A stretch of DNA of 64,000 nt from Nanobdellota archaeon (lineage in GTDB: Archaea; Nanobdellota; Nanobdellia; SCGC-AAA011-G17; JACPNG01). Shown here piece after piece: positions 1 through 64,000 of this stretch (position 1 is its first letter; each line of letters opens with the position of its first letter). The notes below the pieces were generated by a model. The model did not search any database, was not told the DNA's origin, and was given only the letters and a program-made list of their open reading frames with translations. Position numbers and translations under genes: made by a program. The DNA is taken from the NCBI GenBank assembly GCA_038046345.1, contig JBBSWJ010000005.1, positions 24,784 to 88,783 on the forward strand, in the 5' to 3' direction.

Positions 1-258
1 ACTAAATGGGGGCACAAACCTTAAAGTCTGTTCCTGTTCATCAAAATAACATTCAGCAGTATTACCCTCAAGATTAGGAATGTATGTACATGGATCAAAC
101 GAATCAAGCCTAAGTCGTTTCTCTAATTCTTGATATACCTCCGATAACTCGTCATCACATTTATCTAGTTTATAGGTTGTACACGCTAGTCTTAGTTGAT
201 CATCAGCAAGGTAAAAACGTTTTTCTTCTGTAAGCTCCAACGCATTTATACATGCCAT
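1..258 (-). CDS. partial hypothetical protein (C-terminal part; the gene runs off the window start)
   Basis: Minus-strand reading frame is open from the window edge; an internal Met lies at 258 and a possible TTG start near 330. Cys-containing product with no recognised domain. Confidence 0.25.
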   Translation of the reverse strand, partial: MACINALELTEEKRFYLADDQLRLACTTYKLDKCDDELSEVYQELEKRLRLDSFDPCTYIPNLEGNTAECYFDEQEQTLRFVPPFS

Positions 259-439
259 TCCTGATTGTAATTCAATAATGTAATTAAATCGCTCTGCACA
301 TGTAGGTTTTATCTTATCAGCCTCTGGTTTTTGCAAAAATAACAATAAAGCTAAACCAATAGATCCAGCAAAATTAATGATACCCACTGCATCTTAAGTG
401 TGCATAATCTATATAAGCTTATTGATAACTCTCTTATTT

Positions 440-907
440 ATGACTTTATCTGAAGGGGTTAGAGCTCCTAACTTTTTATTAAAAAACCAACATGGAGAGG
501 ATGTATCTAAAGATCATTTTAAGGGTAAGTGGGTTGTGCTTTATTTTTATCCAAAAGACAATACTCCTGGATGTTCAATGGAAGCAAATAATTTTACATC
601 TAAACTTAATAAGTTTAAGAAACTAAATGCAGTAATACTAGGCGTAAGTCCAGACTCATGTAAAAGCCATCTAAAATTCATAAAAGATGAGAAGCTAAAA
701 ATAATTTTATTAAGCGATGAAGATAAGTCTACATTGTCTGCATACGGTGTTTGGCAGGAAAAAAGTATGTATGGAAGAAAATATATGGGCGTAGTTAGAA
801 CAACCTTTTTAATAAATCCAGCAGGGATGATCAATAAGATATGGACAGATGTAAAAGTAAATGGTCATGTAGAAGCAGTATTAAAGTATATCAAGGACGC
901 AAACTAA
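440..907 (+). CDS. bcp: peroxiredoxin, Bcp/thiol peroxidase family
   Basis: Motif FYPKDNTPGC matches the peroxiredoxin catalytic Cys context. The track ORF begins at 398, but the likely true start is the Met at 440 (MTLSEG...). Confidence 0.85.
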   Translation: MTLSEGVRAPNFLLKNQHGEDVSKDHFKGKWVVLYFYPKDNTPGCSMEANNFTSKLNKFKKLNAVILGVSPDSCKSHLKFIKDEKLKIILLSDEDKSTLSAYGVWQEKSMYGRKYMGVVRTTFLINPAGMINKIWTDVKVNGHVEAVLKYIKDAN

Positions 908-1877
908 GCTTTAGTGGAATAATCATAGTAGTTTCATTTCTTTTAATAGTAATGTTTATATCTGTTCCTGGGCTGATCCAAGCAACATGGTTTCTTAGTT
1001 CATTACTAGAAGTAATAGTCTTATTGTCTATAGCAATGATTAAATCACCCTGTTTAATTCCAGCGCCTAAAGCTGGGCCGGTATCATCAAATCCTGTAAC
1101 CAGTGATCCTTCAATAAAAACACCATTGCCTTTATCATCAAACTTGATAAGATCCTCGACAATAACACCAATGTAGCCACGATCAACTTTCCCATCATTT
1201 GTGAGAGTTAAAAAAATTTTTTTTACCAAATTACTAGGTATTGCAAAGCCCAACTCGCCAGCATTTTCTTCGGAAATAATAAAAGTATTAATCCCAATAA
1301 CTTTGCTATTCAGGTCTAACAAAGGCCCACCAGAATTACCGGGGTTAATTGAAGCATCAGTTTGGATAAAGTCTCTATAAACTGTTGGCCCGCGATCACG
1401 ATGTACTGCGCTGATAATCCCGGATGTAACAGTAAAGTCTAAACCAAATGGGTTTCCTATAGCTACAACTTCTGATCCAACTTTAGCGTTATCAGAATCT
1501 GCCAGTTCTAAGAAATCTAAGTTGTCAACGTTTATCTTTAAAACAGCAATGTCAGTGCTTTTATCAACTCCAACATTCTCGGCTACATAGATATTTTTGT
1601 TATGTAATCTAACAGTAATATTATCTGTGTCGTCAACAACATGATAGTTAGTTATTATATAACCGTCACTAGCAACAATAACTCCTGATCCAGTTTTTTC
1701 ATCAGCGCGTATAAACACAACAGAAGAAGTAGCTTTTTCAGCAACGTCTTCAATATTATTTATTGTTAAAACTTCTCCATAGTTATTCTGATAAAATAAA
1801 AATATAGATGCTAACTGAATGATTATTAGTATAATAATCACAGTCCAAAGAATCTTTATCTGGTCTCGCCTAAGCAT
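891..1877 (-). CDS. htrA: HtrA/DegP-like trypsin-family serine protease with C-terminal PDZ domain, N-terminal membrane anchor
   Basis: Catalytic His (TNYHVV), Asp, and Ser in GNSGGPL. N-terminal hydrophobic helix, then a PDZ-like C-terminal region. Confidence 0.85.
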   Translation of the reverse strand: MLRRDQIKILWTVIIILIIIQLASIFLFYQNNYGEVLTINNIEDVAEKATSSVVFIRADEKTGSGVIVASDGYIITNYHVVDDTDNITVRLHNKNIYVAENVGVDKSTDIAVLKINVDNLDFLELADSDNAKVGSEVVAIGNPFGLDFTVTSGIISAVHRDRGPTVYRDFIQTDASINPGNSGGPLLDLNSKVIGINTFIISEENAGELGFAIPSNLVKKIFLTLTNDGKVDRGYIGVIVEDLIKFDDKGNGVFIEGSLVTGFDDTGPALGAGIKQGDLIIAIDNKTITSSNELRNHVAWISPGTDINITIKRNETTMIIPLKLSLRP

Positions 1878-1909
1878 AGCTGAACCACGTAATATTGCTT
1901 ATATAAAGC

Positions 1910-2689
1910 TTATCTTACCCCAAATAATCTTAAGATCTTACTAAAATAATCTGGTTTAATAGGCGCACGTTCATCTATGTATGGTGCACCGCATAATTCA
2001 GAAGCAAGTTTTTTATATGAGACCGACGCATCAGATGTAGGGTGGGTATAAATAACATTATCTCGTAGGGCAAGACTCTCTTTAATCTCTATTGACTCAG
2101 GTATAATTGCTATAACCTTATGTTCTAACAAAGCTTCAATGTTCTCAATTGGGATTTCATCATTAGAATTACGATATCTTGTAACAACCACACCAAGAAT
2201 TTTTTTACCCATGTCTTCAGCAACACGAATAGTTTTTAATGCATCAGCTATTGCAGGCATTTCAGGATTTGTAGTAATAATAATCTCATCACTTGCATCT
2301 ATGGCTAATAATGCTTCTTTACCAAGCCCTGCAGCGCAGTCAATAATAACAAAATCAGTAAGCCCCTTTAAGCCACGTATTACCTGCTTAAGCCTGTCAG
2401 GTTTTGTATTCTTCATGTCATCAAGAGATATACTTGCGGGAACTATTTTAGTACCAGTAGGATGTATATAGACGGCTTCAGAGATATGATTCTTACCTTG
2501 TAATACATGGTTTAAATTGATTGGAACAACCGGGCTGCCGAGATAAATCCCTACATTGGGGGTAGTAAGGTTTGCATCCACAACAGTTACATCTTTACCA
2601 AAAAAGTTCAAAGCACAACCAAGAGACACAGCAGTAGTAGTCTTTGCCACACCGCCTTTACCACCAGTAATAAGGATATAACGAGTCAT
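1910..2689 (-). CDS. minD: MinD/ParA-family P-loop ATPase (archaeal MinD-like)
   Basis: Deviant Walker A ITGGKGGVAKTTTA; length and architecture typical of MinD. Confidence 0.85.
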   Translation of the reverse strand: MTRYILITGGKGGVAKTTTAVSLGCALNFFGKDVTVVDANLTTPNVGIYLGSPVVPINLNHVLQGKNHISEAVYIHPTGTKIVPASISLDDMKNTKPDRLKQVIRGLKGLTDFVIIDCAAGLGKEALLAIDASDEIIITTNPEMPAIADALKTIRVAEDMGKKILGVVVTRYRNSNDEIPIENIEALLEHKVIAIIPESIEIKESLALRDNVIYTHPTSDASVSYKKLASELCGAPYIDERAPIKPDYFSKILRLFGVR

Positions 2690-2723
2690 AACTATGAATT
2701 GCCCACCAAACTTTTAAATGTTT

Positions 2724-3200
2724 CTATGTATCTTCTTCCTTCCAGGCCATACCACCGTTCTTATCAATCCATTCACGAGAAAATTGGTAGAACTCTTTTG
2801 TTGAAACAAAATAAGACATCAGTTTCTCTTGATTGACTTCTACTTTTTCTGCGATTAGGGTAACATTTTTACGGTATTCTTCGCGGCCTTTGATTTTATT
2901 TTTCACAATCTTCCTCATTAATAAGTACAATTTAACCCACTCCTTGATTTTTTTATTGTTTTTAAATAATTTTTTTTCAATGATCTCAATTCTCTCAACA
3001 TGGCTTTGCGGGATTATATTTATCATTTTTTTTCTTTTAGCTATTTCTAAAATATCCAAAAAGATATAATCCATTGCTTCAATAAGACGTGATAGGGTAT
3101 TATTAATAACATCAATTGTACGAGTGTACTTTAATGTAACATAAATCAGATGGTCCACACGTTGTAATTGTCCTTTTGCTGTGTCACTGTCTTCTAACAT
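2724..3200 (-). CDS. hypothetical alpha-helical protein, paralog 2 of a tandem pair
   Basis: Shares the N-terminal motif (R/T)xDHLxYVT and a downstream AMD motif with the adjacent 3184..3663 ORF. Confidence 0.5.
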   Translation of the reverse strand: MLEDSDTAKGQLQRVDHLIYVTLKYTRTIDVINNTLSRLIEAMDYIFLDILEIAKRKKMINIIPQSHVERIEIIEKKLFKNNKKIKEWVKLYLLMRKIVKNKIKGREEYRKNVTLIAEKVEVNQEKLMSYFVSTKEFYQFSREWIDKNGGMAWKEEDT

Positions 3201-3663
3201 CGATGAATACCTTGTTAACCTTGCTCATGAATATTTTAGCTTGGTTGATATACTTTTTAATTGTTTCGATGGATAGGGCATTTGCCTTGAATGAAACATT
3301 AAACATAATAAACTTATCATCGCGGGATAATTCGAATGGGCTATTCTTATGTTCTGCTAATACACATCGAAGTTCTTCAATCAGATTAATTTGTGAAACA
3401 TCAAACTTATAACGTGGGCCGGACTTAAGTCTAAACAGCTCAATACGTGTGTGTATATCCTTAGAATAAATCGGAATACGTTTGTACATGCGATCGTATC
3501 GTAAAATAGCGTCCATACCAGCTACTAAAGAGTCATAGATATTCTCCATTATGCCTATTAACAATTTATTTTCCTTAACCAAGTTGTAAGTAACATATGT
3601 TAAATGATCGGCAGTTTGGAGCTTTCTATTAGCTAATTCAAGGAGTGCTTTGATTTCTTCCAT
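3184..3663 (-). CDS. hypothetical alpha-helical protein, paralog 1 of a tandem pair
   Basis: TADHLTYVT motif, paralogous to 2724..3200; overlaps its neighbour by 17 nt, suggesting an operon. Confidence 0.5.
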   Translation of the reverse strand: MEEIKALLELANRKLQTADHLTYVTYNLVKENKLLIGIMENIYDSLVAGMDAILRYDRMYKRIPIYSKDIHTRIELFRLKSGPRYKFDVSQINLIEELRCVLAEHKNSPFELSRDDKFIMFNVSFKANALSIETIKKYINQAKIFMSKVNKVFIDVRRQ

Positions 3664-3703
3664 TTGTTTATTAAATAATAAAGCTTAATAAGTATTATTG
3701 TAA

Positions 3704-4036
3704 TCAATTATTTTTTTGTAAGTATAGGATTGCTCCAGCAATATCCCCTTCTTTTTCTAAAGCTTCTTTGGCTTCTTCTTCAGAACAGTTAGTTTGATCC
3801 ATAATTGTATTTATATCTTCTTGTGAGAACAGCTCCCTATCATGAACTTCAATGTCTCCTATTATCTGGAATGTATCTTGCCCCATCATATTAACTTTTG
3901 TAACTTGCGGGTTTAAGATAACTATTTCTTTGTCAGAAGTTTTAATGATTACTTCTTTTGCATCAATTTCTTCTTGTTTAATGCCTAGCTTCTTCATTGC
4001 TTTTTGCATTTCTTTAGGATTTATTCCAGGAAACAT
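3704..4036 (-). CDS. nac: nascent polypeptide-associated complex protein (archaeal NAC alpha) with C-terminal UBA domain
   Basis: N-terminus MFPGINPKEMQKAMKKLGI and a C-terminal UBA-like segment EEEAKEALEKEGDIAGAILYL. Confidence 0.85.
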   Translation of the reverse strand: MFPGINPKEMQKAMKKLGIKQEEIDAKEVIIKTSDKEIVILNPQVTKVNMMGQDTFQIIGDIEVHDRELFSQEDINTIMDQTNCSEEEAKEALEKEGDIAGAILYLQKNN

Positions 4037-4179
4037 GCAAGTTAGAAAAATATCAAATATATAAAATTTCGCATTTTATGATAAATTCCGGTATAAGCGT
4101 AGTTTTATTACGCTTAATACATGTTAATTGCAATTTGAGAGCCCAAGCAAAACGGGGTACCAGCAGTGCAATATCCACT

Positions 4180-5049
4180 TTATATTTGAAGGTTAAAAGG
4201 ATGTTCAATTTCCTTTATTCCAATGCAATAATCAGAGAGACCACAATACAAATTAGAATGTTCATCTATGCCCCCTGGAAAAATGATGTCGTCTAATTCA
4301 GGACTTCTTTTTGAAGGCGAATATGGGAAATCGGCTCTTCTTGCCAGAATTCTTAAATCTGAATAAACACTAGTTTTCGGATTAAATCTAAAAGAGACAG
4401 CATAATAATGCTTTTTCAAATCCACTTCAGTTGTTGTTTTATGAGCCTTATGTCCAATCACTCCAATTTCTTCATCTGATAGTTTTATCGCTTGATTTAC
4501 ACCTCCCCAAGAACCATCCTCAAACAAACCATTGATTATATTGACATTATACCAATCATTTTCTGTGAATCTTTGTAGCTCATCAATTCTACTAATTTCT
4601 AAGTATCCAATTTTACATAATCCGCTAATTTTTTCTTGCGGCCTTGTAAAAACTCCAATTCTATCTTCCAAATCAACTAAACGAATATCTTTCATCCCTA
4701 CAGGGCCAGATGCAAAAAATTCCAAATTCCTAATTGAGTCTCCCCTATAAATATCTTGATTCCATATAATACCGTTTTCACATTTCTCGACTCTTACACC
4801 CAAAATAAATATTTCACCTTTCACTTTAACATATGCAGGATCCTGTAATTGAAGTGGGGTTACTGTATCATCAATCTCCCATTCATTCTCATTTAATTTA
4901 TATGCAAAAAATATTCTGGAATCTAATTCGCTATCAAGAGATTCAATTCTAATCCCTATATAGGTTTTTCCACTATCACAAAAAGGAACTGTGGGATTAT
5001 AAGCAGTTTTTCCTTTTATGTTTCTGATTGGTACAATTTTGGATTTCAT
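4180..5049 (-). CDS. hypothetical beta-strand-rich protein (possible DUF1861/beta-propeller glycosidase-like fold)
   Basis: Repeated beta-strand-like segments; the fold assignment is from memory only. Confidence 0.35.
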   Translation of the reverse strand: MKSKIVPIRNIKGKTAYNPTVPFCDSGKTYIGIRIESLDSELDSRIFFAYKLNENEWEIDDTVTPLQLQDPAYVKVKGEIFILGVRVEKCENGIIWNQDIYRGDSIRNLEFFASGPVGMKDIRLVDLEDRIGVFTRPQEKISGLCKIGYLEISRIDELQRFTENDWYNVNIINGLFEDGSWGGVNQAIKLSDEEIGVIGHKAHKTTTEVDLKKHYYAVSFRFNPKTSVYSDLRILARRADFPYSPSKRSPELDDIIFPGGIDEHSNLYCGLSDYCIGIKEIEHPFNLQI

Positions 5050-5206
5050 TCTTACCTTATATTCAGAGATTAGAGGATATTTATAATGTTTTATTTTATA
5101 ATTACTAACAAATTAATAATTGAAAAATGAGCTGGCCCCCCTAAAATATAGCCTGCTTCGCAGATTATTGATAATCTTTATATAATGTATTTTCTTTTCA
5201 ATAGGT

Positions 5207-5842
5207 ATGACTTACAAATTAGTTTGTTTTGATATGGATGGAGTGATATTCAAAGATGTTAATTTCTGGATGGAACTCCATAAGAAATTCGGAACATTAG
5301 CACAGGGTATAGAATTAACAAAAAAATATCTCCATACGGATTATGATAGATTAGTAGAAGAGGTTGTTGTAAAGTTATGGAAAGGAAAAAATGCAAAACT
5401 CTATTATGATTTAGTTAATTCTATTGAATATCTGCCTGGCGTTCAAGAAACTTTTGCCCATCTCAAAACTAGAGGTTACATGACTGCCATAATTAGTGCT
5501 TCAAGTATTGATGTTGCCAGAAGAGTACAAAAAGACTGGGGGGTAGATCATATTTTTGCTAATGAATTAGTTATAAGAAATGGAAAAGTTACAGGGGAAT
5601 TTATCTGGCCAATAGGTGCTGGAAAAGAAAAGAAAGCACAAATAATACAAGGTTTATGTTTTAGTTTGGGTATCTCACCGAAAGAAGTAATTTATGTTGG
5701 CGATGGTGATACTGATATTGAAGCGTTTAAAGAAGTTGGAATTTCTATTGCGTTTAATTCATCTTCAGAAGAACTTAAAAAAGTCGCCAAATATTCAGTG
5801 AATACACATAATCTTGCAGATGTGATTAAGTACATCCATTAA
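5207..5842 (+). CDS. HAD-superfamily hydrolase, subfamily IB (phosphoserine-phosphatase-like)
   Basis: HAD motifs: I FDMDGV, II ISASS, IV GDGDTD. Confidence 0.8.
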   Translation: MTYKLVCFDMDGVIFKDVNFWMELHKKFGTLAQGIELTKKYLHTDYDRLVEEVVVKLWKGKNAKLYYDLVNSIEYLPGVQETFAHLKTRGYMTAIISASSIDVARRVQKDWGVDHIFANELVIRNGKVTGEFIWPIGAGKEKKAQIIQGLCFSLGISPKEVIYVGDGDTDIEAFKEVGISIAFNSSSEELKKVAKYSVNTHNLADVIKYIH

Positions 5843-6143
5843 ATCAATTTTGCCCTTTATTCTATGTCTTGATGTAACGCTTCGCTCTCGCCTTAGGTTC
5901 GGAGAAATAAAAACTAAGGCTTAAGGATAGTAATGGTATATTTTAGATTAGGCTACAAAGCACATTCAATAATAATATTATCATCTGGATCATTTTTGAC
6001 TACATCAACTTTCTTTTTTGGTTTTACTAAAGTTACAAATTCCAGACGTTTACTTTACAGCTCACTAAAAATTATTTATCTGACGCTGGGTATAATTTAT
6101 TTTGGGCTCTTCTATAAACTACAAAGAGTAGAGAAACAACGAA

Positions 6144-6731
6144 ATGGCAACATTTATAAACTACAGTAAATATAGTTTTACTATGATAAATATATACAAA
6201 CAAGAGTTAACAGTATTACAACAAGAAATATTAAGGTTGTTATTTGTTAAAGCCGGGGTGTCTTTGAATCAAAGAAGAATAGCAAGAATGCTCAAAGTAA
6301 CGCCTCCGGCAGTTATGAAAGCTCTTCCAAAATTAGAAGAAAAAGCCTTAATAAATTTAAATCAAGATGAAGATTCTAAGAGATGGTCCATTGAGTTAAA
6401 CAGGGACAATCATAAAGTTATCCAACTAAAGCGGGTGGACAATCTAAGGCAAATATATAGTTCTGGATTAGCCGATTTTTTAGAAAAAGAATTCGCAGGA
6501 GCCACTATAATCCTTTTTGGTAGTTATTCAAGAGGTGAAGACACAATAACATCTGATATTGATATTGTAGTAATCGGGAGAAAAGAGAAACAAATGAAAT
6601 TAACTAATTTTGATAAAGCACTTGAAAGAACTATCTTCATCAACTTTTATTCTTCCTTTAAAGAAGTTCATAAGCATTTGAGAGAAAATATTTTTAATGG
6701 GATAATACTTGCAGGCGGAATTGAAATATGA
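6144..6731 (+). CDS. winged-HTH plus minimal nucleotidyltransferase (MNT) domain protein
   Basis: N-terminal wHTH (RIARMLKVTPPAVMKAL); NTase motif GSYSRGEDTITSDIDIVV. ATGA overlap with the downstream ORF. Confidence 0.75.
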   Translation: MATFINYSKYSFTMINIYKQELTVLQQEILRLLFVKAGVSLNQRRIARMLKVTPPAVMKALPKLEEKALINLNQDEDSKRWSIELNRDNHKVIQLKRVDNLRQIYSSGLADFLEKEFAGATIILFGSYSRGEDTITSDIDIVVIGRKEKQMKLTNFDKALERTIFINFYSSFKEVHKHLRENIFNGIILAGGIEI

Positions 6732-7174
6732 AAGATTTAAAACAATTTGAGGAATTTATAAGGACAGGTATTATCAAAAAACAATCACCAGATAAATCGA
6801 GGTCAAAGTTTTTGGTTATGGAAGCTGAGCAAGGTTATACTTACTTGCTTAAGTTAATAAAAACAATGGGTATTGAAAATCGGAATGCTAATGATTATGT
6901 GAAAAATTGCTATGATATTTTAATGGAGCTGACAAGAGCAAAGATGTTGCTTGAGGGATTAAACGCTTCTGGCTTTAAGGCACATGAATCAGAGATTGCT
7001 TACTGGTGGATTTTGCAGTTTAAAGAACAAGATATCCGATTCTTAGATAAAATTAGATTCTTTAGGAATGGGATGCTTTATTATGGAACAATCTTGGATA
7101 AGGAATACGCAGAGAAAGTGATAGAATTTACAAAAAATAATTATCAAAAATTGAAGGCCATCTTAAATAAATGA
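6728..7174 (+). CDS. HEPN-like domain protein, cognate partner of the MNT
   Basis: All-alpha, about 150 aa, translationally coupled to the MNT. Motif RNGMLYYG sits at the HEPN Rx4-6H position with Tyr in place of His. Confidence 0.55.
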   Translation: MKDLKQFEEFIRTGIIKKQSPDKSRSKFLVMEAEQGYTYLLKLIKTMGIENRNANDYVKNCYDILMELTRAKMLLEGLNASGFKAHESEIAYWWILQFKEQDIRFLDKIRFFRNGMLYYGTILDKEYAEKVIEFTKNNYQKLKAILNK

Positions 7175-7494
7175 AATTCCAAAATGAATGGTATAACCAC
7201 TACTAACGACCACATGATGGAAAAAACCAATTCTAACGCTTGATTTATAACAGTTGGTTGTGATGAAAGAATAAAAAAAGAAGCAGTCAACAAAGCGCAT
7301 TTGATTCTTAGAAAAATTGCAAAAACTGAGGCTAAACTTACATTAACCAAAAATAAATATGGAACGGCTACAATTACCAATAAGCCTTTCAAAAAGCGCA
7401 GTAAGAAGGTATATACAAACATGTAATAAACGAAATACGTAATTAGACGTTGTTTAAATCCTAGCAAAGATAATCCCAAAAATAGAAACAACAA
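7144..7494 (-). CDS. hypothetical hydrophobic ORF (possibly spurious)
   Basis: Highly hydrophobic 116-aa frame. Overlaps the HEPN gene by 31 nt and Sec61-beta by 41 nt in another frame. Confidence 0.2.
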   Translation of the reverse strand: MLFLFLGLSLLGFKQRLITYFVYYMFVYTFLLRFLKGLLVIVAVPYLFLVNVSLASVFAIFLRIKCALLTASFFILSSQPTVINQALELVFSIMWSLVVVIPFILEFHLFKMAFNF

Positions 7495-7606
7495 GAATCA
7501 AACCGACAACAAATTTTGGTGATATCTTAATCTTGCTTTTATACTCATCAAAATACCGGACAATTCCTCCACCGCTAGAAGGCATTTGTATTTTTTCATT
7601 TGACAT
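7454..7606 (-). CDS. secG: preprotein translocase subunit Sec61-beta/SecG (archaeal)
   Basis: 50-aa ORF missed by the track: MSNEKIQMPSSGGGIVRYFDEYKSKIKISPKFVVGLILVVSIFGIIFARI. Matches the archaeal Sec61-beta pattern (SxGGLxRYxDE ... C-terminal TM). Confidence 0.7.
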   Translation of the reverse strand: MSNEKIQMPSSGGGIVRYFDEYKSKIKISPKFVVGLILVVSIFGIIFARI

Positions 7607-7643
7607 AAAAAAAGAAAGAAAAAAAGGTTTAAAAGAGTTTTGA

Positions 7644-8660
7644 TTAGTTCTTGCCTAAGATTGCATTAGCATAAGCCAGCAACTCGCTGTTAGCTGGGCT
7701 ACTACCTGATTGAGTTTGAGCACTACTGCCCCAGTAGGCACAGCTGCCATCAAAACCTTTTAGCTGAGATGTTACATTTGCTCTCAGATTATTATGGTGG
7801 TTTGTTATAAGCTCAACACGATCATTTAATAGTCTACCACCATTCGCAAGATAGATCGCAGTGATATCTGCTGGGCCTATAACCATTATGTTATCAAGCA
7901 TGGCTTTAGCATTATCAAGGCTTTCAGTATATGCAATTGCTGCTTTTACTTGAGCGTCATGTGCATGATGTAACATCTCAATGCTATCCCTAGTCTGCTC
8001 AGCTCTATTATGCAGAGATCTTGCGCATGCAGCTTTTTCATTAATGTCTATTTCTAACAAATGGCGAGCAACATCATATCTTATCTGCTCAGTTTCAGTA
8101 TATGGCCCTTTTATTTTACTGGCTATTTCATGCATCAAGAACTCTTGTTCTGATCGATGGTCCATTAACGTGTCGTAAGCGTTAGCAGCATCAATTGTTT
8201 CTCTACCGCGGTGTTTAAGCAGTACTTTCACATTATTTTGTGAGGTCCTATAAACTGTGCATAATCTAGTCAGGCAATCACTTATCCTGCCCAATGCGTC
8301 GGTCATAACATTAAAGAGTTTTCTCAATCCGGATGGTTCTTTTCCTGTGTTCAAATTTTGAGTTCCATTAAACGAGTCATATACCCCGAATATTCTGTCT
8401 GTTAACCTTATGTTATTCGTAGCATACTTTGAAGCTCCTTTAACATATTTAGCGAACGCTTTGTCAAAAGTGTAGGAATCACCAAGTATAGCTCTTAAAG
8501 TTCTTCCTTCATCAATCATAGCAGGTTTATCTAATTGTAATACCTCTTTAGAAAGTAACCCTGCTCTTTCTAGTCTTTCATCTAGGCTTAATATCTCTGC
8601 TTTCCCATTACCATTATCGGTTTCATTAATATCAATAACTGTTTCTTTTGCTGTGTTCAT
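7644..8660 (-). CDS. hypothetical protein, compositionally atypical (GC-richer) orphan
   Basis: 338 aa, alpha-helical, no signal peptide and no recognised motif. Codon usage is visibly GC-richer than its neighbours. Confidence 0.5.
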   Translation of the reverse strand: MNTAKETVIDINETDNGNGKAEILSLDERLERAGLLSKEVLQLDKPAMIDEGRTLRAILGDSYTFDKAFAKYVKGASKYATNNIRLTDRIFGVYDSFNGTQNLNTGKEPSGLRKLFNVMTDALGRISDCLTRLCTVYRTSQNNVKVLLKHRGRETIDAANAYDTLMDHRSEQEFLMHEIASKIKGPYTETEQIRYDVARHLLEIDINEKAACARSLHNRAEQTRDSIEMLHHAHDAQVKAAIAYTESLDNAKAMLDNIMVIGPADITAIYLANGGRLLNDRVELITNHHNNLRANVTSQLKGFDGSCAYWGSSAQTQSGSSPANSELLAYANAILGKN

Positions 8661-8837
8661 ATAAATCCCCCCAGATAGTTTTTATAATCTGAAAGAATTT
8701 TGGCCAAATCTCTTTCAATAATTAAACATCCTAATTTCTGAATGTTATGAAAAAATAAAAAGAAAACCTTATTAAAAAAGGTTAATACTAAAAAACCGAA
8801 ATTATTACAGTATTCTATAAATATTTTTCAAACTAGA

Positions 8838-9893
8838 CTAACCAAAAGTAAATGTATTAAACAAAAATCCTTTCTTGTTTATATCTAACTTTAATGTATA
8901 ACTACCATGATTTCCTTCAATTAAGCTATACAGCCTAGCGGTATCAACAACCACAAATGACCGGGCCCCATCGAATTTTATATCAACACCAGCCTGATCT
9001 TTTGTTACATAATCATCATTTATATAAACGTCCATCTCTAAAGGTTCAGTTGAATGAGCAACTATATTCGCTGATTTACCAGAAAACTTAATGACTACAG
9101 ACGCTCTATCAAGATTTTCTAAGCTGTCTTGGTTGCTTAACCATAAACCATCAAGATAGAGAACATCATCTTCAAGTTTAACAGGTAAAGTATAATTTTT
9201 AACTTGATCCGGAGACAACCCCCCATTTGCTACATCTTGTTTTCTTGGCAAAGCAAATTTATATCCGGCGTATATCTCTGGTGTATAAGATAAATCAGAA
9301 GAACTAGGAATATCAGCAATTAAATCCATGTCTATTGCTTCCCCATTTTCAGCTAAAAGTTCCTGAATAACTTTTTCAGTTTCTTCATAAGCTCCTTCTC
9401 CTATATGGTCATACCGAATAAACCCATTTCTATCAATAAGGTATTTTCTTGGCCAATACTTATTCTGATATGCCCTCCAAGTTGCGTAATCATTATCTTG
9501 AACAACTGTGTAGCTAATGTTAAATCTTCTAATTGCATCTTGTACATTATTTGCATCTTTCTCAAACGGGAATTCTGGAGTGTGGACACCAATGATAACA
9601 AGCCCTTTATCGGAATAACGGTTATGCCATTCATTTAAGAATGGGATAGTGTGAATACAATTTATACAGGTGTATGTCCAAAAGTCAATTAAGATAACTT
9701 TACCATTAAGATCTTTGATTGATGGTTTATAGTCTGAATTAAAAAAACCAGAAATTCCAACTAGCTCAGGAGCTTTTATTAAACCATTCTCGATCACTGG
9801 TTCTTCTGAATACTCATTATTAGCACGCTCAAAATAATAAATAACCAAGACAACTATTATCAAAGTAATAATTAGCTTGTAAATTATTTTCAT
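8838..9893 (-). CDS. membrane-anchored thioredoxin-like (TlpA/ResA family) thiol-disulfide oxidoreductase with large C-terminal extension
   Basis: N-terminal TM helix; thioredoxin fold with active site WTYTCINCIH; roughly 180-aa C-terminal domain of unknown function. Confidence 0.75.
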   Translation of the reverse strand: MKIIYKLIITLIIVVLVIYYFERANNEYSEEPVIENGLIKAPELVGISGFFNSDYKPSIKDLNGKVILIDFWTYTCINCIHTIPFLNEWHNRYSDKGLVIIGVHTPEFPFEKDANNVQDAIRRFNISYTVVQDNDYATWRAYQNKYWPRKYLIDRNGFIRYDHIGEGAYEETEKVIQELLAENGEAIDMDLIADIPSSSDLSYTPEIYAGYKFALPRKQDVANGGLSPDQVKNYTLPVKLEDDVLYLDGLWLSNQDSLENLDRASVVIKFSGKSANIVAHSTEPLEMDVYINDDYVTKDQAGVDIKFDGARSFVVVDTARLYSLIEGNHGSYTLKLDINKKGFLFNTFTFG

Positions 9894-9923
9894 GAAGTTG
9901 GTAGCAGTTGAATATTTATAATA

Positions 9924-10652
9924 TTAATCCTTAACAGTCAAAAAAGCAAGATAAGCTAGAAATGTTGGAATCAATGGTAATATGCACGGACTCAAAAATG
10001 AAAGAAGCCCGCCAATAAATGCAATGCCTATATTTAAAGATCCATTAAAGCCATAATTATTCAAGTTTAGTTTTATAAGAAAATCTGCTGCAAATGAAAA
10101 GTTTGCAATACTGCTTAATTGATTAGTAAACACTAGTATTCCTAACAATATTAATATCACTCCAAATATTTTAGAAAGATATTTAGTTAAATTACCAGTA
10201 GCTGTTATAAACTTTTTAGCATGATCAGTAAATAATCCCACTAATAAAAATGGTATACCCAAACCAAGAGAGTAAGCAAACAATAAATAAGCTGCATGCG
10301 TTGGAGATACAACTGCTAAAGTAAGTATTGCACCAAGTATACCACTTACACAAGGTGTCCAACTAACTGCGAAAGCTGCGCCAAACACAAATGAGGTAAG
10401 ATAAGCTGAATTAAACCTTTTTTTTATTTTAAGCTTGTGGCTTATTTCAAAGAATCTAATTTTGATAAAACCTAGTAAATAGATACCAAAAATAATTATG
10501 ATTATGCCCCCAACTCTTCCAAGCCATTTTAGCACAACTAATGGCGCATGAGAAAAAACAGTTTGAAGCAATACCCCAATAATTGAGAATATAACTGAAA
10601 AGCCTAAAACAAAGAAAATAGTATTTATAAAAATTGTATAATCTTTTTTCAT
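9924..10652 (-). CDS. ccdA: cytochrome c-type biogenesis protein CcdA / DsbD transmembrane-domain family
   Basis: Polytopic membrane protein with two conserved Cys in TM segments (SWTPCVSG and FLSPCILP). Confidence 0.8.
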   Translation of the reverse strand: MKKDYTIFINTIFFVLGFSVIFSIIGVLLQTVFSHAPLVVLKWLGRVGGIIIIIFGIYLLGFIKIRFFEISHKLKIKKRFNSAYLTSFVFGAAFAVSWTPCVSGILGAILTLAVVSPTHAAYLLFAYSLGLGIPFLLVGLFTDHAKKFITATGNLTKYLSKIFGVILILLGILVFTNQLSSIANFSFAADFLIKLNLNNYGFNGSLNIGIAFIGGLLSFLSPCILPLIPTFLAYLAFLTVKD

Positions 10653-10812
10653 GATATCATTAAAATAATGTCAATATATATAATTTTTGTTTAATAAAAA
10701 TGTAGGAAAACAAAGGTTTTAAAATTGCTTTTTGCGCAATAATTTAATCTAAGAGGAAACTTTTCTAAAGGTTTATAAACTCAAGCGTTCCATTATATAT
10801 AAGGAGCTAAAA

Positions 10813-11241
10813 ATGGACGAATTACCAGAAGCGGTATTTACATGGAAGGTAAGAGAAGATGGTTTAACAGAAGTAGTACAAGGTCATGCAACAATAAAAG
10901 ATATTTTATACGAAATAGCAAGGCAGGCTTATAGAGCATCAGTAATGGAGGCACCAATACCAGGACAATCCACGGACCCTCCATCAGACGAATTTCTAGC
11001 ACCATATTTTGCTCACTTACAATTTCCAACAGATGGAATAAGTATAGCGAGAACTGATAGACATGAAACTGATGAATTATTTGGGATGGACTATGTTGGT
11101 GGTTTGCCAGTTAAAACTTCAGTTGTCGCTAGAGATGGAAAAATATTGTTTTGTAGTAGATTATATGACATGAATCATCGTGTTGATCATCTACATGTAA
11201 TGCGAACTGCAAATATGGCACTTGAAATAAGATTACAATAA
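10813..11241 (+). CDS. hypothetical protein
   Basis: 142-aa ORF preceded by AAGGAG. No recognised domain. Confidence 0.45.
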   Translation: MDELPEAVFTWKVREDGLTEVVQGHATIKDILYEIARQAYRASVMEAPIPGQSTDPPSDEFLAPYFAHLQFPTDGISIARTDRHETDELFGMDYVGGLPVKTSVVARDGKILFCSRLYDMNHRVDHLHVMRTANMALEIRLQ

Positions 11242-11614
11242 ATTTTAAAATTAAGACGCCAACCTCTTTTTTATTATTTCTTCAAATCTTAGATTTGACC
11301 AATTTTTTAGCCAGAACCTTAAATTGAAACTAACAACTATTAAGTGAGATGAATATTCGCTTAATATTACCATTTAGGATAAAAAGCGAGATTTTAGATA
11401 TTTCTTCCCCATATAACAGACTATATGTCAGATGAGGGTAAAAGTTATTCTCCAAATCCAGAAATACAGATTAATTAGCAAATTGATCAAGAAAATAAAC
11501 CTCAGAAGTTATTAAAATTAACTTAAGATATATCAATTTATTCTTTTAGAAAAGATAATCTGAAAGATTTTCGATTTTTTATGGTAGAAAAATATAAAGT
11601 AGTAAAGTATAATA

Positions 11615-12127
11615 GTGAATATGAAAGAAATAATCTTAATTCTGCTATTAACCTGTGGATGTGTAAGCATTCCAGAAGCTGGCATTGTAACAGAAGTAAT
11701 TGATGGTGATACATTCAAATTAAGCACAGGAGAAAGAGTAAGATTATTATGCATAAACACTCCAGAAAATGGTGAACCATATTTTAAAGAAGCAAAAGAT
11801 TTTTTAGAAAATTCTATATCCGGAAAAATAGTAAGATTAGAAGTAGACAAAACAAATTTAGATGATTACAGAAGATTATTACGTTATGTTTATGTTGATG
11901 ACATCTTAATAAATGAAGTTATTACAAAAGAAGGTCTTGCAGAAGTATTGATAATAAAACCAAACATAAAACATTGTGACAAAATAAAGCTAGCCGAAAA
12001 AATAGCACAAGAACAAAAAAAAGGTATTTGGAGTGTCAACCATGCAGGCTATCCGGAAGATACGCTAATGTTTCAAACTGCTGTGGTAACGGATAAATCA
12101 AAAAGTCACCACGTTGCATTGCAGTAG
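11615..12127 (+). CDS. staphylococcal/micrococcal nuclease (SNase) homolog, secreted or lipid-anchored
   Basis: DGDTFKL ... RLLCINTPE ... RLL(R)YVYVD resembles the SNase core; N-terminal hydrophobic segment with LLTCGC. Confidence 0.75.
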   Translation: MNMKEIILILLLTCGCVSIPEAGIVTEVIDGDTFKLSTGERVRLLCINTPENGEPYFKEAKDFLENSISGKIVRLEVDKTNLDDYRRLLRYVYVDDILINEVITKEGLAEVLIIKPNIKHCDKIKLAEKIAQEQKKGIWSVNHAGYPEDTLMFQTAVVTDKSKSHHVALQ

Positions 12128-12713
12128 TTATTCCAGAATTACCAGCACTACGCATAGCAGCTCCTACCATACCTTTCAAAACCATAACTTTTACCTGTTC
12201 ATCATTAATAAACTCATCCCCTTCAAAAAGTATTCTAAATTCGTCTAAAGCATTAGTAGAACGTAATATTCGTATTCTTTCACTTTTATCCAACTCGCCT
12301 TTAAATTCAGTATCATCAGGGACAACATCATCTAACCAATCAATATTTACAACTACAAGTAAAGAATAATTTCCTTTCATTGCGTTATAATCTTTTCTTG
12401 AAAAAGCTTCTTTTATTACTAAAACCTCCCCTTGTGTTAATTTAAAAGTCTCATCACTATTCAAGTCCTTTACACCGAATACAAAAGCATTATCCTTATC
12501 ATATAAGTATAACACCTTATCTGCGTTGCTTAATATTTCTTTAATCTGAGATGTTTCCTTAAGGATATTTTGAACAAAAAAACCACCAATGGATAATACA
12601 ATAACAAAAATCACAAAGATAATGCTAAGAATTTTTATAATAAACTTAGTAGTTCTAACAAACCACCAAACTAATAATATTATTAAAATTATAGGAATAA
12701 TTAGCCAGATCAT
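12036..12713 (-). CDS. hypothetical membrane-anchored protein
   Basis: Two N-terminal TM helices followed by a soluble domain. The 3' end overlaps the SNase gene by about 90 nt, so the true end is uncertain. Confidence 0.4.
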   Translation of the reverse strand: MIWLIIPIILIILLVWWFVRTTKFIIKILSIIFVIFVIVLSIGGFFVQNILKETSQIKEILSNADKVLYLYDKDNAFVFGVKDLNSDETFKLTQGEVLVIKEAFSRKDYNAMKGNYSLLVVVNIDWLDDVVPDDTEFKGELDKSERIRILRSTNALDEFRILFEGDEFINDEQVKVMVLKGMVGAAMRSAGNSGITTAMQRGDFLIYPLPQQFETLAYLPDSLHG

Positions 12714-12764
12714 GGCTGTTTAACACCAGCAGTGTTTTTAAATATATTTGTAGTAAATTATCAT

Positions 12765-13118
12765 ATGGCAAACAAAAAAAGCTGCCACATATTAAGAGAA
12801 AAAGGAACCGAACCACCATTCACTGGAAAGTATTTGTACAACAAACAGAATGGAGTATACAAATGCGCTGGTTGCGGGCAGGAATTATTTTCTTCCCAAA
12901 AAAAATTTGATTCCGGAACTGGATGGCCAAGTTTTACTGAAGGAAAAAACATAGAACTAAAAGAAGATACAAGTTTTGGAATTAAAAGATTAGAAGTAAT
13001 ATGTAAAAAATGTAAAGGACATTTAGGTCACTTATTTAATGACGGACCAAGACCTACAAAGAAAAGATATTGCATTAACTCAGGTGCATTAAGCTTTAAC
13101 AAAATTAATAGCAGGTGA
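12765..13118 (+). CDS. msrB: peptide-methionine (R)-S-oxide reductase MsrB
   Basis: CxxC ... CxxC zinc site plus the GWPSF and HLGHLF motifs. Start moved to the Met at 12765. Confidence 0.9.
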   Translation: MANKKSCHILREKGTEPPFTGKYLYNKQNGVYKCAGCGQELFSSQKKFDSGTGWPSFTEGKNIELKEDTSFGIKRLEVICKKCKGHLGHLFNDGPRPTKKRYCINSGALSFNKINSR

Positions 13119-13472
13119 AACAACAATTGGGCGTTCAGCAATATCAACTGAAGCTGTTCTGAATGATTTTTTTAAATTTTCAAACACATTCTTCCCATCA
13201 AATTCTCCCCTGCAAGTATAAATTGAAAAGTATAAAGAATCATGTTCTGGATAAGTATGAATTGCAGCATGAGATTCAGATAACAATACTAAAATTGTAA
13301 GTCCCTGTGGTTTAAACTGATGTCTAAATACTTTAAGAATTGTAAACTTGTCAATTTTTAAAGCATACAGCAAAGATTTTTCTAAGAAATTATTATCTAA
13401 TAAAATCTTTTTTGGAACTCCATGCATTACACATGATATTTCATTTCCTACAGGACTTGATTCATACTCCAT
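13089..13472 (-). CDS. speH: S-adenosylmethionine decarboxylase proenzyme (pyruvoyl-dependent, SpeH type)
   Basis: LLSESHAAIHTYPE, which contains the self-processing ES|H site. Confidence 0.85.
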   Translation of the reverse strand: MEYESSPVGNEISCVMHGVPKKILLDNNFLEKSLLYALKIDKFTILKVFRHQFKPQGLTILVLLSESHAAIHTYPEHDSLYFSIYTCRGEFDGKNVFENLKKSFRTASVDIAERPIVVSPAINFVKA

Positions 13473-13646
13473 AGTGCAAATTATTAAGAATAGTTATTTA
13501 AAAAATTATTGTTTTTTAAAATATACTTCTTGTTTGTCTTAAGCATTCTAATTGCTATCTTTATCAACTGGATAAACAGGCCATCTGAACCCTCACGTGA
13601 AAACTGCCATTAATGCCTCATATGATTTATTCTTATCTACAAATGG

Positions 13647-14051
13647 TTATTTACGTAAAATCTTATCCATTACTTTACCTTTTGCTATCTCATCAACAAG
13701 CTTATCCAGATACCTTACTTGTTGTGTTAACGGGTTTTTGATTTCTTCTATACGATATCCACATATTACTCCTGTAATGAGATGAGCATTCGGAGTTAAT
13801 TTTGCTTTCTGAAAGAATATTTTAAAAGTTACTTTTTTATCAATAAGATTTTGTAGTTTCTTTTCATCAAAACCAGTTAACCACTCAATTACTTGATGCA
13901 ACTCTTTCTTTGTTCTACCTTTCTTCTCCACTTTTGCTACATAGTGCGGATACACAGATGAAAATGTCATATTTGCAATACGCTCATCGTGTTCGGATGT
14001 TGTTTTCATAATTATTTTTCCTTTTTTAAATTTTTGAATTCGTGTTTCCAT
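13647..14051 (-). CDS. conserved hypothetical protein (DUF2200-like)
   Basis: Motif SSVYPHYVAKVEKKGRTKKEL. Family name is recalled, not verified. Confidence 0.5.
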   Translation of the reverse strand: METRIQKFKKGKIIMKTTSEHDERIANMTFSSVYPHYVAKVEKKGRTKKELHQVIEWLTGFDEKKLQNLIDKKVTFKIFFQKAKLTPNAHLITGVICGYRIEEIKNPLTQQVRYLDKLVDEIAKGKVMDKILRK

Positions 14052-14304
14052 AGTATAAGTTAAATTAGATTTTTATATAAAGTTTGCTAGGCACCAACTC
14101 AAATTGAATATAACTTAGGCGATTAAACAAATATTTATCTGCTTTATAGCATAATATTGCAAAAAAAGCAGTTACGCAAAGTTTTCAACTATTATAACCC
14201 GAATTTTTAATGAAAATTTTTTAAAAACTCTACATGTAATAATTTAAAACTAACTCTAAAAATAAATCAATCTAATAAAAAAAGTGATATCATGTATATT
14301 GTGT

Positions 14305-17290
14305 GTAAAATGGTCTCGAGCTATTGGAAAATGCAGGCTTAATTTCTCGTTGCCTTGAAACTTACACCCCACTCCCATCAAACAGATCTTCTATCTGTGC
14401 TCTCCTTCTCTTTTCAAGGTGGGTTTCGTCCTTAGATGCTTTCAGGACTTATCCCACAAGGCGTAGCTGCCCGGCCTGCCTTGTCAGACAACCGGTACAC
14501 CAGAGGCCTCGAATCCTCGTTCCTCTCGTACTAAAGGATCCTTCCCCTCAGAAGATAAACAAATCCAGTAGATATCATACAAACTGTCTCACAACGTTCT
14601 TAACCCAGCTCACGATCCCTTTTAATAAGTGAACACCTTCACCCTTGGCCGCAAGCAGTACGTGGAAACTGTTAATTTCGACATACCATGCTCTTTTCCG
14701 CGCATTTCTGCACGACCACTCTACGATACAAGAATCTAATCTTTGTATCCGGATAGGAAGAGCCGACATCGAGGTAGCAAGCAGCGCCGTCGATAAACTC
14801 GGAATCAATTTATTGATCCTTTGAGCTCTTAGGCGCTACAACTCAATTATGCCCGAGATAGCTTTTCTGTCATGTCTAGCCCCCATCAATGAGGACATAG
14901 AAGTTCGCTAGGCCATACTTTCGTACCTGAATCCCGTATTGTTTGGAATCCAGTCAAGCCAGCTTTTGCCCTTGCACTCCACAGAGAATTTCTAAATCTC
15001 TTGAGCTGACCTTTGGGCCCTACTGATATCCTTTCAGCAGGGTCCCGCCCCAGGCAAACTATCCGCCAGTAGTTGTCTTTCATTACTGAAGTAAGTAATA
15101 TAGAATACAGAGGGTAGTATCTCACTTTTGCCTAAACGTACACTGGCGTGCACGCATCAACAGCTCCTACCTATTCTTAACACCATACTCCATACCACAG
15201 CTACAAGCTATAGTAAAGTTCTACGGGGTCTTCGCTTCCCACTGGAATTCTCTGGCCTTTGCACCAGAATAGTGTGTTCGGGAGGTTCTACGTAAAGACA
15301 GTGGATACCTCGTTACGCCATTCATGCAAGTCGTCAATCAAACGACAAGGTATTACGCTACCTTAAGAGAATTATAGTTATTCCCGCCGTTTACACGCTC
15401 TTAGCCCCCTTGAAAAGGAGTTTAAAGTACATGCACTGGGCAGACGTCACCTCCTATACAAACCATTACTGGCTAGCAGGAAGTTTCGTTTTTGTTAAAC
15501 AGTCGGGCATCCTTAGTTATTGAATCCTGTACTCGCAACTAAAAGCTACAAGCGCAGGAACCCCTTATGCCGAAGTCACAGGGCCAATATTGCCGATTTC
15601 CTTTACGTAAATTACCCCTCTCATACCTTAGGCTACTAACCCAGGGCACCTGTGCTGGTTCTGGATACGGTTATTTATGATCCTTCCATATTGTTTTTTC
15701 ACGGGCTCAAGGCATCTACCCAATCAACATACATTGACTATTCTCAGCTTTTCTCAGGTTCTCATCATGACAATTCTCCCCTGACATATGCTAATTAACA
15801 ACCATGTCTATGATTGTGGGTATAGCCCAAAGCAGCAACAATAAGGCTTTCGTCGCCGAATGTACATAAATAGTACTGGAATATTAACCAGTTTGCCTCT
15901 TCCCGCACGTCAATTTATGAGTGCAGTTAGGTCCGACTAACTCTTAGCTGAACTGCAGTGCTAAGAAAACCTTGCCCTTTCGGTATTAGAGAGTCTCACT
16001 CTATATAGGTCCTACTACCACCGGGATTCTTATTCGTACACGGTCCATTTACTTTCACAAGTATACTTCCATCCATGCACGACACCTATCTACCACCTTG
16101 CTTTACAGCAAGTCTGAAGTATCGGTCGTCAGTTTAGCCCCGTTAATTTTCAGGGCATAATACCTTGACGGGTGAGCTATTACGCTTTCTTTAGAGGATG
16201 GCTGCTTCTAAGCCAACCTCCCCGCTGTCTCTGGTATTACACACCATTCACCCTTTCACACTTAACTGACAGTTAGGGACCTTAACTTCAGGCTGGGATG
16301 TTCCCCTTTTGGGACACACGCTTACCGCGCGCCCCTGCTTCCCGCCTTCTACGACGCATTGACATTTGGAGTTGAACAAGAGTGAGAGGAATTTCTTCCC
16401 TTAACATTCTAATCCGTAGCTCTACAACCAATGCTATCTCGAGCGAGACTATTCTGCGGCATATTTCGATAGGAACAGGCTATTAGCAAACTCGATTGGC
16501 TTTTCACCCCTAATCCCAAATCATAAGAGCACATGCACGTAGCACCTCTTCAGGCCTCCACCTCGTATCACCAAGGCTTCACCTTGCTCAGGATTAGATC
16601 GTCTGCTTTCCGGTCAGACCCCCATGACTTAAGGCGCTTTCACACCTCGCTCCTCGCAAGCTGCGAGCATTTGCTTTCGCTCAGCATTCGTACTAAAAGT
16701 ACTTACGCTCGCCATGAAGATCAACTCCCCGGCCCGTTATTCAAAACGTACGGTGCAACTCATGCTGCACCATTCTATAACCGTAAGGTTTCAGGAACTT
16801 TTCACACCCTATCAGAGGTACTTTTCAATGTTCCATCACTGTACTATTTGCTATCGGACTTAAAACATATTTAGCCTTAGAAGTTGATGCCTCCTAAATT
16901 CCTGCTCAATATCCAATGAACAGTACTATGGATACTTGTAAATCTTTCACGATTATCCTACGGGGCTATCACCCTGTGTCGCATACCATTCCAGATAACT
17001 TTAGATAAACATGTTAAGATGAAAAACAAGTCCAAACACCACATGTTGCTTCTTTTTCAAGAAGTAATTCGGTTTAGGCTATACGGATTTCGCTCGCTGT
17101 TACTCACCGCATCTCAATTGATTTCTTTTCCTGCGGGTACTAAGACGCTTCAGTTCCCCGCGTTATACATCCTCTCGGATTTAATAGGAAGTCCTATTCG
17201 GGAATCATTGGTTCGTAGGCTGCATGCGCCTCGCCAATGCATTTCGTAGCTTGCCACGCCCTTCATCTTTGTTTTTAAGCCGAATCATCC
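14305..17290 (-). rRNA. rrl: 23S ribosomal RNA (ends approximate)
   Basis: About 3 kb with no long ORFs. The conserved 3'-region motif CCTGAAAGCATCTAAG is present as its reverse complement near 14440; the 5' GGATGC(A)TTGGC-like motif near 17240. Confidence 0.85.
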
Positions 17291-17440
17291 ACCTTACGGC
17301 GTAATGACCTATAATTACACACAATACCTATACACGATATCATTAAATGAATATTTCATCTGTCCTAAGACTATGATATCCTTCACCCACAACAATTCAG
17401 TTTGTGAGTTGCACTATTTCATTAAAAAATGAATATGATA

Positions 17441-17548
17441 TGGACCCGTCGGGAAAATCGACGATCCAAGATGTCTAATGCAAATCGTTTTCGAACCCGA
17501 GGCCCCTACCTTGCAAGGGTAATGCTCTACCAGCTGAGCTACGGGCCC
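17441..17548 (-). tRNA. tRNA-Ala (anticodon UGC) with a 35-nt intron at non-canonical position 59/60
   Basis: Acceptor stem GGGCCCG/CGGGTCC includes the G3:U70 Ala identity pair. Anticodon loop is CTTGCAA. T-stem TCGGG/CCCGA is interrupted by a 35-nt insert that forms a BHB; splicing yields T-loop UUCGAAU. Located in the 16S-23S spacer. Confidence 0.85.
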
Positions 17549-17605
17549 AAACAATTGGATTGACTGTACGAGATTAATTTCAGTGATTAGAATAGTAAAA
17601 AAAAT

Positions 17606-19140
<1,535 letters not shown>

Positions 19141-19448
19141 TATTTTGGTCGCATAAAATTGGAAATTTTTGTAATACTTTACTACTCATAACCATTGCTG
19201 CTTTATCTCGTACATCATACTTAATACTTCTGATTAAGTATTCACGTATTATATCACTAAAGTGATATTTTAAGAAGATTAAAAACTATGCTCAATCTTC
19301 ATTAAGTGAAACAAGTGTTGGCATCTAGCTTATAAATATTTCTGTTCATGTGCTATAGCATGATAAACGAAAAATTAGTTTGGGCCTGACTTTCAATTTC
19401 GTATAACATACGAAGTCAGGTAAAAGATATTCGTATCCAAAACTGCTT
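19141..19448 (-). promoter_or_regulatory. rRNA operon upstream/promoter region (AT-rich, TATA-like elements)
   Basis: AT-rich region 5' of the 16S gene, with TTTATAAG-like boxes on the minus strand. Confidence 0.3.
19370..19420 (-). terminator. hairpin plus T-run terminator downstream of the AbrB-like gene
   Basis: Stem CCTGACTT/AAGTCAGG with a nested TCGTAT/ATACGA stem, followed on the minus strand by TTTTT. Confidence 0.35.
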
Positions 19449-19706
19449 TCATTTCCTAGCTTTCTTTATGGCACTTTCAACATCAGCTTTGGTTATACCT
19501 TTCTCCTTGGCGAATTGCTGCGTTTTTTGAAGCAGTTTATCAAAGTTTTTGAATGAAGGCATCGTTACTTTTTTTAGTATGACTGTATCATCTTCTCCAA
19601 CAACTACAAATTTTTCCCCTTCCTTTAAGCCTAATTGCTCCCTTATATCCAAAGGTATAACTACCTGCCCTCTTGAGCTCATGCTTGTTATTTCCAATCT
19701 TTGCAT
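19449..19706 (-). CDS. AbrB/MazE/SpoVT-family DNA-binding protein (antitoxin-like); no cognate toxin adjacent
   Basis: SpoVT/AbrB swapped-hairpin N-terminus (MSSRGQVVIPLDIREQLGLKEGEKF). Confidence 0.7.
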   Translation of the reverse strand: MQRLEITSMSSRGQVVIPLDIREQLGLKEGEKFVVVGEDDTVILKKVTMPSFKNFDKLLQKTQQFAKEKGITKADVESAIKKARK

Positions 19707-19878
19707 TTTGTTTGCCTCCTTGATAAGAATATCTTATTAGTAAGAGTATCTTATATGTAAATGCTGTGCTTTGGGGGATGTAGCACAATCTGTATTGGTT
19801 AGCAGGAAACTAAACCTAATTTTGTCCCTCAGCCCAATCACAAGAAATACTTATAAGTTATAAAAAATATGCATACTA

Positions 19879-20556
19879 ATGCTTACCCCAATAATCCTTG
19901 CTTGTCTTCTGTCAATAGCGCATATTTTCAGCGAAAAAATAAGTAGTGCCATTGAAGAATATCACGAAAAGATATTAAGTTTTAATTCAGGATTGTTCAT
20001 TGCGTTTTTATTTTTATTTTTAATACCTGGAGCAATTAAAGAAAGTCTAAACTTAAAAAATGTATTTTATTACATGCTTACTGGGTTAGTTGCGTTTCAT
20101 TTGGCAGAAAAATATTTGTATCAACATATTAGACATAAAAAAGAACTTATGAAAGAACTTGCATGGCTGCACATTATAGGCTTCTTTATTGATTATTTTG
20201 TTATTGGATTAGTTTTGTCATTAACGTTTATCACGGAAAAAGAACTAACTTTTTTAATATTTTTACCTTTTTTGCTGCATACAGTTTCTTCATCATTTTC
20301 CCTAGAGCACATTACTGAAAGATTTAACAATAAGCTACTAAAAATGTTATTGTCAATAGCTACAATAATAGGTGCAATTGCCGGACTTTTTTTACAGCTT
20401 ACAAAAGCTATACTGCCTTTAATATATCCAGTGTCAGTTGGAATATTAATTTACATTACTATGAGGGACATGATACCCAAAGGTAAGGATAAAAACCCAT
20501 TATTATTCTTGATCGGTGTTATGATAACTGTATCAGTGTTTATAATCACTAACTAA
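19879..20556 (+). CDS. ZIP-family (ZupT-like) divalent metal cation transporter
   Basis: Polytopic membrane protein with His-containing TM motifs (FHLAEKY, HIIGFF) typical of ZIP family members. Confidence 0.55.
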   Translation: MLTPIILACLLSIAHIFSEKISSAIEEYHEKILSFNSGLFIAFLFLFLIPGAIKESLNLKNVFYYMLTGLVAFHLAEKYLYQHIRHKKELMKELAWLHIIGFFIDYFVIGLVLSLTFITEKELTFLIFLPFLLHTVSSSFSLEHITERFNNKLLKMLLSIATIIGAIAGLFLQLTKAILPLIYPVSVGILIYITMRDMIPKGKDKNPLLFLIGVMITVSVFIITN

Positions 20557-21607
20557 TCTTCTTAAGCGAATAAAGCACTTTTTCAAAGACAGAGTAAGCA
20601 TATTTTAGTTCTTGAACGCTGGTCAATTGGCTTATGCTTAATCTTAACGCGCTTTTAATTCGCTCCTCAGGCAAATTCATAGCTAACAGGACATGGCTTG
20701 GCTTCTGTTCTCTGGCCGAACAAGCACTCCCAGAACTAACAAAAACTTTTTTATGCGATAGATGTTGTAACATATCCATGCTTAGAACACCAAATGATAT
20801 ATTTAACAATCCATGTACACTCTTTTTTGGAGTATTAACCACCCCAAGAGCCCTGAATCTTTCAAATTCTTTTAATACTTTGGAAGAAATAGGAGAATAA
20901 TTTTGAATAGCTTTTGCAAAACCAGCAATTCCAGGGACATTTTGTGTACCAGCACGTAACCCAAACTCTTGAGAACCAGCAATTAAAGATTTTGCTTTAG
21001 TAGGATCATTCACGAACACAGCACCAACTCCTTTTGGTCCGTGAATCTTATGAGCGCTAATAGTAAGAAAATCAACAGGAATCTTCTTCACGTTAAAATC
21101 TAGCTTACAAAAACTCTGAACTATATCAGTATGAAACAGAGCTTTACAATCACGAGCCACATCATTCCAGTATTTTATATCTTGAATAGCACCTACCTCG
21201 TTATTAACATGAATAACAGATATTAATCCCGTGCCTAGCTGAGGTTCATATTCCTTAACGAAACATTCTTTATCAACGGGTAAAAGTTTATAATTGCATT
21301 CTTTGCCTGGATCAAGTAATGACTTATGTTCAACAGCGCTCATTAAAAGTTTTTTATTTCTTGGAACTTGTTTTATAATAAAATTATTCCCTTCAGAACC
21401 GCAAGAAGTAAAAATAATCTGATCAGCATTAGCATTAATCTTTTTTGCAACAACTTCTCTAGATCTTTCCAGAGCATCTGCTGCTACTTCACCTAAACGA
21501 TGCATTGAAGAAGGATTGCCAAACTTTTCATTGAAAAAAGGAAGCATGGATTCTACCACTGATTTTGTTACAGCAGTAGTAGAAGCACTATCAAGATAAG
21601 CTTGCAT
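20549..21607 (-). CDS. cysteine desulfurase (class V aminotransferase, NifS/IscS-like)
   Basis: PLP-lysine motif SAHKIHGPKG. The track ORF starts at 21724; the likely true start is the Met at 21607 (MQAYLDSASTT). Confidence 0.8.
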   Translation of the reverse strand: MQAYLDSASTTAVTKSVVESMLPFFNEKFGNPSSMHRLGEVAADALERSREVVAKKINANADQIIFTSCGSEGNNFIIKQVPRNKKLLMSAVEHKSLLDPGKECNYKLLPVDKECFVKEYEPQLGTGLISVIHVNNEVGAIQDIKYWNDVARDCKALFHTDIVQSFCKLDFNVKKIPVDFLTISAHKIHGPKGVGAVFVNDPTKAKSLIAGSQEFGLRAGTQNVPGIAGFAKAIQNYSPISSKVLKEFERFRALGVVNTPKKSVHGLLNISFGVLSMDMLQHLSHKKVFVSSGSACSAREQKPSHVLLAMNLPEERIKSALRLSISQLTSVQELKYAYSVFEKVLYSLKKIS

Positions 21608-21657
21608 TTGCTTGATATAACAAATAGTATTTAAATAAGTTTCTTTTAAAAAAATCA

Positions 21658-22266
21658 ATGATGCGCGCAAAAAAACTAAGTAATGATGTGTGGGAGCTGT
21701 CCGGAGGATTACAACCAAGCTCAAATGTATATTATATTAAGTCCATGCAATTGCTAATAGACTTAGCAAGCGAAAAAAATAAAGCAGACTTATTACAGCA
21801 GCTAGAGTTCATAAATGTAAAAGTTGAAGATATTAAGATCATTATTCTAACACACTTTCACTTTGACCACATTGGCAACTCAAAACTATTTAAACACGCA
21901 AAATTCTATGCTTCAGAAGATGAAATTATTAGCTATAGATTTGCACCAAGAAAAACAACTGGTAGCACTGGAAAAGAAATAGAAGGAATAAACATAAAAA
22001 AAATACCTGAAAGAATAGGTATTCTAAAAATCATTAAAACTCCAGGGCATACTAGAGGTTCTATATGCATACTCAAAGAAGATGATAAAATATTATTTAC
22101 CGGAGATACATTATTTCGAAATGGAGCGGTTGGTTGCACCAAACTACCAACATCTGTACCAAAAAAGATGGAAGAATCATTAAAAACTTTGTTAGCTATC
22201 CCACACAACGAATTAGGACCGGGGCACAATCTTGAAGATGGACTTATACTACAACAACATCATTAA
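21658..22266 (+). CDS. MBL-fold metallo-hydrolase
   Basis: Metallo-beta-lactamase motif HFHFDH. Confidence 0.8.
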   Translation: MMRAKKLSNDVWELSGGLQPSSNVYYIKSMQLLIDLASEKNKADLLQQLEFINVKVEDIKIIILTHFHFDHIGNSKLFKHAKFYASEDEIISYRFAPRKTTGSTGKEIEGINIKKIPERIGILKIIKTPGHTRGSICILKEDDKILFTGDTLFRNGAVGCTKLPTSVPKKMEESLKTLLAIPHNELGPGHNLEDGLILQQHH

Positions 22267-22690
22267 TTATAACGAATTATACGGAGAAGAACAAGAACAA
22301 AAACTTAAGATTATTAAAGAATATTTCGGAGAGTGTAAAGTACTTGACGTAGGATGCGGAACATTATTATCTAAAAAATATTTCAAAGATGTAACAGGAA
22401 TAGATCCAACTGGAATACCGCCAGCAATAAAAGGTGTTGCTGAATCGCTGCCATTTAAAGATAAAGAATTTGATTTGGTAATTTGTGTAACGGTTTTACA
22501 CAATGTAAACAATCCTGAAAAAGCTATACAAGAATTAAAACGAGTAAGCAAGGGAAAGATAGCAATAACATTACTAAAAAAAAGCAGTAAACTTCAATGT
22601 TTAAAAGAATTAACAGAAAAGTACTTTAAAAAATTTAAAATGATAGAGGAAAAAAAAGATATCATATATCTAATCAAATATTCTGAATAG
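22232..22690 (+). CDS. class I SAM-dependent methyltransferase
   Basis: Motif I VLDVGCGTL. Confidence 0.75.
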   Translation: MKMDLYYNNIINYNELYGEEQEQKLKIIKEYFGECKVLDVGCGTLLSKKYFKDVTGIDPTGIPPAIKGVAESLPFKDKEFDLVICVTVLHNVNNPEKAIQELKRVSKGKIAITLLKKSSKLQCLKELTEKYFKKFKMIEEKKDIIYLIKYSE

Positions 22691-24505
22691 CTTTCCCTTT
22701 TCATTATCTTTCTCTTCTGAGTCACGCTTGCCCATCTGTGTTTCAGACTCTTTAATTTGTTTCAGCATTTGTTCTCTATAATCTTTTAATGCCTCTTCAC
22801 GGCTAGCAAACTTGATAGAAGAAACAGGGTTTAATGCTGACTCAGCTTTTTTCTTTTTCAAAATTGAGATGTACTTAGCTTCTTTACGCATTTTCTTATG
22901 AGCGATTATCTCTAATCTTTTCCTTCGTTTGAACATGGCAAGAAGAGCGTAAACTACTAATCCGATAACAGCTATAAACAGGATCCATGATAAAAAGCCA
23001 CTATTACTAACTGAGCTTGTCCCGTCTACATAAACAGCAGGAAAGTTTTTAACGAAATCACCGCTTACAACATCAATGTCATATACCCCCGTTACAACAT
23101 TCCTACCTAAAGGAAAAATAACCTCTTGATTTGTTGTTAAACTGGTTTTTTTGACAGCAACAATTGAGTCATCATAACTAATCCTTATTGGACGGTCATA
23201 AACAGTATTGCCTTTGTTTATAATAACTAAATTCTGACCTGATAAAAAAATATCAAGCAATTCAAGTGTTTCAATAAAAAAACTACTTAATTTTGATATG
23301 CCTCCCACTTCTGCTTGCACTGAAAACTCTCCTGGATTGGCATCTGCAGGCAGGGTAAATAATAAAGGTTTGTTAGCATCAACAACTTCACGGATAACCA
23401 GCTTGCTTCTAGAATCACGAAGTGAAATAGTTACTGCCTCATCAAGTGGATCACCAGCCTGGTCATATACTAATGGAGTAATCTCAATAGTTTCTCCAGG
23501 TAAGATTTGATTGGCGCTTAAATCTATAGTAAGCTCGTTTAGTTTTGCAATAACTTCCATAACAACATCAACAACACCATTATTGCCAAAATCATCTACA
23601 ATTCTAACTTCCGCTGTATGTTTGCCAGAAGCTATATCAGATGGAACTATCAGCTCATATGAATAAACTCCACCTTCAATGATAGTATTAAATGTCTCAT
23701 TCATAAAACGTATAACTACAGTACCATCTAGTATCTCTTCTTGTAATGTTGTTTTAGCATCACCAAAAATCTTTATCTTATCGCCAGGGTAAACTTGTGT
23801 TTTACTAAGGGATGCAGATGCATACAGATCACTAACAAAGGTAAAGGATGCGACATCTTCAAAATTTTTGTTATTCCCATAAATATCTCTAACATTTAAA
23901 TCAATATTATAAATTCCGGCAGGGATTCTATTTCCAACAAAAGTATAGATTAAATCACCATCAGAAAAACTAGCGACATCAACAAAGAATTTTGAGTTGT
24001 TATCAGAAAAATAAATACTAACAGCACCAGAAGTATCTAAACCATTCAGCTTGGATATTGTACCTGTTAAAACTATGCTATCCCCAGCTTGTACGATATC
24101 TTTATCAACAAAAAAAGATCCTTGTAAATCTTTAGTTACTAAAAAATTATTTGATGCTGCAGACTCTACAACTTGGTTGCCTTCAACTAATGAAAATTCC
24201 AAAAAACATGTACCTTCCATTTCAGTACTTACAACAATTTTTGATATAGCAAAATCTTGAGGGAACGTCTTTTTTTCTCTGCCATCTAAAGAAATTGCTG
24301 TCATTGGAAGATCAAAATAAGTAGCTCCGCAATTAATGCTTGGTTTTAATACACCATCAAAATCTGTTTCTCTTGACACATAACCAGATATTTCAATTTG
24401 GTCACCAAGATTATACACACTTTGATCTGGAGCGTTTAAGCTAATTATAGCAGCTACAGATGGAATTAATATCAATAAGAACACCAACAATCCTGCTTTT
24501 TTCAT
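22670..24505 (-). CDS. large cell-surface protein (signal peptide, Ig-like repeats, C-terminal TM anchor plus basic tail)
   Basis: N-terminal signal peptide; C-terminal TM segment followed by KRRKR and a charged tail. Confidence 0.6.
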   Translation of the reverse strand: MKKAGLLVFLLILIPSVAAIISLNAPDQSVYNLGDQIEISGYVSRETDFDGVLKPSINCGATYFDLPMTAISLDGREKKTFPQDFAISKIVVSTEMEGTCFLEFSLVEGNQVVESAASNNFLVTKDLQGSFFVDKDIVQAGDSIVLTGTISKLNGLDTSGAVSIYFSDNNSKFFVDVASFSDGDLIYTFVGNRIPAGIYNIDLNVRDIYGNNKNFEDVASFTFVSDLYASASLSKTQVYPGDKIKIFGDAKTTLQEEILDGTVVIRFMNETFNTIIEGGVYSYELIVPSDIASGKHTAEVRIVDDFGNNGVVDVVMEVIAKLNELTIDLSANQILPGETIEITPLVYDQAGDPLDEAVTISLRDSRSKLVIREVVDANKPLLFTLPADANPGEFSVQAEVGGISKLSSFFIETLELLDIFLSGQNLVIINKGNTVYDRPIRISYDDSIVAVKKTSLTTNQEVIFPLGRNVVTGVYDIDVVSGDFVKNFPAVYVDGTSSVSNSGFLSWILFIAVIGLVVYALLAMFKRRKRLEIIAHKKMRKEAKYISILKKKKAESALNPVSSIKFASREEALKDYREQMLKQIKESETQMGKRDSEEKDNEKGKLFRIFD

Positions 24506-24718
24506 GGGATAAAATAATTAAATACTATATAAATAGTTTACTATACTAAAATTGCTGTGAACCGATATAAAGCTAAGTTTCAGACCAGCCGAATAACCAT
24601 GTAGAACGCTTAAAGGTGCCGATCTTTTAATAAGCTAGATCAGTCAATAAAGAGGATTATTACCAAAACAGTTTTGATGCACAGGTAAGTTTAAATATTT
24701 GCTTGAAATAAAAAAATT

Positions 24719-26596
24719 ATGAGGATTATAACATTACATACTGATTATATAGAATTTGAAGTCAAAAAAAAGGCAATAAAAGATGTTCCAGATGCACCAA
24801 AAGGAAAACAGAAAATAGAAGAATGTTTAGTAGTATTAACTGCTGTTGAAAAAACTGATGAGCCAGACATTAAAAATATAGTGCAACAATTAGTAAAAGA
24901 AGTAACAAATATAGCAGGTGAAGTAAAAACAGATAAGATCGTGTTATACCCTTACGCACATTTAAGCTCTAATCTTTCCAGTCCCAAACCAGCGCAAGAA
25001 GTAATAGAGCTTGCTAGAAAAGGTTTATCAAAAAAGTTTAAAGTGTTCAGTGCGCCATTTGGTTATTACAAAAGTTTTGAATTAAAATGTAAGGGCCATC
25101 CGCTGTCTGAACTATCAAGAGAATTTAAACCAGTAAAAGATGGAGAGAATAAAGCAGTTGCAGCAGAGAAGAAACTAAAAAGTGAATGGTATATAATTGA
25201 TACAACTGGGGCATTAAAGAAAATAAAATACGATAAAAATAAGATTATAGGATTTGATTTTAGTAAGTATAAGACTTTAGAGAAATTTGCACAATATGAG
25301 CTTGCAAAAGTAAGAGCGGTAAATCAGGAACCTCCGCATGTTAGGCTGATGAGAAAACTGGAATTAGTGGACTATGAACCAGGAAGTGATCCGGGAAATC
25401 TAAGATATTATCCTAAGGGGAGGTTGATTAAAAGTTTGTTAGAACAATTTACCACTGAAAAAATGATAGATTACGGTGCAATGGAAATTGAGTCACCAAT
25501 AATGTATGATTATGAACATCCTTCATTAAAAAGTTATATGAACAGGTTCCCAGCAAGACAATATACAATACAAACACCTAACAAGAAGGTTTTTTTGCGA
25601 TTTGCTGCTTGCTTTGGTCAATTCTTAATGCAGAGAGATGCACAAACTTCATATAAGCATTTGCCCACAAGATTATATGAACTAACAAGATATTCCTTTA
25701 GAGCAGAACAACATGGAGAGCTAACAGGATTAAGAAGATTACGCGCATTTACAATGCCGGACTGTCATGCATTTTGCGCAGATATAGAACAAGCAAAAGA
25801 AGAGATGTTAAAGCGATTAGAAGTTTCAAGACAATTACAAGGAGAGATAGGATTTGATTTTAGAAATGACTTTGAATTTGCAATAAGGGTAACAAAAGAA
25901 TTCTATGGAAAAAATAAAGAATTTGTGAACAGTTTAGTAAAGAAATGGAATAAGCCAACTTTATTAGAAATCTGGGATAAGAAATTTTTTTATTTTATAT
26001 TAAAGTATGAATGGAATTATGTGGATAATTTAGATAAAGCTGCAACACTAACAACTGATCAAATAGATGTAGAAAATGCAAAAAGATATGGTATTACTTA
26101 TATTGATTCTAATGGTAAGAAACAATTTCCGCTTATACTGCATTTATCACCAACGGGAGCAATTGAAAGAGTATTGTATGCATTACTTGAAAGAGCGGCA
26201 AAAGAAGAAAAAGATGGAAAGGTTCCAACATTACCATTATGGTTAAGTCCTACACAAGTAAGATTAATTCCTGTTTCTTTAGAGAAACATAAAGGTATTA
26301 CAGATAAAATGATGGAACAATTTCAAGAAGCTAATATCAGAGTGGATATTGACGATAATGGGGAGAGTATTGGAAAGAGAATAAGAGAAGCAGAGCTAGA
26401 ATGGGTGCCATACATCATTGTTATTGGTGACAAAGAAAAAGATGGAACTATCACTGTACGTAAAAGAGGTATAAAAGAACAAAAGGATATGAAGGTTGAA
26501 AGTTTAATTAAAGAGATAGAACGAGAAGTTAAAGGTAAACCTTTCAAAAAGCTGCCTTTACCACGGTATTTATCTAAAAGAATTAGATTTGTATGA
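24719..26596 (+). CDS. thrS: threonyl-tRNA synthetase, archaeal type (N-terminal editing domain)
   Basis: Class II aaRS core motifs; archaeal-type N-terminal editing domain (MRIITLHTDYIEFEV). Confidence 0.9.
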   Translation: MRIITLHTDYIEFEVKKKAIKDVPDAPKGKQKIEECLVVLTAVEKTDEPDIKNIVQQLVKEVTNIAGEVKTDKIVLYPYAHLSSNLSSPKPAQEVIELARKGLSKKFKVFSAPFGYYKSFELKCKGHPLSELSREFKPVKDGENKAVAAEKKLKSEWYIIDTTGALKKIKYDKNKIIGFDFSKYKTLEKFAQYELAKVRAVNQEPPHVRLMRKLELVDYEPGSDPGNLRYYPKGRLIKSLLEQFTTEKMIDYGAMEIESPIMYDYEHPSLKSYMNRFPARQYTIQTPNKKVFLRFAACFGQFLMQRDAQTSYKHLPTRLYELTRYSFRAEQHGELTGLRRLRAFTMPDCHAFCADIEQAKEEMLKRLEVSRQLQGEIGFDFRNDFEFAIRVTKEFYGKNKEFVNSLVKKWNKPTLLEIWDKKFFYFILKYEWNYVDNLDKAATLTTDQIDVENAKRYGITYIDSNGKKQFPLILHLSPTGAIERVLYALLERAAKEEKDGKVPTLPLWLSPTQVRLIPVSLEKHKGITDKMMEQFQEANIRVDIDDNGESIGKRIREAELEWVPYIIVIGDKEKDGTITVRKRGIKEQKDMKVESLIKEIEREVKGKPFKKLPLPRYLSKRIRFV

Positions 26597-27309
26597 TGAA
26601 AAGATCTCTAAGAACATTATTGCTTGCTGCTTGTTTTACTGTTATCTATGATGGTGTAAACGCAATTACAGATGTTATCGACCCAAAGAGCATACCCTCT
26701 TCCAATGAGCACAAGCGTAATATAGAATGGCTCGCTCTAGTAAATGAGGAACTTGCAGATGTCATAGCTGAACATGTTAGAAAGATCTTTGAGCAGGGGT
26801 TTGCAGAGCACTTCAGTAAAAACGATTTCTATCATGGACATTTTATAGCTGCAGACCAAGAAAAATGTAAACAGCTTGAAGAAATTAAGGGTTTCACTGA
26901 GGAAGACTGGCGTAGGTTATATTTATCTGCAAAACCACATTTCCTTTATCATACATTTGAAAACACTTGGCTAAGAGATCCATACATGGGATTGCCGCGG
27001 AGTATTATTGGAACCTTGGGTGGAGAAATACAGCCAGTAAGAACAGACACTAAAAACTTTATAAGCCACGGCACAGTAAACAGTAAGGATACATTTAGAG
27101 TTGGTAATATAACCTATAGTGGCATGTGTGATGCAATATTACTCAGATCAAACAGTCATGAAGGTAGTGAGATCTTTTTTAATGACGGGAAATTTAATTA
27201 TATTCCAAATTACTCACAGTTCTACATCTTACCAACCCCAAAAGGAAGATATAAAGCTAATGGGGAGAACTTTGATATTTATTTTGATATTCATAGGCTG
27301 CCAAGATAA
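26593..27309 (+). CDS. hypothetical secreted protein
   Basis: Signal peptide MMKRSLRTLLLAACFTVIYDGVNA. ATGA overlap with the thrS stop. Somewhat GC-richer than surrounding genes. Confidence 0.5.
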   Translation: MMKRSLRTLLLAACFTVIYDGVNAITDVIDPKSIPSSNEHKRNIEWLALVNEELADVIAEHVRKIFEQGFAEHFSKNDFYHGHFIAADQEKCKQLEEIKGFTEEDWRRLYLSAKPHFLYHTFENTWLRDPYMGLPRSIIGTLGGEIQPVRTDTKNFISHGTVNSKDTFRVGNITYSGMCDAILLRSNSHEGSEIFFNDGKFNYIPNYSQFYILPTPKGRYKANGENFDIYFDIHRLPR

Positions 27310-27371
27310 GTTTTATCCGTAACAAGTGAAAATACAACATTTTTAAAGAGCAAAAAGAAATACTTTCACTA

Positions 27372-27872
27372 ATGCTAGATCAGTTAAAAGAAGAGGTTGA
27401 AACATTAAGGTACACAAAAGAGTTCATAGACTACAAATCTAAACATTCAAATGCGTATCTTTGTGCAGGATTCAAAATAATAGATCATTTAGGTAAGATA
27501 CCATGGCAGATTGATTTTTATTGTCCTGATAAAAAAATTATAACAACATTTATCTTTGATAAATCTTTAGAACAAAAAGAAACAGACGAAATAAGTCCAG
27601 CAGAAGAAGAAATAAAAGAATTAAACCTTGAAAATATTGATATAGACTTCTCAAAAACATTAGAGATTATTGATAAAATAATTCAAGAAAAATATCCAAC
27701 CCAAAAATCTAACAAAATTATAGTTGTACTTCAAAAAATCAACGGAATAGAAACATGGAATGTTAGTCATTTAACAGATCAGTTTAACATATTAAATGTA
27801 TGTATTAATGCCCAAACTGGTGAAGTAATTAAAGAAAAACTTCAGCAGATAATCTCCTTCAAGCAAAATTAA
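27372..27872 (+). CDS. hypothetical protein
   Basis: 166-aa ORF. No recognised domain. Confidence 0.4.
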   Translation: MLDQLKEEVETLRYTKEFIDYKSKHSNAYLCAGFKIIDHLGKIPWQIDFYCPDKKIITTFIFDKSLEQKETDEISPAEEEIKELNLENIDIDFSKTLEIIDKIIQEKYPTQKSNKIIVVLQKINGIETWNVSHLTDQFNILNVCINAQTGEVIKEKLQQIISFKQN

Positions 27873-27881
27873 TTTATTATC

Positions 27882-28148
27882 ATGGAATTAACTGAAATAA
27901 TAGCAAATTTGCCAATACTACCGCCGGTTCATACTTGCAGAGAACCAGTTAGTTCACAACACTTAGCAAGGATTAAAATGAATATGCCATCACTTATTAC
28001 TTTAGAAACACATCACATTCTGGGAAGAAACGAAGCAAGCACTATGATATTCTATGGGGATAGATTTGACAAGTCAGGAAAAACAACAAGTTATCAAAGT
28101 TTATATGTACAATTCATTGAAAGTTACGAAATTCTAGACCAAGAATAA
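27882..28148 (+). CDS. hypothetical protein
   Basis: 88-aa ORF. No recognised domain. Confidence 0.3.
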   Translation: MELTEIIANLPILPPVHTCREPVSSQHLARIKMNMPSLITLETHHILGRNEASTMIFYGDRFDKSGKTTSYQSLYVQFIESYEILDQE

Positions 28149-28202
28149 CGGTGTGTAAACCTTTAAAAAGTATTTTAACAAATTATATTGCCGTGAGCAA
28201 AT

Positions 28203-29921
28203 ATGATAAGACAACCAGTTGTGGCATTTGTAGGGCATGTAGACCATGGAAAATCTAGTATACTTGAATTTATCAAAGAAGTTCCTATAACCAAAAAAGA
28301 GGCTGGAGGTATAACCCAGGCCATAAAAGCATATACAGTACCTTTCGAGAAAATAAAGAAAATCTGTGGTACACAGTTAGAATCTTTAAAACAAGATGTC
28401 ACCATACCCGGAATATTATTTATTGATACACCGGGGCATGCAGCATTCACAAGCTTAAGGAAACGTGGCGGGAATATCTCTGACATAGCAATATTGGTCA
28501 TAGACATAAATGAAGGATTAAAACCACAAACAATTGAAGCAATAGAAATATTAAAGACATTCAAAACTCCGTTTGTTGTTGCATTAAACAAAATTGATTC
28601 AATCCAAGGATGGAGACCAAATAAAAGCAAGCCAGTCTTGCAAAATATAAAATCTCAAGCAGCAAGAACACAAACCATGCTTGATGAAAGGCTATACGAA
28701 ATTTTAGGTAACCTATTTACTCACGGGATACAAAGCGAGAGATTTGACAGAGTAGAAGATTTCACAAAAACAGTTGCAATAATCCCCATAAGCGCAAAAA
28801 CCGGTGAAGGTATCCCAGAACTATTGATGATAATAACTGGGCTATGCCAAAAATACCTAGAAGACTCTTTAAAAATTGAAGTTAGCGGAACGGGAAGCGG
28901 GACATTGCTTGAGGTAAATGATGAACGTGGTCTGGGCACCACTCTTAATATGATCTTATACGATGGTACAATAAAAATAAATGATACCATAGTAATCGGT
29001 GGGGTAAATAGTCCTATTACTACAAAAGTAAGAAGTATAAGACTTTATGAAGGGAAAAAGTTTACAACACCAAAGTCAATAAGCGCTGCAGCTTCTATAA
29101 ATATAATCGCACCGAGCATAAAAGATGCAGTGCCTGGCATGCCAATTAAAGTAGCAACTCCAAATAGTTTAGAAGAGATTAAAGTTAGTATACAGAAAGA
29201 AATAAGTGAATCCATTATTGAAACAGAAGAAGAAGGTATTGTACTAAAAGCAGATAGTCTTGGTGGTTTAGAAGCACTTACTAAGTTACTTAAAGAAAAA
29301 AAAGTTCCAATTAAAAAAACCGGTCTTGGTGGCATAACAAAAAAAGACATTGCAACAGCTGCTGCAGCTAAAAATGATATAAATAAAGTGATACTAGCTT
29401 TTAATATACCCACTGAAAAGGATAGTTCTATAAAAATAATACAAGCTGATGTAGTCTATAAAATAATAGAAGATTATGAACGATGGGTCTTAGAAGAAGA
29501 AAAAAAGAATACCAACAAAGAGTTCGAGGGAGTTACTAGACCAGCTAAATTAGAATTTTTACAACATTACGTTTTTAGGCAATCTAATCCAGCTATAATC
29601 GGGGTTAGGATTATTGGGGGCAAAATAAAAGTAGGGATGATACTAATAAAGGATGGTAAGGAGCTTGCAAGAATAAAAGAGATACAGCATGAAAAAGAAA
29701 ATGTAACAGACGCAGTTAAGGGGCAGGAAGTAGCAATTGCATTACCAGGGATAACAGTTAGCAGACAGATAAATGAAGGGGATATTATGTATTCTGACAT
29801 AACCGAGAACGAATACTTAAAGCTTAAAAAATTAAAAAGCTTTTTAAATCCAGAAGAAGTTGAAATTTTAAAGGAGATAGCCCAAATTAAAAGAAAAATA
29901 AAAAAGTTATGGGGGGTATAA
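28203..29921 (+). CDS. infB: translation initiation factor aIF5B (IF2 homolog)
   Basis: GTPase motifs G1 GHVDHGKS, G3 DTPGH, G4 NKID. Domain order typical of aIF5B. Confidence 0.92.
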   Translation: MIRQPVVAFVGHVDHGKSSILEFIKEVPITKKEAGGITQAIKAYTVPFEKIKKICGTQLESLKQDVTIPGILFIDTPGHAAFTSLRKRGGNISDIAILVIDINEGLKPQTIEAIEILKTFKTPFVVALNKIDSIQGWRPNKSKPVLQNIKSQAARTQTMLDERLYEILGNLFTHGIQSERFDRVEDFTKTVAIIPISAKTGEGIPELLMIITGLCQKYLEDSLKIEVSGTGSGTLLEVNDERGLGTTLNMILYDGTIKINDTIVIGGVNSPITTKVRSIRLYEGKKFTTPKSISAAASINIIAPSIKDAVPGMPIKVATPNSLEEIKVSIQKEISESIIETEEEGIVLKADSLGGLEALTKLLKEKKVPIKKTGLGGITKKDIATAAAAKNDINKVILAFNIPTEKDSSIKIIQADVVYKIIEDYERWVLEEEKKNTNKEFEGVTRPAKLEFLQHYVFRQSNPAIIGVRIIGGKIKVGMILIKDGKELARIKEIQHEKENVTDAVKGQEVAIALPGITVSRQINEGDIMYSDITENEYLKLKKLKSFLNPEEVEILKEIAQIKRKIKKLWGV

Positions 29922-30335
29922 ATGGCTGAGATAAAATTTAACATAAGTAATCCTAAAACAGGAAAAAGTTATAAGAGAACAATAGAAACAAATGAATTTT
30001 TAGGAAAACAAATGAATAATACTATTAATGGCGAGCTATTAGAACTGCCAGGTTATGAACTGCAAATAACTGGTGGATCAGATAATTCTGGATTCCCAAT
30101 GCGTGCAGACATACCTGGATCAAAAAGAATAAAGGCTCTGTTATCGGGTGGTACTGGTATCCATCTTAAGATGAAGGGGTTAAGAAAAAGAAAAAGTGTG
30201 ACTGGTAGAGAGATCGGATCAAGCATTGCCCAGATTAATCTAAAGATTATAAAAGCTGGTCCTAAGAGTATTGAAGAAAATTACGGGATTGAACCAAAAG
30301 TAACTGAAGAAAAACCTGTTCAGGCTGAAGAATGA
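29922..30335 (+). CDS. rps6e: 30S ribosomal protein S6e
   Basis: MAEIKFNISNPKTGKSYK ... GGSDNSGFPMR matches S6e. Confidence 0.9.
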   Translation: MAEIKFNISNPKTGKSYKRTIETNEFLGKQMNNTINGELLELPGYELQITGGSDNSGFPMRADIPGSKRIKALLSGGTGIHLKMKGLRKRKSVTGREIGSSIAQINLKIIKAGPKSIEENYGIEPKVTEEKPVQAEE

Positions 30336-30616
30336 AATATAAAACAAAAAGTGTTATAATCGGTAGAAAAAAGAAGGATAAAGAGGATGTACTTTTTAGA
30401 CCATGTTTCATAGCATTATTTGACTTAAATGACCCGCATAAAGCTAATGAAGTACCAAAAGAGATTATTGAAATAAAAAAAGCAAAACGTATTGATATCA
30501 TTGACTTTAAATTAAAGTTTATGTTGATGGGCGGTGATATTGTGATAAATGACTTAAAGTGGATTGAAGTACAAGAAGAAAATGGTAATGTAAGGATTAC
30601 TGGACAACAAGTATAA
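30332..30616 (+). CDS. hypothetical protein co-transcribed with S6e
   Basis: 94 aa; ATGA overlap with the S6e stop. Confidence 0.4.
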   Translation: MKYKTKSVIIGRKKKDKEDVLFRPCFIALFDLNDPHKANEVPKEIIEIKKAKRIDIIDFKLKFMLMGGDIVINDLKWIEVQEENGNVRITGQQV

Positions 30617-30676
30617 TAATTATTTGTGTTCTTGTTGCTTAATATTTTGTAATTCTTATGGCATTATGTAAAAAGT

Positions 30677-31303
30677 CTATCTTTCCCTATCTTGATTTAT
30701 GCACACATAAGTTATACTTTCCCGCTTTAATATGCGATGAATTTGTGATAATGGTCTGATATGATGAGCTTCCATTACTACAACTAAAGGTTTTGTTGTC
30801 TTTGGTTGATATTCAACAATCCTATTACCCATTCTTCTCTCTCGATATATCACTTCAATTGGTGATTCAGTTGTACATATATATTCTGGATATTTTCTAT
30901 GTATTTCTTTTTCGACTATGTCTAATTCAGCATAGGATAAATCAATACCTATTGCAATGAAACCATATTTTTCAGCCCACGCCATCACATGTTTATCCTC
31001 TGATAATGATTTATCAGATAATTCAAAATCATCAATACAATTTACCGGAACACCTTCTAAAAAAGTATGTCTTTTTACACCAGGATCATATCTTCTTGCA
31101 CCAAGAAATTCGTGTAATAAATAATCTGGTTTAGCTTGTTCAATAATTTCTTCTTGCTCTTCATGATGTTGAAACTTAGCATATCCCTCTCCCAGAATGA
31201 TTATTAAAGGTTCATCTCCGTAGAAATGGTATCCGCATCCATTTGATATACACCATTCCCTGATAACTTTTTTTTCAAGCATCTGGAAAATAATAGTTTT
31301 CAC
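30677..31303 (-). CDS. hypothetical protein (weak resemblance to the TraB/Tiki/ChaN fold)
   Basis: IIILGEGYAKFQHHEE is loosely reminiscent of the GExH/GTAH motifs of that superfamily. Not reliable. Confidence 0.35.
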   Translation of the reverse strand: MKTIIFQMLEKKVIREWCISNGCGYHFYGDEPLIIILGEGYAKFQHHEEQEEIIEQAKPDYLLHEFLGARRYDPGVKRHTFLEGVPVNCIDDFELSDKSLSEDKHVMAWAEKYGFIAIGIDLSYAELDIVEKEIHRKYPEYICTTESPIEVIYRERRMGNRIVEYQPKTTKPLVVVMEAHHIRPLSQIHRILKRESITYVCINQDRER

Positions 31304-31456
31304 TTTTTAAATTTTTCTATCTGTAACCACTTTATAATAGAGTCCATATAATAATTCTACGCCATTGATGAAATTTAGACGGGCCATCCAAAAGCCATAA
31401 CACAACAATCCCCATTACAAGAAAGGTTTATAAAAACCTCCTTTGATTAAGCTTCT

Positions 31457-32695
31457 ATGAAAAAAACAAACGAGGTACTTCAACCAGAAATAAATATTGG
31501 ACTGGTAGGTCATGTAGACCATGGGAAAACAACTATTCTTGAAAGACTATCAGGTAAATGGGCAGATACTCATTCAGAAGAAATAAAACGTGGAATCACA
31601 ATCAGACTCGGCTATGCAAACACTACAATATACCAATGCCCAAAATGCAAAGAATTACCATACACAACACAAGAAAAATGCCAAAAATGTAAGTCTAAAT
31701 CAAGCCCAGTAAGATCAATAAGCTTCATAGATGCTCCAGGTCATGAAACTTTGATGGCAACAATGCTTTCAGGAGCAGCAATAATGGACGCAGCCTTGTT
31801 GTTAATAGCAGCAAACGAAGAATGCCCGCAACCTCAAACTAAAGAACATTTAACAGCATTAAGCATGATAGGAATAAAGAACATTATTATAATCCAAAAC
31901 AAAATTGATCTTGCAACAGAAGACCAACTTAAAAAAAATTACAATCAAATAAAAAATTTTGTTAAAGGAACAATAGCTGAAAAGGCAATAATCATTCCAA
32001 TATCAGCACAACATAATGCAAATATTGATATCTTAGTCAATGCAATACAAGAAGAATTTAAAACACCAAAAAGAGATCCAAAAAAAGTACCTTTAATGCT
32101 TATAGCTAGAAGTTTTGATGTAAACAAACCGGGTACAGAAATACAGCAATTAATTGGTGGTGTAATAGGAGGAAGCTTAAAGCAAGGAGTCATAAAAATA
32201 AAAGATAAAATAGAGATTAAACCAGGAATTAAATCAGAAAAAGATGGAAAAATAACTTATATTCCAATCCAAACAGAAGTTGTAAATATTAATAGTGGAT
32301 CAAACAAACTTAACGAAGCAAGACCCGGCGGTAGCATTGCAATATTAACAAAATTAGATCCTTCAATAGTAAAATCAGATAGTTTATCCGGAGGATTAGT
32401 AAGCCATCCTGGGGGATTACCTGAAACAAGAATAGAGCTATTATTAAAACCAGAATTACTTGAACGTGTTGTTGGCAGCGGTGAAGAAGCTAAAGTAACT
32501 TCCATAAAAAAAGGAGAACCACTAATGCTTAATGTTAACGCAACAGCAACAATAGGAGTTGTCACCGAATTAAAAAAAGATTTAATTAGAGTTAAACTAA
32601 AAAGACCAATCTGTGCATTCAAAGAAGATAGGATTACATTATCTCGATTGCTAGGAAGTAAATTTAGGCTTATTGGTATAGGAAGCATTGCTTAA
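31457..32695 (+). CDS. eif2g: translation initiation factor aIF2 gamma subunit
   Basis: G1 GHVDHGKTT; zinc ribbon CPKC ... CQKC; domains II and III present. Confidence 0.92.
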   Translation: MKKTNEVLQPEINIGLVGHVDHGKTTILERLSGKWADTHSEEIKRGITIRLGYANTTIYQCPKCKELPYTTQEKCQKCKSKSSPVRSISFIDAPGHETLMATMLSGAAIMDAALLLIAANEECPQPQTKEHLTALSMIGIKNIIIIQNKIDLATEDQLKKNYNQIKNFVKGTIAEKAIIIPISAQHNANIDILVNAIQEEFKTPKRDPKKVPLMLIARSFDVNKPGTEIQQLIGGVIGGSLKQGVIKIKDKIEIKPGIKSEKDGKITYIPIQTEVVNINSGSNKLNEARPGGSIAILTKLDPSIVKSDSLSGGLVSHPGGLPETRIELLLKPELLERVVGSGEEAKVTSIKKGEPLMLNVNATATIGVVTELKKDLIRVKLKRPICAFKEDRITLSRLLGSKFRLIGIGSIA

Positions 32696-32697
32696 GA

Positions 32698-33018
32698 TCA
32701 TTCTTTCTTGTTAAAAGCATCATAAACATCATAAATAATATATCCAGCAGCTCTGCCAGGGAAAGTCAAGAAATGACCAACCGCACCACTGATTGGATGA
32801 TCTTCAGTAAACCACTCATATGTCATCTGTTCAATACTTGCTGGATCTCTCCCTAGCAGTGGCCGTATCTGAATCAACATTGCAGAATTTACCAAAAGCA
32901 AATTTATAGAAAAAAGTTTCCAATATAATCCCAGCATGCGCTTAAAGTAATTATCCTCAGAACGAATAGCACGTTTTAGTTTATCAGAGCGATTATCATT
33001 ATACATCTTTTGCCTCAA
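32698..33018 (-). CDS. hypothetical small protein downstream of gyrA
   Basis: 106 aa with one hydrophobic segment; overlaps the gyrA start region by 20 nt. Confidence 0.3.
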   Translation of the reverse strand: MRQKMYNDNRSDKLKRAIRSEDNYFKRMLGLYWKLFSINLLLVNSAMLIQIRPLLGRDPASIEQMTYEWFTEDHPISGAVGHFLTFPGRAAGYIIYDVYDAFNKKE

Positions 33019-35428
33019 GATTATTCATGATAACACGTGCAATAGTAGTAAGTTTATCATTTTGGTCCAATCTCATTAGTCTAACCCCTTGAGTATTTCT
33101 GCCAACCACACCAATATCTTTTGCATTAGTACGTATGATTATACCATTTTCGCTCATTAACATAACCTCATTATTCTCTTTAACAGTTTTTATTCCAACT
33201 ACTTTTCCATTCCGCTCTGATGTTTGAATATTAATAACTCCCTTTCCACCGCGGCGAGTTAACCGATATTCACTTATTTCAGTACGTTTACCAAAGCCAT
33301 TTTCTGTAACCGTTAATAAAAAGCCAGCTGGAAGGGCAACCTCCATACCGATTACTTCATCATCACTATCAAGTTTTATACCTCTAACTCCAGAAGCATT
33401 ACGCCCTACACTAGGTACATCCTTATCACTAAAACGAACTGCCATTCCATTTTTAGATGCAAGTATAATTTCAAGATTTTTAGGTGTTAAACGTGCTTGT
33501 ACTAAATTATCCCCCTCGCGAAGTTTTATGCTAGCAATCCCACCGCGGCGTGGATTTGAAAAATCAGACAGTGAAGTTTTTTTTATTACGCCTTTTTTTG
33601 TAGCAAACAGTATAAACAATGGATCACTAAAATTTTTTATAGGCAAAACAGCACTGATCATTTCACCATCAACTAACTGTAATAAGTTAACTAATGCAGT
33701 GCCAAGACCATAACGGGAAATTTCAGGAACATGGAAGACTGGTAACCAGTGCACTTTTCCAAGATTTGTAAATACCAACAGCGTATTATGATTGCTTGTT
33801 ATAAACATTTGTTCAACAATATCTTCTTTTTTAGTAGCTGCACCAACAATCCCACGCCCACCACGTTTCTGTTGGCGATAAGTAACTAATGGTATTTGTT
33901 TAATGTATCCAGCTTTAGTGATTGTGATAACTACATCTGCCTCTTGTATTAGATCTTTGCTTTCTAAAATTAAGTCGGCTTCATTATCAAGCTGAATAAT
34001 TTCAGTTCTTCTGCTATCACCATATAATGTTTTCATTTCAATTGCTTCATCTTTAACAATTCCGAGTATACGTTTCGGATTATCAAGTAAACTTTTTAGT
34101 TCTGCAATAAATTTAATAAGTTCATCATGCTCAGTTTGTATTCTTTCTCGTTCAAGACCAGTAATCTTCTGCAGCTTCATATCAAGAATTGCTTGAGACT
34201 GGATATCAGAAAGATTGTAATTAGCAGTTAATGATTGTTTTGCTACTTCAGCATTCTCAGCTTTCTTTAATAAAACAATTATTGGATCGATATTTTGAAG
34301 TGCAATACTTAAACCAGCAAGGATATGCAAACGCTTCTGAGAAACTTCCAAATCAAATTGAGTTCTTCTGGTGACAACTTCCTTTCTATGAAGAATATAA
34401 CTTTCAAGTGCTAATTTAAGCGGGAATAACACTGGGCGACTTTTATCGAGCGCCAGCATATTAACTCCAAACGTGCTTTGCAGTTGGGAATGTTTAAATA
34501 ACTGGTTTGATAGAACTTCTGGGTTTGCAGAATCCTTTAATATCAGTACTATACTCATACCGCCCCTGTCAGATTCATCTCGTATATCACGTATTCCTTC
34601 TATTACTTTGGTTCTAACAAGGTCAGCTATCTCTTCAATAATTGTTGCTTTATTTGTTTGGTAAGGTATCTCTCTGATAATTATTCTTTTATCTTTGATC
34701 TCCGTTCTTGCACGAACAATAATCTTTCCTCTACCAGTTATGAAAGCATTTTTAATGCCATTAGTTCCAATTATTAATCCGCCAGTTGGAAAGTCTGGTC
34801 CTTTAATAAAACTCATTAATTCTTCAACTGATATGTCGGGATTATCAATCAAAGCAACTAATGCATCACATGTCTCAGTAAGATTATGCGGCGGGATATT
34901 TGTCGCCATACCAACAGCAATACCTGAACTCCCGTTTACTAATAGATTTGGGAATTTAGACGGAAGAACAACTGGTTCTTGTGTAGATGCATCAAAATTT
35001 GGTATTAAGTTCACTGTATTTTTCTCTATGTCTGATAATAATTCCTCACCAATCTTTGCAAGTCTTGCTTCAGTATATCTCATATGCGCTGGAGTGGTAA
35101 AATCTACACTACCAAAGTTACCATGACCATTTATCAATGGGTACCTTAATGAAAAATCCTGTGCCATTCTAACAAGCGAATCATAAATTGCTGAGTCTCC
35201 ATGCGGATGATACCTAAAACAATCACCTACTATCCTTGCAGATTTAACAAAGGGCTTATTATTTTTTAACCCCATGCCATGCATAGAATATAATAATCGC
35301 CTATGAACTGGTTTAAGCCCATCACGAACATCTGGTAATGCTCTCGAGGTTATCACAGACATAGCATAATTTATGTAATTAGCCTTCATCTCATCTTCGA
35401 CTAATTTTTGCTGTATTTGTTCTGGCAT
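32999..35428 (-). CDS. gyrA: DNA gyrase subunit A
   Basis: RALPDVRDGLKPVHRR motif and C-terminal beta-pinwheel repeats. Confidence 0.92.
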   Translation of the reverse strand: MPEQIQQKLVEDEMKANYINYAMSVITSRALPDVRDGLKPVHRRLLYSMHGMGLKNNKPFVKSARIVGDCFRYHPHGDSAIYDSLVRMAQDFSLRYPLINGHGNFGSVDFTTPAHMRYTEARLAKIGEELLSDIEKNTVNLIPNFDASTQEPVVLPSKFPNLLVNGSSGIAVGMATNIPPHNLTETCDALVALIDNPDISVEELMSFIKGPDFPTGGLIIGTNGIKNAFITGRGKIIVRARTEIKDKRIIIREIPYQTNKATIIEEIADLVRTKVIEGIRDIRDESDRGGMSIVLILKDSANPEVLSNQLFKHSQLQSTFGVNMLALDKSRPVLFPLKLALESYILHRKEVVTRRTQFDLEVSQKRLHILAGLSIALQNIDPIIVLLKKAENAEVAKQSLTANYNLSDIQSQAILDMKLQKITGLERERIQTEHDELIKFIAELKSLLDNPKRILGIVKDEAIEMKTLYGDSRRTEIIQLDNEADLILESKDLIQEADVVITITKAGYIKQIPLVTYRQQKRGGRGIVGAATKKEDIVEQMFITSNHNTLLVFTNLGKVHWLPVFHVPEISRYGLGTALVNLLQLVDGEMISAVLPIKNFSDPLFILFATKKGVIKKTSLSDFSNPRRGGIASIKLREGDNLVQARLTPKNLEIILASKNGMAVRFSDKDVPSVGRNASGVRGIKLDSDDEVIGMEVALPAGFLLTVTENGFGKRTEISEYRLTRRGGKGVINIQTSERNGKVVGIKTVKENNEVMLMSENGIIIRTNAKDIGVVGRNTQGVRLMRLDQNDKLTTIARVIMNNLEAKDV

Positions 35429-35429
35429 T

Positions 35430-37316
<1,887 letters not shown>

Positions 37317-37503
37317 TTACCCTTATCTATCTTTAGATAGGGCTTATTTTTAAAGTTTTCTAAATAAAAAGTGCTTAAATTTTGATACTAGACGGCTTTA
37401 CAAGCATGTTTTTGTCTTTATAACCAAGACTGTAAATTTAACTTTACTACTCAAGAATAGGTATAATACAAAGATTTAAAAAGTAGTAAAGATTTTTAAC
37501 TAT

Positions 37504-37947
37504 ATGAGCATATCATTAATACCAAGAGAGCCTAATGGAAACTTATTAATCGAGCGCGAAGATGGGCTAATATTACTACTCATTGGAGATTGTTTTATAC
37601 AGAGTGATAAAGAGGGCACGATTGTTTACGGAACTAGCTACCATGATGGATGGTGCTCTGATCAGCAGGTAAGCCCATTTAATATAGCAAGGTGTGTAAT
37701 CCCAATTAGTGATGGAAGAAGCCAACAAATGAGAACAAAAAGATTAGCAAGAGAGTTGTTGAAAAATAGGTATGGAATGGCACTTACAGCCCCGCACATT
37801 AACAAAGCATATAATTATATGTCCAGACAATTAACAGCCCAATGTAATCTCAACCCAACACCACTTGACGAATTGGAGCAAATATTCAACTTTTATGCAG
37901 ACTGGATAAAAGACAGACCAAAAAAACCACGCAAAGTAGTCAGATAG
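37504..37947 (+). CDS. hypothetical protein
   Basis: 147 aa with a basic C-terminus (RPKKPRKVVR). No recognised domain. Confidence 0.4.
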   Translation: MSISLIPREPNGNLLIEREDGLILLLIGDCFIQSDKEGTIVYGTSYHDGWCSDQQVSPFNIARCVIPISDGRSQQMRTKRLARELLKNRYGMALTAPHINKAYNYMSRQLTAQCNLNPTPLDELEQIFNFYADWIKDRPKKPRKVVR

Positions 37948-38027
37948 CCTATTACACCAAGTATAATAATTTACTACTTTAGAGTGTTAAAACGTAGAAA
38001 GCTTTATATACCCGCCAGTTTGTCAAA

Positions 38028-38840
38028 ATGATAGATAACATGATAGTACAAGAAGAATTTTTAAAAAAGCTAAGAGCATCATTTGATTTGAATATTTATG
38101 AAGTAAAAGTATGGACTGCGCTCCTGTCAAGGGGATTAGCCACAGCAGGAGAACTATCTGACATAAGCAATGTGCCAAGGTCTAGAAGTTACGATGTATT
38201 AGAATCATTAGAAAAAAAAGGTTTTGTAATAATGAAAATAGGAAAACCAATAAAGTATATCGCAGTATCCCCAGAAGAAATTCTTAAACGTGTAAAAAAA
38301 GTAATCACAATTAACGCAGGGGAACAAATAAGATCATATGATAATATAAAATCAAGTAATCTATTCAGCGAACTTGAATTATTGTACAAACAAGGAATAG
38401 ACAAAGTTGAGCCAACAAGCCTTTCCGGAGCAATTCGCGGTCGTGACGCTATTTATAATCATATTGAATCACTAATGGAACAAGCCAAAAAAACAGTCAC
38501 TATTTCAACCACATATGATGGATTTCAAAGAAAAGTTATAAATTTCATAGACACCTTCAAGAAACTTAAATCAAGAGGGATAAAAATTAGGATTATGGTA
38601 TCTCCAAACAAAGAAGCAAGAAATATCGTGAAAGAATTAAAAGGTATTGCTGAAATAAGGATAAACCAGTCCGATGCCACTTCAAGATTTATTATAGTAG
38701 ACAACAAAAACGTGATGTTCATGCTTTCAAATGATAAAGACGTACATGAAAGCTATGATATAGGCATATGGGTAAATACTCCTTTCTTTGCAACAGCTCT
38801 TGAGAACTTGTTTGATATAAACTGGGATAAGCTAAAATAA
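38028..38840 (+). CDS. TrmB-family transcriptional regulator
   Basis: N-terminal wHTH (LNIYEVKVWTALLSRGLATAGELSDISNVPRSRSYDVLESLEKKGFV) plus a TrmB-like C-terminal domain. Confidence 0.75.
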   Translation: MIDNMIVQEEFLKKLRASFDLNIYEVKVWTALLSRGLATAGELSDISNVPRSRSYDVLESLEKKGFVIMKIGKPIKYIAVSPEEILKRVKKVITINAGEQIRSYDNIKSSNLFSELELLYKQGIDKVEPTSLSGAIRGRDAIYNHIESLMEQAKKTVTISTTYDGFQRKVINFIDTFKKLKSRGIKIRIMVSPNKEARNIVKELKGIAEIRINQSDATSRFIIVDNKNVMFMLSNDKDVHESYDIGIWVNTPFFATALENLFDINWDKLK

Positions 38841-38978
38841 TCAAACATAATCTCAGGTTAATACAAGACTAGCACCAGTTATAAAAAGTTTCAAAGTAGA
38901 CCATAAAAAACTAAACAACTAATAGCTACCAACATCAACCCTTAATTTTATAAACATCTACAATCTATAACTATCCTT

Positions 38979-40490
38979 ATGAATTCAGAACTAATAGATA
39001 GTTTACACCCATTAGAAAGAAAAATTATACCGCTCATCACCCAGAATATGAATTTTAATACATTACTAGAAAAAACAGGTATGGGCGAAGTTGAATCATT
39101 AAGAGCATTACAATGGCTTGAAAAAAAGAAAGCTTTAATCTTACATAGAGATGTCATAGAAGTAATATCTTTAGGAAAAAACGGTAAAGAGTACCTACAA
39201 CAAGGCTTGCCAGAGAGAAAATTCTTAAAAGTTTTACTAACACCACTATTACTCACAGATGTTCAGACCAAGATAAACCTGTCAAAAGAAGAATTAAATG
39301 TCTCACTAGGAGTATTAAAAAGAAGAAAATTAATAGACTTAGAAAAAGGAAAAGCTTCAATCACACAGCAAGGCAAAAATTTTTTTAAGAAAGATTTTCC
39401 AGAAGAGATATTCCTAAAGAGCTTACCAACAGAAACTAAAAATCTAAAAGAAGAAGAGCTTAGCATATTTAAAGAACTATTAGAAAGGAAAGACATACTT
39501 CAAGTAGATATTAGAAAAGTAAGGAAAATTGAACTAACAGATATTGGTAAACAGCTACAAGCTCAAAAATTAGATAATGTAATGAACAAACTTACACCAT
39601 CAATGTTAAAAACCGGATCTTGGAAAAACACTATTCTACGGCCATATGATCTAGAACAAGACGTTGGCAAACGACACTACGGCAAAAGACATTTTGTTAA
39701 TCAATCAATTGCTTACGCAAGGAGAGTCTGGTTAGACATGGGGTTTAAAGAAATGACCGGAACATACACACAAACTAGCTTTTGGAATTTTGATGCATTG
39801 TTCACTGCTCAAGATCACCCAGTAAGAGATTTGCAGGATACTTTTTACATAGAACATCCTTCAAATGGCAAACTACCAAACAAACAATTAGTTAATTCTA
39901 TAAAAAAAGTTCACGAATATGGGGGCAATACCAAAAGTTTAGGCTGGAGGTATAAATGGGATCCAAAAGCAGCATCAAGAAATGTTTTGAGAACTCATAC
40001 TACCTGTTTATCTGCAAAAACATTATACAGCCTAAGAAATTCTAATAGTTCAGCAAAATTTTTCGCTCTTGGTAAAAATTTTAGAAACGAAACAATTGAC
40101 TGGGGGCACTTATTTGAATTTAATCAAACTGAAGGTATTGTAATCGATCCAAGTGCTAATTTCAGAGATCTACTTGGTTATTTAAAGCAGTTCATGAAAA
40201 AGATGGGTTACAAAAAAGTCAGGTTTAGGCCTGCCTACTTTCCGTACACATTTTGTAGTACAGAGTTTGATGTTTTTCATCCAGTGCATAAGAAATGGAT
40301 TGAGCTTGGCGGTGCAGGAATGTTACGCCCAGAAGTTGTTATTCCATTATTAGGAAAAGATATTCCTGTATTAGCCTGGGGCCCTGGATTTGATAGGATT
40401 ATGACAGATTACTACAAAATTAACGATCTTAGAGACATATACAAAAATGATATTAAACAATTAAGAGAAACAAAAGTATGGTTAAAATAA
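38979..40490 (+). CDS. pheS: phenylalanyl-tRNA synthetase alpha subunit (archaeal, N-terminal wHTH repeats)
   Basis: Class II core motifs (FRPAYFPYTFCSTEFDV ... GGAGMLRPEV). Confidence 0.92.
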   Translation: MNSELIDSLHPLERKIIPLITQNMNFNTLLEKTGMGEVESLRALQWLEKKKALILHRDVIEVISLGKNGKEYLQQGLPERKFLKVLLTPLLLTDVQTKINLSKEELNVSLGVLKRRKLIDLEKGKASITQQGKNFFKKDFPEEIFLKSLPTETKNLKEEELSIFKELLERKDILQVDIRKVRKIELTDIGKQLQAQKLDNVMNKLTPSMLKTGSWKNTILRPYDLEQDVGKRHYGKRHFVNQSIAYARRVWLDMGFKEMTGTYTQTSFWNFDALFTAQDHPVRDLQDTFYIEHPSNGKLPNKQLVNSIKKVHEYGGNTKSLGWRYKWDPKAASRNVLRTHTTCLSAKTLYSLRNSNSSAKFFALGKNFRNETIDWGHLFEFNQTEGIVIDPSANFRDLLGYLKQFMKKMGYKKVRFRPAYFPYTFCSTEFDVFHPVHKKWIELGGAGMLRPEVVIPLLGKDIPVLAWGPGFDRIMTDYYKINDLRDIYKNDIKQLRETKVWLK

Positions 40491-42137
40491 ATGCCCACAA
40501 TAACACTAAACAGAAAAGTATTTGAAAGGCTGGTTGGTAAGAAACTTCCAACTGAAAAGCTTAAAGATCGTATTAGTATGCTTGGCACTGATCTTGAAAA
40601 AGTTACAGACAATGAAATTATTGTTGAAGTTTTCCCTAATCGCCCGGATATGCTATCAGAACAAGGTTTTGCAAGGGCATTTAGTAGTTTTATCGGCGTT
40701 AAAAAAGGTTTAAGGAAATATAAAGTAAGAGAATCAAATGAACAAGTAATTGTACACCCGCAAGTTAAGAATATTAGACCCTTTACTGCTTGTGCTATTG
40801 TTAAAAACTTAAAGTTTACTGACGAAAGCATTCGCGAGATAGTGCAAATCCAGGAGAAATTACATATTACTTACGGGCGTAACAGGAAGCGCTGTGCTAT
40901 TGGGGTATACCCTTTAGACAAGATATCATTACCAATTCATTACACAGCAAAAAAACCATCAGAAATCAAATTCCAACCTTTAGATAAAGATAAAGAACTG
41001 AAAGCTGACGAAATTCTTAAACTGCATCCTACTGGCATAGAGTATGCTCATTTGCTTAAAGATGCTGTATTATTCCCAATTTTTCACGATTCAAGAGATA
41101 ATATTCTTTCAATGCCGCCAATAATTAATTCTGAAACAGCTGGGAAGATTACAGAAGATACTAAAGATGTATTTGTTGAATGTTCAGGGCATGATCTAAC
41201 TGTGTTAGAGATATGTTTAAACATTATTGTTACTGCACTAGCAGATATGGGCGGAGATATTTACAGCATGAAAATAAACTATGGCTCTAAGCAAGTAATC
41301 ACACCAAATCTAACACCAAGAAAAATCAAAATGGATAGTTCATATTATAATAAACTGCTTGGGCTTAATCTTTCTAACTCTCAAATTAAATCATTCTTAT
41401 TAAGGATGGGTTATGATGTCCAAGGTAGTACCATTTTAATTCCTGCTTATCGTGCAGATATCCTTCATCAAGTGGATATTGCAGGAGATATTGCTATTGC
41501 TTACGGATATGAAAATTTTAAAGAAAAAATACCTGATGTAGCAACAATTGCTGAAGAGGATAGTTTGGAAAATTTTAAAGAAAAAGTAATCACTATATTA
41601 TTAGGCTTAGGATTTTTAGAGACAAGCACTTATCATATCACTAGCGAAACAATTCAAAATGAAAAGATGAATAATAAATTTCCATTAATCAAACTAAGTA
41701 ACGCACTAAGCCAGGAATTTACTGTTATCCGTTCAAAGATGCTGCCCTGTTTAATGCAGGTTCTTTCAGAAAATTTACATCATGAATACCCTCAAAATCT
41801 GTGTGAGATTGGTAGAGTCTTTAAAGAAGAGAAAACTACTGAGACTGGAATTAATGAAAATGAGAATCTAGCCATAGTAATAGCTCATGGTAACTCTGAT
41901 TTTTCAGAATTAAAAAAAGTATTATCCACATTGATGTCTGCTTTGAGTATTAAATACATCATAAAACCAACAGTTCACAATTCTTTTATCAAAGGTCGTG
42001 TTGGAAATATTATAATCAACAAAAAAGAACTTGGTTATATTGGTGAGTTACATCCGCAAGTCTTAACTAATTTTAACTTAGGAGTTCCAGTTGCAGCTTT
42101 AGAATTAAATATTAATGAATTATTTAAACTTGTATAA
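40491..42137 (+). CDS. pheT: phenylalanyl-tRNA synthetase beta subunit (archaeal)
   Basis: About 550 aa with archaeal beta-subunit architecture (B3/4 and B5 domains plus a catalytic-like domain); translationally coupled to pheS. Confidence 0.9.
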   Translation: MPTITLNRKVFERLVGKKLPTEKLKDRISMLGTDLEKVTDNEIIVEVFPNRPDMLSEQGFARAFSSFIGVKKGLRKYKVRESNEQVIVHPQVKNIRPFTACAIVKNLKFTDESIREIVQIQEKLHITYGRNRKRCAIGVYPLDKISLPIHYTAKKPSEIKFQPLDKDKELKADEILKLHPTGIEYAHLLKDAVLFPIFHDSRDNILSMPPIINSETAGKITEDTKDVFVECSGHDLTVLEICLNIIVTALADMGGDIYSMKINYGSKQVITPNLTPRKIKMDSSYYNKLLGLNLSNSQIKSFLLRMGYDVQGSTILIPAYRADILHQVDIAGDIAIAYGYENFKEKIPDVATIAEEDSLENFKEKVITILLGLGFLETSTYHITSETIQNEKMNNKFPLIKLSNALSQEFTVIRSKMLPCLMQVLSENLHHEYPQNLCEIGRVFKEEKTTETGINENENLAIVIAHGNSDFSELKKVLSTLMSALSIKYIIKPTVHNSFIKGRVGNIIINKKELGYIGELHPQVLTNFNLGVPVAALELNINELFKLV

Positions 42138-42428
42138 AACCTTAGAAAATTCATAAATTTTATCACCATCAAACTGAATTCCTTCTTTTTGTAACAATTT
42201 CTTTTTATTTTTACTTCCATAAACAAATCCACCAATTTTTCCGCTTGAGTTTACTGCTCTATGGCATGGAACTTCTTGGCAACGATTTTTATTCAAGGCA
42301 CTTCCAACTGCCCTGTAAGCTGTAGTGCCTAATTTTTCTGCTACTATCTTGTACGTAGATACTTTACCGGATGGTATTTCTTTAACAACGGTCCATACTC
42401 TTTTATTTAAAGATATTTTTTCAGCCAT
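42120..42428 (-). CDS. ogt: methylated-DNA-protein-cysteine methyltransferase (MGMT/Ogt) DNA-binding/active-site domain
   Basis: Active-site motif PCHRAV (PCHRVV consensus); about 100 aa, C-terminal domain only. Confidence 0.8.
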   Translation of the reverse strand: MAEKISLNKRVWTVVKEIPSGKVSTYKIVAEKLGTTAYRAVGSALNKNRCQEVPCHRAVNSSGKIGGFVYGSKNKKKLLQKEGIQFDGDKIYEFSKVLYKFK

Positions 42429-43030
42429 TCTTTTATTTTATTTATTAATGCTTTATCGAGCATATTTACCCCGTGTAATTTATTATGTAATTCTAGTAGT
42501 TCCTTTTCCTCGTTAGGAATGCTTCCATAAATAGTACTGGAAGTTTCAGTGCTGTATCCATCACCATCACCAACAACTATCAAGGTAGGTATATTTAACA
42601 TTGCGGAATTCTCATCAATGTCTATACCACGATAGTTAAGCCCAGGAGACAGCGCAACTACTGTTTTTAAATTATGATCCACTCCGTATTTTATTGCTAA
42701 ATTTGCGCCTATGCTTGCACCGATTATACCGATTTCAGTAACTTTTTTTTCTTTTAAGTATTTCTCTGCAGCTTCTATATCATTTATCATATTATTAAAA
42801 TCTTTATCATTAAAACTTCCCCATTCTAAATCTGATGCACCATGCCCTCTTAGGTCAATAGCAATCATATGATACTCTGTTAGCTCATTAATCAGTTTAT
42901 TCCAGGATTCTTTTGATGAAGCTAACTGGTGTAAAAATATTATTCCTTTTGTTGATTCACCTTTAAAATAACTAGCAGCAATACTTATCCCGTCTGTTGT
43001 GATTAGCTCTACATTTTGTTCCATGGTCAT
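42407..43030 (-). CDS. alpha/beta-fold hydrolase (dienelactone-hydrolase-like)
   Basis: Nucleophile elbow GASIG. Asp and His candidates downstream. Confidence 0.7.
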   Translation of the reverse strand: MTMEQNVELITTDGISIAASYFKGESTKGIIFLHQLASSKESWNKLINELTEYHMIAIDLRGHGASDLEWGSFNDKDFNNMINDIEAAEKYLKEKKVTEIGIIGASIGANLAIKYGVDHNLKTVVALSPGLNYRGIDIDENSAMLNIPTLIVVGDGDGYSTETSSTIYGSIPNEEKELLELHNKLHGVNMLDKALINKIKEWLKKYL

Positions 43031-43076
43031 ATTGCTTTACAATAAAACTTTTAAATGTTTTGATACACCAACTGTT

Positions 43077-43325
43077 ATGGTTGATTACGATTTAGAAATT
43101 GAGGAAGCAGTTCAAATTATAAGCTCAGAAAAAGCCAAAACTGTGCTAGTCCAATTACCTGACGGACTAAAAAAAGAAGCTACTTTAATTTCAAGTATTC
43201 TAAAAGAAAAAACTGGTGCAGAAATTATTATTTGGGCAGAATCTACATTTGGAGCATGCGACATCCCAGACCTACCAGTAGACATAGTTATACAGTGGGG
43301 GCATACTCAATGGACAACCAAATAA
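43077..43325 (+). pseudogene. dph2: Dph2-like (diphthamide synthase) N-terminal fragment, truncated after about 83 aa
   Basis: AKTVLVQLPDGLKKEA ... GACDIPDLPVDIVIQWGHTQ matches the Dph2 N-terminal domain-1 pattern (GACD ... GHS). The frame ends at 43325 and the AAA ATPase gene begins at 43310; no domains 2 or 3 follow. Confidence 0.5.
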
Positions 43326-43900
43326 GAGTAGTAATAGCTGGTGGGCCATATTGTGGTAAAACAACAGTAATAAATGAATTAAGCACACAGGGCTTTAGGA
43401 CAATAAACGAAGCAACAACGGAGATTATTAAAAAGGAACAAGAAGCAGGTAATAACGAACCATGGTTAGAAAGAGAAAAATTTCAGAAAAAAATCATGGA
43501 TCTTCAAATTCAACAGTTTAATTCAGCAAAAAATAATGTAATTACTTTTTATGATCGGGGTTTAGTTGATGGATTAGCATACTATCATTTAGATGGCATT
43601 GACCCACCAAAAGAACTAACAGAACATGCCTCAAAAAAAAGGTATAATCTTGTTTTCATTCCGGATCTTATTGAAGGATTCAAACCTGACAAAACTCGTG
43701 GTGAATCACTTGAAGAACGTAAGCTAGTTCATGAGCTTATCAGAAAATGTTATTCTGATCATGGTTATAATGTAATTAATATACCAAGCATAAGCGTTTC
43801 TGAACGTGTATTGTTTATTAAAAAGAAGATTAGCGAGCATAAACTACTTTTAAAAGATAATATACGCCGAGAGCAGGATTTGAACCTGCATATCCGTTAG
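43310..43900 (+). CDS. AAA_28-type P-loop ATPase/kinase (NadR-C-terminal-like)
   Basis: Walker A IAGGPYCGKTT. The track ORF starts at 43232; the likely start is the Met at 43310. The 3' end overlaps tRNA-Ser by 36 nt. Confidence 0.6.
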   Translation: MDNQIRVVIAGGPYCGKTTVINELSTQGFRTINEATTEIIKKEQEAGNNEPWLEREKFQKKIMDLQIQQFNSAKNNVITFYDRGLVDGLAYYHLDGIDPPKELTEHASKKRYNLVFIPDLIEGFKPDKTRGESLEERKLVHELIRKCYSDHGYNVINIPSISVSERVLFIKKKISEHKLLLKDNIRREQDLNLHIR

Positions 43901-43960
43901 GAAACAAGCTTACTGGTATAATTTCCAGGCTTGCGCAATACCAAGTTATGCGATCTCGGC
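43865..43960 (-). tRNA. tRNA-Ser (anticodon GGA), class II with long variable arm, 12-nt intron at 37/38
   Basis: Acceptor GCCGAGA/TCTCGGC with discriminator G73. 3-bp D-stem. Anticodon loop CUGGAAA. CUGG pairs with intron CCAG to form the BHB central helix. 15-nt variable arm. T-arm GCAGG-TTCAAAT-CCTGC. Confidence 0.8.
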
Positions 43961-44032
43961 ATGTTATTGAAATAGGTATGTCATTAAAAAATGTTTTGTT
44001 AAGAGAATATTTATAATGTTTCATATACCATC

Positions 44033-44878
44033 GTGATTATGCCATTTAGTAAAAAGAGGGCGGCTATGCTTAGCATGTTTACAGCGCTTGCTATTTCTAC
44101 ATCTCCAGCTGTATTTACAGAAAAGCTTTCAACGAGCAGTGGCCAAGTACACATAAGCCAAGAGACTGTAACCCCCGGCACAAATCGCGTCCCAAAAATT
44201 AGGGCTTATACTCATAAAAGAGTAGTCCAACCTTTACTTTCAAGAAGTATTGATAGCATACTAACTGATCCAGAATCTTATGGAATAATGCCAGCACTCA
44301 TTTATGGAGAAGAAAAACTAATTTATATTCCAGCTTCAGAGTATTTATCATTCAAAGCTAGGCCACATGAGATGAAAAGATGGAGTGATTATCTGAATTT
44401 TTTAACTCCAGAAAACATGACAATAGCAGCACTTGGACAATTATTTACTTTCAGCAGAGACCAAAAAAATGGAACAAAGATTGAAAATACAAAAGCTGAG
44501 CAAGCAGCAGAGGTAGTAAGATTTGTCCAAAACAATGTGTTATATGATGCGATTATTGAAACAGAACAAGACTATATAAGATTCCCAGTTGAAACCTTAT
44601 TTGAAAGAAACGGAGATTGTGAAGACCTAGCCATTCTTGCAGCATCAATAATGCAGTCTATCGGTATCAAAATTGCTATCATAGTATTGCCACCAATAAA
44701 TACCAAGGAAGAAAAGCCTCATGCCGCTCTGGGAGTAACAGGCAATTTTGAAGGAAAATACTACGACGTTGGTAATGAAAGATATTATTATACTGAACTC
44801 AATGGTAAAACAAGAAAGATTGGTAGTTCACAATCAAGGTATAGATATCGAGACGTTATTTTGTATATCCCAGAATAA
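44033..44878 (+). CDS. secreted transglutaminase-like (Cys-His-Asp) domain protein
   Basis: Signal peptide; transglutaminase-like core GDCEDLA with downstream His/Asp candidates. Confidence 0.55.
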   Translation: MIMPFSKKRAAMLSMFTALAISTSPAVFTEKLSTSSGQVHISQETVTPGTNRVPKIRAYTHKRVVQPLLSRSIDSILTDPESYGIMPALIYGEEKLIYIPASEYLSFKARPHEMKRWSDYLNFLTPENMTIAALGQLFTFSRDQKNGTKIENTKAEQAAEVVRFVQNNVLYDAIIETEQDYIRFPVETLFERNGDCEDLAILAASIMQSIGIKIAIIVLPPINTKEEKPHAALGVTGNFEGKYYDVGNERYYYTELNGKTRKIGSSQSRYRYRDVILYIPE

Positions 44879-44879
44879 T

Positions 44880-45188
44880 TTACTTCTGTAGGCGTATAAA
44901 TATTTGTACCCACTCAGGTATTGGCAGTCTCATTATCAGCCTTAAGGCCCGTTCATCATCATCTAAATCTATAAGCCTCTTATGTATCCTCATTTCAAAA
45001 TTATCAAAACTAGCTTTTCCATCACCGCATGGGCTTCTTCGTGTAGTAATCTTCAGTTTCTGTGTAGGTAAAGGTATTGGTCCATATACTTTTACTTTAG
45101 TTTTTTTAGCAATACCAACAATAGCAGAACTTATTTCATTCATTGCATCTATATTCGGGCTAGATAGATTTATTCTTGCTTTTTGCAT
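44880..45188 (-). CDS. rps10: 30S ribosomal protein S10 (uS10)
   Basis: GPIPLPT ... IHKRLIDL matches the uS10 signature. Confidence 0.9.
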   Translation of the reverse strand: MQKARINLSSPNIDAMNEISSAIVGIAKKTKVKVYGPIPLPTQKLKITTRRSPCGDGKASFDNFEMRIHKRLIDLDDDERALRLIMRLPIPEWVQIFIRLQK

Positions 45189-45289
45189 ACTGATATCATT
45201 TTTATTAGGTTTATAAATATTACCATGATAAAAATTCCATTAAAATAGTCCATAATAATATTTATTAAGATTATAAGCACGCTATAGTT

Positions 45290-46696
45290 ATGGCAATAAA
45301 GATGGGGTTAACATTTGATGATGTTTTACTTGTTCCAAAATTCTCAAATATAACTTCCAGAAAAGATGTAGACACAAGTAGTTATTTAACAAAAAATATT
45401 AAACTTCATGTCCCTATAGTTAGCGCTAATATGGATGTTGTTACCGAATCTCGTATGGCTATATCCATGGCCCGGATTGGTGGTATTGGCTTTCTTCATC
45501 GTTTTATGTCTATAGAAGAAGAGACAGACCGTGTCTTTCGTGTTAAACGCGCAGAAACTATAACCGTTGAGAAGCCATTCACTTTAACTCCTGACAAAAC
45601 CTTAAAAGACGCAAAAAAGCTTATGCAGGAACATGGTGTTACTGGAATTCTTATCACGAACAACCAAAACAAGCTTATGGGTATTCTCACATCGCGTGAT
45701 ATCCGATTTGAAACAGATGATTCCAGGATTATAAAAAGTATTATGACAACAGACTTAATTACCGCCCCGGCCAAGACTTCTTTAGACTCTGCCAAAAATA
45801 TTTTAAACAAGAACAAGATAGAAAAACTTCCTTTAGTTGATTCTTCCAATCATTTAACCGGATTAATCACATCAAGAGATATTCTTAAAAGAAAAGAATT
45901 TCCAAATGCCTCTAAAGACAAAAAAGGCAGGCTGATGGTTGGTGCAGCAATTGGAGTTAAGCCGGGCGAACTAGAGCGTGCTAAGTCATTGGTTAATGCT
46001 GATGTTGATTTATTGGTTATTGACATAGCTCATGGGCATTCTTTATCAGTAATCAAAATGTTAAGAACTTTAAGAAAGAAATTTGATATAGATATTGTTG
46101 CAGGCAATGTAGCAACAATGGACGGTGTTAGAGATCTAACTAAAGCCGGTGCTGACGGTATCAAAGTAGGCATTGGCGGGGGATCAATCTGCACTACAAG
46201 GATTGTTACCGGCTCAGGTGTACCACAGCTAAGTGCAATTATGGCCTGTTCTAAAGCTGCAGCTGGTAAAGTACCAATCAATGCAGATGGTGGTATTAGA
46301 AATAGCGGTGATATCACTAAAGCTTTAGCTAGTGGAGCTAGCACAGTTATGCTTGGTTCATTATTAGCTGGGACTGATGAAAGCCCTGGAATTCATATTA
46401 CTAAAGATGGTAAAAAATATAAAATGACTCGGGGTATGGCTTCTATAAGCGCGCGTACTTCCGTTTCAAAGGATACAAATGATATCCAAGAATACGTTGC
46501 TGAAGGTATTGATGGGCTTGTTCATTATCGTGGTAGTGTTAATGACATCATTCAACAATTAGTTGGTGGATTACGCTCAGGTATGAGTTATTGCGGTGCA
46601 TCATCCATAATCAACTTACAAAAAAATGCTGAATTTGTTAGAATAAGTCATGCTGGATTAACTGAATCAAAATCACATGACATAGAAAAGATGTAA
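45290..46696 (+). CDS. guaB: inosine-5'-monophosphate dehydrogenase (with CBS pair)
   Basis: Catalytic loop GIGGGSICTTR; CBS domains in the 90-200 region. Confidence 0.92.
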   Translation: MAIKMGLTFDDVLLVPKFSNITSRKDVDTSSYLTKNIKLHVPIVSANMDVVTESRMAISMARIGGIGFLHRFMSIEEETDRVFRVKRAETITVEKPFTLTPDKTLKDAKKLMQEHGVTGILITNNQNKLMGILTSRDIRFETDDSRIIKSIMTTDLITAPAKTSLDSAKNILNKNKIEKLPLVDSSNHLTGLITSRDILKRKEFPNASKDKKGRLMVGAAIGVKPGELERAKSLVNADVDLLVIDIAHGHSLSVIKMLRTLRKKFDIDIVAGNVATMDGVRDLTKAGADGIKVGIGGGSICTTRIVTGSGVPQLSAIMACSKAAAGKVPINADGGIRNSGDITKALASGASTVMLGSLLAGTDESPGIHITKDGKKYKMTRGMASISARTSVSKDTNDIQEYVAEGIDGLVHYRGSVNDIIQQLVGGLRSGMSYCGASSIINLQKNAEFVRISHAGLTESKSHDIEKM

Positions 46697-46697
46697 C

Positions 46698-47978
46698 TTA
46701 TTTCTTAACTATTTCTAAGCACACACCTGCAGCTACAGTTGCTCCAGCGTCCCTAATAGCAAAACTTGCCATTTGTGGAATAACAGATTGTTTTTCTATT
46801 ATTAATGGCTTTGTTGGTTTTATTTTTACTTCAGCAACGTCATCATTTTTTATAAAATCAGGATTTCGTTGAGCTATTTGACCTGTGGTTGGATCAAGTT
46901 TTCCAACTAATTCAGTAAACTGACATGCTACTTGAGCTGTGTGTATATGGAATACTGGTGTATATCCAACGGTTATAACAGTTGGATGATTGATAACAGC
47001 TATTCTAGCAGTAAACTCACTCACTACTGTTGGCGGATTTGTTTCATGGCCTAGTACATCTCCCCTTGCAATATCTTTTTTGCCTATGCCTCTTACATTA
47101 ATCCCTATATTATCGCCAGGTTCTGCCATTGGCACTTGTTCATGGTGCATTTCAATACTTTTTACTTCCCCTCTGACTCCGGTTCCTTCCCTTGCTGGTA
47201 AGATCATTATTTTATCTCCAACCTTCATAACTCCAGTTTCTATTCTAACAACTGGCACAACTCCTATACCGGTTATGTTATAAACATCTTGTATTGGCAT
47301 TCTTAATGGTAACTCGGTTGGTTTTTCGGGTGGTTTGAATAGATCTAATTGCTCCATTAATGTTGGTCCTGTATACCATTTCATATTCTCAGATTTCTTT
47401 ACTATATTATCCCCTTTTAGAGAGGCTAAAGGTATGAATGGCACTTCTTCTACTTTAAATCTTGCACTTTTTAATAATACACTAACTTCATCTTTTACTT
47501 TATTGAATTTTGCTTGATCATATTGGATAACATCCATTTTATTAACAGCTACTGCTAGTTGTTTTATACCAAAAGTTTTACATAGCCACGCGTGTTCTTT
47601 TGTTTGTTCTTTTATTCCTTCTGTTGCTGCTACTACTAATATCCCTACATCTGCTTGTGAAGCTCCTGTTATCATATTTTTCACAAAGTCTTTATGTCCA
47701 GGCGCATCAATTATAGTATATTCATATTTTTTTGTAACTAATTTTTGATGAGATAAATCTATTGTGACTCCCCTCTCTCTTTCTTCTTTTAGAGTGTCCA
47801 TAACAAATGCAAATTCAAACCCAACCTTTCCTAACTCTGCTGCTTTCTCTTTCAATTTTCTCATAGCTTGTTCATCAACATTACCGCTGTCATACAACAG
47901 TCTACCTACGCTAGTGGACTTTCCATGGTCTACATGCCCAACAAATATTATGTTGATGTGTGGTTTTTCCCTTGCCAT
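46698..47978 (-). CDS. tuf: translation elongation factor EF-1 alpha
   Basis: G1 [18 protein letters not shown]. 426 aa. Confidence 0.95.
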
Positions 47979-48388
47979 TAGTTTACTCCTTTAATTTTAT
48001 TGTTTTTATTGCATTTCAGATTAAACCTACTTTATAAAGATTTCTATTTGCCAGTTTTTGCCAGATCACCTACAGCTATTAGTCGGTCGTTCTAAACAAG
48101 TTTATGCTGAAGAAAAGAACATTATAAATAAAGCTAAACAGGTATTATAGACTCCTTGGAATTTCTCAAATTCTTTTACTTTAATCTTTTTATTTTTTTT
48201 ATTTATCATACTGGAAAGATACAAGCTTTCTTATATTTCTCTTCTTCCTTTCAAAAGTAGGTAAGAGCATCACAAAGGTTAAATGAGTATTCCAGATATT
48301 GGCTCCACCACGCAGCCCAAACCAAATAGATACTCTTAAAAGGCAGTTCTGTGCTCTTATGTAAGAATGCATATATGGAGGAACCTAA

Positions 48389-48559
48389 ATGAGCTTTGAT
48401 AATAGAAACCGGGACGGTTTTCGTAACGATGGCCCTAAAGAAATGCACAAAACGAATTGTACAGATTGTGGAGCTGACTGTGAAGTACCTTTTAAGCCTA
48501 CAGTAGGAAAAGCTGTTCGTTGTGCAGAATGCTTTAGAAAAAGTAAAGACAGAAGATAA
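48389..48559 (+). CDS. small zinc-ribbon protein (56 aa), not in ORF track
   Basis: GGAGG lies 7 nt upstream of the ATG. Two CxxC-type pairs (CTDCGADC ... CAEC). The opposite-strand 108-aa ORF has an odd composition. Confidence 0.45.
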   Translation: MSFDNRNRDGFRNDGPKEMHKTNCTDCGADCEVPFKPTVGKAVRCAECFRKSKDRR

Positions 48560-48694
48560 TCTTGAATTTTTATCCAAGTCTAGGCTTGGATTTTACTGTT
48601 TTTTTTAAAAAACTTAGATACTTGATACATTTAGGATAAGCTATTCGTAAATTTTTTTTAGTTGTATTTAGCTTATTGGTTTAAGTCACCTAAT

Positions 48695-51049
48695 TTAATC
48701 CCGTCTTTTAACATAGAAGTAACCTACTATAATTAAAACAATAACAATTATTGTTACAATCCACATAATCCTTCCAAATCCTTTCTCACTAATCTTTTCT
48801 TCAATATCTCCGCTAACAGTAGGAATTTCTTCACTTGGTGCTGATTCTTCTTCGGCTACAACCTCAAGATCTTTTAGTTTTAAAACAGTAATTGTTGCAA
48901 CCCCGTTAGTAATGCTTTCTAAAGTTACCTGTGCATTAGGTGTTCCGTCTCCGTCCATATCAACATCCTTTGTTTCTCCAACACTTAATGTTACTTCAGC
49001 TTTGTAACTTTCAATAGTAAAAGTTAAAGTATTCTCATTTACTTTAACAAAAGTGATAGTATGCGCATCAGTGCCACTTAAACTAAATACCTTAATACTG
49101 CCTTGCGATCCAACAAAAGTGGTCTTATCACTTGTACTCAGGTCTGCGTCTAATACTAGTTCCTCACCAGATCTGCTAATACCGCTCCCGCCGCCCGAGC
49201 TTGATGCATCTCCGCCGCCAGTGCTAGTGAAAACAATAAACGTTATTATACCAGTGCTAGTTGTAGTGTGCACAACTTGATCTTTTGTTGTGCATTCAAC
49301 ATTATAAGTACCTGCTTCATTAGTATCAGTATTCTTAAATTCTTGATCACTGCAAGTTTCGCTGGTTTTAGTAATAGTGCTACCACCTGGTTTAGTTATC
49401 TTAATACTACAAGTGTTCATACCACTTACACTATCAGTTCCAGAGCAGCCATATTTTATGCTGCTGAATGGATTGATATTCTTGTCTGCTGGTTCTGTAA
49501 GCGCAACAGTAGGCACCCCTCCGTCAAGAACAAAACTGCCTCTGTAATATTTTGGCCATTGAGCTACTGCAGTTGAATTTATCTTAATAATAAAATTAGT
49601 ATAATTTCCATCGCTGCTATCATTTGCTACACCTTTGCCAATAGTACCGTTATATAGCGTGATATTAGTTGCTCCATAAGCACCTGTAGTTATGTTTGTT
49701 AGGTTTAAGTAACCATTCGCAGCAACCCCATTATTTTCCTCTGTTCCAAAATCTGCAGTAGTATTAAATGTAAAATAACCATAAGCATTTTTATTTCTTG
49801 TATTTGCTGCAACAGCAATTACCCCGCCACTGCCTTCGATTGTAAAGGTTAGCAATGAATTTGCCTGTAAGTACCCTACACCACTCCTTCCAGACCCTAG
49901 TTGGTTTTTATCAAAATCCAATACATTTCCTGCTTCATCAGTTATGTTTAAAGCAGTTATATTAGGCTGACCGTCAAGCCCTATAAACATAAATGGATTA
50001 TCTGTTAAGAAATTATTATCTGATGTGTCATTAATTGTAATGCTATTACCAACTGTATCATACGCTCTTATCACGAATGTTGTTGCATTCCCTTTAGTAT
50101 CCCCCTTATCATTTCCATCAGATCCAGTTCCAACACAGTCTAAATCAATAACCCCTTCGTATGTTCTATTACCAGATTGTGTATCGCTTGTTGTCATTGA
50201 AACATTTCCATACTGCCCTGTAGAAGCAGTTTCTGTAGTTGATGCAGTAGCATTGCTGCTGTTGCATACATAATAAAGGTCTACTGTATCAAAATGGGTA
50301 TCTTGAAGATCAACTTTTACTGTTGTATTTTCTATTGGCATATAAGCCCCATCATTATAAGATCCGGTTTGGAACAAAAGTGATGCCTGGCCAGTCCCAT
50401 TTGCGCGGCTAAAATTCCCTCCAACTAAACCATCAGAGATATTTATAGACATTATTTGTGGGTAGTAAGTGTCTATATAAGTGTACATAAGTGTTGAGTT
50501 TGTTGCTGATGTGCTATCAGCCATATAAATAGTTACATTCCAGTCCTGTCTGCGGCTATGTCCAATACCATCCACTTTATCTGCTGTAAGGTTTACACTG
50601 AATATATAATGACCTGGTAATGTTCCATTATCTGTATTATTCCACCAAATATTACTTAACGTCCCGTCCGTGCTGTTACCAAAGTTCCAGCTTCCTGAAC
50701 CATTTGTTGCATTTGCATGTCCATCAACACCAACAGAACCGATACCATTTGATCTATTAAAATCAAGTCCTGAAGGTTGAAAAGTAAAATTACTAGGAAT
50801 TGTTATATTAACCACTGAAAAATTTGCAGAATCTGCGCTATTAAAAATAATAGAAAAATTAAATCTTACATTTGTGTTGTTCCTTTGAACTATCCCCGAA
50901 AATGCCGTTGTTGTTGCTACTGTGTCGCTTATACTTAAATTTGATCCTGTATTTGCAGTGGTATCAAGATCTGCAATAGTAACACTAAAATGGAATAATC
51001 CAAACAGTAACAGTACAATCATCAATTTAATTTTTGTATTCAATAACAT
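48695..51049 (-). CDS. large Ser/Thr/Asn/Gly-rich cell-surface protein (signal peptide, C-terminal TM anchor)
   Basis: N-terminal signal peptide; low-complexity T/S/N/G-rich repeats; C-terminal TM helix followed by KRRD. Confidence 0.6.
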   Translation of the reverse strand: MLLNTKIKLMIVLLLFGLFHFSVTIADLDTTANTGSNLSISDTVATTTAFSGIVQRNNTNVRFNFSIIFNSADSANFSVVNITIPSNFTFQPSGLDFNRSNGIGSVGVDGHANATNGSGSWNFGNSTDGTLSNIWWNNTDNGTLPGHYIFSVNLTADKVDGIGHSRRQDWNVTIYMADSTSATNSTLMYTYIDTYYPQIMSINISDGLVGGNFSRANGTGQASLLFQTGSYNDGAYMPIENTTVKVDLQDTHFDTVDLYYVCNSSNATASTTETASTGQYGNVSMTTSDTQSGNRTYEGVIDLDCVGTGSDGNDKGDTKGNATTFVIRAYDTVGNSITINDTSDNNFLTDNPFMFIGLDGQPNITALNITDEAGNVLDFDKNQLGSGRSGVGYLQANSLLTFTIEGSGGVIAVAANTRNKNAYGYFTFNTTADFGTEENNGVAANGYLNLTNITTGAYGATNITLYNGTIGKGVANDSSDGNYTNFIIKINSTAVAQWPKYYRGSFVLDGGVPTVALTEPADKNINPFSSIKYGCSGTDSVSGMNTCSIKITKPGGSTITKTSETCSDQEFKNTDTNEAGTYNVECTTKDQVVHTTTSTGIITFIVFTSTGGGDASSSGGGSGISRSGEELVLDADLSTSDKTTFVGSQGSIKVFSLSGTDAHTITFVKVNENTLTFTIESYKAEVTLSVGETKDVDMDGDGTPNAQVTLESITNGVATITVLKLKDLEVVAEEESAPSEEIPTVSGDIEEKISEKGFGRIMWIVTIIVIVLIIVGYFYVKRRD

Positions 51050-51115
51050 GCACCTCTATTTTTTTAATAAAATTATAATAAACCACTAACTTATAAACCT
51101 TTCTTAAAAAATTTA

Positions 51116-53902
51116 TTATAATTCTTTTATACCCTTTCTATCTTTTATTTGTTTTCTTATTTTATCTTGCAATGATTCAGGCAGCTTCTCATACATTTGG
51201 TCTACCACAAAATAGCTACCCCGGCCACCAGTAGCGGATCTTAAGTCGCTGCTTAATCCAAACATTTCACCAACAGGTAGCTTGCATTTAACGGTCATTT
51301 GTACTCCCTCTTGTTGCACTTCTAACAATTGCCCTCTTTTATTTTGTATTAATTTAGATACATCTCCTAAATAATCACTAGGCGCTCCAATATGTAATTC
51401 CTGTACTGGCTCATAAATATATGGTTTTCCTGTTAGTATAGCCTCTCTTATCCCCTCTCTTACAGCGGGGTATACCTGGGCTGGCCCACGATGTATTGCA
51501 TCTTCATGTAATTTCATATCAGTAACTCTTACTTTCATCTTCATTGTTGGTTCTTTTGCAAGTATTCCAGCATCGCAAACCTGTTCAAAACCATCTATTA
51601 CTAATTCTATTACTTCACCTATCTGAACTATACCACGAGTGTCATCAACTAATAAGTTTCCCTTGTATATATCCCTATATTTCTTCGCGTCTTTTAAGAT
51701 AACTCCTTTCTCTTCTAATTTTTTAAATGTATCAACATCCTTTTTTTTAAGCCTGCCATCAGGTATTTCTCCGTCCCTCATTAATTGATAAATCTCATCT
51801 TCTAAAGGTTCAACAATAAAAAAGAATTTATTATGTTTATTTGGGGATTTTCCTTCTTTTTCTTCAGATACCTTGGTTACCGCTTCTCTGTACACAACAA
51901 TAGGCGGGCTTGTCCTTACTTGCAAACCTTTTTCTGTTTTTATCCTATTCTCAATAACTTCTAAATGTAGTTCGCCCATTCCAGAAATTAAGTTTTCTCC
52001 TGTCTCCTCATTAATTTCGATTGTTATTGTTGGATCCTCTTTGTTTACTTGCTTTAGTACTTCAACAAGTTTTGGCAAGTCAGCAGGAGATGTTGCTTCA
52101 ATACTTTTTGTAACAACCGGGTCAAATATATGTTTTATTGCTTCAAACGGTTCCATTTCTTCAGATGCAATTGTCTCTCCAGCAAACACATTTTTTAACC
52201 CCACTAAACCTACAATATTACCAGCAACTGCTTTTTCAACGGTTACTCTTTGAGCTCCTTTGTATATCGATACCTGTTGTATTCTAATCTTTCTTTTTGC
52301 ATTGATCATATATGCATCATCGCCCTGTCTTACAGTTCCAGAGAATAATCTACCAGCCGTTACTTCTCCTGCATGTTTATCAATAACAATTTTTGTTGCT
52401 ACAAAAGCAGTCGGACCATTAGGATTACAGTTTACTAATGACTTTCCAATTTCAGAATCTAAATCTCCATGCCATATTTTTGGCACTCTGTATTTCTGAG
52501 CGTCTACAGGGTTTTTATGGTGTGCTATTACCATCTCGAGGACAACTTCATGCAATGGCGCTTTTTTTGCTATACCCTTCCATTCATCATTTTCATATGC
52601 TTTTATAACATCTTTAAAGCTCAGCCCATTTCTTAGCATATAAGGAGCAGATAACGCCCAATTATGAAATGCAGATCCAAATGCTACACTCCCATCTTTA
52701 ACATGAACTAACCATTTTTCTTTAAATTCTTCTGGGGCTACACTCTGTATGAACTTGTTTATCTCAGTTATTATTTTCACAAATCTTTCTTGCATTGCTT
52801 CAGGTGTTAGTTTTACTTCTTTTATTAAACGATCAACTTTGTTTATGAATAATACTGGCTTGACTCTTTCTCTTAACGCTTGACGCAACACGGTTTCTGT
52901 TTGAGGCATTATACCTTCTACTGCATCACATAATACTATTGCCCCGTCTACAGCTCTCATCGCTCTTGTTACATCTCCTCCAAAGTCTACATGCCCGGGC
53001 GTGTCAATTAGATTTATTAGAAAATCTTTTCCATTAATTACGTGAACCATAGATACATTTGCTGAATCAATTGTGATCCCGCGTTCTTGTTCATCTGCGT
53101 GGAAATCCAAAGCTAATTGTTTTCCAGCTAACTCTTGTGACATCATCCCGGCTCCTGCCAATAAATTATCTGAGAATGTTGTATTATGGATCACCATTCC
53201 CTCAGCAACAAAATTATGATTGTCTGCAACTGTAAAATCGTATACCATATCTTTCTGTGTTATCTCTTTTGAATTAACCTCACAGTACATAATATCTTCA
53301 CTTAATATTTTATTCTCTTGGATTAATATTTGTCCATTATTCTCTATTTTTTCTTTATAACCACTTAATGAGATTGATATTGCATCTTTTTGGTGCGGCC
53401 AACTTTTCATGCAAACTACAAGATCCTTCAATTCTAATTCTCTTGCTTCTTTATAACAAAAGTCACGTGCGAGCCTATCCAAAACTAAATAACGATGTTC
53501 TGGTGTTGTTTCAATTGAGCTGCCATTTTTTAATTTTATTTTTATTAGTTCACCGCCAGTTAATTTCCAAGCAAGGCTGATTAGTTTCTTTTCTATTTTC
53601 CCTGAATCTTTATTTAATGATAATACCTTAACACATTGGCTTGTAACATCATAAACAACATGACCATTCTTTTTTTCAAATAGTTTTCCATTTTTTATGA
53701 TCTTATCAAATAGCTTCTCTGCCTGTATAACTGAGCTATCACCTAAAATAATTCTAGACTCACCAGAAATACATTTCCCATGATATCGTTCTATGAAGGG
53801 TTAACTCGATAGAAAATCGATATGGGCGCATATAGCTATATTTCTGATTTGTTCCGGTTCATTCATTAATTTAACAACTTTTTCTGCTATCTTATCCGCC
53901 AT
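51116..53902 (-). CDS. fusA: translation elongation factor aEF-2, interrupted by a BHB intron (53783..53815) and an intein (53183..53773)
   Basis: N-extein MADKIAEKVVKLMNEPEQIRNIAICAHID[intron]HGK[intein]TTFSDNLLAGAGM ... through to the C-terminal domains. The diphthamide-target motif HEDAIHRGPAQ is present. The track ORF (51116..53482) misses the N-terminus because of the in-frame TAA inside the intron. Confidence 0.85.
53183..53773 (-). other. mini-intein (197 aa) inserted in the aEF-2 P-loop between GHK and TT
   Basis: Starts with Cys (CISGESRIILGDS, block A), has TPEHRYLV (block B), ends VYDFTVADNHNFVAEGMVIHN, followed by the +1 Thr. No LAGLIDADG motifs. Confidence 0.8.
53783..53815 (-). 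other. 33-nt bulge-helix-bulge (BHB) intron in the aEF-2 mRNA
   Basis: In-frame insert TTTCTATCGAGTTAACCCTTCATAGAACGATAT (contains TAA). Folds as h CCCAU/AUGGG, H AUCG/CGAU, two 3-nt bulges AU|U and AU|C, and h' UUCUAU/AUAGAA. Cutting after the second bulge nucleotide gives CAUAUCGAU-CAUGGG, which encodes HIDHG. Confidence 0.7.
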
Positions 53903-54314
53903 AGCTTAACTATTCATAATGATGACTTTTTAAGTTTTTCTGAATAACAAAATATTGCGTTGTCTTGGCTTACAGAATACTTTAGCTACTATTAGGCATC
54001 CAACCTAATATTGCTTGAAGGCCAAAAAGATTATTGTTCATATTTAGTACAGATTTGTACATTTAATGAACTATGTAAATGTTTTGTAGAAACAATTACT
54101 GCAGGCGTTAATGGCAAAACCAAATAACCATAAGAAGATATATTCGTTTCAAAGAGGAAAATTTTATATCTCCATAATAGGGGAGTTTCTTGCTTCAGGA
54201 AAAACTGCCACTTGCTAGTCTCTAAAATTACATTAGTTTTAAGTAAAGCAGTGGGGTAATTAGACAATACTATTTTAATTTCTAATGTCAAGAATTTACA
54301 AAAAATCATCAGTT

Positions 54315-54611
54315 CTAAATCTTTATTCCATGTTTTAAATTTTTTTGAAAGTCTTCCACTTGATTAAGATCAACATCTACAAATATTCCTTCATACTTAC
54401 ATCTCACACATCTCTTCACAGGTCTAGCAAACTGATGCCCCCATAGGATTTCAGAATTCTTTGATGAATCACCGCAATTAGGGCATAATGATATGTATAA
54501 CCATCGCATTACATCTTTGCTTCTTGTTTTACGAAAAAAAATATACCAACCTATTAAAGCAAGTATAACAGCTATAATCGCTATCATTACAACCACTTTA
54601 AGTAATTCCAT
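54315..54611 (-). CDS. membrane-anchored zinc-ribbon protein (hypothetical)
   Basis: N-terminal TM helix followed by CPNCG ... CVRC. Confidence 0.45.
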   Translation of the reverse strand: MELLKVVVMIAIIAVILALIGWYIFFRKTRSKDVMRWLYISLCPNCGDSSKNSEILWGHQFARPVKRCVRCKYEGIFVDVDLNQVEDFQKNLKHGIKI

Positions 54612-54720
54612 CGTGGCTTATTTTGTTTAACTACCTTATAAAATTAGCCAATGAATAAAGTCATTACTGGATAATAGTCAATATCAAAAGTATTAAAAAC
54701 CATGAAAACTAGAACAAACC

Positions 54721-64000: not shown

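Follow-up and report, generated by a model that had tools for sequence, protein, structure and literature searches.

A 35-nucleotide BHB-type intron predicted in the T-loop of the rRNA-spacer tRNA-Ala(UGC) gene of a Woesearchaeota-like archaeon

Introduction

The described introns closest to the one treated here are those of ARMAN-2 (Ca. Micrarchaeum acidiphilum). Its pre-tRNA-Cys(GCA) carries a 13-nt intron of the hBH type at position 59/60, which is cleaved correctly in vitro by the organism's own epsilon2 endonuclease, and its pre-tRNA-Pro(GGG) is interrupted twice, at 53/54 and again at 59/60 (Fujishima et al. 2011, PMC3239211). DPANN lineages have also been described as having an alpha4 EndA with an extra L3 loop and more disrupted tRNA genes, and some of the DPANN tRNA sets, in a collection that included a Woesearchaeota genome, could not be completed by prediction (Kaneta et al., PMC5829648). 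Position 59/60 is an established non-canonical intron site, in DPANN archaea among others, and the intron at our locus is of a known type at a known position. It has in common with the ARMAN-2 59/60 introns a DPANN host, the site between 59 and 60, and a BHB-type boundary. It differs from them in lying in a tRNA-Ala gene inside an rRNA spacer of a Woesearchaeota-like lineage, in being 35 nt long with a near-strict hBHBh' motif holding one U.U pair where the Cys intron has 13 nt and a relaxed hBH, and in being conserved clade-wide, whereas the ARMAN-2 introns were reported from one genome.

With the canonical 37/38 intron, which has a strict 3-4-3 hBHBh' motif, our intron shares the pairing of 5'-exon nucleotides with the 3' end of the intron in a 4-bp helix, the two 3-nt bulges with predicted cleavage past the second bulge nucleotide, and presumably the same enzymes. 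It departs from the canonical case in occupying the T-loop and not the anticodon loop, in having the T-stem and not the anticodon stem as outer helix, and in a central helix of which one pair is not Watson-Crick.

Non-canonical and multiple tRNA introns occur as well in the Thermoproteales and other Crenarchaeota (summarised in PMC4033280). Those introns, like ours, are endonuclease-dependent, lie outside 37/38, and are found by cloverleaf restoration, and the T-loop is a recurrent site among them. Their hosts, in contrast, are hyperthermophilic TACK archaea with an (alpha-beta)2 EndA, and the introns appear to have been recently gained and transposed, while the one described here appears anciently fixed at one gene. 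To our knowledge, crenarchaeal rRNA operons have no spacer tRNA. Non-canonical and multiple crenarchaeal tRNA introns are reportedly also the subject of work by Sugahara and colleagues in 2008 and by Marck and Grosjean in 2003.

A further comparison is with the euryarchaeal 16S-tRNA-Ala-23S operons, in which EndA processes BHB motifs of the rRNA processing stems (PMC7714728). Our operon resembles those of Haloferax and the methanogens in having tRNA-Ala(UGC) in the spacer and a long processing stem flanking the 16S gene. As far as we know, the euryarchaeal spacer tRNA-Ala is uninterrupted, consistent with the DPANN labels on nearly all of the genome-scan matches reported below. In the literature searched we found no description of a spacer tRNA-Ala intron of this type or of its clade-wide conservation.

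The window and its host

The window is the whole stretch of DNA that was analysed, 64 kb long, with a GC content of 33%. Its archaeal genes include ThrRS with an archaeal editing domain, aEF-1A, aIF2-gamma, aIF5B, aEF-2, and PheRS, and these translation genes together with the rRNA models make the host archaeal. The best matches to the G domain of its EF-2 have 84-92% identity and are labelled Nanoarchaeota or Woesearchaeota. Identical genes are found in assemblies from Hainich groundwater well H51, 0.1 um fraction, for which the DNA runs of the source samples are ERR3858113-5. Within the DPANN, this AT-rich groundwater archaeon most resembles Woesearchaeota (GTDB Nanoarchaeota). The contigs located through the gene adjoining the LSU rRNA gene end in the rRNA operon, short of the tRNA-Ala gene. 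Pfam scans of approximately 40 open reading frames of the window gave no gene for EndA or RtcB, and tblastn over the window, using an M. jannaschii EndA query, found no EndA.

The spacer tRNA-Ala gene and its exons

A sequence-only reading of this DNA had placed a tRNA-Ala(UGC) gene in the rRNA spacer, with a 35-nt insert interrupting the T-arm TCGGG...CCCGA at 59/60, a non-canonical position. The gene is indeed flanked by archaeal SSU and LSU rRNA genes, the coordinates and length given for the insert are exact (Table 1), and the strand, which had been left unstated, is minus. From 17548 down to 17441 the gene reads GGGCCCG UA GCUC AGCUGGUA GAGC A UUACC CUUGCAA GGUAG GGGCC UCGGG UUCGAA, followed by AACGAUUUGCAUUAGACAUCUUGGAUCGUCGAUUU and then by U CCCGA CGGGUCC A. 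The 5' exon comprises the acceptor 5' strand, D-arm, anticodon arm, variable loop, T-stem 5' strand, and U54-A59. The 3' exon is made up of U60, the T-stem 3' strand CCCGA, the acceptor 3' strand CGGGUCC with U70, and the discriminator A73, and by reading of the sequence no CCA is encoded at its end. Acceptor stem, G3:U70, A73, D-arm, and anticodon arm all read as canonical, in agreement with what had been said of the acceptor and anticodon arms and of the G3:U70 pair. With a D-loop of 8 nt, a variable loop of 5 nt, and a 5' part of exactly 59 nt, the break falls at 59/60.

Table 1. Coordinates of the spacer tRNA-Ala gene, its predicted intron motif, the flanking rRNA genes, and other candidate introns in the window
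Feature	Positions	Strand	Basis or remark
SSU rRNA gene, archaeal, upstream of tRNA-Ala, same operon	17606..19140	minus	Rfam RF01959, 1342 bits
tRNA-Ala(UGC) gene including intron, 108 nt	17441..17548	minus	Direct reading; Rfam; ARAGORN on spliced form
5' exon, tRNA positions 1-59	17490..17548	minus	Acceptor 5' strand to U54-A59
Anticodon UGC, positions 34-36	17513..17515	minus	Reading and ARAGORN (tgc)
Predicted intron, 35 nt, AACGAUUUGCAUUAGACAUCUUGGAUCGUCGAUUU, between positions 59 and 60	17455..17489	minus	Same-site insert in 93 distinct relatives
3' exon, 14 nt, positions 60-73, UCCCGACGGGUCCA	17441..17454	minus	Direct reading
T-stem 5' strand UCGGG (outer helix h)	17496..17500	minus	Reading and fold
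T-stem 3' strand CCCGA (outer helix h)	17449..17453	minus	Reading and fold; 5 bp
Central 4-bp helix, 5' strand, T-loop U54 U55 C56 G57	17492..17495	minus	3/4 standard pairs
Central helix, 3' strand, intron nt 30-33, CGAU	17457..17460	minus	U33 opposite U54 is the sole mismatch
5' bulge, A58 A59 / A (intron nt 1)	17489..17491	minus	Predicted cleavage 17490/17489, inferred from BHB rule
3' bulge, U U (intron nt 34, 35) / U60	17454..17456	minus	Predicted cleavage 17455/17454
Inner helix h', 5' strand, intron nt 2-9, ACGAUUUG	17481..17488	minus	Fold
Inner helix h', 3' strand, intron nt 22-29, UGGAUCGU	17461..17468	minus	Fold
LSU rRNA gene, archaeal, downstream of tRNA-Ala	14304..17316	minus	Rfam RF02540, 2405 bits
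SSU-A candidate intron, 32 nt	18411..18380	minus	Central helix UUAG/CUAA
SSU-B candidate intron, 31 nt	18372..18342	minus	Central helix CCCG/CGGG
LSU-A candidate intron, 32 nt	14750..14719	minus	Central helix CUAU/GUAG
LSU-B candidate intron, 53 nt	14705..14653	minus	Central helix GCAG/CUGC
tRNA-Ser(GGA) gene	43865-43960	minus	12-nt intron at 37/38
aEF-2 insert, 33 nt	53815..53783		In-frame stop TAA

The unspliced gene gives a partial Rfam tRNA match, 17492-17548 at 36.1 bits, in which the T-arm is skipped. ARAGORN calls no tRNA at all on the whole window, and makes no call on the tRNA-Ala precursor with its intron option on; the intron handling of ARAGORN is limited to anticodon-loop introns. 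Deletion of 17455..17489 leaves a 73-nt sequence that ARAGORN calls tRNA-Ala(tgc), with the complete canonical cloverleaf restored and the T-loop UUCGAAU that the sequence-only reading had predicted for the mature form. The predicted junction reads GGGUUCGAA^UCCCGACGGG. The 14-nt 3' exon UCCCGACGGGUCCA shows perfect complementarity to the 5' strands of T-stem and acceptor and occurs only once in the 64 kb, 35 nt past the 5' exon, and a match to it with up to 2 mismatches appears in none of 100 dinucleotide shuffles of the window. Because one finder misses the gene and the other shortens it, genomes of the clade can appear to lack tRNA-Ala(UGC).

The BHB motif

The segment around the predicted junctions is arranged as h-B-H-B-h', with two bulges on opposite strands flanking a 4-bp helix. 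In that central helix UUCG faces CGAU to give the pairs U.U, U-A, C-G, and G-C, or 3 Watson-Crick pairs plus U.U, and owing to the U.U the motif in the window is a slightly relaxed BHB rather than a strict one. The inner helix pairs A2-G9 with U22-U29 over 8 bp, two or three of them G.U. This is the register that had been proposed from the letters, bulges included. In the MFE structure from RNAfold, cloverleaf and inner helix both form, but the stretch of the central helix and bulges stays open as an internal loop of 7x7, an outcome to be expected of a 4-bp helix that has bulges and a mismatch. Generic 3-4-3 BHB shapes number about 1000 in the window versus about 1300 in dinucleotide shuffles, so there is no excess. 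The shape alone is uninformative in an AT-rich window, so that the motif draws its significance from the restored exons and from its conservation in relatives.

Two other classes of element were considered for the insert. A group I or group II intron is ruled out by the length, which is only 35 nt where a catalytic core typically takes more than 200 nt, and Rfam at E<=10 over 17300-17620 finds nothing besides the tRNA. A box C/D guide RNA, as in euryarchaeal pre-tRNA-Trp, was rejected on the grounds that the C box (RUGAUGA) and the D box (CUGA) are both missing from AACGAUUUGCAUUAGACAUCUUGGAUCGUCGAUUU, and it is also opposed by the unconserved intron interiors among relatives.

Conservation among relatives

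To describe relatives, we scanned one genome per species, 185,579 species in all, with a pattern built on exon features only: GGGC..GUAGCUCAG ... AGAGC ... UUGC ... GGGUUC, a 16-46 nt gap, and CCC.....GUCCA. This produced 47 loci, nearly all labelled Woesearchaeota, Nanoarchaeota, or Nanoarchaeia. The few that carry the labels Methanosarcinales, Parcubacteria, or Gammaproteobacteria we take to be mislabelled, since their tRNAs and introns match Woesearchaeota-labelled loci (L004 with L016; L018 and L030 with L029). The tRNA lies between SSU and LSU in 47/47, and ARAGORN calls the spliced form tRNA-Ala(tgc) in the window and in every one of these 47 relatives. The same pattern applied to metagenome contigs found 118 further loci from many projects. 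Pooling gave 95 distinct sequences, of which 2 are false positives, each an ordinary tRNA with a chance anchor; the tallies below are over all 95, the false positives included. The 93 genuine sequences, from Woesearchaeota/Nanoarchaeota (DPANN) genomes and metagenomes, all have an insert of 12-42 nt at the same site. The rRNAs of the window are about 68-87% identical to those of the 47 genome loci, the nearest by rRNA being L019, a Woesearchaeota MAG, at 80-84% in the SSU.

The central helix is fully paired (4/4) in 84/95. Position 57 and its intron partner form A-U in 43 sequences, G-C in 38, and G.U in 7, with non-pairs in 7 (n=95), a clear compensatory pattern by which covariation at R57 lends support to the predicted motif. 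The partner of U54 is A in 90/95 and U in 3/95, and the window is one of these 3. The three nucleotides after U54-R57 are AAA in 61/95. At the other boundary the 3' bulge is 3 nt in 85 sequences and 4 nt in the remaining 10, and it ends in a U, kept as position 60, in 94/95, the exception being the false positive L128. Both 4/4 pairs and 3-nt bulges, in the same register as the window, are found in 75/95. Removal of the insert would leave the T-loop UUCAAAU in 45, UUCGAAU in 43, and UUCRAUU in 6.

The intron interiors are mutually unrelated in sequence across the relatives. In 22 of 45 distinct inserts, these being the first set (genome loci plus the window), an inner helix with 4 or more contiguous bp abuts the 5' bulge, versus 2.9% with the intron interior shuffled. 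On this comparison, the predicted intron is a conserved, position-fixed feature of the spacer tRNA-Ala in this clade, apparently constrained only at the T-loop pairing, and it looks old and vertically inherited within the clade.

Other candidate BHB-type introns in the genome

The same operon contains four candidate rRNA mini-introns, two in 16S and two in 23S (Table 1). Both 16S insertions fall within the GGAUUAGAUACCC..GUAGUCC motif, which is universal; those in 23S are close to the peptidyl-transferase region. Each has the geometry of the tRNA intron, and removal of each restores the consensus of the relatives. Within the pairs they would leave micro-exons of 7 nt (SSU) and 13 nt (LSU), with predicted junctions GGAUUAGAU^ACCCGAG^UAGUCC in the SSU and CCUAUCC^UGGUCGUGCAGAA^GCGGCC in the LSU. 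None of the sampled relatives has the SSU-B or the LSU-A insertion. Most relatives have nothing inserted at the SSU-A and LSU-B sites; SSU-A is filled in 15 related loci by introns of about 86-140 nt ending CUAAnU, and LSU-B is filled in two. MFE folding recovers both SSU motifs but not the helix proposed for LSU-B. Between the tRNA-Ala and LSU-A introns, 18/22 aligned nt are identical (p~0.001 for that pair, with 10 pairs tested), a similarity that is only suggestive.

Elsewhere in the window, tRNA-Ser(GGA) has a 37/38 intron with a CUGG/CCAG helix and no inner helix. The aEF-2 gene is interrupted by an insert with a stop codon in frame, so that the frame runs ...ICAHID, FLSS*PFIERY, HGK, and then into an intein. 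The MFE fold of this insert is a near-perfect BHB whose central helix reaches 5 bp, although the reading frame is maintained in the 4-bp register AUCG/CGAU alone. Excision would give the mRNA junction CAUAUCGAU^CAUGGGAAA and the protein AHIDHGK/C, in which the P-loop leads into a mini-intein of about 196 aa. Contiguous aEF-2 homologues read ...AHI[DH]HGKC..., and the intein-less EF-2 of Woesearchaeota/Nanoarchaeota reads AHIDHGKTTFSDNLL. Four independent assemblies, with the locus reached by way of the HD-domain gene next to it, carry the interrupted DNA in identical form. In a homologue of 57% identity, which comes from another sample and organism, the same codon boundary holds a different insert, BHB-like and 35 nt long, that shifts the frame. 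A scan for BHB motifs whose removal restores an open reading frame gave 99 loose candidates, mostly noise, and protein homology backs only the one in aEF-2.

Proposed splicing path and alternatives

We conclude that the spacer tRNA-Ala(UGC) of this 16S-tRNA-23S operon, in a DPANN host, very probably carries a 35-nt BHB-type intron at 59/60. Direct support comes from the sequence and fold, from exon restoration, and from conservation with covariation across a deep clade; excision in this organism, with its cleavage positions and enzymes, we infer from these. In the proposed precursor, UUCG of the T-loop would be held in a 4-bp helix by CGAU at the 3' end of the intron, with the T-stem to one side of that helix, the intron's 8-bp hairpin to the other, and a bulge of 3 nt in each of the two strands. 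While the T-loop is sequestered in this way the L-shape could not form. The tRNA splicing endonuclease (EndA) would recognise the T-stem, the UUCG/CGAU helix, and the intron hairpin as one motif and cut after the second nucleotide of each bulge, at the sites given in Table 1. Joining of A59 to U60 by an RtcB-type ligase would then yield the T-loop UUCGAAU in a 73-nt tRNA, and RNase P, RNase Z, and the CCA-adding enzyme would finish maturation. The 16S flanks form a long processing stem of -33 kcal/mol (RNAduplex) that ends about 15 nt upstream of the tRNA, and no BHB was resolved within that stem. With a 16S processing stem and a tRNA intron on one transcript, EndA substrate is expected at several places.

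Some observations count against this account: the central helix of the window has its U.U mismatch, the 10/95 sequences with a 4-nt 3' bulge misfit a simple rule of cutting after nucleotide 2, the MFE structure lacks the central helix while BHB shapes are equally common by chance, and neither EndA nor RtcB turned up among the genes scanned in the window. The presence in the same genome of further candidate BHB introns with identical geometry counts in its favour. Suppose that the insert is never removed, and that the product is a tRNA whose T-arm is enlarged, or the gene is a decaying pseudogene backed by another tRNA-Ala gene. The silence of ARAGORN, the Rfam match that skips the T-arm, and the imperfect central helix would all fit. 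Sequestration of U54-G57 would, however, abolish the T-loop/D-loop interaction, and both exons are perfectly canonical down to the G3:U70 identity pair. The architecture is kept in all 93 genuine sequences although their rRNAs share just about 70-84% identity with the window, and the covariation preserves the splicing motif and not any alternative T-arm, which a pseudogene would not retain. We regard a retained insert as very improbable. We put at close to negligible the probability that assembly created the insert or that a mobile element recently entered this one contig. The sequence does come from a metagenome assembly, and an exact search of metagenome contigs with the window's own 5' exon gave 0 matches, whereas 47 species genomes and 118 metagenome contigs have an insert at this site. 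Terminal repeats are missing from the insert, its 35 nt give it no coding capacity, and other introns of the genome recur in independent assemblies (the LSU introns in L048; aEF-2).

Splicing might also occur at a junction other than 59/60, either because the helix forms in the register U55-A58/UCGA or because cleavage is shifted by 1 nt. That register has 4 Watson-Crick pairs where the one adopted has 3 plus U.U, and the 4-nt 3' bulges in relatives indicate that the cleavage rule is not rigid. By that rule, however, it produces a 9-nt T-loop in conflict with the family consensus, and it was rejected. Displaced junctions in general would give T-loops of 8-9 nt, or UUCGAAA or UUCGAUU, and a 7-nt loop ending in U60 comes only from 59/60. 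U60 is retained in 93/93 genuine relatives, and the 75/95 noted above back the 59/60 register fully. A different junction is very unlikely, if a little less so than the other alternatives, and we retain excision at 59/60 as the preferred reading.

Implications

The rRNA mini-introns and the aEF-2 intron are more unusual than the tRNA-Ala intron and matter more. Both 16S mini-introns break the binding site of the widely used 806R primer. A 2023 review (PMC10485636) counted only cbf5 and HVO_1309 as endonuclease-spliced archaeal mRNAs, so that aEF-2, if spliced, would be about the third archaeal mRNA needing the tRNA splicing endonuclease, and it would be the first such intron in an essential translation factor.

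The spacer tRNA-Ala, the tRNA-Ser, the four rRNA mini-introns, and the 33-nt aEF-2 intron have the same 3-4-3 geometry in one genome. A broader and rather doubtful reading is that endonuclease-dependent splicing has extended across the core translation apparatus in this lineage, the T-loop intron being one visible part of it, with the aEF-2 mRNA intron obligatory and the tRNA-Ala intron fixed across Woesearchaeota/Nanoarchaeota. The tRNA-Ala intron may have seeded at least one rRNA intron by transposition, and it may be retained by tying tRNA-Ala maturation to the EndA processing of the same rRNA transcript. For the family, the 93 distinct sequences are a clean data set on what a T-loop BHB substrate must conserve, and a non-canonical intron fixed in so diverged a clade contrasts with the recent gain by transposition described for the Thermoproteales.

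Candidate mini-introns of the rRNA genes

Both rRNA genes carry two candidate bulge-helix-bulge (BHB) mini-introns, and in both genes the pair is separated by a micro-exon. SSU-A and SSU-B lie inside the universal GGAUUAGAUACCCnnGUAGUCC motif, at E. coli positions ~793/794 and ~800/801, which is the site of the 806R primer, with the 7-nt micro-exon ACCCGAG between them. Removal of both inserts gives a sequence as in the relatives, and both motifs of the 3-4-3 type (two 3-nt bulges around a 4-bp central helix) are present in the minimum free energy (MFE) fold. The SSU-A site is filled in 15 related loci by introns of ~86-140 nt.

LSU-A and LSU-B flank a 13-nt micro-exon, UGGUCGUGCAGAA, in the peptidyl-transferase neighborhood, and with both taken out the sequence agrees with the consensus of the relatives. 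Both are also carried by an independent assembly (L048), and the LSU-B site is filled in 2 relatives, L023 and L040. The central helix proposed for LSU-B is absent from the MFE fold. Elsewhere in the LSU gene, breaks in blastn alignments mark inserts of ~150-720 nt at one site, ~1958 in window numbering, in relatives L005, L020, L021, L022, L025, L026, L027, L035, L043, and L044. These are probably larger rRNA introns; the window lacks them.

Candidate introns and associated features
Feature	Position	Strand	Length	Remark
LSU-A	14719-14750	-	32 nt	Candidate BHB mini-intron, LSU rRNA gene
LSU-B	14653-14705	-	53 nt	Candidate BHB mini-intron, LSU rRNA gene
SSU-A	18380-18411	-	32 nt	Candidate BHB mini-intron, SSU rRNA gene
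SSU-B	18342-18372	-	31 nt	Candidate BHB mini-intron, SSU rRNA gene
tRNA-Ser(GGA)	43865-43960	-		Long variable arm; Rfam 46 bits
aEF-2 gene	51116-53902	-		
aEF-2 insert	53783-53815	-	33 nt	Within aEF-2 gene; in-frame TAA
Mini-intein	Residues 33-228 of spliced aEF-2; within 51116-53782	-	~196 aa	CISGES...VIHN/TT
L174 insert	L174 1491-1525		35 nt	In aEF-2 homolog; frame-shifting, BHB-like

Introns of the tRNA genes

Segments of the tRNA-Ala intron (17458-17480, minus strand) and of LSU-A (14720-14741, minus strand) are identical at 18 of 22 aligned positions, sharing AUUAGA(C)AUCUUG(G/U)AUCGU(C/A)GA from nt 10 of each. The shuffle p value is ~0.001, with 10 pairs tested. The likeness may reflect intron transposition or may be a coincidence. 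Within the loop of LSU-A there is also GAUUAGAU, an exact match to the 16S 790-loop exon.

Among related T-arm introns of tRNA-Ala, a subfamily (L001, L019, L022, L027, L044, and others) has a perfect UUCG/CGAA helix followed by a 4-nt 3' bulge, GAGU or UAGU. Cutting these after the second bulge nucleotide would leave an 8-nt T-loop, and therefore their cleavage site must be set by something other than this simple rule. A relaxed motif lacking the inner helix is seen in the 12-nt insert at 37/38 of tRNA-Ser(GGA), CUGG AA/A UUAUA CCAG UA/A (slashes within bulges); ARAGORN did not call this tRNA in the window.

The insert and mini-intein of aEF-2

The P-loop codons of aEF-2 are interrupted as AHID/HGK by an insert whose MFE structure is a near-perfect BHB, with outer CCCAU/AUGGG, central AUCG/CGAU, and inner UUCUAU/AUAGAA helices and bulges AU/U and AU/C. 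Without the insert, aEF-2 is 917 aa, with a mini-intein immediately after HGK, at the P-loop point GK/TT. A domain search of the mini-intein found no match to a homing-endonuclease domain, and EF-2 N-termini with a similar intein were found in other archaea, one labeled Halobacteriales.

Across 4 independent assemblies the interrupted aEF-2 DNA shows no sequence difference, and in a homolog 57% identical (L174), the same site is filled by a different insert. The endonuclease-spliced archaeal mRNAs known are cbf5 and HVO_1309 only (2023 review, PMC10485636), and the aEF-2 insert is a candidate for an obligatory mRNA intron of this kind.

What the first reader, a model, noticed from the sequence alone, without database searches (positions are those of the whole stretch)
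53183..53773. 197-aa mini-intein in the aEF-2 P-loop (GHK | C ... HN | TT)
The insert begins with Cys and block A (CISGESRIILGDS), has block B (TPEHRYLV), and ends VYDFTVADNHNFVAEGMVIHN followed by Thr. It splits GHK from TTFSDNLLAGAGM. No LAGLIDADG or HNH endonuclease motifs are evident, so it is a mini-intein or has a degenerate endonuclease. With the adjacent BHB intron, the P-loop codons are a hotspot for selfish-element insertion. The other GTPases in the window (aIF5B, aIF2-gamma, EF-1alpha) have intact P-loops.
Basis: partly seen in the sequence, partly recalled or inferred. Interest (0 to 1): 0.7.

Follow-up and report, generated by a model that had tools for sequence, protein, structure and literature searches.

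The report
Mini-intein splitting archaeal EF-2 P-loop
A 197-residue self-splicing protein insert (an intein that has lost its homing nuclease) interrupts the GTP-binding loop of the essential translation factor EF-2 in a DPANN archaeon. It lies nine bases downstream of a 33-base RNA intron, so this gene probably needs both RNA splicing and protein splicing to work.

Summary
On the minus strand, Cys codon 53773-53771 to Asn codon 53185-53183 encode a 197-aa insert between AHIDHGK and TTFSDNLL of aEF-2. The insert is a genuine class-1 intein: Pfam Intein_splicing E=7e-24, both TIGR intein models matched, a confident AlphaFold HINT fold, and best PDB matches to archaeal mini-inteins. C1, T90-x-x-H93, D179, H196-N197 and Thr+1 are all intact. 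No nuclease domain is present.

It is one member of a large EF-2 intein family in Woesearchaeota/Nanoarchaeota that I could not find described in the literature. About 48 of the 119 closest EF-2 clusters carry an intein at exactly this site. Most are 476-553 aa with a LAGLIDADG domain. Mini forms appear to have arisen at least five times, and closely related intein-free alleles exist.

[quoted passage not shown] Forty-one distinct homologues show strong covariation, and 34 of them sit in intein-free EF-2 genes, so intron and intein are independent elements. Splicing itself is inferred, not shown.

Verdict: a new member of a known kind, with a more unusual neighbour.

The parts
53816..53902 (-). 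aEF-2 exon 1: Met1-Asp29 (MADK...IRNIAICAHID), first half of the G1/P-loop motif
   Evidence: Translation. Same N-terminus as intein-free homologues.
53783..53815 (-). 33-nt bulge-helix-bulge (BHB) intron between the Asp (GAU) and His (CAU) codons. It contains an in-frame UAA.
   Evidence: The fold has outer helix CCCAU/AUGGG, central helix AUCG/CGAU, 3-nt bulges AU|U and AU|C, and inner helix UUCUAU/AUAGAA. Covariation over 41 distinct homologous introns: 86% of cells paired against ~40% when slid, 0/500 shuffles as good.
53774..53782 (-). His-Gly-Lys codons: start of exon 2 and last three residues of the N-extein
   Evidence: Translation.
53183..53773 (-). 197-aa class-1 mini-intein (Cys1 ... 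His196-Asn197)
   Evidence: Pfam PF14890 E=7e-24; TIGR01445 and TIGR01443; AF2 pLDDT 89.4; Foldseek best hits are the Pho/Pab CDC21-1, Pho RadA, TFIIB and TvoVMA mini-inteins.
53735..53773 (-). Intein block A (CISGESRIILGDS) with the Cys1 nucleophile
   Evidence: C1 is present in >=90% of 33 aligned EF-2 inteins; the exceptions are N-truncated ORF calls.
53495..53506 (-). Intein block B T90-P-E-H93 (TxxH)
   Evidence: P91, E92 and H93 are invariant and T90 is present in >=90% of sequences across EF-2 inteins.
53300..53401 (-). Linker (about residues 125-158) at the position where full-size relatives carry a ~300-350-aa LAGLIDADG endonuclease domain
   Evidence: Alignment gaps of 96+58+88+112 columns fall here. 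pLDDT is 49-76. Similarity to nuclease domains is not significant, p~0.25.
53183..53251 (-). Intein blocks F/G (DMVYDFTVADNHNFVAEGMVIHN) with D179, H196 and N197
   Evidence: D179, F180, N187, F188, E191, G192 and N197 are invariant.
51116..53182 (-). C-extein of aEF-2: Thr+1 (TTFSDNLLAGAGM...) to the stop codon. It includes the GTPase G2-G5 motifs, domains II-V and the diphthamide His motif HRGPAQ.

Best explanation
The insert is a genuine class-1 mini-intein at the Lys|Thr junction of the Walker-A/G1 loop (AHIDHGK|TT) of the single aEF-2 gene seen in this Woesearchaeota/Nanoarchaeota (DPANN) genome fragment. It descends from a family of LAGLIDADG-containing inteins that home into exactly this EF-2 site, and it has lost the endonuclease domain. 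It can therefore no longer home and persists only because it still splices.

The expression pathway is inferred, not shown. The gene is transcribed. The archaeal splicing endonuclease cuts the adjacent 33-nt BHB intron at its two bulges, and RtcB-type ligation joins GAU|CAU. The mRNA is translated into a 917-aa precursor whose P-loop is broken. The intein then excises itself by the standard steps: N-S acyl shift at Cys1, trans-esterification to the Thr+1 hydroxyl, cyclisation of Asn197 assisted by His196, and an O-N shift. The products are a 720-aa EF-2 with an intact AHIDHGKTT loop and a free 197-aa intein.
For: Sequence shows:
- The insert is in frame, has no stops, and removing it restores the consensus P-loop.

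Profiles:
- PF14890 E=7e-24, TIGR01445 E=3.8e-16, TIGR01443 E=9.7e-6; no nuclease family at E<=1.
- The best PDB sequence hits are the CDC21-1, RadA and KlbA mini-inteins.

Structure:
- AF2 pLDDT 89.4, pTM 0.83, all-beta HINT core.
- Foldseek top hits 6rpq/6rpp, 4e2t, 5o9i and 4o1s at E 1e-11 to 1e-13.

Catalytic set:
- C1, T90, H93, D179, H196, N197 and Thr+1 are present and conserved across 33 EF-2 inteins.

Family:
- An exhaustive HMMER search puts the nearest relatives at AHI[DH]HGK|C of EF-2. Next come other P-loop GK|C inteins in aIF5B, SRP54/FtsY-like, SMC-like and MCM-like hosts.
- 48 of 119 near EF-2 clusters carry PF14890, 42 of them with PF14528 LAGLIDADG_3, all at the same junction.
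- 27-29 GTDB species representatives carry the HN|TTFSDN junction.

Loss of the nuclease:
- Full-size inteins align to residues 1-~125 and ~155-197 only.
- Mini forms are scattered among full-size ones in the intein tree, and their linkers do not align with one another.

Empty and occupied sister alleles:
- P0002/P0084, P0010/P0096 and P0004/P0074 pair up in the extein tree. The window's nearest relative, P0021, is intein-free.

Residence time:
- Intein GC3 is 0.228, within the host-gene range of 0.213-0.269.
Against: - No experimental or transcript/proteome evidence for either splicing step is available.
- Only a 64-kb window (100-kb contig) is seen, so a second, uninterrupted EF-2 copy elsewhere in the genome cannot be excluded.
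- The window intein sits on a long branch (40-53% identity to relatives). That could reflect relaxed constraint, although no catalytic residue has changed.
- The trees are unbootstrapped neighbour-joining trees, so 'at least five independent losses' is indicative only.
- The linker (residues 125-158) is not confidently modelled.
Confidence: 0.9

Rival explanations
1. The gene is a decaying copy. The intein (and/or the intron) no longer splices, this EF-2 locus is a pseudogene, and function is supplied by another copy.
For: Public gene callers could not produce a full ORF: a 788-aa TTG-start fragment and NCBI's 892-aa call both lack exon 1. The window intein lies on a long branch. The rest of the genome is not visible.
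Against: There are no frameshifts or stops in 2,754 nt of exon sequence. Every catalytic intein residue is intact. The extein is 78% identical to its nearest intein-free relative and matches TIGR00490 end to end. The interruption that defeats gene callers is a covariation-supported BHB intron shared by dozens of otherwise intact EF-2 genes. No other EF-2 gene lies in the window.
Confidence: 0.04
2. The intein is retained because it has been co-opted as a post-translational switch. Because it sits in the P-loop, EF-2 stays GTPase-dead until an environmental cue (redox, temperature or ligand) permits splicing. This is compatible with the main explanation and adds a function to it.
For: P-loop inteins such as Pyrococcus horikoshii RadA splice conditionally (titles and abstracts of PMC4513877 and PMC5790916, listed). 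The window intein has five Cys, and Cys121 is invariant in all 33 aligned EF-2 inteins. Mini forms persist in several lineages after losing the nuclease.
Against: No data bear on conditionality here. Persistence of mini-inteins is expected anyway, because imprecise deletion from an essential P-loop is lethal. Closely related intein-free alleles work without it.
Confidence: 0.1
3. The ~30-residue linker (residues 125-158) is a degenerate but still functional nucleic-acid-binding or nuclease remnant, so the element is not a pure mini-intein.
For: At 197 aa it is about 30 aa longer than the 168-aa Pho RadA and Pab CDC21-1 mini-inteins. Two short helices are predicted in the linker.
Against: No LAGLIDADG, HNH or other nuclease family matches at E<=1. 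Local similarity of the linker to the nuclease parts of 26 or more full-size relatives is no better than for shuffled linkers (score 39 against a null of 36+-4, p~0.25). pLDDT is 49-76. LAGLIDADG domains need ~200 or more residues (general knowledge).
Confidence: 0.02

Closest known systems
Archaeal aIF5B ('IF2') P-loop inteins (e.g. Pyrococcus/Methanocaldococcus IF2 inteins; NCBIfam NF011418 PRK14845; listed as 'aIF2, COG0532' in Novikova et al. 2015, PMC4760082)
   Same: They sit at the same position of the same motif in a paralogous translational GTPase (GHVDHGK|C...). The window intein matches the intein portion of NF011418 (E=2e-11, model positions 24-134). aIF5B inteins are among the next-nearest relatives after the EF-2 ones.
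   Different: The host is EF-2, not aIF5B, and the window's own aIF5B is intein-free. Sequence identity is only ~30-38%.
Pyrococcus horikoshii RadA mini-intein (PDB 4e2t, 4e2u, 2lqm)
   Same: A natural archaeal mini-intein of similar size, inserted after the Lys of a Walker-A GK|T loop with Thr at +1 (general knowledge). It has a HINT fold and is a top sequence and structure hit.
   Different: It has a different host (a recombinase), is 168-174 aa against 197 aa, and shares ~22% identity. Conditional splicing has been shown for RadA and nothing has been shown here.
Pho/Pab CDC21-1 (MCM) mini-inteins (PDB 6rpq, 6rpp)
   Same: They are the best structural match (Foldseek E 7.5e-13 and 3e-12, rmsd ~2 A) and the best PDB sequence match (E=8e-9). 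They have the same architecture, with the nuclease insertion site left empty.
   Different: They have a different host and insertion site, and ~20% identity.
Full-size LAGLIDADG EF-2 inteins of Woesearchaeota/Nanoarchaeota (database proteins annotated only as 'elongation factor EF-2', e.g. P0002 1226 aa, P0004 1193 aa)
   Same: They share the insertion site and are true homologues: 41-54% identity over the N-terminal ~125 residues and 45-65% over the C-terminal ~45 residues.
   Different: They carry a ~300-350-aa PF14528 endonuclease domain, which the window intein lacks.
cbf5 pre-mRNA BHB intron of Crenarchaeota (Watanabe 2002; Yokobori 2009, PMC2738675). This comparison is for the adjacent intron.
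   Same: It is a short BHB intron interrupting a protein-coding ORF, removed by the tRNA splicing machinery, and it is patchily present among relatives.
   Different: The host gene is EF-2 and the lineage is DPANN. The intron lies 9 nt from an intein insertion site, and two intron positions 4 nt apart occur in different lineages. A 2020 study stated that cbf5 was the only reported case besides tRNA and rRNA, and itself added one 5'-UTR case (PMC7714728).

Membership tests
Intein (class 1, HINT superfamily) | In-frame insertion in a conserved host protein, removal of which restores the host consensus sequence | tested here: met
   AHIDHGK + TTFSDNLL is identical to intein-free EF-2 homologues. 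The mature protein is 720 aa and matches TIGR00490 at E=1.6e-302.
Intein (class 1, HINT superfamily) | N-terminal nucleophile (Cys/Ser) at position 1 and block B TxxH | tested here: met
   C1 and T90-P-E-H93 are present. TIGR01445 E=3.8e-16.
Intein (class 1, HINT superfamily) | C-terminal His-Asn and a Cys/Ser/Thr nucleophile at +1; block F Asp | tested here: met
   H196-N197, Thr+1 and D179 are present. TIGR01443 E=9.7e-6.
Intein (class 1, HINT superfamily) | HINT fold | tested here: met
   AF2 model with pLDDT 89.4. There are 62 PDB matches at E<=1e-3; the listed top matches are inteins or Hedgehog/BIL HINT domains. This is a prediction, not a solved structure.
Intein (class 1, HINT superfamily) | Autocatalytic protein splicing (ligated exteins plus free intein) | not testable with these tools
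   Requires expression or proteomics.
Intein (class 1, HINT superfamily) | Sporadic distribution: occupied and empty alleles at the same site in related genomes | tested here: met
   48 of 119 near homologues are occupied and the rest are empty. Sister pairs P0002/P0084, P0010/P0096 and P0004/P0074 differ in occupancy.
Mini-intein (no homing endonuclease) | No LAGLIDADG/HNH/other nuclease domain between the N- and C-terminal splicing regions | tested here: met
   No nuclease family matches at E<=1. Length is 197 aa. Relatives carry 354 extra alignment columns at this point. The linker has low pLDDT and no significant similarity to the nuclease domain.
Archaeal BHB intron (adjacent feature, 53783-53815) | Two 3-nt bulges on opposite strands separated by a 4-bp helix, flanked by helices; cuts at the same position in each bulge give the functional RNA | tested here: met
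   The window sequence forms the canonical motif. Cutting after bulge nucleotide 2 gives GAU|CAU, which is in frame. In most homologues the first central pair is not a standard pair (22 of 41), so those are relaxed forms.
Archaeal BHB intron (adjacent feature, 53783-53815) | Structure conserved by compensatory change across homologues | tested here: met
   In 41 distinct introns placed in a register fixed by the splice sites, 86.3% of cells pair against 38-44% when slid. There are 99 double-sided changes against 29+-4 in shuffles (0/500). All 6 inner-helix pairs covary.
Archaeal BHB intron (adjacent feature, 53783-53815) | Cleavage by splicing endonuclease EndA and ligation in vivo | not testable with these tools
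   No RNA data are available. The window does carry a tRNA gene with insertions (43865-43960), which probably has to be spliced too.

The most novel reading that the evidence does not exclude
The intron and the intein may not be neighbours by accident. The BHB intron lies 9 bp (in some lineages 13 bp) from the intein insertion point. That is probably inside the 14-40-bp DNA target that a LAGLIDADG homing endonuclease recognises in an empty EF-2 allele. An intron-bearing, intein-free allele would then be invisible to the intein's nuclease while still yielding a normal mRNA. On this reading the intron acts as a DNA-level shield against intein invasion, and the many intron+/intein- EF-2 genes would be its footprint. 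Alleles with both elements, like this window, would be cases where the intron arrived after the intein or by recombination. Alternatively, the mini-introns could be relics of nuclease-carrying introns that once competed for the same site.
Probability: 0.1. Interest if true: 0.8.

Novelty: new member of a known kind. Interest (0 to 1): 0.55.

Why it matters
Inteins are known to favour P-loops of replication and repair ATPases. The core translation machinery is said to 'contain few inteins' (Novikova et al. 2015, PMC4760082), and I found no paper naming an EF-2 intein. This window belongs to a large EF-2 intein family in DPANN archaea that includes full-size, mini and empty alleles. That makes it a natural series for studying the invasion, nuclease loss and persistence cycle in an essential, highly expressed gene.

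There are two practical consequences. First, EF-2 is a standard phylogenetic marker, and the intein together with the intron causes public gene calls to be truncated (788 and 892 aa instead of 917/720 aa). Second, a compact 197-aa natural mini-intein with Thr+1 from a low-temperature groundwater organism may be useful for protein engineering.

The adjacent intron is the more surprising element. It adds a second, widespread ORF-interrupting BHB intron to the single published example (cbf5).

Tried and rejected
- A word-indexed homology search with the intein alone found nothing. The exhaustive HMMER search was needed.
I used a back-translated HN|TTFSDN junction pattern instead. Of its 44 hits, 15 are chance matches in bacterial contigs.
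- I suspected that the linker motif 'AISISLSGY' was a relic of the 'NTISLSG' strand of the LAGLIDADG domain. Local alignment against the nuclease regions scored no better than shuffled linkers did (p~0.25), so I dropped the idea.
- MAFFT misaligned the two intron types in the first pseudo-alignment (A4). The covariation test was therefore run on type-A introns only.
- Eleven of the 51 metagenome pattern hits lack EF-2 context and were discarded.
- I considered and rejected three readings of the 33-nt insert. An assembly artefact is ruled out because the identical sequence occurs in independent assemblies. A translated insertion is ruled out because it contains a stop codon and homologues are 28-44 nt long, often not multiples of 3. 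A split gene is ruled out because the break falls inside the P-loop.
- ARAGORN found no tRNAs in the window although Rfam finds two.
Full report
**1. What is in the sequence**

The finding lies in a minus-strand gene. Reading that strand from ATG 53902 gives, in order:

- MADKIAEKVVKLMNEPEQIRNIAICAHID (53902-53816).
- A 33-nt stretch with an in-frame TAA (53815-53783).
- His-Gly-Lys (53782-53774).
- An uninterrupted 197-codon block from Cys (53773-53771) to Asn (53185-53183).
- TTFSDNLLAGAGM... down to the stop at 51116.

The only slip is 'GHK' for HGK. Removing the 33 nt and the 197 codons leaves a 720-aa protein. It matches the aEF-2 equivalog TIGR00490 nearly end to end (E=1.6e-302). Its G1 motif, AHIDHGKTTFSDNLL, is letter for letter that of dozens of uninterrupted homologues.

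The window also carries archaeal 16S and 23S rRNA genes and is 34% G+C. An identical gene lies on a 100-kb NCBI contig labelled 'Nanoarchaeota archaeon' and on a groundwater metagenome contig (Hain_H51, 0.1-um fraction).

**2. The insert is an intein**

- Profiles. Pfam Intein_splicing scores E=7.1e-24. The TIGR N-terminal and C-terminal intein models score 3.8e-16 and 9.7e-6. No LAGLIDADG, HNH or other nuclease family appears even at E<=1.
- Solved structures, by sequence. The best matches are the Pyrococcus CDC21-1 and RadA mini-inteins and MJ0781 KlbA.
- Predicted structure. An AlphaFold2 model built on 33 aligned EF-2 inteins has mean pLDDT 89.4 and pTM 0.83. It has an all-beta HINT core and one poorly defined segment at about residues 125-158.
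- Fold search. Foldseek against the PDB returns the PhoCDC21-1, PabCDC21-1, Pho RadA, TFIIB and TvoVMA mini-inteins at E 1e-11 to 1e-13.
- Catalytic residues. The class-1 set is complete: C1, T90-P-E-H93, D179, H196-N197 and Thr at +1. These positions are invariant or nearly so across the aligned EF-2 inteins.

**3. It belongs to a large EF-2 intein family at this one site**

A search with the conceptual precursor returned Woesearchaeota/Nanoarchaeota EF-2 proteins.

- 48 of the 119 clusters other than the window's own carry PF14890.
- 42 of those also carry PF14528 (LAGLIDADG_3) and are 1100-1250 aa long. Six are mini forms.
- In every case with a complete N-terminus the junctions are AHI[DT]HGK|C and [HS]N|TT[FL]SD.

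An exhaustive HMMER search with the intein alone (1.8 billion representatives) gave 496 hits at E<=1e-3. The best ones all begin right after AHI[DH]HGK of EF-2. The next tier are inteins after the GK of other P-loops (aIF5B, SRP54/FtsY-like, SMC-like and MCM-like hosts).

A junction-pattern scan of one genome per GTDB species found the HN|TTFSDN junction in 27-29 archaeal species representatives. Most are Woesearchaeota/Nanoarchaeota. A few contigs are labelled Methanosarcinales, Thermoplasmatales or Parvarchaeum.

I found no paper that names an EF-2 intein. The main survey lists aIF2/COG0532 among archaeal hosts and says translation components contain few inteins.

**4. It is a mini-intein that has lost its nuclease**

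- Full-size EF-2 inteins (476-553 aa) align with the window intein only over residues 1-~125 (41-54% identity) and ~155-197 (45-65% identity).
- In the joint alignment, 354 columns of nuclease domain fall into gaps between window residues 146 and 154.
- The remaining linker shows no significant similarity to the nuclease part.
- The other mini forms are P0006 (200 aa), P0012 (195 aa), P0016 (222 aa), the P0034/36/44 group (~190 aa), L013 (194 aa) and L042 (204 aa). Their linkers do not align with each other.
- In a neighbour-joining tree of the splicing regions, each mini form sits next to different full-size inteins. For example, the P0034 group shares the unusual ...ISN C-terminus with full-size P0023 and P0024.

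This suggests at least five independent nuclease losses. The trees are unbootstrapped, so the number is indicative only.

The extein tree shows occupied and empty alleles as close sisters, and the window's nearest relative (P0021, 78% identity) is empty. Intein GC3 (0.228) lies inside the host gene's range, so this is not a recent arrival. The overall pattern fits the standard homing cycle: invasion, fixation, nuclease decay, and persistence under selection for precise splicing.

**5. How it most likely works**

The steps below are inferred from established intein chemistry and from the anatomy. None has been shown for this sequence.

- The precursor has its P-loop split between Lys and Thr, so it cannot function as a GTPase.
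- Cys1 forms a thioester.
- The Thr+1 hydroxyl attacks it.
- Asn197, assisted by His196, cyclises and releases the intein.
- An O-N shift restores the peptide bond.

Because EF-2 is essential and no other EF-2 gene is seen in the window, splicing is presumably efficient. A second copy elsewhere in the genome cannot be excluded.

**6. The neighbour: a BHB intron**

The 33 nt between the Asp and His codons fold as a canonical archaeal bulge-helix-bulge motif:

- outer helix CCCAU/AUGGG
- 3-nt bulges AU|U and AU|C
- 4-bp central helix AUCG/CGAU
- inner helix UUCUAU/AUAGAA

Cutting after the second bulge nucleotide joins GAU|CAU in frame.

Inserts at the same position occur in other intein-bearing genes (L002, L003, L052-L055). 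They also occur in intein-free EF-2 genes (L048, L050). A metagenome scan for the intron-plus, intein-minus arrangement returned 51 hits, of which 40 are true EF-2 genes with 28-44-nt inserts.

I placed 41 distinct introns in a register fixed only by the splice sites and tested the BHB model:

- 86.3% of cells pair, against 38-44% when the partners are slid.
- There are 99 double-sided changes, against 29+-4 in shuffles (0 of 500 as high).
- All six inner-helix pairs covary.
- The third base of the exon's Ile codon (C/U) covaries with its intron partner (G/A).

A second intron position, 4 nt upstream, occurs in L009, L013 and L024. All four allele states therefore exist: neither element, intron only, intein only, and both.

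A 2020 paper states that, apart from tRNA and rRNA, only the crenarchaeal cbf5 mRNA intron had been reported, and it adds one 5'-UTR case (PMC7714728). A 2025 paper still cites only the cbf5 work. Within the literature I could search, the EF-2 intron looks unreported.

**7. Comparison with known systems, and verdict**

The element works like known archaeal P-loop mini-inteins and passes every membership test that sequence and structure prediction allow. The closest analogues are:

- the aIF5B 'IF2' inteins, at the same motif position in a paralogous GTPase
- the Pho RadA mini-intein, also GK|T with Thr+1
- the CDC21-1 mini-inteins, the best structural match

What is new is the host (EF-2) and the size of the family behind it, not the mechanism. 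I rate it a new member of a known kind.

The tandem arrangement with an ORF-interrupting BHB intron 9 nt upstream is the unusual part of the locus. It raises a testable idea: the intron may break the homing-endonuclease target. I rate that idea unlikely (~0.1), and the present data cannot evaluate it because the samples were collected with biased queries.

There is also a practical consequence. Public annotation of this gene is truncated (788-aa and 892-aa calls lacking exon 1).

Noticed in passing
window 53783-53815 (- strand); also L002, L003, L048, L050, L052-L055, L056-L106: [quoted passage not shown] Homologous 28-44-nt introns at the same Asp|His codon boundary occur in at least 41 distinct EF-2 genes, 34 of them without an intein, with strong compensatory covariation. 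Only cbf5 is published as an ORF-interrupting BHB intron.
   Followed up: yes
L009, L013, L024 (upstream of the HGK codons): A second intron position lies 4 nt further upstream (inside the Ile codon, AU|A). These introns are 32-33 nt long with central helix GCAU/AUGC but almost no outer helix. L013 combines it with a 194-aa mini-intein.
   Followed up: partly
window 51116-53902 (- strand); P0001, P0271: Public gene calls for this locus are truncated. One is a 788-aa ORF starting at a TTG inside the intein. NCBI MEK6940431.1 is 892 aa and probably starts inside the intron. Both lack exon 1 and half of the P-loop. Many related entries start 'MHGKC...' or inside the intein for the same reason.
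   Followed up: partly
window 43865-43960 (- strand): A 96-nt tRNA gene found by Rfam has a 14-nt insertion in the anticodon-loop region and a further 12-nt insertion before the T arm. ARAGORN reports no tRNA anywhere in the window.
   Followed up: partly
window 17492-17548 (- strand): A tRNA match of only 57 nt covers the full 71-position model. It lies in the 16S-23S spacer and is either unusually short or oddly built.
   Followed up: no
L010 (P0051), intein region: A full-size (513-codon) EF-2 intein contains one in-frame stop. The public protein starts inside the LAGLIDADG domain. It could be a decaying intein, a sequencing error or a further intron.
   Followed up: no
window 53409-53411 (Cys121 of the intein) and alignment A3: Cys121 (in ...VVC...) is invariant in all 33 aligned EF-2 inteins although it is not one of the canonical catalytic residues. 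A redox role is conceivable.
   Followed up: no
L006, L024, L035, L037: EF-2 inteins at the same site lie on MAG contigs labelled Methanosarcinales, Parvarchaeum and Thermoplasmatales. This reflects either wider spread of the family or mis-binned DPANN contigs.
   Followed up: no
P0124, P0126, P0131, P0134 and others: Several intein-bearing EF-2 proteins have AHIHHGK instead of AHIDHGK in the P-loop, a change at a normally conserved Asp.
   Followed up: no
window 48695-51049 (-), 54315-54611 (-), 56565-57377 (-): Three ORFs around EF-2 have no Pfam match at E<=1e-3: one of 784 aa, a 98-aa ORF with an N-terminal hydrophobic stretch and a CxxC...CxxC pattern (read by eye from the translation), and one of 270 aa.
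   Followed up: no
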